A stretch of 28,240 nucleotides of DNA from Candidatus Zixiibacteriota bacterium (GTDB taxonomy: Bacteria; Zixibacteria; MSB-5A5; GN15; FEB-12): assembly GCA_016213305.1 (NCBI GenBank), contig JACRAV010000403.1, forward strand, positions 1-28,240, in the 5' to 3' direction. Both the position numbers and the translations under genes were made by a program. The number at the start of each line of letters is the position of its first letter. Within the stretch, counting starts at the first letter, position 1. Below, one piece after another: positions 1 to 28,240 of this stretch. The notes beneath the pieces were generated by a model. It worked only from the letters and a program-made list of their open reading frames with translations. It was not told the DNA's origin and searched no databases.

Positions 1-765
1 CACTGGAGCCAGACAGCGGGCATCCTCACGATCGAACCGCCGGGTTTCCTCGGCGAAGAGAAGCAAACCGCCGATACGCTCGCCGCCGGCAATGAGCGGC
101 AGAACCAGTACCGACTGAAAGCGGGAGGGTTTCGCCTCGCCGGTGCGCGAGACGAAATCGAATCCGGGAGCGATCAGGGCTTCGCCCAATTCAACGGCCT
201 GACTGACGATATTTCGTTCCAGCGGGTAATGCTCCAGAGCGGCGATTTCCTCCTTCGCCAGCCCAATCGACGCGGTGAGCACAAATTGCCGGTGGGTTCG
301 ATTGGCCAGAAAGACAGCGCCCGAGGCGCCGGAAGAACTGGTGACGATTTCGCGCAGAGCGATGTCGAGCAGTTCGAGGAGCTGGTACGGCTGGCGGGCG
401 TCGTGCTGAAGATTCTCGAGGATGCCGAGTTTGCGGTCGCGAGCTTCGATCCGGCGTCGCGAATCGAGCCAGAACCGGTCGTGCCGGACAAGGCCCACGC
501 CAATCAGGATGATACCCGAGAACATCGAGGCGGCCTGAAGAATGGCCGCGACAAGATAGGCCCTTGGGACAAACCAGTCTCCGTACGAGGGGCTTAGCGC
601 CAGATATTGCCAGACCAGGGCCAGGGTCACCAGCGCCGTTCCCCAGAGGAAAGCAACCCGGCCTCGCCGGTTTTTCAGGCCGAAGTAGTCGAGTTTCAGC
701 CAGAGATAGATGACGGTGAATAAGAGCGAAGCCAGAACGGCGAGCGTGGCAATTCGCGGCGACAT
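1..765 (-). CDS. Membrane-anchored GAF-domain sensor protein (3' partial; possibly a histidine kinase or cyclase)
   Basis: Not in the ORF track because it has no stop in the window. My translation from ATG 765 is open to base 1: MSPRIATLAVLASLLFTVIYLWLK... with about three hydrophobic segments, then a GAF-like stretch (GASGAVFLAN...SVLVLPLIAGGERIGGLLLFAEETRRFDREDARCL). The ATG overlaps the miaB stop (TGATG). Confidence 0.8.
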   Translation of the reverse strand, partial: MSPRIATLAVLASLLFTVIYLWLKLDYFGLKNRRGRVAFLWGTALVTLALVWQYLALSPSYGDWFVPRAYLVAAILQAASMFSGIILIGVGLVRHDRFWLDSRRRIEARDRKLGILENLQHDARQPYQLLELLDIALREIVTSSSGASGAVFLANRTHRQFVLTASIGLAKEEIAALEHYPLERNIVSQAVELGEALIAPGFDFVSRTGEAKPSRFQSVLVLPLIAGGERIGGLLLFAEETRRFDREDARCLAPV

Positions 766-2081
766 CAGCCGTTCTCCGCAATTTCGCCGTGTAGAGTGAA
801 CGCGTCGGCGGCCGTAATCCGGATCGGGAGGATCGAACCCACAGGCGCATGGTCGCCCCGGAAGAGAACGGTCTTATTCCCTTCAGTGCGGGCGCGCCGA
901 TATTCCTTCGAACGGCGGGAATCCCCCTCAACCAGCGAGGTTCGTATCTGACCGATCTCGCGCTGATTCACCTCGTAGCTGATCTCCTGCTGGAGGCGAA
1001 TCAGGCGGTTGAGGCGGGCGATCTTGACGTCTTCGGGGACATCATCCGGCAGTTTAGCGGCGGTGGTTCCCGGGCGTACCGAATAGCGGAACATGAAGGC
1101 GCTGTCGTAACGGATTCGATGCACCGCCGCCAGAGTCATTTCGTACTCCTCATCGGTCTCGGTCGGAAACCCGACGATCAGATCGGTGGTGAGGGAGAAA
1201 TAGGGGAGTTTCTCCCGGATGTAATCGACAATCTTGAAATAATGTTCGATGGTATAAATGCGGCCCATCATTTTGAGGATGCGGTTGCTTCCGCTCTGGA
1301 GCGGGAGATGAACATGAGGCAACAGACGGGGTTCATCGGCCAGGACATCGACCAGTTTGCGCGATAAGTCCTTCGGGTGCGAAGTCATGAAGCGGAGGCG
1401 TTTCACGCCGGTCTCGCGAATCACTCGCTGGAGTAGTCCGGGGAAATCGGTGTCTCCATGGCGATAGCTGTTAACGTTTTGACCGAGGAGGGTGATTTCA
1501 ACCACCCCTTCATCGACCAGTTTTCTGACCGAATCGACCAGATATTCGGCGGAGTGAGAGCGTTCCTTGCCGCGCACATAGGGCACGATACAGTACGTGC
1601 AATAGTTATCGCAGCCGCGCGAGATAGTCAGGAAAGCCGAATACGGGGTCTCTTTGACGGGCAGGATCATGTCAATATCTTCGTGCCCGAACGCGGTCAT
1701 CACCGCCTGGGTCCCCTCGTTACCTTCCAGGACATCGGGGAGTTCAAACAGCCGGTCGGTTCCGAGAACCATATCGACGTGAGGGACGCGCTCCCTCAGG
1801 TCCTGCGACAGGCGCTGGGCCATACAGCCGACCACGGCAATTTTCACCGACGGTTTGCGCCGCTTGTGCTGGTACAATTCGCCGAGCCGTCCGAGGACGC
1901 GCTCCTCGGCCTTCTCGCGTACCGAGCAGGTGTTCAGGATGATCAGGTCGGCGTCCTGCTCGTGTTCGACGCGCCGGTAGCCACGGGTGATCAGGGCCGA
2001 GGCGAGGGTCGAGGAATCGGCCAGGTTCATCTGACAGCCGTAGGTCGATATGTGAAAGGTCTCCGGTCGCGCTTGAGTCAA
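765..2081 (-). CDS. miaB: tRNA-2-methylthio-N6-dimethylallyladenosine synthase MiaB
   Basis: UPF0004 motifs TYGCQMN, NTCSVREKAE and GCMAQ; radical SAM CDNYCTYC; RFMTSHP; C-terminal TRAM domain. The ORF is open to 2156, but that TTG overlaps a predicted -10, so TTG 2081 (or 2093) is the likelier start. Confidence 0.93.
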   Translation of the reverse strand: MTQARPETFHISTYGCQMNLADSSTLASALITRGYRRVEHEQDADLIILNTCSVREKAEERVLGRLGELYQHKRRKPSVKIAVVGCMAQRLSQDLRERVPHVDMVLGTDRLFELPDVLEGNEGTQAVMTAFGHEDIDMILPVKETPYSAFLTISRGCDNYCTYCIVPYVRGKERSHSAEYLVDSVRKLVDEGVVEITLLGQNVNSYRHGDTDFPGLLQRVIRETGVKRLRFMTSHPKDLSRKLVDVLADEPRLLPHVHLPLQSGSNRILKMMGRIYTIEHYFKIVDYIREKLPYFSLTTDLIVGFPTETDEEYEMTLAAVHRIRYDSAFMFRYSVRPGTTAAKLPDDVPEDVKIARLNRLIRLQQEISYEVNQREIGQIRTSLVEGDSRRSKEYRRARTEGNKTVLFRGDHAPVGSILPIRITAADAFTLHGEIAENG

Positions 2082-2155
2082 CGTAACATCCAATCCGATA
2101 GGTACATCGAGGTCAATTTCCAGCGTATAAGGTAATAGTCCTGCGGCCGGTTGCA

Positions 2156-2183
2156 ACTATAAATACCGAGCGGGAGGCATCAA
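2156..2183 (-). promoter_or_regulatory. Putative sigma70-type promoter for miaB
   Basis: TTGATG-N16-TATAGT on the minus strand, overlapping the U-tract of the upstream terminator. Confidence 0.45.
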
Positions 2184-2208
2184 AAAAAGCCCCCGCGGCC
2201 GGGGGCTT
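2182..2208 (-). terminator. Intrinsic terminator of the M1 peptidase gene
   Basis: Minus strand reads AAGCCCCC-ggccgc-GGGGGCTT running into TTTTT, 30 nt after the stop at 2238. Confidence 0.85.
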
Positions 2209-2237
2209 GCCAGCTATGTGCGAATGCCGACTGCCAG

Positions 2238-4484
2238 TCAATGGGCACAACCGAGAGTCAAAGGGGGCCCGTCAAAAAACAGAAAACCGATTAAGGCGGT
2301 GAGATCGGAGATATCCATGTTACAGTCGTTGTCGTAATCGGCTGTGGCGGGCGCCAGTGGAGGAGGACCTCCAAGGTAGAGATACTCGATTAAGTAGGTG
2401 AGGTCGGAGATATCGACCCCCTCGGTCATATCCACGTTGCCCGGTACGAGTCCGGTCGGTGCGATGCGTATTTTCAGATTGGCGGTATCGGAAAGGCTCG
2501 TTCCCGTCTGATTGACCCGGGCCGAAAAGGCAAAGGTGCCGGTGTCGGTACAACGACCGGTAACAATCCCCTTGAAATTAATGCTCAATCCCGGAGGCAG
2601 CGACCCGGCGACAATCGACCAGTTGTTGTTGTTGGTTCCGCCCCTGGCTCCAATAGTGTCGGTGTATGTGAAGTACTGTTGTCCGACATGCAGGTCGGAA
2701 TCGACCGAAACGACATAGATGTCCCACGGAATTTTCGTCGACGGTTTGATCGCCTTGAGAATCCAGTTGGCGGGGTCGAGCACGACATTGCTGAGGGCGC
2801 CGGGCAGATGCATTTTGTGGAATTTCTTGCGCTGATCCACCATCAGATGAACGGTATCGTCGGGATACGAGACGTAATCCAGCAAAAAATCCACCGGCAT
2901 GCGAAAGACCTGTGGGTTGGTGGTCTGAATCTGTTTGGTGACCAGGTAGAGATTGACGCCGCCGCCGGGGGCATTTTCCTGAAAGTATGTGTAATTGTAG
3001 TTGGGTCGGTAAGTTCCGTAAATCCAGTCCTGCATGAAGTCATGGACATTCACGCCGGTTGCGGCTTCGACCACATCGCGGAATTGTTCGGTTGTCGCGG
3101 AACCATATCGATACGGCGAGTTGTACCAGGCGCTCATGGCGTTGGCGAAGCCGGTCTCGCCGACGATTCGTCTCAGCATATGCAAGACCCAGGCCCCCTT
3201 ATCGTACACGATGCTTCCAAAAATGATGCCCACATTGGTCGTGTCGATGATGTAGATCGATCCACCAAGGGCGAATTCCATGCTGGTCATGTAGGAATGG
3301 TAACTTGCCCATCCCGATTTCTTCAGATAGTACTGGGATTCGCAGTACGACGCAAATCCTTCGTTGAGCCAGATGTGGTGCCAGTTCTTGCAGGTGATCA
3401 TATCCCCCCACCATTGGTGACCCAGCTCATGCACCACCACCGGCTCCGAAAAACCGAAAGTCCCGTACCCCATCATCGAGGTCATGGTCTGATGCTCCAT
3501 GCCTCCCCCCCACTCGAAATTGGAGTGGCCGTACTTCTCCCTTGGGAACGGGTATGGTCCGAAACTCTCGACCAGATACTGGATAGCCGTCGGGGTAATT
3601 CCGTAGCGGGGGAGTGAGTAAGCGTACTGCTCCGGATAGACGGCGTTAATGATCGGCATGGTGTCCAGACCGCCGTTATAGACGTACTTGTCGTACCAGA
3701 CCTGGTATTTCGAGATGGCGACCGAAAATAGATAGGTGACCATTGGATACCGCACGCTCCAATGAAATGTGTGCGAGTTGGCGCTTGCGGCCACGACGGA
3801 ATCAAGCTTGCCATTGGAGCCGCAAAAGAAAGCGGTATCGACTTCGATGGCGATATTGAACGAATCGGCCTTGTCGTCGGGACGGTCCTTGCACGGCCAC
3901 CAGGTACGGGCAAAATACGGCTCGGACAGAGATGAGATGACCTTCTTCCCCCACTGGTTGACGTCGAAAGCAAAGGCCTGAAAGCCCCCCTCGACGGGAT
4001 GGCCGTGATAGAAGGTGTTAAACCGAAACTGCTGGCCGGTGTTGTAGGTCTGGCCCAGAGTGATGGTTACCACATTACCGGCACGAGAATACGCAAGAGT
4101 CCCTGATGGGGCGACGATGGAGTCGATCGTCATATTGCTGTAGAAATCTATCTGTACCTGCGAAAGACCGTCAACCGTGGCGTCGGCCACCATGAGCACC
4201 CGGCCATAGAGGACCTGAGTCGTGTCGTTGACGCGAATGTAGATGTCATGAAAACGGACGTCGAAATCAGTTTGGCTGACGGCCCCAAGGGCGGCACTCT
4301 CCATGGCGCCCTTACGCGCCGCCAGCGCTCGTGCCTTGTATTTCCACATTTCCTGATGGAACTCGGCCGGGGTGGCCTTGTCCCAATCGCGGGTATCTGC
4401 CGCCGGAGCGGTTAAGACACCGCCCATACACAGAAGTATTGTTCCGATGGAGCTACGGAGAATCAGTTGAAGTCGAGCCGACAC
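2238..4484 (-). CDS. Secreted M1-family zinc aminopeptidase with He_PIG-like Ig domain and C-terminal dockerin-like domain
   Basis: Signal peptide; GGMEH exopeptidase motif; HELGH-x18-E (WLNEGF); YDKGAWVLHMLR; GSLPPGLSI Ig repeat; duplicated DISDLT Ca-binding repeats. GTG start with GGAGG SD. Confidence 0.9.
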   Translation of the reverse strand: MSARLQLILRSSIGTILLCMGGVLTAPAADTRDWDKATPAEFHQEMWKYKARALAARKGAMESAALGAVSQTDFDVRFHDIYIRVNDTTQVLYGRVLMVADATVDGLSQVQIDFYSNMTIDSIVAPSGTLAYSRAGNVVTITLGQTYNTGQQFRFNTFYHGHPVEGGFQAFAFDVNQWGKKVISSLSEPYFARTWWPCKDRPDDKADSFNIAIEVDTAFFCGSNGKLDSVVAASANSHTFHWSVRYPMVTYLFSVAISKYQVWYDKYVYNGGLDTMPIINAVYPEQYAYSLPRYGITPTAIQYLVESFGPYPFPREKYGHSNFEWGGGMEHQTMTSMMGYGTFGFSEPVVVHELGHQWWGDMITCKNWHHIWLNEGFASYCESQYYLKKSGWASYHSYMTSMEFALGGSIYIIDTTNVGIIFGSIVYDKGAWVLHMLRRIVGETGFANAMSAWYNSPYRYGSATTEQFRDVVEAATGVNVHDFMQDWIYGTYRPNYNYTYFQENAPGGGVNLYLVTKQIQTTNPQVFRMPVDFLLDYVSYPDDTVHLMVDQRKKFHKMHLPGALSNVVLDPANWILKAIKPSTKIPWDIYVVSVDSDLHVGQQYFTYTDTIGARGGTNNNNWSIVAGSLPPGLSINFKGIVTGRCTDTGTFAFSARVNQTGTSLSDTANLKIRIAPTGLVPGNVDMTEGVDISDLTYLIEYLYLGGPPPLAPATADYDNDCNMDISDLTALIGFLFFDGPPLTLGCAH

Positions 4485-4583
4485 GGGGCACCTCCAGGAT
4501 CGTAAGTTACCGGACCATCATCTGTGCATCTTATGGATCGGCTGTTTTGGCCGGACATCCAGCGAGGAGATGCTTTGCGTTGC

Positions 4584-4611
4584 AAGATAAGATGTTACGG
4601 CTATATGTCAA
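4584..4611 (-). promoter_or_regulatory. Putative sigma70-type promoter for the M1 peptidase
   Basis: TTGACA-N16-TATCTT about 100 nt upstream of the start. Confidence 0.55.
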
Positions 4612-4613
4612 GA

Positions 4614-4643
4614 CAAAACGCGAAGGGCGCCCGGAAGGCGCCC
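4614..4643 (-). terminator. Probable terminator of the multi-Ig dockerin gene
   Basis: GGGCGCC-ttccg-GGCGCCC stem followed by ttcgcgtttt on the minus strand. Confidence 0.55.
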
Positions 4644-4666
4644 CATGGATTCGCGTATTATCGTTC

Positions 4667-7012
4667 TCAGTAGGGATTGCCGCAAATCACGGGTCCCATC
4701 ATAAATACATAGTCAATCAAGCGGGTCAGATCGGAGATATCGACCAGGTTGTCGCAGTCACAGTCTCCCACCAAGAACGTGGGCTTCGCCGGAAGTCCCC
4801 CCATGTAAAGATATTCTATCAGAGCGGTGACATCGGAAATATCCATCCATCCATCCCAGTCCACATCACACCTAAATCTCCAGACTCGGAGTTCAACCGG
4901 CACGAGAGCGGGAGAGTTGGTGGCTCCGGCCGACGATACTCGAATTGTGTCATAGTAGGTACCGAGCGTATAGCCGGGGGCATCGACGAGTATCCCCACA
5001 TCAGCGGGCACATCGCCGCTGTCGGCACGTAGTTGGAGCCAGGAGGCCTGATGGGAGAGTGTCCACGGCATGCAACCGCCGTACTTATTGTCGATGGGCA
5101 GGATTCCCACGCCCTGTGGTCCGATATCTTCCTGATATGCGACGATCGTTGGCCCTCTTCCCAGAACAATTTCGGGCGTCTCTGTCCCGCCAATTCGATT
5201 GTACTGCACCACAATCAGTCGCGGGTTGTTGATGGCGTTGCGGGAGATCACCCAGATCGAATCGTAATAGGTTCCCGGCACGAGATCGGGGTCCAGGGCG
5301 GTAAGTCTGAAAGTGGCGGGCGCCACGGCGCTGTCTTTGTTGATAGTGAATAAGTCCGAAGCATACACCAGCCGGACCGCCATGGGGTCATCGCCGCCGG
5401 AGTTCTGGACCGAGAGGGTTTTGAAGGGAAGTGACTTTCCAAACCCCTGCGAACACTCATAGACATTAAATTTGATGGTGTCGTCGGACAAGCCGATCAC
5501 CGCAGGGAATTCGACAAACCTCAGCGTTATCACCACGGGAAACGGCGAGTTGATCGCCTGTGCGGAGGTTATCCAGATCGTGTCGGTAACCTGCATGCCA
5601 TCGTGGGCGCTCGACATTTTGTAGCGGACCTCGATTTTCTGGGGTGTCGAGCCGGTGTCGGGAACCAGCCCCAGAATGCGGGTCGCGTTTTCGGACGCCC
5701 TGAAATCGAGTTGTCCGGCCCCGGCGTTTCGAATGGTCACAAAGCGGGAAAAGAGAATCAATTCACTCAAATTCACGACGAAGAAATTGTACTGGGAGTC
5801 GGCCGCGATGATGGGAAGGTTTGATCCCATCTGCAGTATCACCGGAACCTTTACCGGATTGTTGACCGCGGTGGGGTCTGATACGACAATGGTATCCTTG
5901 TAGGTTCCATAGGTGAGGCCGGTAATATCGACCGACGCGCTTACGCTGGTGGAGTCGGTTCCTGATGACGGCGTGACCGAGAGCCACGGCTGGGCGTGAG
6001 TAAGAGTCCAATTGAGCGTTGATCCGGGATTACCGTTCTTCACGACCAGGGACTTGGGAATCGGGTTTGCTCCTCCCACCACCCCGCTGAAGAACAATTG
6101 CGACGGGGAGACACTGATCTGCGGCGGAGGCGGCGTGATGGCAAGTTTTGCGTACACAATCTGCGGCGAGTTGATCGCTTTGTTTGACTCTATGATGAGC
6201 GAATCAAAGTACGAGCCGATAGGCAACGCGGTGGGGTTGATGCTCACCGTTATGGTCGCGGGGGTGTTGCCCAGGGCGGGGCTTTTCAGAATCCACGAGG
6301 AGTTCTCCGAAACCGTAAATGGCACGGAGTTGGGCGTGGCAGTGATGCTGAAGGTCTGGGACGGCGGTGCGGAAGCGCCGTACACCATTGAAAATGCCAG
6401 AGTGTCGGGAATCACGTCGAGCACAGAAGGCGGCACATAGTCAACATCGTGAATAATCTTCCGGCCGGTCCACCAGGGCCGATAACTTTTGAGACTGTCG
6501 TCCACGAATTTGAAAGTCACGCCGTTGTTATAGGTGTTGGTGTCGAGGATGATCGAATCGTTGACGGTCCAGGAACTCAGGGAAAAGTAGTACCGGCACC
6601 AGAGTCGCCGGCTCGGCTCGGGCAGAACACCGGTGGCGGAGCTTCGTGCCCCGACAAACGGAAACCGCTTGTTGGTGTTGGTGAGATTGATGCTGTTCCC
6701 TTCATACGTGAAGTGGGCAAAGTCGAAGGCATCGAAAGCGAGAGTGGAAAAGCGGGCGCTGTCCATTTTCAAGTTCGGGTTAATCCAGCCGAACCCGGCG
6801 GCGGCCGCTCCGACGGTGCTGGAGTCGTTGAACGCATACAGATCGAGCCGGACCTTGAGCTGTCCGGTCGCCGCCCGCGGAATCACGGCGACCACCATGT
6901 CAACGGTGTCGGTGCTTCCCTTGTCGTAGGGATCGTGCCATTGAGCCTGGGCGGCGGCCGCCCACAGCAGAACCATTCCGCCCCAGATCAGTCTCACACT
7001 CACCTTTTTCAT
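4667..7012 (-). CDS. Secreted non-catalytic protein: N-terminal beta domain (cohesin-like?), five BACON-like Ig repeats, C-terminal dockerin-like domain
   Basis: Signal peptide (…WAAAAQA/QW); five ~100-aa repeats ending GxYxD(T/S)IxxxSxxA(I/V/T)N(S/N)P; C-terminus CDVDWDGWMDISDVTALIEYL…DCDCDNLVDISDLTRLIDY. GGAGG SD. Confidence 0.8.
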   Translation of the reverse strand: MKKVSVRLIWGGMVLLWAAAAQAQWHDPYDKGSTDTVDMVVAVIPRAATGQLKVRLDLYAFNDSSTVGAAAAGFGWINPNLKMDSARFSTLAFDAFDFAHFTYEGNSINLTNTNKRFPFVGARSSATGVLPEPSRRLWCRYYFSLSSWTVNDSIILDTNTYNNGVTFKFVDDSLKSYRPWWTGRKIIHDVDYVPPSVLDVIPDTLAFSMVYGASAPPSQTFSITATPNSVPFTVSENSSWILKSPALGNTPATITVSINPTALPIGSYFDSLIIESNKAINSPQIVYAKLAITPPPPQISVSPSQLFFSGVVGGANPIPKSLVVKNGNPGSTLNWTLTHAQPWLSVTPSSGTDSTSVSASVDITGLTYGTYKDTIVVSDPTAVNNPVKVPVILQMGSNLPIIAADSQYNFFVVNLSELILFSRFVTIRNAGAGQLDFRASENATRILGLVPDTGSTPQKIEVRYKMSSAHDGMQVTDTIWITSAQAINSPFPVVITLRFVEFPAVIGLSDDTIKFNVYECSQGFGKSLPFKTLSVQNSGGDDPMAVRLVYASDLFTINKDSAVAPATFRLTALDPDLVPGTYYDSIWVISRNAINNPRLIVVQYNRIGGTETPEIVLGRGPTIVAYQEDIGPQGVGILPIDNKYGGCMPWTLSHQASWLQLRADSGDVPADVGILVDAPGYTLGTYYDTIRVSSAGATNSPALVPVELRVWRFRCDVDWDGWMDISDVTALIEYLYMGGLPAKPTFLVGDCDCDNLVDISDLTRLIDYVFMMGPVICGNPY

Positions 7013-7219
7013 TTCGTGGCCTCCGTGCGCCGAAAAAGAATTCGTCGTTACCGCTTCGATGTATGGTTCTCACTTCAGACGGACGCGGGTGCAGTGAAGA
7101 CGGAAGAAACGCTGACCCGACTCGTCGCCGCACATTCAGCCGGGATGACCCGATCAGGTGCCGCGGCCACGGACGGTCACATGCAGAAAGCTGTAGAAAA
7201 CCCGTCGTCCGACGTTACC

Positions 7220-7249
7220 AATATAGACGGTGTGCCGGAATCATGTCAA
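7220..7249 (-). promoter_or_regulatory. Putative sigma70-type promoter for the multi-Ig gene
   Basis: TTGACA-N18-TATATT; implies a leader of about 200 nt. Confidence 0.55.
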
Positions 7250-7276
7250 GATAGAATTCGGGGTGTGCGGAATGGT

Positions 7277-9757
<2,481 letters not shown>

Positions 9758-9890
9758 CTACTTAGATATCGGCTGTAAGGGCCGATTCTCCCAGCCCAAG
9801 TACCTTCAACGCCCGACCCTTGTCAACGACTAACTCGCAACTTCAACAAGTCGCCGTAAGCATATAAACAACAACGCACTACGGTAACTA

Positions 9891-12548
9891 CTACTGGACG
9901 GTCGTCAGACTCCGAATCTCATAGTCCGGGTGACTCTTCAAATTCTCGACATTGATCTGGATTCTGCCCGGGTCAATGTCCAGCCGGTAGTACCCCAGCC
10001 GGTTGTTTTCGATAATCGGCCAGTCGGCCCGCAGTTCGGCGTTGATCTCATTCTTCATCCGGTAGAGGTACCGCGCCTGATTGAAGCCGATTTCGATATC
10101 GTCCTTGTACACCCACCCGGCGGGCTGTTGTCGCCGCCACCAGGCAAGCTTGGCGAAATACTTGAACGACTTGCCGGTCAGGCGGACGGGAAACCCGTTG
10201 ATCTTCACCAGATACCGGTCGTGTTCGCAGGACCCGTCGATCTCCACCAGTTCCGGGGTAAACCCGATGGTCTGCGAATTGAGCGTCATGGTTTTCATGT
10301 CAACCTCCTCTTGAATATCACACAATTTCATAGTGAGCCGTGCGGCTCGGTTTTTGTCTTTGATGAGTTGTGCCAGCCGTTCTTGCGACAGGCCGGCCAG
10401 CGCGCTTACGCTGTCGAGGCCGTCGGTCTGAAGGGCCAGCATATCGGCACGGGTAAGGATTTCACCGACCGCCCGGTGCAGATCGGCCAATTTGGGCGGC
10501 AGACCGTGGCGCACGCTGAAGGCCAGATCGCGCAGGAGCGGCACATTGGGATTATCGAGATCGTCCGCCTCTATCAGCGAGGCCAGGCCGCGACAGAGAT
10601 GAGCGGCGGTCTCCCCCAGCGAAAGAATCTGCCCCAGATGCAGTTGGTACCGTTCTTCGAGTTTCTGCACGGGCACAAGCCGGCGCCAGTCTTCGAGCAA
10701 GAGCAATCCTTTGAGTGATGCGGACAATCGATAAGACAGGGGCTGGCGGCGATGATTCTCCGGCAGAAGCGGCACCGCCTCTTCGACCGAGTGGTCGAAC
10801 CTCTGATACAGCATTTTCACCGGCAGATTCTGCCGATGCTCAATCCGGGTGAGCATTCCGGGGACCAGCGGCCAGTCGGGAGCGGAAAGCGCGAGGGCAA
10901 GCCAGCCGAATTCCGATTCCGGTGATCTGCGAGCCACCTGTGTCCGCAATTTAGCCGCCTGCCGAACCGACAGTCCGGTGATGGCGACGGCGCGTCCGCG
11001 AGGTGTAACAATCAGGGTATTATCATCGCCGTCAGATCGAATACAGCCACGGCGCTCCAGCGCCCGCACGACGGCCGCCCAATCGAGGTGAGTGTCTCCT
11101 TGAAGCCGGGCATGGAGTGTCCGGGCGTACAGATTCTTCAAATCAGATTCCGATGTAGCCAGACCGCAGACACACATGCCGAGCGCCCAATCTTCCGGCG
11201 GAAGCGAGTCGAACGCCGACGAGAGTCTTTCACTGTCCTGAGAATCGGCGAACGCCACATAACTTTCCCAGAGGATGTCGCGATCAAACTCCGAGCCGGC
11301 GAGCACGATGGCTTTGCCGGGACCGTCGGCGTTCAGCCCCAGCCGACCGGCCCGACCGCACATATTTTCAAACTCGGCGCGGCTGATCGGCGCGAGTGAG
11401 GCGCGGTCATCGTAGGCGCCGACGACGAATTTCACGGTTTCCAGATAGACGGTGTCCACGGGCAGATTGACGCCCATAGCCAGCGTCGTGGTGGCGACCA
11501 GAACGCGCACCTCTCCCCGCGTGAACGCCTCCTCGACAATCCGGCGTTGACGCGGCGAAAGGTCCGAGTTGTGAAAGGCCACTCCACGACTCATCGCCTG
11601 CGACAGGGAACGAACAAGAAAGGACGGCTCCTCGGCGCTCAGTTCCTCAAGGGCGGTTTTGGCCGGGGGAAAAGAAGCGGATGCGGCCAGGCGAAAGGCC
11701 AGATCGACGGTGTTCTGCCGTGATTTCAGAAAGACCAGCGTGGAACCTTCCGTCTGTTTGATCTGGTCGATAAGCCCGTCGATCATGCCGTCAACCGTTT
11801 CGCCAAACGGACAGGCGGTGTTGGTTACCGCTCCGGTGTTGAACGAGCGGAAGCGAATCGATTTTTCGGCCGCCACCCCGACCAGCAGATCGACCGGCCG
11901 CACGGCTTCTTCGACGACGGTCGCGCCAAGCCATTCCCCCAGCTTGGTGAGGGAGTCGCCTCCGAGCACGGCGGAGAGGCCGACCAGCGAGGGTCTGTAG
12001 GTGGAAGAGTTGATACGGGTCAGCAGGCGTTCCAGCACCGCTCCCCGTCGCGGGACGCCGAGCATCTGCAATTCATCAACGACCACCAGACCGATATTGG
12101 CCAGCGCGTCCAGTTCGGTCGTCAACAGCAGGTCGAATTTTTCGTAGATCGACACCGCCAGCTGATAATCACCGCGCAGGAACGCCTCGTCGTTTTCGCT
12201 CCGATCGCCGGTGGCGATCAGGCATTTGACGCCCAGCCCGCCGAAGAGCGCTTCGAATATCCGGTACTTTTCTTCGGCCAGAGATTTCAGGGGAAACAAC
12301 AGCGCCACTTTGCGACGCTCGGCGAGCGCTTTGGCGGCCACCAGTTCGGCGCAGAATGATTTGCCCGACGAGGTCGGCGCGGCGATAATCATCCGCATGC
12401 CGCCGTCGGCGCTACTCCCCGGCTGTCCCAGCAGACCGGCGCGGATCGCCCGTTTCTGCACCGACAGAAGGGTCTCCCCCTGGCGTTGCCGCCAGTTTTC
12501 GATAACCCGTTTTGGGATTCCGTATCGATCCAGTTCCTCAAGTCGCAT
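9891..12548 (-). CDS. Ski2/Hel308-like SF2 helicase with an extra C-terminal winged-helix domain
   Basis: APTSSGKS, PLKSLAEEK, VVDELQ, LSA, GVAFHNSDL, ATTTLAMGVNLP, NMCGRAGR. The likely start is ATG 12548 (MRLEELDRYGIP, SD AAGGAAGGGG); the track's 12716 start overlaps the upstream small ORF. Confidence 0.9.
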   Translation of the reverse strand: MRLEELDRYGIPKRVIENWRQRQGETLLSVQKRAIRAGLLGQPGSSADGGMRMIIAAPTSSGKSFCAELVAAKALAERRKVALLFPLKSLAEEKYRIFEALFGGLGVKCLIATGDRSENDEAFLRGDYQLAVSIYEKFDLLLTTELDALANIGLVVVDELQMLGVPRRGAVLERLLTRINSSTYRPSLVGLSAVLGGDSLTKLGEWLGATVVEEAVRPVDLLVGVAAEKSIRFRSFNTGAVTNTACPFGETVDGMIDGLIDQIKQTEGSTLVFLKSRQNTVDLAFRLAASASFPPAKTALEELSAEEPSFLVRSLSQAMSRGVAFHNSDLSPRQRRIVEEAFTRGEVRVLVATTTLAMGVNLPVDTVYLETVKFVVGAYDDRASLAPISRAEFENMCGRAGRLGLNADGPGKAIVLAGSEFDRDILWESYVAFADSQDSERLSSAFDSLPPEDWALGMCVCGLATSESDLKNLYARTLHARLQGDTHLDWAAVVRALERRGCIRSDGDDNTLIVTPRGRAVAITGLSVRQAAKLRTQVARRSPESEFGWLALALSAPDWPLVPGMLTRIEHRQNLPVKMLYQRFDHSVEEAVPLLPENHRRQPLSYRLSASLKGLLLLEDWRRLVPVQKLEERYQLHLGQILSLGETAAHLCRGLASLIEADDLDNPNVPLLRDLAFSVRHGLPPKLADLHRAVGEILTRADMLALQTDGLDSVSALAGLSQERLAQLIKDKNRAARLTMKLCDIQEEVDMKTMTLNSQTIGFTPELVEIDGSCEHDRYLVKINGFPVRLTGKSFKYFAKLAWWRRQQPAGWVYKDDIEIGFNQARYLYRMKNEINAELRADWPIIENNRLGYYRLDIDPGRIQINVENLKSHPDYEIRSLTTVQ

Positions 12549-12567
12549 ATGGCCCCTTCCTTTATTG

Positions 12568-12789
12568 TCAGACGCTACAACTTTCAAAGCCACACCCCGG
12601 GCAGGAAAAACACCCGCCGAGCCGAACCATCCCGCCACCGCAATCGGGACACGAAGCGGCGTTCTGATAGGCGCAGTCGGAGACCGGCGGCGGACCATAC
12701 GGATTGCCGCCATCAAAATTGGTCAGATACAAGAGCGCTCCGTGTCCTTCGGAGGCAACCATCCCAAACTCCAGATTCAGATTCTGCAT
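12568..12789 (-). CDS. Small zinc-ribbon protein (73 aa) resembling the NrdJ C-terminal Zn-finger
   Basis: MQNLNLEFG…CPDCGGGMVRLGGCFSCPGCGFESCSV; AGGAG SD before ATG 12789; stop 19 nt before the helicase start. Confidence 0.75.
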   Translation of the reverse strand: MQNLNLEFGMVASEGHGALLYLTNFDGGNPYGPPPVSDCAYQNAASCPDCGGGMVRLGGCFSCPGCGFESCSV

Positions 12790-12834
12790 ATGCTCGCTCC
12801 TTTCGGGCCTTTTCCTGATATCGGCCTCGCAAAC

Positions 12835-12863
12835 ATGATACTGCACATTTGTGCAGGTGTCAA
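12835..12863 (-). promoter_or_regulatory. sigma70-type promoter of the Zn-ribbon/helicase operon
   Basis: TTGACA (12863-12858)-N17-TATCAT (12840-12835). Confidence 0.8.
12841..12856. promoter_or_regulatory. Palindromic operator, putative LexA (SOS) box
   Basis: CTGCACA-TT-TGTGCAG fills the -35/-10 spacer and contains TGCAC-N4-GTGCA, matching the TGCNC-N4-GTGCA LexA motif I recall for Fibrobacter succinogenes. Confidence 0.7.
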
Positions 12864-12957
12864 GAGAATTTGGGGTAGAAAGTGATATTGGGTGAGGGCC
12901 GGGAAGGTGGGGTTGGCCTATGGTATTGTGTTATAGGCGGTTAGGGGAGATAGAGAT

Positions 12958-12985
12958 GTCAACCCCGAAGACGGGGTTGACCTAC
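12958..12985 (-). repeat. GTAG-type REP-like palindrome (single copy in window)
   Basis: Minus strand GTAG-GTCAACCCCG-tctt-CGGGGTTGAC: a perfect 10-bp stem preceded by GTAG, with no U-tract. Confidence 0.45.
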
Positions 12986-13017
12986 GAAGACGTGTCCGGC
13001 GGCTTCCGCCGCAGTAT

Positions 13018-13731
13018 TCAATTCAGGCGAAACACCACCGGATAGGTGACCCAAACCGCTATCGGATGACCGTTCTGGATGGCCGGACGGTAGCGGCACA
13101 ATCTCGCGGAGTTGACTGCCGCGATATCGAGGCACTCCAGACCCGACGACACCAAAACCACGACCTTTCGCACTCCTCCCTCTTTGTCCACCAGCACCTG
13201 AAGCGTGACCCGCCCCTCAAGCCCGGCTCGGATCGCCTGGGGCGGGTAGTCCGGTTTGACTTCGCGAATCATTACCGGAAGTGAATCGCACGGGACAAAC
13301 ACGGTGGGATCGAGAAGCAACTCCGTTTGCCCGGGATCGACCGAAAGTGATGAATCACCGATGCCGATCGAGCTATCGAGGCCGGATCCAATAGCGCGTT
13401 CCTCCCGGGTCGGAATCGGATCAGTCTCGGGGGAGTCGTCAACAGGAACCGGAATGATGGCGTGATCAACGGGTGGTTTGGTATGACCGCCGGGTTGGGG
13501 GGTCGGCGGTATGATCCTGGGCGGAGGAGGGATTTCGACACGGCTCTCATGGCGAGGTTGCAACGGCGAGATTACGACGGTCTGGCCTTTCGGAATGACA
13601 CTCCATACCGCAAGCCCCAGCCCGATCAAGATGAGAACCAGCATCTGGGCCATCAAGAGGTTTGCCTGATACCGGGCTTTCAACTCATAGGCGCCGTATC
13701 GGTAGTACAGGGTGGAGTTTGATCCGTTCAT
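13018..13731 (-). CDS. tonB: Energy transducer TonB (second paralog)
   Basis: N-terminal YGAYELK motif, one TM, Pro-rich linker, TonB-C (KPDYP…EGRVTLQVLVDKEG…YRPAIQNGHPI). GGAGG SD. Confidence 0.88.
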   Translation of the reverse strand: MNGSNSTLYYRYGAYELKARYQANLLMAQMLVLILIGLGLAVWSVIPKGQTVVISPLQPRHESRVEIPPPPRIIPPTPQPGGHTKPPVDHAIIPVPVDDSPETDPIPTREERAIGSGLDSSIGIGDSSLSVDPGQTELLLDPTVFVPCDSLPVMIREVKPDYPPQAIRAGLEGRVTLQVLVDKEGGVRKVVVLVSSGLECLDIAAVNSARLCRYRPAIQNGHPIAVWVTYPVVFRLN

Positions 13732-13860
13732 CTTTCATTCCTCCTTCGAGAATACAGTCCGAAAGCGAAATGCTTCCGTGGGCCTTCAGTATTTTGACGG
13801 ATGGAGTGAGCGATTTGTTTAGGAAATAAGATAGCCCGCGCGCGGCGCTCGCGCCCCACG

Positions 13861-13897
13861 AAAATAACAAACCCCCTCGCGTTTGGCGAGAGAGGGT
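13861..13897 (-). terminator. Probable terminator between the two tonB genes
   Basis: Minus strand CTCTCTCGC-caaac-GCGAGGGGG (with G-U pairs) followed by tttgttatttt. Confidence 0.6.
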
Positions 13898-13924
13898 CTG
13901 CGTTACATTTATCGGATCAGCGGG

Positions 13925-14659
13925 TCAACCGCCGGCGTTAAGATTGAACCGACAGGGGTAGGTCACCCAGCAAGCCACCGGTCTTCCATTCTGAATAGCG
14001 GGTTTGTACTTGCAGAGCGGCGCGGCCTTGACGGCGGCGTCATCAAGCGACGGTGTGCCGGATGACTTGGCCAGTTTGGCATCGCGAACATTACCGTCCT
14101 TGTCCACCAGAGCCATCACCCACACGGTTCCTTCAATACCCGCTTGCTTCGCCAGCCGGGGATATTCCGGCTTAACCTCTTTGATCATCTCGGGCTGGAC
14201 TTCGACCGCCACAAATTCGCCGGCGGCCGGAAGGTACTCGTCCTCCTTGATGTCGACCTTGATATCTCCCCCGTCGCCGGCCGAGATATCGGGCGGCACG
14301 ATATCAGCCAGTTCTTCGCGGGTGGCCAGCACGACATCGTCGTTGGGAGCATCTTCATCAGCCACGGGTGTCGGGATACCGACTTTGGGCACGGCCACGT
14401 TCGGCTGGGTCACTTTGACTTGCGGCGGTTTCTGGACAATAGTCGGCGGCGGGCCAAGCTCGGCAATCGTCTTGATGACCGTGGGGGCCATGAAGACCTC
14501 CTCCGATCCCTTGATCAACTGAACGATCCAGGCCGTCAGCAGAACAACCACGACCAGCGACACGGCCAGACCGGTCGCGGTGGCGAAGTTCTTCTGATAC
14601 TTTTCCTTTAGCTCATAGGCGCCGTACGGCGTATATGTCGCATTGTTGGGACCAATCAT
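13925..14659 (-). CDS. tonB: Energy transducer TonB
   Basis: YGAYELK, TM, ELGPPP Pro-rich linker, TonB-C (KPEYP…EGTVWV…YKPAIQNGRPV); starts 2 nt after the exbD stop. Confidence 0.9.
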   Translation of the reverse strand: MIGPNNATYTPYGAYELKEKYQKNFATATGLAVSLVVVVLLTAWIVQLIKGSEEVFMAPTVIKTIAELGPPPTIVQKPPQVKVTQPNVAVPKVGIPTPVADEDAPNDDVVLATREELADIVPPDISAGDGGDIKVDIKEDEYLPAAGEFVAVEVQPEMIKEVKPEYPRLAKQAGIEGTVWVMALVDKDGNVRDAKLAKSSGTPSLDDAAVKAAPLCKYKPAIQNGRPVACWVTYPCRFNLNAGG

Positions 14660-14661
14660 AA

Positions 14662-15312
14662 TTACAACTGTCCTTTCGACCGGGCCAGGGCCTCCGCTTC
14701 GGCCATAATCTTGTCATCCCGGTCATCCCAGTCGCCGACCGCGTACCGGTAGGAGAATTTCTGATCTTTCGGAATGTCGTCTATCTTCGCGAGATTCAGT
14801 TGTTTTCTGGTGTACTCGTTCCAGGCGCGCTCGATGACGTCGATCTCGTCGAGGATATTCACCATGTCGGAGTACATGGCATCTTTGTGAATGAGGATGA
14901 GGGTGTTCAACTTGGGATTCTCGCGGTTCAGGCCGGTGAGCATATGCTGAACGCTGTCCGGATTGTAAGCATATTCGACACTATCGGGTTTGTTCTTGGA
15001 ACTGGGGATCAGATTGGGCATGTTGTCGGACCCGATCTGTCCGGTGTGCCACCAGAAGCGGCCCTTGGCGTCGACATGAATCGTGAGCACATTTTTCGCG
15101 GCGATGTCGATTTTGACGTCATCGTCCGGTGGGAGGTTGATCTCCATGGCCTGCGGCATGGCGAACACGGTGGTCACCATGTAGAAAATCAAAAGCAGAA
15201 AGGCGATATCCACCATCGGGGTCATGTCGATGCGCACCCCGACCCGCCGTTTGGGACGTCTCAGTCCTTTCTTATGGCCTTTTGCCGCGCGTTCTACTAC
15301 ATCGCCTGCCAT
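14662..15312 (-). CDS. exbD: Biopolymer transporter ExbD/TolR (long form)
   Basis: IDMTPMVDIAFLLLIFYMVTT with the conserved TM Asp; IHKDAMYSDMVNILDEI. Confidence 0.9.
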   Translation of the reverse strand: MAGDVVERAAKGHKKGLRRPKRRVGVRIDMTPMVDIAFLLLIFYMVTTVFAMPQAMEINLPPDDDVKIDIAAKNVLTIHVDAKGRFWWHTGQIGSDNMPNLIPSSKNKPDSVEYAYNPDSVQHMLTGLNRENPKLNTLILIHKDAMYSDMVNILDEIDVIERAWNEYTRKQLNLAKIDDIPKDQKFSYRYAVGDWDDRDDKIMAEAEALARSKGQL

Positions 15313-15368
15313 CTATACTCACTCTCCTCTGCGCCCGCCGGACTGGCCGGACGGACGGATCAAATGTC

Positions 15369-15848
15369 TTATCCCTTACCCGATTCGCGTTCCGGATCGG
15401 TAATGATCAGGAAGCGTTCGAGGTGGTTCTCCTGCATTTTCTTCATCACGGTCTGCATGACGCCGAACGTGGCGCGACCATCGGCTTTCACCACCACCAG
15501 CGCCTTGATATTCTTGGCGCGGGCGCGGAGGATTTCCGAGGCCACGTTGTACTGGTCGCAGACGCGCACCCGGCGGCCGGTGGTCTCGACATCCTGGCCG
15601 TCGATATTCACTCTCACCTTCTCCACGTAGTCGACATACAGCGAGTCGAACTTGGTCACCGTGATACTGATGATGTCCTTGTCCGGCAGTTCGATCTGCG
15701 AGTGCGACTGGGGCAGTTCCACCGCCCGGGCTTCCGGTGGTTTGAACTGGGTGGTCGACATATAGAATATGAGCAACAGAAAGGCGACATCGACCATCGG
15801 AGTCATGTCGATCCGGATGGAGACCCGCCGTTTCTTCTTGATACCCAT
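15369..15848 (-). CDS. exbD: Biopolymer transporter ExbD/TolR
   Basis: IDMTPMVDVAFLLLIFYM; VVKADGRATFGVMQTVM. Confidence 0.92.
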   Translation of the reverse strand: MGIKKKRRVSIRIDMTPMVDVAFLLLIFYMSTTQFKPPEARAVELPQSHSQIELPDKDIISITVTKFDSLYVDYVEKVRVNIDGQDVETTGRRVRVCDQYNVASEILRARAKNIKALVVVKADGRATFGVMQTVMKKMQENHLERFLIITDPERESGKG

Positions 15849-15851
15849 CGC

Positions 15852-16610
15852 TTACTTTCCTTCTTTCGCCTTCAAAATCTGCAGAACCTCGAAGGTGGCT
15901 TCGTCGGTCGTGTAGTTGAAGGAGTCTACCTTATTAACAAAGAAATTGTAGAAAAAGATTCCGAGAATACCCGACAGAAGGCCGCCGGCGGTATTAATGA
16001 GCGCCTCGGAGATACCGACCGCCAATTGCTGGGCGTCGATGACGCCGCCCTCGACGTTACCGGTAGCCGCAAACGCGCGGATCATACCAACGGTGGTGCC
16101 CAAAAGTCCGATCATAGTGGCGATCGACGCAATGGTTGACATGGCGATCAGGTTGCGCTCAAGAAGCGGTCCCTCAAGGGCGTTGGCTTCTTCGATGGCG
16201 GCCTGGGTCAGCTGGATGCGCTTTTCGGAGTCGATCCCCCGGTCGGCGCGGGCTTCGCGATACCGCTCGATACCGGCCCTCAGGACGTTGGCGGTGGTGC
16301 CGCGCTGTTTGTCACAGGCCGCGACTGCGCCGTCGAAATCGTCGTTCTGAAGCATGGTGATCAGCTTCTTGAAGAAGATCTGAACGGAGCTTTTGCCCTT
16401 GGCGACGCGATAGAGCGACAGATACCGCTCGACCACGAACACGATGAGCATGAGGAATACCATGATAAGGATAATGACCAGCGGGCCACCCTTGTAGATG
16501 GAGTGGACGATCGGATTCTGTGAGGTTTTGAACACCCCATAAAACATGAAGAACCCGACAGCCAACGCGATCAGGGCGTTGAGCGTGACGAACAAGGTTT
16601 GTTTAACCAC
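15852..16610 (-). CDS. exbB: MotA/TolQ/ExbB proton channel protein
   Basis: GLLGTTVGMIRAF and GISEALINTAGGL with the conserved Thr residues; GTG start with GGAGG SD. Confidence 0.92.
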   Translation of the reverse strand: MVKQTLFVTLNALIALAVGFFMFYGVFKTSQNPIVHSIYKGGPLVIILIMVFLMLIVFVVERYLSLYRVAKGKSSVQIFFKKLITMLQNDDFDGAVAACDKQRGTTANVLRAGIERYREARADRGIDSEKRIQLTQAAIEEANALEGPLLERNLIAMSTIASIATMIGLLGTTVGMIRAFAATGNVEGGVIDAQQLAVGISEALINTAGGLLSGILGIFFYNFFVNKVDSFNYTTDEATFEVLQILKAKEGK

Positions 16611-16638
16611 GAGAAAAGACCTCCAGAAATACTAAATG

Positions 16639-17469
16639 TTAGATTTCAATACCTTTCAAGGCGAGCATGGTCGAGCCGGCCATCGCGATGTAGAATCCCC
16701 AGGTCAGGGAGCCAAGATAGGCGCCGGGGCCGTAGCTGGCGCCCAAACTTGAGAATGTCGCCGGGGCGTCAAAGCCATAGCTTCCGCCGAGGAACGACAA
16801 AAGCAGACCGGCCGCAAAGGCCCCGAGCGGAATCCAGTTATATATGAGCCGTTTCTTGAGAACCAGCGCCTGCTGGTCGGCATCGCCCTTCACAAAATAC
16901 ATTTCATATAACGTCATGGCCGGAAGCACCAGACAACTGATGGTGATGGCCAGAAACAGCAACGCCGTGACTAATAGCGAAAAACCGGACGAGAAGATGG
17001 CCCCGCCAGCGGTGGCGAGTGCGATCAACCCCTCCACGCCCAGTTTGGTGGTCGTGGTTCGGTCCATCTTGCGCTGAATCTTGGTCATAGTGATGACTTC
17101 TTCATTGGCCGATTCCCCCGCAACCGTCTGGGTCGAGCCGCCGGAAGCGGAAGTCTGGCCCGTGCCTTTGGCCGGCACTTCGTGGTAAATCGAATACCAC
17201 GGCATGAACAGGGCGATGATCACGAGCGCGGCAACAACCGTCATAATAAGACGTTCGCCGCGCGAGACACGCTCTCCCAGGAGCGTACATTTGTCGCGGA
17301 CAATCTGGCCGCGGGAGCGTCGCGCCTTGGCCTGATCAACATACTTCTGTTTCTCGGCCTCCGAGGTGAACAGGTCTCCCGGTTTGCCGGGGAACACCTC
17401 AAAGCCGATATAGCGAAACCGCTGGTCTTCGCTGATCCGCTTGATATCGTCGTTTGCTTTCTGGGCCAT
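16639..17469 (-). CDS. Hypothetical polytopic membrane protein
   Basis: 276 aa; charged N-terminal ~70 aa, then about four hydrophobic segments; sits 28-30 nt from both neighbours in the same orientation. Confidence 0.75.
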   Translation of the reverse strand: MAQKANDDIKRISEDQRFRYIGFEVFPGKPGDLFTSEAEKQKYVDQAKARRSRGQIVRDKCTLLGERVSRGERLIMTVVAALVIIALFMPWYSIYHEVPAKGTGQTSASGGSTQTVAGESANEEVITMTKIQRKMDRTTTTKLGVEGLIALATAGGAIFSSGFSLLVTALLFLAITISCLVLPAMTLYEMYFVKGDADQQALVLKKRLIYNWIPLGAFAAGLLLSFLGGSYGFDAPATFSSLGASYGPGAYLGSLTWGFYIAMAGSTMLALKGIEI

Positions 17470-17499
17470 GTATCTTTCCGTAATTAAGGGAAAACCGGG

Positions 17500-19428
17500 C
17501 TAAAATTCAAATCTGGTTTCGTCAAACCCTTTTTTGAAATCGGGATTTTTTGGCTCACATTTCATACCCTTGGCATACCATTCGTTGGCCGCCTTGAAAT
17601 CGGCTTTCGAAGCGGTCTTGTTGCCGGCGTTGGCGACGGCCCGAAGGTGGTAGCTCTGCGCAATCCAGAGGATCAGAGTCGCATCCTTGCAGGACCCTTC
17701 CTTGGCGACGCAGTCGTAGGCGTCGGTGAAATAACCGAGCGCTTTGGTATAGTTTTTCTGGCAAAGATTGTCGCCGAAATAGGCGAATACGAGCGAGCGC
17801 TTGGCGATACAGTTCTTCGGTTCGACAATCAGAAGCTTCTCGAAGGTGGCCACCCCTTCGGTGCACTTGCTCAAGTTAAAGAGGTATATGCTTCCCAGTC
17901 GCAACAATACGCCGGCCTCGGTGGGTTGAAAATCGAGGTACTTTTCCAGATAGCCGGCGGCAACTTCATAATAGTTTCGGTCGGTGTTGACGGGGATGGC
18001 CGCCGCCGAATCGGTCGCTGGTGCGGAACCGCCGTCGTCGAACAGATTGAGGTCGTCGCCGGACTCTTTGTTGCCGGCCATTTTCAGGGCGCAATACCCG
18101 CCGTTCTTATAGACACTGGCCGAGGCCGAATCAACGCCGGCGGCGATTCGCTTTTCGTAATACTCGAGCGCCTGGGAATAACTCCCCAGATTGTGATAGG
18201 CCAGGGCAACGTTGAGCAGAACGCGTTTCTGCTGGGGATTGATTTCGAGAGACTTCTGGTAGTAGTTGACGGCGGCTGTAAAGTCGGTCGGCTTCTTGTA
18301 GAAGGCGCAGTCGCCGAGCAGTTGATAGGTTTCGTCGGCCGACGCGGTGCTGACAAAGTCGGATGACTGCTCGGACAGCCATTGCAGATGTTTGTTGAGC
18401 ATGCTGTCGGCGCGGTCGTACTGCTTGGTCCCCCAGAGCGCCTTGCCGTAATAGAAGTAGATGTCGCGCGGCTCGTAGTGAATGACATTCAGCACGGTGT
18501 CGAAGTAGGCCACGGCGTCTTCAAAGACATACAGATTGACCAGCGACATGCCGACCTCGAAGAAGGCGCGGACATGGGCGGAGTCGGGGGCGGCTTTGGT
18601 CAGATCAAAATACCGTTTGTAGGAACCGATAGTTTCTTTGAATCGGGCGGCGCGTTCGTCGCGGGTCTTGGAGGAAAGCCCGGCTTTGAAATAGATGCCG
18701 CCGGCTCGCATCCAGGCAGGACCGTAGGTGCTGTCCTTTTTGAGTACGACCGCCAGCTTCTCGATCGCGCAATTATACTCTTTCATGTCGAGGCAGGCCT
18801 CGGCCCAATGGTAGTACACTTCCGAGGAAGCCGTGTCCAGTTTCACCGCCCGCTCGTAGTTGCCGGCCGCCAGCGAGGGTATCCCCTGCTTGAGATTGGC
18901 GTCGCCCAGATTGATGTAGTATTCGGCTTTGGTGGAATCGTCGACAATGGCCTGTCGGAAGGCCTTATCGGCCTCGGCGTACGATTTCCGGGCCATCATG
19001 ACCAGTCCGAGACCGTTCTCAAACATGGCCCGCGCATCACGACCTTTCTTGATGCCCGATTCGAACACTTTCTGGGCGGAATCGAGTTTGTTCTGGCGCA
19101 GATAACTAAGTCCTAAACCGCACAGGGATTCCCAGTGGCGCGACTTTTTGTCGAGGGCCAGCTGGTATTGTTTCGCGGCGTCCTGAAAATTCCCCCGGGC
19201 AAAGTAGATCTCGCCCAGCGTGTAGTAGTTCAGATGGAAGGCCTTATCGACTTCGATTTCCTTGACAAGGAGATCGATGGCGCGGACCGTGTCGCCGCTC
19301 TTGAGAGCGGTTTCGATCACGGGCTTCAGCCCTTGGGCGCTCACCACAGGAGCGGCCAGAGTCGCCACCGTTACCAACAGACACGCCAGTGCGGCGTGAC
19401 CAACGAAGTGCATTCTCAAATTACTCAC
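17500..19428 (-). CDS. Secreted tetratricopeptide repeat protein
   Basis: Signal peptide (…APVVSA/QG) and many TPR-like helical repeats (e.g. YYINLGDANLKQGIPSLAAGNYERAV). Start taken as GTG 19428 (purine-rich SD-like sequence, GTGA overlap); ATG 19413 is the alternative. Confidence 0.88.
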   Translation of the reverse strand: MSNLRMHFVGHAALACLLVTVATLAAPVVSAQGLKPVIETALKSGDTVRAIDLLVKEIEVDKAFHLNYYTLGEIYFARGNFQDAAKQYQLALDKKSRHWESLCGLGLSYLRQNKLDSAQKVFESGIKKGRDARAMFENGLGLVMMARKSYAEADKAFRQAIVDDSTKAEYYINLGDANLKQGIPSLAAGNYERAVKLDTASSEVYYHWAEACLDMKEYNCAIEKLAVVLKKDSTYGPAWMRAGGIYFKAGLSSKTRDERAARFKETIGSYKRYFDLTKAAPDSAHVRAFFEVGMSLVNLYVFEDAVAYFDTVLNVIHYEPRDIYFYYGKALWGTKQYDRADSMLNKHLQWLSEQSSDFVSTASADETYQLLGDCAFYKKPTDFTAAVNYYQKSLEINPQQKRVLLNVALAYHNLGSYSQALEYYEKRIAAGVDSASASVYKNGGYCALKMAGNKESGDDLNLFDDGGSAPATDSAAAIPVNTDRNYYEVAAGYLEKYLDFQPTEAGVLLRLGSIYLFNLSKCTEGVATFEKLLIVEPKNCIAKRSLVFAYFGDNLCQKNYTKALGYFTDAYDCVAKEGSCKDATLILWIAQSYHLRAVANAGNKTASKADFKAANEWYAKGMKCEPKNPDFKKGFDETRFEF

Positions 19429-19703
19429 CCATCTTCCCTTACACAGAATGTTGAAAATACGATCTCTCCAACGAGTGTCAAGTCCAATTTTCTCTTGGCC
19501 TTGCGGACCAGAGATCGGCATGGCGCGGCGACCAGTTGCCAGACGCCAAGGGCGCGCCAGATGGCGAAGCAGGAGGCCGATGTAAAGGCCAGAAAGCGGG
19601 CATCGGACGTCAGGACATCGTCGAATGTGCTATCCACATAGATCACGGTAACCTCCAGAATCAGCGCCGCAACGAGATCAAGTACTCGTGTAATCAGGGC
19701 CAT
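19425..19703 (-). CDS. Candidate small two-TM membrane protein (92 aa)
   Basis: AAAGGA SD, MALITRVLDLVAALILEVTVIY…, a second hydrophobic segment, then RKAKRK; the stop overlaps the TPR GTG. Confidence 0.4.
   Translation of the reverse strand: MALITRVLDLVAALILEVTVIYVDSTFDDVLTSDARFLAFTSASCFAIWRALGVWQLVAAPCRSLVRKAKRKLDLTLVGEIVFSTFCVREDG
19454..19481 (-). promoter_or_regulatory. Putative promoter of the TPR-exbBDD-tonB operon
   Basis: TTGACA-N16-TATTTT. Confidence 0.5.
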
Positions 19704-20000
19704 GCTGTTCTGTCCTTTATACATTGCTACCGTCCAGTTCTTCCAGGCATTCTCCAACGGATCCTGCCCGCGACAGGTGGATTCTTCACTATGCTCACTT
19801 GATGTCAACCGACGTGCCAAGGATGGAGGCGCAATTGGTCGCGTGTAGCGTAATGCGCTGTACCACAGCAACATACAGGTAGCGGCAAGGGGTTGGGAGC
19901 GACGATTGAGGATTAAGGAATCTATAAAGAGGGCGCAGGATTTGCGCTGAGCATCGCCCGGAGAATTGAGTGCGACAGCAACATATTGCCACACATTGGA

Positions 20001-21185
20001 TTAGCGGAACGGCTTAGAGCCGGACCGGCGCAACCAATCCAGGTAGACTCGTACGTTTCCACTACCTGCGAAATCGAAGTACATGAGTCCGGAAAAGGCG
20101 ACGCGCCGCCCGTGGAAGTCTGTTGCCGGATGAAATCTCATCTCGGAAATGGCCTCCCGGCAGATCGACGCGACGATGGAACTCCTGTTGCTCATACGAG
20201 TCGGCCACGCCTGACCGGAAGTATCAAAGGTGCACCAGACACTGACCGGGCCGTAAGGCTTCCCAGTAGCCCGGTCAATCCCAACCGAATCAGCGTTCAC
20301 GGACGCGGGTATCGGGGGAATCATGACGCCCTCGGTATCGATCACCAGCCGGATAAGGAACTGCTCGACGGTACCGGCGGTGTCCTTTCCAGGCAATCCA
20401 ATAGGTCGGGTCGGGTAGCGGGCACGGGGGTGATAGATCACGACGGCATAGACGGTTGACGCAGTAAGTGTTTCGCCGACCCGCGCTGGGGTGTAGTCCG
20501 CCCAGTTGAAAGCCGAGGCGATTTGATCGGTAAACCCGACCATGGTAGTGCGCACCGTTTCGACCTGACCGGGTTTTCCGTCGGCGTTGACGTCAATTTT
20601 CAACAGCGCGTAAGGCAGGTCGGTCAGCGAGTCTCTTTTAGAGCAGGTGAAGAAGACGGGAGCCAGACGATTGAGGAGAGGGGACGAGACACTATTGGCC
20701 TGCAGACCCGCCGCATAAAGCCGGGGGTCGCCGAACCGTCCGCTATCGGTGACCGGTGTGGAAAGGCGCGCACGAACTGACCCGGCGAAAAGTGCCAGTT
20801 CGGCGGGTATGACCTGCGCCACCGCTTCTGAATCGCGCTTTCCCGGCACAAACTCCACCTTCCTCAGAATGGAATCTAGGAGGCGAATCAGGATCGAATC
20901 CTCCGCGAGTTGCCCGGTGACTGAAGTCACCGAGCCGTCGGCGGAAACGTGAAAGTTAATGGGTACCAGCAGATCGAATCGAGCGTAAGGGTTTACCGTC
21001 CTCGGCACAACCACCAGCGTCGATTTGGGATAGGCAAGCGCCACGCCCAAAGTCGCCGGTCGTTGCCGTTCCTCCGCCCCAAGCGCCACACCAGCGACAA
21101 TCAGAAGCCAGAGCAGGCAGGCGGACACTCCAGCGATGGTGGACGGACGCCGGCCTGCTGAATCTGTTGATCGTGTCATTGTCAC
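20001..21185 (-). CDS. Exported protein with three tandem TonB C-terminal-like domains
   Basis: Hydrophobic N-terminus (…VALG/AEE) and three ~120-aa repeats with the TonB-C pattern h-x-h-x-[DA]-x-x-G…(F/Y)xP. Start GTG 21185 or ATG 21179. Confidence 0.65.
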   Translation of the reverse strand: MTMTRSTDSAGRRPSTIAGVSACLLWLLIVAGVALGAEERQRPATLGVALAYPKSTLVVVPRTVNPYARFDLLVPINFHVSADGSVTSVTGQLAEDSILIRLLDSILRKVEFVPGKRDSEAVAQVIPAELALFAGSVRARLSTPVTDSGRFGDPRLYAAGLQANSVSSPLLNRLAPVFFTCSKRDSLTDLPYALLKIDVNADGKPGQVETVRTTMVGFTDQIASAFNWADYTPARVGETLTASTVYAVVIYHPRARYPTRPIGLPGKDTAGTVEQFLIRLVIDTEGVMIPPIPASVNADSVGIDRATGKPYGPVSVWCTFDTSGQAWPTRMSNRSSIVASICREAISEMRFHPATDFHGRRVAFSGLMYFDFAGSGNVRVYLDWLRRSGSKPFR

Positions 21186-21233
21186 AAGCTATACTTGGTC
21201 TGCGCCTATAGCAAAGTTTAATCCCTGTGGTAA
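21167..21233. promoter_or_regulatory. Overlapping divergent promoters
   Basis: Plus strand TTGATC-N17-TATACT (21167-21195); minus strand TTACCA-N17-TATAGG (21233-21205). Confidence 0.4.
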
Positions 21234-22735
21234 CAGTACGTCCCTCCCTCAGCCGCAATATCGTCGCTCTCTGGTCCGCTCTTGTTATACGTCTGGCCGT
21301 GGGGTTGGTCTTCGTGCCGTACATCGCCGCCTCGCTCGGTCCCTCCCGATACGGGGTCTGGACCGTGCTCTTTCAGATCATCAATTATCTGGCCCTGCTT
21401 GATTTCGGATTCGAGAAGGCGGTAGTGACCTTTGTTGCGTCGTTCTGGGGAAAGGGTGACCACGACGGAATCAACCGGACCCTGGCGACGTCATCCCGCC
21501 TCTACCTCTGGTTCGGCTTAGCCGCCTTCGCCGGGGCCTGCCTGTCCGCCTGGCTCCTCCTCCCCCATCTTCGGGCCGAGTCAACAGAGGTCTTACGCGA
21601 GGGTCAGATGGCGCTGGTGATTATCGGCCTCTTCACGGCTTTACGCTTCTGGTTCACGCCCGTGACTGCCGCACTGGGGGGATTTCAGAGGTACGACGTT
21701 GTCACGTCAGCGCAGGTGGTTGAGGACGTGGTAAGGACAATCGTGATGATTGTGCTTCTCGGGCAGGGGTACGGCCTTGTTGCTCTTGCCCTGGCTGTGC
21801 TCGGCTTTGGTTTCGTGAGAATGGGCATTTCAATATGGTTGTTAAAGTGCACTTTCCCCCAGTGGCGGCTGACGGTATCAAAAGACCCGGCGCTGGCCAA
21901 GGACCTCTTCTCATATTCACGAATCACGTTTGGTATCACGATTGCGTGGCTGATTATTTTCAATACCGACTCCATTATCCTTGGATTCATGGCATCCACG
22001 GTCGCGGCCGGAGTCTTCGCCCCGGCGGCTCAACTGGCGCTCTATTCGCGGCATCTAATCAACGCGATCGGGACACCGCTGACTGCCGCCGCCGCCCACG
22101 CCGGAGGGGCGGCGGATCTCAATCAAAGCCGCGAACGATACCTGAAGTTGTTCGGGGTGGCTTCATATGCGGGCTTTGCCATGATGGCAGGAGTCGCTCT
22201 TTATGCCGAGCCGTTCGTTAAGCTCTGGCTACCGGCCGGGTTCGAAGAAACGGCCCGTGCCATGATCATTCTGGCCGCCGGGTCGGCTGCCTTTCTGCCG
22301 CACATTCTTAGTAACGCCATGCTGTTCGCGCTCAATAGGCACCGATACCTGCTGATCACGGTCGCGATCGAAGCCGGCCTGAAACTCGTGCTGGCGATCG
22401 CGCTGGTCGGAAAATATCAGGTTACCGGGATTGCACTGGCCAATGCGATTCCTCAAGTGGTCATCTATATCGCGGTTTATCCCGTTCTGGCGGGGCGGGC
22501 GATAGGGATATCCCCATCGCTTCTCATCGGGCGTCAATTCAGAACCGCGGTGCTCGCCATTGTCTTCACTTTACTCCCCGGAAAACTGATCGGTCTGGCG
22601 TGGTCAGCCGACAACTGGGTCACTCTGGTAGCAAGCATGGTTGGAGCCGCAGTGATCTCGGCGGCCGGATTCTGGATTTCGATGTCGCCTGACGAACGAG
22701 CGGAGATTCGATCGCGTTTGCTACGTCGCTACTAA
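21227..22735 (+). CDS. Oligosaccharide flippase (Wzx/MOP-superfamily) protein
   Basis: 502 aa with about 12-14 TMs; N-terminal VPYIAASLGPSRYGVW, GGFQRYD and IFNTDSIILG motifs typical of polysaccharide export flippases. Confidence 0.85.
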   Translation: MVTVRPSLSRNIVALWSALVIRLAVGLVFVPYIAASLGPSRYGVWTVLFQIINYLALLDFGFEKAVVTFVASFWGKGDHDGINRTLATSSRLYLWFGLAAFAGACLSAWLLLPHLRAESTEVLREGQMALVIIGLFTALRFWFTPVTAALGGFQRYDVVTSAQVVEDVVRTIVMIVLLGQGYGLVALALAVLGFGFVRMGISIWLLKCTFPQWRLTVSKDPALAKDLFSYSRITFGITIAWLIIFNTDSIILGFMASTVAAGVFAPAAQLALYSRHLINAIGTPLTAAAAHAGGAADLNQSRERYLKLFGVASYAGFAMMAGVALYAEPFVKLWLPAGFEETARAMIILAAGSAAFLPHILSNAMLFALNRHRYLLITVAIEAGLKLVLAIALVGKYQVTGIALANAIPQVVIYIAVYPVLAGRAIGISPSLLIGRQFRTAVLAIVFTLLPGKLIGLAWSADNWVTLVASMVGAAVISAAGFWISMSPDERAEIRSRLLRRY

Positions 22736-22743
22736 AGGCCTCC

Positions 22744-22777
22744 AAAAGAAAACCCGCGTGAGGTTCATCACGCGGGT
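22744..22777 (-). terminator. Intrinsic terminator between convergent genes
   Basis: ACCCGCGTGA-6 nt-TCACGCGGGT 10-bp stem; the U-tract is on the minus strand. Confidence 0.8.
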
Positions 22778-22799
22778 CGGATCAAACTGAAATCAGTTT

Positions 22800-23873
22800 C
22801 TAGTTTATGGCCCTGGCCTCATCGTTGGGGCGGTCCCCCGAACAGTCCATCCGCCAGGCGCCGCGAATCGGCATGTTCATCTTGGGCGTGGTGAACCCGC
22901 CTGGAGGAATGCCTATCTCACCCATGACATCACCGACTTCCCCCTGCCCGTTGATCGTAAAGCGACCCTTGAACAGAGCATGTCCCGCGCCGCACATCAT
23001 GCACATGGTCGGATCATCATAAACCCAGGTTCCGAATAGCTCGCCGACTTCGGCGCCCGTCGTATCGGTGTACTTACCGACAAACAGCTGTTTGTTTTCC
23101 TCGGTGGTAAAGAACTTCCCATACACTTTGGGCATATTTACGGGAAGCGGCGGCATGGGCATCATACCCGCCGGAAGCCAGTACCCTTCGAACGGACCAT
23201 TCTGCGCGGTTGAGTCGCGATGCCAGACTCCCAGGATTCCTCCATGCGGACACTGCGGCCGGGGAACCTGACGAGCGAATATTGCCACGCCGTTGTGATC
23301 ATCAACTTTGTAGAGCGCGTTATATCGCACCAGGCCTGAAAGTGGAATTTCCAGCGAAAACGGCGCGGTGCTGAAGGCGAGGCGCGGTTCGACAAGATAG
23401 ACTATCCCCCGCTTCGCGAGGATGACGACGTTGAAGCCGTCAAAATCTCGGAACGTGGTCGAGGCCCAGGCGATGGTCGAGGAATCGGGGCTCGGAAGGA
23501 GCGAATCCTGCCCCTTCTCGAAACAGATGGCACTGCGGACTTTCAGACCGCCGACGGCGCCAAAATTGAGCTTTCCAGACCAGTCGGTCGGGGTGGCGGT
23601 GGAGTCGGTCGCTTTGGCGAAATGGCCCCAGATAAAGGTGGCTACAAAGACATCGAATCTTGTTTCAAACCAAACGACCCCCATATGAAAATCGGGCGAG
23701 GCCTGCGGATTGGTGAACTCTTCGGGACGATTCTGGTCCAGCACCACCTGCAAGTCCTTGGTCACCAGATCCGGCGAAGAATCTGCGACCGCAGGAGCGG
23801 TCGTTTTCTCCCCGGAACACCCAATGATGAGCAGTAACAGCGCTGTCGTCATCAGCAGAACGATTTTCTTCAT
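22800..23873 (-). CDS. Hypothetical lipoprotein
   Basis: MKKIVLLMTTALLLLIIG/C lipobox-like signal; AGGAG SD; no recognisable catalytic motif. Confidence 0.8.
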   Translation of the reverse strand: MKKIVLLMTTALLLLIIGCSGEKTTAPAVADSSPDLVTKDLQVVLDQNRPEEFTNPQASPDFHMGVVWFETRFDVFVATFIWGHFAKATDSTATPTDWSGKLNFGAVGGLKVRSAICFEKGQDSLLPSPDSSTIAWASTTFRDFDGFNVVILAKRGIVYLVEPRLAFSTAPFSLEIPLSGLVRYNALYKVDDHNGVAIFARQVPRPQCPHGGILGVWHRDSTAQNGPFEGYWLPAGMMPMPPLPVNMPKVYGKFFTTEENKQLFVGKYTDTTGAEVGELFGTWVYDDPTMCMMCGAGHALFKGRFTINGQGEVGDVMGEIGIPPGGFTTPKMNMPIRGAWRMDCSGDRPNDEARAIN

Positions 23874-23959
23874 GGAATCCTCTCCTTTATAGGGCGGACG
23901 CTATTGTAACCGGTACTGGCCTTCATGGTCGGGATATATCGACCAGCCAGACTCAATAT

Positions 23960-23989
23960 AATATACCGTACCCGGAATCCTTTCAGCAA
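23960..23989 (-). promoter_or_regulatory. Putative promoter for the lipoprotein gene
   Basis: TTGCTG-N18-TATATT. Confidence 0.35.
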
Positions 23990-24109
23990 CCATGAAATCT
24001 TTCGTCGGGCCATCAAAAACATACCGAAACTGTCTCCATCTGCCCATAAATAAGGGGCATCAGCGCTTAATAGACGAACAGGCCTCGAATTTTGTGGCAA
24101 TTGGGACAG

Positions 24110-24141
24110 AAAAAGAACCGCCGCCATGGGCATGGCGGCGG
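24110..24141 (-). terminator. Intrinsic terminator of the E1 gene
   Basis: CCGCCGCCAT-4 nt-ATGGCGGCGG stem followed by ttcttttt on the minus strand. Confidence 0.8.
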
Positions 24142-24166
24142 CATGGCAGAATCTCGATACCAACGA

Positions 24167-26461
24167 TTAATACTTGTCGTGCAGTTCCTCGACGGCCGCG
24201 ACAATCTTTGGCACGGTCGGCAGACAGGCTTCGTCGCCATCGACGCCATACGCCACGCGGGCGTCAATCGCGGTCAACAGCTTCACCGGGGCCTCGAGAC
24301 TGAAAAGCCCCTCGCCGCTGGTGATGATTGAGGCAATGGTGGCCGCCGCACCGCCTGCGAAGCGGTCCTCGGTCACAATCAGCACCTTGCCGCACTCTTT
24401 GGCGGTTCGGATGATACATTCTTCGTCGATCGGCTTGACCGTGCGGAGATCGACAATCCGGGCATGGATTCCTTTTTCCAGGAGAACTTCGGCGGCTTTG
24501 CGGCACATTTGCATGGTCGCGCCGTACGTGATGATGCCGACATCGGTGTGCTCCTCGTGATACACCTTGGCCACGCCAAATGGGATCAGTTCGTCGATAT
24601 CCGGTAGCGAGGTCTCAATCGGAACCCCTTCCCAGTCGCGGCGATTGTAGAGCGCCACCGATTCGCAGAACAGAACCGGATCATCGCAGGCCCAGGCGGT
24701 CTTGAGCAATCCGGCGGCATCGTGGGCGTTGGACGGCACCGCGATCAGTAGACCGGGAATATTCATCCAGGTGCCCAGATTTCCCTCGGAGTGCCAGAAC
24801 GCCCCGGCGCCCTGTTTGTACCCGCCGTAGGTAGTGCGAATCACCATCGGGAGGCGGAAGAGTCCGCCGGAACGCTGGTAGGTGGTCGCAATCTTGTCCT
24901 TAAGGACCTGATAGGCGGGCGACATATAATCGAGAAACTGGATTTCCGGCATGGGGCGGCGACCCTGATAGGCGTGCCCGGAGGCACGGCCGAGAATGCC
25001 GGCCTCGTCAAGCGGCGTGTTGAAACACCGGTTGTTGCCAAATTCCCGCTGGAGATTCTTGGTGGCCAGAAAGACGCCGCCTTTGCCTTTCAGCTTGCTC
25101 TGCTTTTCCTTCTCCTCGACCATGTGGCCAGAGAAGTCGGCGACGTCCTCGCCAAACAGGATGACATCCTCGGTCAGCTGGAACAGATCAAACAGAGTGT
25201 AATTGATTGCAAAGCGCATCGTCATCGGACCGACATGCTCCGGCACCTCCGGCGATGTGAAGTACCCCTTCTGATGGTACTCTTTGAACTTGGCGGCGCG
25301 GTCGATTTTGCAGGCATCGCGGTACTTTTTCCAGGTGGCTTTCACGTCCTCAAAATTGTAAGTCGACACCAGCCCCTCGATCAGCTCCCTAGTCTTGGGC
25401 ACAAAAGTGGACACGGCCCACTGCGACTCGGCGGTGATGGCGGTGTCCAGTTCGTCCCATATGTCGCCGATTTCCTCCGGTGAAATGACGCCATCCTCGA
25501 TAAACGCGTTACAGGTTTTGAGGATGCAGTCGTTGTAGGTGTGCCAATCGGCCTCGACCGGGTCCATATAGAACGTCTGATCGTCGGAGCCGGAGTGGGA
25601 GCCCTCGCGGGTGGTGCGCACGTTCATCAGCACCGGGCCATTGCCGGCGCGGGTGTACGCCTCCGCTTCCGCGGCTTTGGCCAGAGCATCTTTGACATCG
25701 GTTCCGTCAACCTGCAGAATTTTCAAGCCGAATCGCTGGAACCCCTCGAACGGCGTGGTCGGGTCCCCTTCGGGGAACTGTTCCTGCACCGAAACGGAAA
25801 TGGCCCAGCCGCAGTTGTAAATCGCAAAAATGGCGCGGGTCTTGTAGAACACCGAATAGAAGACCGACCGCGCGAATTCCGATTCCGAGGTCGAACCCTC
25901 GCCGATACAGCACATGGTGACGGCATCGGACGGATACGCCCCTCCCGGGAGATGCGACTGTTTGGAAATCGGCACCGGATGTTTGATTGCTTCCGACAGT
26001 CCGGCCGCTTCGATGGCATGGGCGCCGGTCGGCGAGGCCTGCGGAATGATCCCCAGGTCAGGATAACCGGGGTGGGCCGGAATCTGCTGACCCTTGTTCC
26101 GACCACGGGAATCGCCTATAGCTTCAAGCATCTTATCGCGGAGCGACGAGCCGCGGAACAAATCAAACGCCTTGTTGCGATAGTAGCCGACAAACGGATC
26201 GGTCGGACGCAGATTGACGGCCAGAGCAACGTCCATCAGCTCCTTGCCGCCACACCCGATGAAAAACCGATTGTATCCTTTGCGAAGCAAAAGCTTCTCT
26301 TCGCGCTCGACCCGTCGGGCGGTCAACATCACGCGAAGCATGTATTTGAGTTCTTCCGGAGTCCGGCCGGAATACGATTCAAGCGGCTGGTTCGGCTTCG
26401 GCTTGGACGGCAATTTGCCGGAGTAATTGCGAACTTTGTCAATCAGTGCGAGAACTTCCAA
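24167..26461 (-). CDS. 2-oxoacid dehydrogenase E1, fused alpha/beta subunits (branched-chain type likely)
   Basis: ThDP motif GEGSTSE…NCGWAIS; REGSHSGSDD loop; beta-subunit FGEDV, NTPLDEAGI, EIQFLDY, GAFWHSE, IVDLRTVKPID. TTG start with GAGGAGG SD. Confidence 0.9.
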   Translation of the reverse strand: MEVLALIDKVRNYSGKLPSKPKPNQPLESYSGRTPEELKYMLRVMLTARRVEREEKLLLRKGYNRFFIGCGGKELMDVALAVNLRPTDPFVGYYRNKAFDLFRGSSLRDKMLEAIGDSRGRNKGQQIPAHPGYPDLGIIPQASPTGAHAIEAAGLSEAIKHPVPISKQSHLPGGAYPSDAVTMCCIGEGSTSESEFARSVFYSVFYKTRAIFAIYNCGWAISVSVQEQFPEGDPTTPFEGFQRFGLKILQVDGTDVKDALAKAAEAEAYTRAGNGPVLMNVRTTREGSHSGSDDQTFYMDPVEADWHTYNDCILKTCNAFIEDGVISPEEIGDIWDELDTAITAESQWAVSTFVPKTRELIEGLVSTYNFEDVKATWKKYRDACKIDRAAKFKEYHQKGYFTSPEVPEHVGPMTMRFAINYTLFDLFQLTEDVILFGEDVADFSGHMVEEKEKQSKLKGKGGVFLATKNLQREFGNNRCFNTPLDEAGILGRASGHAYQGRRPMPEIQFLDYMSPAYQVLKDKIATTYQRSGGLFRLPMVIRTTYGGYKQGAGAFWHSEGNLGTWMNIPGLLIAVPSNAHDAAGLLKTAWACDDPVLFCESVALYNRRDWEGVPIETSLPDIDELIPFGVAKVYHEEHTDVGIITYGATMQMCRKAAEVLLEKGIHARIVDLRTVKPIDEECIIRTAKECGKVLIVTEDRFAGGAAATIASIITSGEGLFSLEAPVKLLTAIDARVAYGVDGDEACLPTVPKIVAAVEELHDKY

Positions 26462-26552
26462 CTCTAAACCTCCTCAAGGGTTAGTCCCGGCCAAAACGAC
26501 ACCGGGGACGCTTCGGTCACCTAAACAACAGCAGGCGGCCAAAAGCTCCCCT

Positions 26553-26580
26553 AAAAATAGGACTTTTGATACAAAAGGCA
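26553..26580 (-). promoter_or_regulatory. Putative E1 promoter with palindromic operator in its spacer
   Basis: TTGCCT-N16-TATTTT, with CTTTTG-ATA-CAAAAG at 26562-26576. Confidence 0.45.
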
Positions 26581-26651
26581 AAAAGAATCTGGGCCGGCGG
26601 GCCGGAAATATCGGCATTATGGACCGACCTGATCCGAAAAGCTTTTTCCGC

Positions 26652-26680
26652 TTGTGGCGGCTCGGTTTTGGGGGTATGTT
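26652..26680 (+). promoter_or_regulatory. Putative promoter for the S9 peptidase
   Basis: TTGTGG-N17-TATGTT, 40 nt before the ATG. Confidence 0.4.
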
Positions 26681-26719
26681 CCTTGCAACGCATACAGTTA
26701 GCCAGGAGGTCACAAACCC

Positions 26720-28240
26720 ATGCCCGCCGCCAAATCAAAGATATCCCGCCGCCCGATCAAAGATACCGACCTGCTTCGACTGAACATCCCCACCTCCGTT
26801 TCGATCTCGCCGGACGAAACCAAAGTGGCCTGGACAGCGGAGCGAATCGACGAAAAGGAAAACAAATACTACACCAACATCTGGATTCGCGACCTTCGCT
26901 CCGGCCAGACCCGCCGTTTCACGCATGGAAACTGGACCGACGGCAAAGTGTCGTGGTCGCCGGATAGTTCTCAGTTCGCGTTCGTCTCCAGCCGCGAAAA
27001 GAAAACCGGTATCTGGCTGATGCCGGTCGAAGGCGGCGCCGAGCGAAAGATCATCGAACTTGAAGCCGATCTGGGCGATCTGCACTGGACACCCGACGGA
27101 AAGCATCTGGTGTTCGCTCTGCGATACAAGGACTCGCATTTCATTTCGGACGAAAAGAAGAAGACGGAAGCGCCGGTCTATCGCCATATCACCCGGCTGT
27201 TCTATCGCCTCGACGGGTACGGTTTCAACCCGAAAGACCCGTTCCAGATTTACACGATCGAAATCGAGACTGCCACACTTCGTAAGATTACATCGGGGAA
27301 GCGGGACAACCACACGCCGGCAGTGTCGCCCGACGGCCGCATGATCGTGTACATCTCGAACCGCACCAAAGATCCGGATATCGAGGCCCTGCGCGACGAC
27401 CTCTTCCTCATTCCGTTCAAGGGTGGCAAGGAACGGCGCATCCCTACTCCTGCGGGACCAAAGGAACTTCCGAAGTTCTCCCCCGATGGGAAATTGATTG
27501 TCTATGCTGGTCACGACAACCCGAACGACGCCTGGGGGGTGACCAATCGGCATCTGTGGACAGTCGGAGTCAATGGCACGCCGAAGGCGAAAGACCTTCT
27601 GCCCAGGTTCGACCGGTTCGTGATGGATCAGACGATTGCCGATCTATCCGATGTCCACGACACCGCCTACCATGCCTGGTCGGGTGACAGCAAACGGATA
27701 TATTTTCTGTCGTCCGATGACGGGATCACCAATGTGTATTATGTCCCGCGTTCGGGCGGCAAACCGACCCGTATTTTCAAGGGGGAGTGTCATATTAAGT
27801 CGCTCTCGATCAACGGGCGGGGACGCACGGCGGCCATGATCTGGGCCGACCTGAACAATCCGGGCGAAATCGCAACCTGTCCCGCTGAGTATGGCGGCGA
27901 GAAGAAAGTGACCCGACTGACCGATCTCAATCCAATCTTGAGGAGCGAGATTCAACTTTGCAGGACGCGCAAACTCAAGTTTCGATCATTCGACGGCACC
28001 GAGGTCACCGGCTGGCTGGTGACGCCGCCGAAGTTCAATCCGAATCGGAAATATCCGTCGATTCTGGAAATTCACGGCGGGCCGCGCGTTCAGTATGGCA
28101 GTACCTTCTTCCACGAGATGCAGTTTCTGGCGGCGAGCGGATTTGTCGTGCTTTACACCAACCCGCGCGGCGGGTCGGGTCGCGGCGAAACCTGGGCCGA
28201 CGCCATCGCCGGCGGCTGGGGTGATCTGGATTACAAAGAC
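26720..28240 (+). CDS. S9-family (acylaminoacyl/prolyl oligo-) peptidase, 3' partial
   Basis: Not in the ORF track. My translation: MPAAKSKISRRPIKDTDLL…SISPDETKVAW, repeated WSPDS/WTPDG/SPDG propeller blades, KYPSILEIHGGP, YTNPRGGSGRG, WGDLDYKD. GGAGG SD; no signal peptide. The catalytic triad lies outside the window. Confidence 0.9.
   Translation, partial: MPAAKSKISRRPIKDTDLLRLNIPTSVSISPDETKVAWTAERIDEKENKYYTNIWIRDLRSGQTRRFTHGNWTDGKVSWSPDSSQFAFVSSREKKTGIWLMPVEGGAERKIIELEADLGDLHWTPDGKHLVFALRYKDSHFISDEKKKTEAPVYRHITRLFYRLDGYGFNPKDPFQIYTIEIETATLRKITSGKRDNHTPAVSPDGRMIVYISNRTKDPDIEALRDDLFLIPFKGGKERRIPTPAGPKELPKFSPDGKLIVYAGHDNPNDAWGVTNRHLWTVGVNGTPKAKDLLPRFDRFVMDQTIADLSDVHDTAYHAWSGDSKRIYFLSSDDGITNVYYVPRSGGKPTRIFKGECHIKSLSINGRGRTAAMIWADLNNPGEIATCPAEYGGEKKVTRLTDLNPILRSEIQLCRTRKLKFRSFDGTEVTGWLVTPPKFNPNRKYPSILEIHGGPRVQYGSTFFHEMQFLAASGFVVLYTNPRGGSGRGETWADAIAGGWGDLDYKD

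Follow-up and report, generated by a model that had tools for sequence, protein, structure and literature searches.

An internal ribosome-binding site within a Hel308-like helicase gene of Zixibacteria is conserved and very probably yields a free winged-helix protein

Introduction

Why does a helicase gene carry, close to its 3' end and in its own reading frame, what looks like a complete ribosome-binding site? The question is raised by a locus in a stretch of 28,240 nucleotides from Candidatus Zixiibacteriota (hereafter the window), in which a helicase ORF continues into a C-terminal domain of 135 amino acids. A previous sequence-only reading of this DNA offered two answers, namely a recent gene fusion or one gene making two products, the full helicase and a free DNA-binding domain that could regulate it. 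Here we examine both products, the internal start and its distribution in the phylum, and the control of the operon.

Results

The long product is a Hel308-like helicase

The helicase gene occupies positions 9891–12548 of the minus strand, with a likely main start at ATG 12548 and a TAG stop codon at 9893–9891, and encodes a protein of 885 amino acids (98 kDa). Residues 1–744 match PRK02362 (E 1e-82) and the archaeal Hel308 2va8 (E 2.5e-51), and both the sequence match and the full-length model (pLDDT 92) indicate a RecA1-RecA2-WH-ratchet-HhH body that is nearest to Hel308. The 94 helicase orthologues retain Walker A, the DE pair and GRAGR, with motif VI reading N/S-M-x-GRAGR. Motif II of the Hel308/Hjm family is DExH. 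In the orthologues it is DE(L/I)Q instead (DELQ in 46, DEIQ in 32, DEVQ in 4 and DELH in 1), and the curated equivalog cut-offs of NCBIfam are missed as well (278 vs 887 and 203 vs 1200). The Zixibacteria helicase is thus Hel308-like, yet it is no strict member of Hel308. Hel308 has been described as a five-domain protein ending in its HhH domain (PMC13623763), which agrees with the earlier statement that it carries no winged-helix tail.

A role as a Ski2-helicase defence system was considered and rejected: matches to the defence helicases Hachiman HamB and BREX BrxHI are confined to helicase-core stretches, the gene is near-universal and single-copy, and its neighbours are TonB/ExbD genes and Lon.

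The tail adopts a predicted OmpR-type fold

The tail, starting at Met751 (positions 9891–10298, minus strand), has a mass of 16.0 kDa and a pI of 8.7. Its model (pLDDT 90) is predicted to follow the OmpR/PhoB layout of an N-terminal beta-sheet, three helices and a C-terminal beta-hairpin wing, with two additional C-terminal helices. The 30 best structural matches are OmpR/PhoB or SARP DNA-binding domains throughout, led by BaeR (Z 10.3, rmsd 2.6, 90 residues), and EmbR and AfsR align with residues 15–135, additional helices included (Z 6.5 and 6.4). A Foldseek search gave the same OmpR-type outcome with weak E-values. No profile from Pfam, NCBIfam, PHROGs or PADLOC scored above cut-off against the tail; Trans_reg_C (PF00486) stayed below it, with one homologue out of 69 reaching E 0.011. 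An hhalign comparison with three OmpR domains from the genome gave probabilities under 1% and, the template being thin, carries no weight here. The earlier assignment to the OmpR/PhoB type is therefore borne out by structure and not by sequence profiles. The tail has an OmpR fold without PF00486 membership and belongs to an unnamed family that includes stand-alone proteins of phages.

Ten residues of the tail are invariant (N73, Q74, R76, Y77, Y79, R80, R100, G102, Y104 and R105), and in the model they map to the predicted recognition helix and the wing. Mean conservation is 0.67 in the tail and 0.63 and 0.61 in the RecA domains. Column conservation falls to 0.30 in the linker (residues 746–766), which includes the only stretch of the full-length model with pLDDT below 50, residues 753–761 (10266–10292, minus strand), shortly after Met751.

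An internal start is conserved in the linker

The internal ribosome-binding site spans positions 10296–10310 of the minus strand and consists of the Shine-Dalgarno (SD) sequence GAGGAGG (10310–10304), the 5-nt spacer TTGAC (10303–10299) and ATG (10298–10296) in the helicase frame, which confirms the coordinates of the in-frame 135-aa segment that had been reported. We scanned the 55 codons ahead of the tail domain with a strict rule (AGGAG or GGAGG, 4–8 nt, ATG). The motif is present in 108 of 131 unique orthologous loci compared with 4 of 1163 windows of the same size taken from other parts of these genes, counts which are not independent since the genomes are related. It is found in 94/102 loci of a closer set (mostly of the same order) and in 14/29 loci from other orders. 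Site and start codon are kept down to 31% protein identity, and in orthologues that are 31–35% identical the SD persists where the adjacent linker is unalignable.

The conservation extends to codon choice. When E-x-x-M cases were chosen independently of the SD, the Glu codon was GAG in 105/112 linker cases vs 48/94 cases elsewhere. The sites chosen by the SD rule carry some bias for that reason; at 107/108 of them codon -4 encodes E, K or Q and has AG as its last two letters, whereas codon -5, which favours AAA, ends that way in only 8/66. Residue -4 ranges over E, K, Q and L while AG stays, a start codon stays exactly two codons past GAG, and GTG replaces ATG in four orthologues. Codons 741–749 form the top peak of synonymous conservation in the gene (0.69; mean 0.07, sd 0.08). 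The site lies in an A/U-rich, unstructured patch where GC drops from about 0.55 to 0.33 and the folding energy of 40-nt segments is -2.7 instead of about -8 kcal/mol. Pairing energies computed against the standard anti-SD are -13.1 kcal/mol for the internal site and -8.4 kcal/mol for the main start of this gene, and the internal SD outpairs the main one in 63/83 genes.

Between 2 and 45 residues separate the internal start from the tail core, depending on the orthologue. In the full-length model the start coincides with a domain boundary, and both the model of the tail and the natural stand-alone versions suggest that the product could fold alone. An in-frame SD and start codon, conserved beyond protein constraint, give us high confidence that the internal start is real, and a free short product is very probably made besides the helicase. 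The proposal of one gene with two products is in this respect strongly supported by the conservation of SD and start codon.

The operon is probably under LexA control

A sigma70-type promoter, TTGACA (12863–12858), a 17-nt spacer and TATCAT (12840–12835), is located at 12835–12863 on the minus strand. Its spacer is filled by the palindrome CTGCACA-AA-TGTGCAG (12841–12856), a probable LexA (SOS) box. The first gene of the operon (12568–12789, minus strand) encodes a 73-aa zinc-ribbon miniprotein (CxxC...CxxC; PRK08665, E 8e-5) that resembles the C-terminus of class II ribonucleotide reductase and is encoded upstream of most orthologues. The same order, a TTGACA-17-TANNNT promoter with spacer palindrome followed by zinc-ribbon gene and helicase, is seen phylum-wide. 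Families f8, f13, f14, f15 and f18 have neither the zinc-ribbon gene nor the internal start; f16 has the zinc-ribbon gene and lacks the start.

Genomes that have the perfect palindrome contain about one copy of it. The same palindrome and layout were found at 20/25 chromosomal lexA loci, and the two best sites of the genome are those of the helicase operon and lexA. Since the operator is also present at the lexA promoter, the operon is probably SOS-controlled, with LexA as its probable regulator. The LexA box of Fibrobacter succinogenes (TGCNC-N4-GTGCA) presumably represents the same palindrome pattern. It differs in context, as the palindrome was not found in the recA promoters of these genomes and the regulon found comprises lexA, often with a dinB-like gene after it, and the helicase operon. 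A sigma70-like promoter inside the helicase gene was seen in 0/93 cases, suggesting that the short form is probably translated from the same mRNA as the long one.

Several further features were observed around these sites. In several Zixibacteria (L229, L233, L238, L244 and L250) a DinB/IMS-family polymerase gene comes after lexA, and one genome has a second perfect LexA-type box (L215:2087, G047:C50) 5' of a small phage-like ORF cluster. Upstream, the operon promoter adjoins a TonB/ExbD-like cluster with two TonB-like genes (13018–15848, minus strand). Downstream, a Lon-like gene with degenerate Walker motifs (7277–9757, minus strand) is a conserved neighbour in this order and apparently has its own promoter. 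Its Walker A ends in GKAS, its Walker B reads IEDLD and its Ser-Lys dyad motifs are intact, so that the protein is possibly ATPase-impaired. The sequence GCCGATA, which we take to be a sigma28-type -10 element, lies just 5' of this gene (about 9765–9772, minus strand) and is conserved in many relatives; CCGATA is also present in 37/93 operon leaders, here at about 12818–12825 (minus strand).

Two candidate targets of the tail were rejected. Autoregulation via the upstream palindrome does not fit the presence of the same motif and layout at lexA, nor the outcome of the search near stand-alone phage and archaeal homologues, where it was not found. The recA palindrome CTGACA-N5-TGTCAG is PafBC-like and absent at stand-alone loci. 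In 21/27 loci (L257–L283) N10-YA-N3-T extends its right half, in the manner of the PafBC motif (PMC8635444), which suggests that recA activation in Zixibacteria may be of WYL type. The genome encodes one WYL protein (C352). The recA-type motif also occurs ahead of a gene that resembles recG by eye; copies of the motif lie at G000:C172:679 and G000:C244:2356.

The fusion is phylum-wide and the start is confined to one branch

The tail is present in 61/61 close relatives, in 268/285 genomes of the phylum and in 193/198 near-complete genomes, and it is nearly always fused. The gene is almost always single-copy, with an ORF of about 850–1000 codons away from contig ends. Fused helicases may be as little as 27% identical to the present one (range 27–35%), and the suggestion of a recent fusion does not survive this phylum-wide distribution. 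The comparison of fused and split orthologues that had been proposed together with a check of SD conservation therefore comes out as nearly all fused with a conserved SD. Split cases that were checked proved to be contig ends or error-prone long-read assemblies, and the apparent split orthologues L035 and L036/L059 were left out for this reason, coming from long-read assemblies with many broken genes.

The internal start is present in families f1–f5, f9, f10, f19 and f20. It is absent at every examined locus in nine families that keep the fusion (f6, f7, f8 and f13–f18), and no second copy of the tail was found there in the genomes searched. That these nine families keep the fusion indicates that the motif is dispensable for the protein, and their lack of both start and second copy indicates that the short form is not required throughout the phylum. 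In a quick helicase tree one split (SH-aLRT 98) divides the families with the start from those without it. The former make up one branch, which corresponds to one gain or one loss.

Two independent lineages have lost the helicase and kept the tail. In G184 (L222, family f4) promoter and box are followed by a remnant of the linker helix, the SD, ATG, the tail and then Lon; synteny is the same, including the TonB/ExbD-like cluster, and the zinc ribbon and helicase are missing. The tail-only protein is identical in a second, independent assembly, and its domain clusters with fused f4 tails (support 90). In G202 (L141, family f11) promoter, box and zinc ribbon precede SD, ATG and the tail only. 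No helicase orthologue was found in G184 (77% complete) or G202 (95% complete), which indicates that the short product is kept without the motor. The earlier idea that the free domain regulates the helicase is accordingly weakened as a sole role, and may still hold as one role among others.

Stand-alone relatives occur in phages and archaea

A profile search with the tail returned 527 representatives, many of them stand-alone proteins of 120–150 aa. Structural look-alikes in the atlas fall into unnamed clusters, one of which is 81% viral (TM 0.83). Among the contexts examined, stand-alone genes lie in phages or prophage-like regions (terminase and portal, RecT, ParB-methylase, ASCH, YopX, DUF5131). 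Others, in Nanoarchaeota MAGs (L031:5001-5450 and L033:5001-5456), lie beside cohesin/dockerin genes, a cohesin context which is also seen at L224:4001-4426; these three homologues are about 50% identical to the tail. Dockerin-type proteins are present in Zixibacteria too. The tail defines an unnamed family of putative DNA-binding proteins common to Zixibacteria and phages. The direction of transfer among phages, archaea and Zixibacteria was not recoverable from a tree of the winged-helix domains.

Many short Zixibacterial entries of the tail in databases come from short contigs or from close to the end of a contig, and probably represent incomplete genes whose start was called at the internal ATG. 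The predicted short protein is omitted by gene callers whenever the full-length gene is called.

We also considered the stand-alone proteins as phage late activators and keep this as no more than a lead: a packaging-type module follows the gene in L284 and L216 but not in L213, L214, L217 or L286, and further viral scans found nothing. On the phage contig L284 a parS-like palindrome, TGTTTCACGTGAAACA (about 4660–4680), separates the stand-alone winged-helix gene from the terminase module.

Discussion

A model for two products from one mRNA

We favour, with some reservation, a reading in which one LexA-released mRNA gives two proteins and the free tail acts as an independent DNA-acting regulator that competes with the motor form. 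DNA damage would remove LexA, and the operon would then be transcribed, a step to which the operator strongly points. Translation from ATG 12548 would give the 98-kDa Hel308-like motor with its tail and translation from ATG 10298 the free 16-kDa tail, the internal site usually being the stronger of the two starts; conservation of this site argues strongly for the step. With moderate confidence, the free tail would be a sequence-specific DNA-binding regulator that does its work independently of the helicase, and it would most likely act as a second-tier transcription factor in the damage response. More tentatively, the binding surface common to both forms hints that the free tail might compete with the long form, the ratio of the two starts limiting helicase loading at the sites.

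The short form might instead serve mainly to inhibit the long form by direct binding or mixed oligomers, as in RpnS/RpnL, with the purpose of restraining a potentially harmful helicase and with phage copies as mimics. The 3'-proximal in-frame start with a strong SD recalls the rpn genes (10.1101/2023.05.02.539157), the internal SD usually exceeds the main one, and stand-alone homologues reside in phage and prophage regions. We nevertheless regard this as unlikely, although deserving attention, since an inhibitor would hardly be kept in lineages that have no helicase or be dispensed with in nine families that have the long form. The tail is also highly conserved in comparison to the highly variable Rpn tails, no internal sigma70-like promoter uncouples its expression, and typical defence genes are not single-copy and near-universal as this gene is. 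Somewhat less probable still is that two products are made but that the winged helix serves as a protein-docking module (for RNA polymerase or a repair protein, for example) or binds DNA non-specifically. No target DNA motif was found near fused or stand-alone genes, the tail sequence is distant from Trans_reg_C, and the winged helices of ORC and ScpB also match its structure (Z about 5–6), all of which would suit such a module; but the best fold matches are only OmpR/SARP regulators (Z 6–10), and the predicted recognition helix and wing hold invariant Arg, Tyr, Asn and Gln residues.

The remaining explanations dispense with a second product. It seems to us improbable that the gene yields the full-length protein alone, with the SD-like stretch as an interdomain ribosome pause signal or a by-product of an E-E-x-M linker. 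GAGGAG readily arises from Glu-Glu codons, but a linker by-product does not explain why the start codon is fixed in its place and may be GTG, or why AG persists at codon -4 through changes of residue next to a codon -5 that prefers AAA. The same fusion folds in families without the motif, and in the two deletion lineages an SD-ATG at the same position is the true start. We give hardly any credence to a recent fusion or a mis-assembled stop codon with the SD as leftover of a separate gene: stand-alone homologues do exist and the linker is flexible, but open frames of about 900 aa are found in nearly all 268 genomes, the SD outlasts an alignable linker, and the splits that were checked have trivial origins in assembly.

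Beyond the favoured reading, it is conceivable, although we hold it to be rather doubtful, that the locus reflects a two-tier damage response. LexA would control little beyond itself and this operon; the hidden gene would encode a free transcription factor representing a new winged-helix family, and the full-length protein would bring a Hel308 motor to the same sites. The tail would then be portable by virtue of its built-in ribosome-binding site and pass between Zixibacteria, phages and DPANN archaea. The arrangement of the gene suggests that a transcription-factor domain may guide a repair helicase. Apart from mechanism, the locus offers an internal start held in about ten families of an uncultured phylum, with a built-in negative control in the families that have the fusion and lack the start, and with two natural deletions that keep the short product alone.

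Comparison with known systems

The body of the long form (residues 1–744) shares its five-domain Ski2-like architecture with archaeal Hel308/Hjm (PDB 2va8, 2p6r, 2zj2) and HELQ. In contrast to archaeal Hel308, it is bacterial, probably LexA-controlled, and extended beyond the HhH domain by a winged helix with its own start. The tail shares the fold of OmpR/PhoB and SARP (EmbR, AfsR) DNA-binding domains, but it is only 8–20% identical to them, has no receiver or BTAD domain and no PF00486 match, and has a short loop ahead of the recognition helix.

Internal starts as such are already known. Most of those described in bacteria came to light by ribosome profiling of model organisms, and conservation is poor in many of them (10.1101/520783). 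Our literature search returned no title on the Zixibacteria helicase and no conserved helicase/regulator pair. The layout is similar to that of ArcB/ArcB-C of E. coli, in which a conserved in-frame 3'-proximal start at a domain boundary frees the C-terminal domain (10.1101/520783). The proteins are unrelated, and the domain of ArcB is a phosphotransfer domain whereas here a DNA-binding domain would be freed from a motor. RpnL/RpnS and Cas10d/Cas11d are similar in having a short C-terminal isoform, made from an internal start, of a DNA-acting enzyme; RpnS is highly variable, neutralises a toxin and belongs to mobile defence genes (10.1101/2023.05.02.539157). Neither a highly variable C-terminal domain nor a patchy mobile distribution is seen in the Zixibacteria gene. 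Its tail is, on the contrary, the most conserved part of the gene, single-copy and phylum-wide, and it outlives the long form.

Follow-up and report, generated by a model that had tools for sequence, protein, structure and literature searches.

What controls a short operon whose promoter spacer is filled by a palindrome, and what do its genes do? The question is raised by a locus lying in a window of 28,240 nt (the whole stretch of DNA that was analysed) from a Zixibacteriota MAG, a genome of 2.63 Mb that is 85% complete. The initial annotation took this locus for an SOS-inducible repair module. A closely related answer is favoured here: it is likely that the locus is a LexA-repressed (SOS) operon coding for a zinc ribbon and a Hel308-type repair helicase with a winged-helix tail, although LexA binding and induction are themselves inferred, whereas the anatomy of the locus, its conservation, the pattern of the regulon and the folds are shown.

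Promoter, palindrome and their conservation

The elements of the operon and the gene that follows it are:

12858..12863, minus strand: -35 hexamer TTGACA of the operon promoter
12841..12856, minus strand: candidate LexA operator CTGCACAAATGTGCAG, filling the promoter spacer (predicted, no binding data)
12835..12840, minus strand: -10 hexamer TATCAT of the operon promoter
12568..12789, minus strand: zinc-ribbon ORF, 73 aa, first gene behind the promoter
9891..12548, minus strand: Hel308-like helicase ORF, 885 aa, starting 19 nt after the zinc-ribbon ORF
7277..9757, minus strand: third, divergent LonA paralogue, directly downstream of the helicase

The promoter TTGACA-17-TATCAT (12863..12835, minus strand) matches the consensus at 11 of 12 positions and has a 17-nt spacer composed of a C and the 16-mer CTGCACAAATGTGCAG, which confirms the near-consensus promoter with a palindrome-filled spacer that had first drawn attention to the locus, where the plus-strand form CTGCACATTTGTGCAG was quoted. 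This 16-mer is a perfect palindrome, with 7-bp arms around a 2-nt centre, and its dyad overlaps the core promoter between the -35 and -10 hexamers. It fits TGCAC-N4-GTGCA exactly, the LexA motif of Fibrobacter succinogenes being reportedly TGCNC-N4-GTGCA. Taken in the window alone, such a match is not significant, as one occurrence of TGCAC-N4-GTGCA with at most one mismatch was found against 0.71 expected; only two exact occurrences are present in the 2.63-Mb genome. The significance of the box arises from its conservation at the same promoter position, since it was observed in 27/27 full-length orthologous loci inspected within the order and in 19 of the 20 representatives of other families (f5-f18).

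The surroundings of the box are conserved as well, TTGACA being present directly 5' of it in all 27 orthologous loci of the order and TAT immediately 3' of it in nearly all orthologues. The lineage consensus reads CTG[ACT][ACT]C-N4-G[AGT]GCAG, with an outer frame CTG...CAG, and within-phylum variants read GAAC-N4-GTTC. In the box of one relative, CTGAACAAATGTTCAG (G002), the substitutions are symmetric and affect both arms. The helicase gene itself was detected in 145/151 genomes of the phylum, mostly as one full-length match each, and the order tonB / zinc-ribbon / helicase / lon is fixed within the taxonomic order. Several leaders also contain a CCGATA motif, whose enrichment on the sense strand ahead of crudely called ORFs is only weak (146 vs 86).

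The box at other genes and the candidate LexA regulon

If the palindrome is an operator, which protein binds it? In this genome the lexA promoter (C224), TTGACA-t-GTGAACAAATGGGCAG-TATGGT, has the same architecture as that of the helicase, and the two boxes are identical at 13 of 16 positions. The box was further recorded at the lexA promoters of 27/30 relatives in the order and in distant families. The imuA-imuB cassette, a classic LexA-regulated mutagenesis unit, was found in 11 genomes, and every one of them has the box upstream of imuA (15-26 bits). Some families even show departures that are common to the helicase and lexA promoters: in f10 the same odd centre occurs in CTGAACATCCGTTCAG at the helicase and in TTGAACATCCGTTCAG at lexA, and in f7 the right arm GTTCAG is found in both. 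A PWM scan of this genome ranks the helicase box at the top with 28.3 bits, followed by lexA with 24.1 and by the next match with only 16.3, so that strong sites number two genome-wide; in five good genomes, sites were found at lexA, the helicase and imuA only. Second-tier matches in this genome (C134:116, C57, C141, C138, C353) were rejected, being inside ORFs or devoid of dyad symmetry and promoter context. In the same way, palindromic matches in three other genomes (G016, G027, G040; CTGC[TC]CAATTGTGC..) were not counted as regulon members, as they fall within ORFs or beside an HlyD-type or Obg gene.

The picture is different for recA, ordinarily a core gene of the SOS response, whose upstream region lacks the box in this genome and in its 30 relatives, with a best score of 2.6 bits vs 24-28 at lexA and the helicase. 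A different conserved palindrome is present there instead, CTGACA-N5-TGTCAG, which is also found upstream of genes for a GIY-YIG nuclease and a PurA-like ssDNA-binding protein, and whose regulator is unknown. The initial annotation had stated that absence of the motif upstream of recA and lexA would refute its SOS reading; half of this criterion is triggered because recA has no box (0/30 relatives, nor this genome), whereas lexA carries it (27/30 relatives). The SOS reading is thus supported by lexA and imuA-imuB and not by recA, and remains inferential as to LexA binding and induction. Scanning of the whole genome revealed no other strong site, uvrA, ssb and ruvA not having been individually located. 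With the box at lexA and imuA and none at recA, the observed pattern remains consistent with a small LexA regulon, and sequence comparison makes CTGNNC-N4-GNGCAG a candidate LexA box of the Zixibacteriota. Two or three operons would be unusually few for such a regulon, and weaker sites may have been missed in a genome that is 85% complete.

The LexA protein of this genome looks functional as far as its sequence can tell. It matches TIGR00498 with 202.7 bits, aligns over its full length to E. coli LexA (E 2.4e-38), and retains the Ala-Gly cleavage site, the GDSM serine and the TVKR lysine, i.e., the Ser/Lys dyad.

One cannot disregard a repressor other than LexA, for instance the operon's own winged helix acting in autoregulation, which would leave the operon outside the RecA/LexA response. 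The operon does encode a DNA-binding-type domain, probably made as a free protein as well (see below), the box is absent at recA, and the identity of the box-binding protein has not been shown. This possibility is nevertheless judged quite unlikely. The box lies at lexA in 27/30 relatives and at imuA-imuB in 11/11 genomes, and these two units are said to be the most widely LexA-controlled ones. Known LexA boxes have a GAAC-N4-GTTC / CTG-N10-CAG frame, into which the motif dyad falls; the E. coli LexA type is CTGT-N8-ACAG and the Gram-positive Cheo box is CGAACRNRYGTTYG. OmpR-type domains, besides, usually bind direct repeats.

A last argument against such a repressor comes from other lineages, whose helicase promoters bear the LexA-type box of the lineage concerned, a perfect Cheo box among them. 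More precisely, distant helicase homologues with the same architecture have other LexA-type boxes in the same spacer: CGAACAAATGTTCG upstream of a homologue on an Armatimonadota contig (a single contig, so placed through its GyrB), AGAACATATGTTTG upstream of another, and CTGAAAATATTTTCAG and related boxes upstream of further ones. A perfect-core site was counted in 15/69 upstream regions of distant homologues vs 1/65 coding control windows. Since two distant homologues, L271 and L273, have no box upstream, the association between box and helicase is recurrent and not universal.

The palindrome is thus very probably a LexA binding site, in the absence of binding data. A LexA dimer seated on the 16-bp palindrome in the -35/-10 spacer would block RNA polymerase; upon DNA damage, RecA assembled on single-stranded DNA would promote LexA self-cleavage and the promoter would fire. 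The helicase would then stand as the principal inducible repair function in a LexA regulon of very small size, limited to lexA, this operon and, where present, imuA-imuB.

A Hel308-type helicase with a probable winged-helix tail

Three features can be distinguished along the helicase ORF:

10314..12548, minus strand: Hel308-type SF2 core, residues 1 to ~745 (two RecA domains, winged helix, ratchet, helix-loop-helix)
10296..10310, minus strand: predicted internal in-frame start just 5' of the tail domain (RBS GAGGAGG 10310..10304, ATG 10298..10296)
9891..10256, minus strand: C-terminal OmpR/PhoB-type winged helix (assigned by fold, weak scores), residues ~765-885, and stop codon

The initial annotation had recognised a Hel308-like helicase, and both sequence and fold bear this out. 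NCBIfam models of archaeal Hel308 cover residues 1-744 (E 1.2e-82), and a PDB sequence search retrieved 2va8 (E 2.5e-51, residues 9-704) as well as 9b15, 2p6r and 2zj2. An AF2 model of the core (pLDDT 92.2) superposes on Hel308/Hjm structures (2va8, 9b15, 2zj5, 2p6r) with Foldseek target-normalised TM values of 0.84-0.89 over ~750 columns, and on most Pol-theta helicase chains with values of 0.74-0.81. Motifs I, II and VI appear intact from the sequence (GKS, DELQ, GRAGR); no variation was seen in 45 homologues at G62, K63, D158, E159 and G398/A400-R402, and several residues of GKS, DELQ and GRAGR are also invariant in the order-level alignment. Equivalog cut-offs are not reached, NF002654 giving 278 vs 887 bits and NF040935 203 vs 1200, and the protein is, on sequence grounds, a Hel308 relative and not an equivalog. 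Motif II is DELQ, compared to DExH in archaeal Hel308, and motif IVa is FHNSDL, compared to the F/YHHAGL reported for the archaeal enzymes. Because of these scores below the equivalog cut-offs and of the DELQ and FHNSDL departures, its activity may differ from that of Hel308. By analogy with Hel308, HELQ and the Pol-theta helicase, the protein would most likely act at replication forks that have stalled or broken, or else on intermediates of recombination, its polarity and substrate being inferred.

The helicase has also been considered as part of a Hachiman-type anti-phage system with a HamB-like Ski2 helicase, perhaps triggered by the SOS response during infection. Ski2-like helicases are known to act in defence, PADLOC HamB models match the protein (E 1e-30), and so does HamB 8vx9 (E 4.3e-16). 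These matches are limited to parts of the common SF2 core (e.g., residues 44-207), whereas the Hel308 match extends over residues 9-704 and the fold match over ~750 columns. No HamA (DUF1837) or other defence partner accompanies the gene, whose neighbours code for TonB, a zinc ribbon and LonA, and PADLOC reported nothing beyond the helicase among the ten ORFs tested. Moreover, defence islands are patchily distributed, whereas this gene is present in 145/151 genomes of the phylum, with fixed synteny within the order. The anti-phage function, which the initial annotation had retained as its alternative, is therefore disfavoured and now seems barely credible.

The tail, first described as a wHTH, appears to be of OmpR type by fold. 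Its AF2 model (pLDDT 86.4) retrieved OmpR/PhoB-family DNA-binding domains for all of the top 50 Foldseek PDB matches, with weak scores (best E 0.025); Pfam gave no match at E <=0.01 for this helicase protein, and precomputed annotation of distant homologues assigns PF00486 Trans_reg_C. The tail is the most conserved portion of the helicase protein, and a domain of this type can be inferred to bind duplex DNA, probably. The internal start is conserved too: about 25 of the 27 orthologues have AGGAG 6-9 nt 5' of an ATG in the same frame, and it is kept despite differences in the encoded residues (KEEVDM, KEDKM, KESKM, KEPAM). The internal RBS would probably yield the tail as a free protein of ~135 aa in addition to the fusion. 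In one distant relative, the helicase is fused instead to a histidine-kinase-type ATPase and encoded beside a sigma-54 response regulator.

These data raise the possibility of an operon that is indeed under LexA control but whose helicase serves chiefly in regulation or as an RNA/R-loop enzyme, its winged helix targeting a given sequence and the free isoform working as a second-tier transcription factor. The conservation of the OmpR-type domain above the rest of the protein, that of the internal start, the histidine-kinase-type fusion beside a sigma-54 response regulator, and the different palindrome of unknown regulator at recA and two other DNA-related genes all speak for it. Yet the protein retains the complete five-domain Hel308 core with intact ATPase/helicase motifs, Hel308, HELQ and the Pol-theta helicase all function in DNA repair, and no target motif of the winged helix was identified; this proposal is hence regarded as unlikely, and a repair helicase is preferred. 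A related, highly speculative extension, to which we give even less credit, is a two-step response in which LexA would free the helicase and the winged-helix isoform, and this domain or a partner would control the CTGACA-N5-TGTCAG regulon (recA, the GIY-YIG nuclease and the PurA-like protein). If true, it would explain the exit of recA from the LexA regulon in this phylum.

The zinc ribbon noticed upstream of the helicase corresponds to the 73-aa ORF, which is preceded by an AAGGAG-type ribosome-binding site. Its product has a variable N-terminus and a C-terminus with six Cys (CPDC...C..C..CG...C), which weakly matches the last 32 residues of NF006417, the model of the B12-dependent ribonucleotide reductase (E 7.7e-5). 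The helicase is preceded by an orthologous ORF in 27/27 loci in the order, with the six Cys intact in most. Prediction of a complex between the zinc ribbon and the helicase gave a score of 0.01, and the partner's own fold was uncertain, which makes it uninformative either way. Any role of the zinc ribbon is inferred.

Finally, the variant lon pointed out downstream proves to be the most divergent of three LonA paralogues. It clears the NCBIfam LonA cut-off (TIGR00763, 696 bits), with GAPGTGKA as Walker A and VVLIED as Walker B. Three LonA genes per genome were counted in 5/5 genomes, and the helicase-adjacent copy scores lowest (651-711 bits vs 893-980 among full-length copies). This lon follows the helicase in 24 loci of relatives. 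The 133-nt minus-strand spacer running from the helicase stop (9891) to the start of lon (9757) contains no terminator-like site, as had been stated, but it holds a candidate lon promoter (TTGACA 9826..9821, TACTTG 9802..9797) that recurs in several relatives. The gene may be co-transcribed with the helicase; because it could have its own promoter, its membership of the operon remains open. Its belonging to the module has not been shown, and any role of this paralogue in it is a matter of inference.

Relation to known systems

Like known LexA operators, the box places a dyad over the core promoter and is found at lexA and imuA-imuB; unlike them, its lineage consensus has an outer CTG...CAG frame and the regulon found for it is tiny and excludes recA. 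As to the helicase, its five-domain architecture and its intact motifs I, II and VI are those of archaeal Hel308/Hjm (2va8, 2p6r, 2zj2/2zj5/2zj8, 9b15), HELQ and Pol-theta. It differs from Hel308 in being bacterial and located behind a LexA-type operator, in carrying on a linker an extra OmpR-type winged helix of ~135 aa with an internal start, in its DELQ and FHNSDL motifs and scores below the equivalog cut-offs, and in being paired with a zinc-ribbon miniprotein. Published accounts treat helicases of the Hel308/HELQ type as repair enzymes of archaea and metazoans.

Lhr of mycobacteria and E. coli is also a bacterial SF2 helicase related to Ski2/Hel308, and is reported to be induced by mitomycin C. 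It is distant in sequence (5v9x, E 3.2e-6), the domains following the core differ, and the present helicase lacks the Lhr C-terminal domain. With HamB of Hachiman the protein has a Ski2-like SF2 motor in common, but similarity is partial, HamA is missing, and the gene belongs to the conserved core and not to defence islands. As for the miniprotein, the Cys spacing of its C-terminus weakly matches, over 32 residues only, that of the class II ribonucleotide reductase zinc finger at the end of NF006417, whereas it is stand-alone, variable at its N-terminus and encoded in a proposed SOS operon, with no ribonucleotide reductase within the window.

The literature searched yielded nothing linking LexA to a Ski2- or Hel308-like helicase, nor any account of LexA regulation in Zixibacteria, the two words co-occurring only in a community survey. 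No prior description of a damage-inducible zinc-ribbon/Hel308 module was found there either, induction being in our case inferred. A full five-domain Hel308-type helicase is here a core gene across one bacterial phylum behind what is predicted to be the lineage's LexA operator, an arrangement repeated in at least one other phylum with its own box types. The locus offers a candidate Zixibacteriota LexA box, together with an unusually small SOS regulon without recA, and a candidate SOS effector with three oddities, namely its winged-helix fusion, its nested internal start and its ribonucleotide-reductase-like zinc-ribbon partner. The listed sequencing-run matches are DNA only and come from groundwater and soil metagenomes.

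Promoter and palindrome of the helicase operon

The operon, its promoter and the gene that follows are laid out in the window as listed below.

12863..12858, minus strand: -35 hexamer TTGACA of the operon promoter
12856..12841, minus strand: 16-mer CTGCACAAATGTGCAG, a 2-nt centre flanked by 7-bp arms
12840..12835, minus strand: -10 hexamer TATCAT, 17 nt from TTGACA
12789..12568, minus strand: 73-aa ORF with a six-Cys zinc ribbon at its end
12548..9891, minus strand: 885-aa helicase ORF, 19 nt after the 73-aa ORF
7277-9757, minus strand: LonA paralogue, directly downstream of the helicase

The promoter matches 11 of the 12 consensus positions, and its 17-nt spacer consists of a single C followed by CTGCACAAATGTGCAG, the candidate LexA operator (hereafter the box). 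The initial annotation, in which the palindrome was given in its plus-strand form, had described a near-consensus promoter with an almost entirely palindromic spacer (TTGACA-17-TATCAT) ahead of zinc-ribbon and helicase genes, and both points are confirmed. The loose pattern TGCAC-N4-GTGCA (at most one mismatch) has one match in the window alone for 0.71 expected, which is not beyond chance; the case for the box rests on its conservation. The exact pattern occurs only twice in the 2.63-Mb source genome, a MAG of 444 contigs that is 85% complete, and palindromic spacers are rare in this genome (3 of 305 promoter-like matches).

The helicase was detected in every one of the 41 genomes sampled within the order, and across the phylum in 145 of 151 genomes drawn from 19 families. 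At the 27 full-length helicase loci inspected in the order, the box invariably lies between TTGACA and TAT with zero to two mismatches, an arrangement also seen in 19 of 20 representatives of other families. In a genome of the same genus the box reads CTGAACAAATGTTCAG, with changes in both arms that keep the symmetry, as a dimeric binder predicts.

A further motif, (G)CCGATA, recurs 10-40 nt before the start codons of the operon (window ~12810-12820, minus strand), lexA, imuA and lon in leaders of the source genome and its relatives; genome-wide, its sense-strand enrichment ahead of crudely called ORFs is only slight (146 vs 86).

The box at lexA and imuA, and its absence at recA

The single lexA gene of the source genome has the promoter TTGACA-t-GTGAACAAATGGGCAG-TATGGT, whose architecture is that of the helicase promoter, with 13 of 16 box positions identical. 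Among 30 lexA loci of relatives, drawn from four families within this order, 27 have TTGACA-N1-box-TA, the consensus being CTG[ACT][ACT]C-N4-G[AGT]GCAG. A weight matrix made from these sites detected only two strong sites in the source genome, at the helicase (28.3 bits) and lexA (24.1 bits) promoters; weaker matches, from 16.3 bits downwards, were rejected as lying inside ORFs or lacking dyad symmetry. Pattern scans of five near-complete relatives also recovered lexA and the helicase. Besides, the helicase and lexA boxes within a genome vary in type together: family f10 has CTGAACATCCGTTCAG at the helicase and TTGAACATCCGTTCAG at lexA, and family f7 has GTTCAG right arms at both. In the absence of binding data, this co-variation points to one regulator common to both promoters, with lexA itself among its putative targets.

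Two of six palindromic matches fetched from relatives sit upstream of a small RecA-like gene followed by a Y-family-polymerase-like gene, a pair identified as imuA-imuB (ImuA model NF033429, E 7e-15). The imuA box (15-26 bits), directly after the promoter -10, is present in all 11 imuA-encoding relatives; imuA was not found within the 85% of the source genome that is assembled. The motif had been expected upstream of both lexA and recA: this holds for lexA but not for recA, where the box is absent in 30 relatives and in the source genome (top score 2.6 bits). The LexA protein of the source genome can be aligned with its E. coli counterpart over the full length, and the Ala-Gly cleavage site, the GDSM serine and the TVKR lysine are all retained.

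Outside the phylum, a profile-free search returned many homologues of 840-930 aa with about 30-35% identity. Those whose contigs were looked up have precomputed Pfam matches to the helicase core, with Helicase_dom4_arc in several and Trans_reg_C in four of six. A LexA-type dyad lies in or on the promoter at three of five distant loci with DNA sequence: TTGACA-at-CGAACAAATGTTCG-c-TATACT on an Armatimonadota contig (placed through GyrB), where CGAACAAATGTTCG is a perfect Cheo box; TTGACA-at-AGAACATATGTTTG-a-TATAAT at a second; and ACTGAATATAATTTCAGT, overlapping the -10, at a third. Perfect-core sites, several of the form TTGACA-N-CTGAAAATATTTTCAG-TATACT, occur at 15 of the 69 metagenomic loci of homologues whose upstream sequence could be used, compared to 1 of 65 coding control windows.

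That the helicase stays the target while the box follows the lineage would be hard to explain without LexA. One could still suppose that another regulator binds the box, but this is unlikely, since the box is also found at lexA and imuA and its types track lineage. The SOS reading of the initial annotation is thus supported by the box at lexA, imuA and the helicase and by the retained LexA cleavage site, although not by binding data. Under LexA control, the promoter would be occluded by the repressor, whose binding is inferred, and released upon damage through LexA self-cleavage. As the helicase box is the highest-scoring and most symmetric site, tight repression is expected, and by analogy with the operator-strength rules of E. 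coli, induction would come late or on strong damage only. LexA switches of this sort are well known; new here, as variations on that theme, are the module under control and the small regulon without recA. A literature search found no link between LexA and a Ski2- or Hel308-like helicase, and LexA and Zixibacteria together in a community survey only.

A separate conserved palindrome, CTGACA-N5-TGTCAG, lies about 150 nt upstream of recA (contig position C172:678 in the source genome; relatives' loci L163-L192), and 19 of 29 relatives, most of them from families f1 and f4 with a single f2 genome and none from f3, have it with at most one mismatch. Four exact copies, all described as intergenic, occur in the source genome vs 0.14 expected; of the other three (C50:1164, C356:1364, C11:7474), one precedes the gene for a DUF3276/PurA-like ssDNA-binding protein, one sits at the 5' end of a GIY-YIG nuclease ORF and one at the end of a contig. 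These sites are a candidate second DNA-damage regulon, of unknown regulator.

The helicase, the zinc ribbon and the downstream lon

Annotated merely as 'DEAD/DEAH box helicase' in public records, the helicase aligns with archaeal Hel308 models across residues 1-744 (E 1.2e-82), although its scores fall well short of the equivalog cut-offs. Among solved structures, Hel308/Hjm proteins are the closest in sequence (2va8, E 2.5e-51; 9b15, 2p6r, 2zj2), with far weaker matches to HamB and to Lhr (E 3.2e-6). Helicase motifs I, II (DELQ) and VI are all preserved. The full-length AF2 model (pLDDT 92.2) reaches a target-normalised TM of 0.84-0.89 with Hel308/Hjm and 0.74-0.81 with most Pol-theta helicase chains, so that the proposed Hel308-like identity is borne out by both sequence and fold. 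By analogy with Hel308, HELQ and the Pol-theta helicase, it would work on recombination intermediates or stalled forks; a mainly regulatory or RNA-directed role remains possible.

A Hachiman-like defence operon, in line with the anti-phage alternative once raised, could be suggested by the resemblance to HamB, but this is only partial (E 4.3e-16, residues 44-207), HamA is missing and the helicase is distributed as a core gene, all of which disfavours it. PADLOC gave no defence partner among ten ORFs tested, and the neighbours are of housekeeping type, with a Ton operon upstream and LonA downstream.

The last ~135 residues are the most conserved portion of the helicase and fold confidently (pLDDT 86). 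Their top 50 PDB matches are all OmpR/PhoB-type DNA-binding domains, which agrees with the predicted winged-helix fold, but these matches score weakly. The winged helix is inferred to keep the helicase on duplex DNA. Directly ahead of this domain, the ORF holds an internal ribosome-binding site with an in-frame ATG (window 10296-10310, minus strand), with AGGAG 6-9 nt from the ATG in ~25 of 27 orthologues; as the nucleotides are kept while the encoded residues vary, a free winged-helix isoform of ~135 aa is likely, judging from sequence. In P0219, a distant metagenomic relative of 1068 aa, a histidine-kinase-type ATPase domain replaces the winged helix, and the gene adjoins a sigma-54 response regulator.

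The zinc-ribbon ORF is present at all 27 loci inspected within the order; its product has a variable N-terminus and a conserved six-Cys C-terminus, with the full set of Cys in most of them. There is a weak resemblance to the zinc finger at the C-terminus of B12-dependent ribonucleotide reductase. In some other orders the box is just 36-135 nt from the helicase start, leaving no room for this ORF, which is therefore inferred to be absent there. Four relatives (loci L040, L043, L047, L048) carry a hairpin-rich, repeat-like insert of 300-400 nt between the two genes (for example GTCAGGAG...CTCCTGAC and AGATCCTGAA...TTCAGGAT), the box-to-helicase-start distance being 600-730 nt.

Finally, 24 loci from relatives also have lon after the helicase, and the two genes are syntenic across the order. 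As initially proposed, no terminator-like site was found between the two genes (spacer 9758-9890). The spacer, of 100-135 nt, holds a TTGACA-type candidate promoter (TTGACA at 9826..9821 in the window) that recurs in several relatives; co-transcription and a functional link, neither of them shown, are possible. Three LonA genes occur in each of five genomes, and the copy next to the helicase is the most divergent, with Walker A GAPGTGKA and Walker B VVLIED, compared to GPPGVGKT and LLDEVD in another copy.

Follow-up and report, generated by a model that had tools for sequence, protein, structure and literature searches.

The window, by which the whole stretch of analysed DNA is meant, spans positions 1 to 28,240 of the forward strand of contig JACRAV010000403.1 of Candidatus Zixiibacteriota bacterium (GCA_016213305.1), a MAG of Zixibacteria (GN15) with 2.63 Mb in 444 contigs and a completeness of 85%. 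The relatives of its Lon protein place it in Zixibacteria (GN15) as well. Its minus strand carries, besides a Ton operon, the gene for an exported protein without membrane anchor or stalk which is made up of three diverged TonB 'gripping' end domains, an architecture variant of the known TonB_C domain that is confined to an uncultured lineage (Table 1). As residue M3 is a methionine in 97% of the relatives (118-sequence alignment), the true start of this gene is likely the ATG at 21179, two codons past the GTG at 21185.

Table 1. Coordinates of the triple-domain protein, its parts and the adjoining Ton operon within the window.
Feature	Position	Strand	Basis and remarks
Gene of the triple TonB_C-fold protein	20001..21185	-	ORF list, translation; 394 codons from GTG 21185
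Predicted N-terminal Sec signal peptide, residues 3-37	21075..21179	-	n-region RR, hydrophobic core, ALGA/EE; family N-termini
Repeat 1, TonB-CTD fold, residues 49-142	20760..21041	-	VIA, hhalign, family-profile PDB matches
Linker 1, conserved, residues 143-165	20691..20759	-	near-invariant P144; helix 154-163
Repeat 2, TonB-CTD fold, residues 166-254	20424..20690	-	VIA, hhalign
Linker 2, conserved, residues 255-287	20325..20423	-	near-invariant Y257-P258
Repeat 3, TonB-CTD fold, residues 288-386	20028..20324	-	domain-only AF2, VIA, Foldseek, hhalign
Terminator-like hairpin, just past the stop of the triple-domain gene	19933..19947	-	consensus scan, weak
Promoter-like site TTGACA-16-AAGAAT, ahead of the Ton operon	19781..19808	-	consensus scan, weak
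Small ORF, 99 aa, hydrophobic N-terminal half	19425..19724	-	stop 11 nt before the TPR start
Secreted TPR protein, 637 aa	17500..19413	-	Pfam TPR families; signal-like N-terminus
Inner-membrane protein, 276 aa, no family, two hydrophobic segments	16639..17469	-	conserved between TPR gene and exbB class-wide
ExbB, ExbD, ExbD, TonB, TonB genes	13018..16610	-	Pfam MotA_ExbB, ExbD x2, TonB_C x2

The gene had been described as lying upstream of and co-oriented with the Ton operon, and it is indeed located on the same strand approximately 3.4 kb upstream of exbB. The operon follows the order (small ORF)-TPR-membrane protein-ExbB-ExbD-ExbD-TonB(-TonB), and directly upstream of it the triple-domain gene is found in all 15 loci examined, which represent four families. 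Equally syntenic in 15 of 15 loci is the TPR gene, whose mechanically called ORF (17500-19521, minus strand) begins 36 codons too early; because relatives align only from approximately residue 45-65 of this long ORF, the real start is probably the ATG at 19413, which opens a signal-peptide-like N-terminus (MHFVGH). The small ORF shows 42% identity over 85 aa to the same-genus locus L038 and weaker matches to loci L032, L033 and L044, belongs to no Pfam family and is the probable first gene of the Ton operon. The membrane protein encoded ahead of exbB is fused to the TPR protein in genome G133, where both form a single frame of 863 aa (locus L049, 7274-9862, minus strand), which suggests that the two proteins work together with the motor. 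The two TonB paralogues of the window (13018-14659, minus strand) have in common a cytoplasmic N-terminal motif, YGAYELK..YQ.N, ahead of the transmembrane helix, possibly the element by which the TonBs of this lineage contact the motor.

Between the triple-domain gene and the small ORF, the terminator-like hairpin and the promoter-like site suggest separate transcription, so that the gene is probably a transcription unit of its own and the operon is probably read from its own promoter. An Rfam family was not found anywhere in the window, nor a riboswitch in the gap. On its other side the gene is faced by a divergent gene for a Wzx-type flippase, the two starts being approximately 45 nt apart (window 21179-21227). 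A flippase of this type is the other neighbour in 11 of the 15 loci; its orientation varies among the loci or the gene is absent, and in family f4 it is co-oriented and upstream, with a gap of 82 nt in locus L042. As the wider region from an E1 dehydrogenase to a helicase is also syntenic within the order, the adjacency of gene and operon is weak evidence of a functional link.

The preliminary description had proposed three tandem TonB C-terminal-like domains, a proposal with which family conservation, hhalign, AF2 and structure matches all agree. The strings that had been quoted for the three repeats (INFHVSADGSV…VEFVPGKRD, LKIDVNADGKP…ADYTPARVG and VWCTFDTSGQA…MRFHPATDFHG) are all present in the translation, and the anchors G84/G203/G324 and P114/P233/P353 are located where they had been placed, with a period of 119-121 aa. 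A Pfam scan of this protein alone left TonB_C unmatched up to E = 10, TIGR01352 (NCBIfam tonB_Cterm) stayed below threshold with 13.4 bits versus a cut-off of 27.1 (E 0.073, residues 74-90 only), self-BLASTP detected no repeat, BLASTP against the two TonBs of the window gave nothing significant, and a single-protein search of the genome contig collection returned no relatives. Plain self-BLASTP being blind to them, the repeats must be far diverged; with Pfam silent and the NCBIfam signal faint in addition, the claim of repeats is not demonstrable from the single sequence, and the repeats are detectable by profile and structure methods only.

An exhaustive HMMER search (E <= 1e-3) collected 207 cluster representatives, nearly all of them 365-400 aa in length and aligned end to end, of which 118 constitute the family alignment A1. 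The only invariant or near-invariant columns of A1 are M3, G84, F112, P114, P144, G203, Y257, P258, G324, P353, A354, G366, R379 and W384, so that the anchors G84, P114, G203, G324 and P353 are among them. The glycine of the beta1-beta2 turn, G186 in E. coli, is kept in each repeat (G84 in 100%, G203 in 99% and G324 in 98% of the relatives), as is the aromatic-x-Pro loop ahead of beta3 with F112/P114, Y231/P233 and F351/P353/A354. Compared by hhalign, the repeat sub-alignments recognize each other with probabilities of 97.9% (R1-R2), 96.7% (R1-R3) and 89.1% (R2-R3), and they match an alignment of 45 genuine Zixibacteria TonB C-terminal domains with 96.9% (R1), 95.9% (R2) and 92.5% (R3). Pfam TonB_C (PF03544) is matched by 57 of the 118 relatives at E < 0.01 (best E 2.1e-12), the best 10 matches of the family profile to PDB sequences are all TonB chains (E 6e-4 to 2e-2, R1 region), and a language-model feature search likewise reached TonB_C clusters.

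A further hallmark requires separate consideration. In TonB the YP motif is described as the best-conserved feature and as a contact of the TonB box, and its tyrosine interacts with transporters (PMC10350073). Ahead of alpha1, where E. coli TonB has Y163-P164, the PEYP of the TonB alignment meets R1 and R3 at columns that are not conserved; in R2 the alignment ends before reaching it. The near-invariant P53, P144 and Y257-P258 sit farther upstream of each repeat than the aligned PEYP and could be displaced equivalents of the YP motif.

Modelled by AF2 with A1 (mean pLDDT 92.6, pTM 0.87), the protein consists of an N-terminal helix (residues 17-33) and three beta-beta-alpha-beta-beta units, which match the topology alpha1-beta1-beta2-alpha2-beta3(-beta4) of the TonB CTD (PMC7014051). 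All three repeats model as TonB-CTD folds, the outcome on which the preliminary description had made its proposal depend beforehand. By VIA, R1 superimposes on the E. coli TonB CTD 1xx3 with Z 7.2 (rmsd 2.6, 85 of 89 residues) and R2 on the P. aeruginosa TonB CTD 6i97_E with Z 8.0 (rmsd 2.8, 85 of 90 residues). Because the whole-model VIA rows across R3 were weak ATP-grasp fragments (Z ~4), residues 262-394 were modelled alone with alignment A2 of 22 orthologues (AF2 pLDDT 82.8), which gave Z 7.7 on 6i97_E (84 of 90 residues), Z 7.4 on 1xx3 and Foldseek probabilities of 1.00/0.99 versus TonB CTDs; between TonB and an ATP-grasp fragment, this R3-only model decides in favour of TonB. When the whole model is compared with the PDB by Foldseek, complement proteins dominate as spurious multi-domain matches, and TonB CTDs appear at rank 40 and below with probabilities of 0.92-0.99. 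The top ranks of VIA are occupied by the end domains of TonB, FusB and TolA, with 82-85 of the approximately 90 residues of TonB CTDs covered, and although the Z values are middling in absolute terms, whole domains are covered, which is consistent with the sequence profiles. Both linkers are more conserved than the repeats in the family alignment, which, combined with the pTM of the model, suggests one rigid or compact body rather than three independent binding modules.

As to export, the N-terminus had been read as a cleavable signal, a reading supported by the N-termini of the family. The only hydrophobic segment of this protein is a long stretch of approximately 21-23 residues (KD 2.5); the ambiguity is resolved by the relatives, most of which show an n/h/c signal with a short h-region and an AXA site directly before a conserved (E)RP..G motif, while approximately 12 of 116 possess a lipobox (L-x-G-C) and, behind it, a short Pro/Gly tether. 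Apart from M3, there are no conserved columns before R42 among the 118 relatives of A1, and a transmembrane anchor contacting the motor was not encountered in the N-termini of the family, which are cleavable signals or lipoboxes. Also borne out is the absence of a proline-rich stalk, with at most 5 prolines per 30 aa versus 9 and 12 in the two adjacent TonBs. Between the signal peptide and the first domain lie only approximately 10 residues, so there is no linker able to span the periplasm, and the N-terminal motif YGAYELK..YQxN of both neighbouring TonBs is absent from the triple-domain protein. With a cleavable signal, a single hydrophobic segment, a low proline content and no TonB N-terminal motif, the protein is therefore not driven by ExbB-ExbD through a transmembrane helix. 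The mature protein is predicted to be periplasmic and soluble, with a lipid tether in some species.

The family is single-copy in 38 of 41 close genomes and present, again single-copy, in 81 of 83 sampled genomes, which cover four families of one Zixibacteria order. Among 66 genomes from 14 other families of the class none encodes a member at E <= 1e-10; a further family does contain one distant relative with three repeats. In genus g47, which belongs to the same family as the source genome, the triple-domain gene has been lost and the Ton operon kept. The arrangement in g47 genome G118 (locus L051) is E1 dehydrogenase-flippase-(333 nt)-TPR, with the flippase retained and the gene cleanly missing; in g47 genome G148 (locus L045) flippase and triple-domain gene have been lost together and a gap of 740 nt remains. 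Three sister orders keep the Ton operon with nothing TonB_C-like upstream of it. Given this distribution, the gene is an order-specific, dispensable add-on and not a core part of the motor.

Of the known systems, the TonB CTD (PF03544; E. coli 1xx3/2grx/2gsk, P. aeruginosa 6i97) is the one to which each repeat is related at the profile level, by the alpha-beta-beta-alpha-beta(-beta) fold, the glycine of the beta1-beta2 turn and the [FY]-x-P-A...G loop. In contrast to TonB, three such domains are present per chain, without transmembrane anchor, proline-rich linker and N-terminal motor-contact motif, the YP is unconserved at the aligned place, and the protein itself stays below the Pfam and NCBIfam thresholds. 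As with the energy transducer, the gene adjoins the exbB/exbD operon on the same strand, although its transcript is probably separate. The TolA CTD (2x9a, 1tol, 6s3w) belongs to the same fold class (Z 4.5-5.2) and binds its partners, the N-terminus of TolB and the phage protein g3p, by strand addition, but it is a weaker structural match than TonB, and TolA is anchored and energised.

Tandem TonB_C domains with a period of approximately 120 aa are also found in Bacteroidota. B. thetaiotaomicron TonB9 (BT3896) is a protein of 285 aa with TonB_C at 85-161 and 207-284, TonB10 (BT3898) combines a dual TonB_C with an M56 peptidase, and such dual-TonB_C proteins are said to be uncharacterised (PMC10350073, citing Chu et al. 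2007). Compared by description, theirs are two well-conserved domains with YP motifs and strong Pfam scores, accompanied in TonB10 by the M56 peptidase, whereas here three strongly diverged domains follow a cleavable signal. The source genome itself also harbours a fragment with two canonical tandem TonB_C domains (Pfam E 3e-13 and 1e-14) at a contig end (locus L052, G000:C223, 2-586, plus strand), its N-terminus lying off the contig, which resembles the Bacteroidota proteins. The Vibrio TonB2 system with its accessories TtpB, TtpC and TtpD with TPR motifs offers another parallel, namely lineage-specific extras, including a TPR protein, encoded with exbB-exbD-tonB, and demonstrates that Ton motors can need more than the classic three parts (PMC6957404). 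TtpB and TtpD, however, are encoded inside the operon, were shown to be essential (PMC6957404) and have no sequence or fold relation to the triple-domain protein, the gene of which is probably transcribed separately and has been lost in one genus. A description of an exported anchorless triple TonB_C protein was not found in open-access papers and preprints, nor was anything relevant on Zixibacteria combined with TonB, and a survey of TolA/TonB evolution mentions no such triple architecture (PMC12204202).

The reading we favour, at slightly less than an even chance, is that the protein acts in the periplasm, unpowered, as a binding or adaptor component of the envelope system formed by Ton and the TonB-dependent transporters. 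The protein would have originated by triplication of a TonB C-terminal domain, and each domain would capture an exposed strand of a partner by beta-augmentation, as the end domains of TonB and TolA bind partners by adding a strand to a sheet (PMC7014051). Candidate partners are outer-membrane transporters, bound at their TonB boxes, or the two TonB paralogues, bound at their end domains, and the protein might hold, bridge, cluster or mask them; it would not pull, as it is not coupled to ExbB-ExbD. This role is favoured because potential TonB-box partners exist, at least five plug domains of TonB-dependent transporters being encoded in the 85% complete genome, because strand addition is the binding mode of such end domains, and because Ton systems of Vibrio include extra essential accessory proteins, among them a TPR protein (PMC6957404). 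A link to the Ton system is also supported by the adjacency to the operon in 15 of 15 loci, while the flippase moves or is missing, and by the nearly universal single-copy presence in the sampled genomes of the order (81/83). Weighing against it, a TPR-TonB_C fusion does not occur among the 120 homologues of the TPR neighbour listed; the probable separate transcription, the synteny of the wider region, the loss in g47, the operon-only sister orders and the unconserved YP count against this role too.

Binding of TonB boxes in particular, which the preliminary description had put at the centre as the task of a soluble multivalent binder, is plausible and not more, since the gene is probably closed off by a terminator and the operon probably read from a separate promoter, since g47 has deleted the gene and sister orders do without it, and since the YP is unconserved at the aligned positions. 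The proposal of a soluble multivalent TonB-box binder is thereby, and by the suggested rigid body, somewhat weakened. A more specific form, which we regard as unlikely, would be a rigid periplasmic hub that serves the Ton machinery as its own, unpowered third layer, with three domains each holding a TonB box or a TonB end domain. By this hub, one ExbB-ExbD motor could be placed in advance on several outer-membrane transporters, shared among them or gated from them.

Four other explanations were considered. In a role as a Ton-independent periplasmic scaffold, rather unlikely in our estimation, the TonB_C fold would be reused as a generic module for binding proteins or peptidoglycan, in envelope or polysaccharide export for instance, and the adjacency to the operon would be inherited gene order. 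The synteny of the whole region within the order, the flippase as the other neighbour in most loci and its close co-orientation in f4, the probably separate transcription, the loss in g47 without loss of the operon and the poorly kept YP motif would all fit such a scaffold, as would the proposal that the TonB CTD contacts peptidoglycan (PMC7014051). On the other hand, it is the flippase that varies as a neighbour and the Ton operon that does not, and g47 genome G118 retains the flippase with the triple-domain gene gone. Soluble mimics of TonB end domains could alternatively fill TonB boxes as competitive inhibitors or decoys, thereby damping uptake or soaking up TonB-box-bearing bacteriocins and phage proteins. 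C-terminal fragments of TonB expressed in the periplasm of E. coli inhibit TonB-dependent transport, and the protein is built like an anchorless TonB CTD repeated three times; still, a constitutive single-copy core gene of the order sits oddly with the inhibition of nutrient uptake, the aligned positions lack a conserved YP motif, and the window offers no regulator or toxin context, which makes such an activity distinctly improbable.

Less probable again is a sensing role, in which the protein would be the soluble equivalent of the periplasmic TonB_C-type sensor portion found in BlaR/M56-type signalling proteases and would bind a peptide or ligand to sense it rather than to transport it. Fusions of M56 peptidases with one or two TonB_C domains do exist (B. 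theta TonB1, TonB10; PMC10350073), and the family profile weakly matches ORFs of 580-620 aa in related genomes, but this similarity (E ~1e-4) is no better than that to ordinary TonBs, and no M56 peptidase or regulator gene is encoded nearby. The least probable of the explanations considered is a true energy-transducing TonB, whose N-terminal helix would be an uncleaved signal anchor docking into ExbB-ExbD. Such an anchor would suit the long hydrophobic stretch of this particular protein and the helix 17-33 of the AF2 model, but relatives with short h-regions and AXA sites or lipoboxes, the lack of any conserved residue before R42 other than M3, the lack of a linker long enough for the periplasm and the missing N-terminal motif common to the neighbouring TonBs led us to judge it unlikely.

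The usual view of the TonB end domain is confined to its role as the tip of a tether that transmits force. Here the same domain is triplicated, freed from the motor and exported, encoded by a core gene beside the motor operon across an order, and the order-wide retention of a triplicated anchorless family implies a second, force-independent periplasmic job for the TonB end domain. If TonB boxes are bound, the protein would offer both a tool and a precedent, each of natural origin, for the regulation or clustering of TonB-dependent transporters and would help to explain the many multi-TonB_C proteins in Bacteroidota and other phyla; if it acts as a hub, it would represent a previously undescribed kind of natural regulator, one that controls access to TonB boxes in a multivalent way. 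If TonB boxes are not bound, the sequences still define a well-modelled protein family which is largely missed by current domain libraries.

Elsewhere in the window, a predicted lipoprotein of 357 aa (22800-23873, minus strand), assigned to no Pfam or NCBIfam family, carries a lipobox of the form MKK...LLIIGC and shows 49% identity to the same-genus locus L038.
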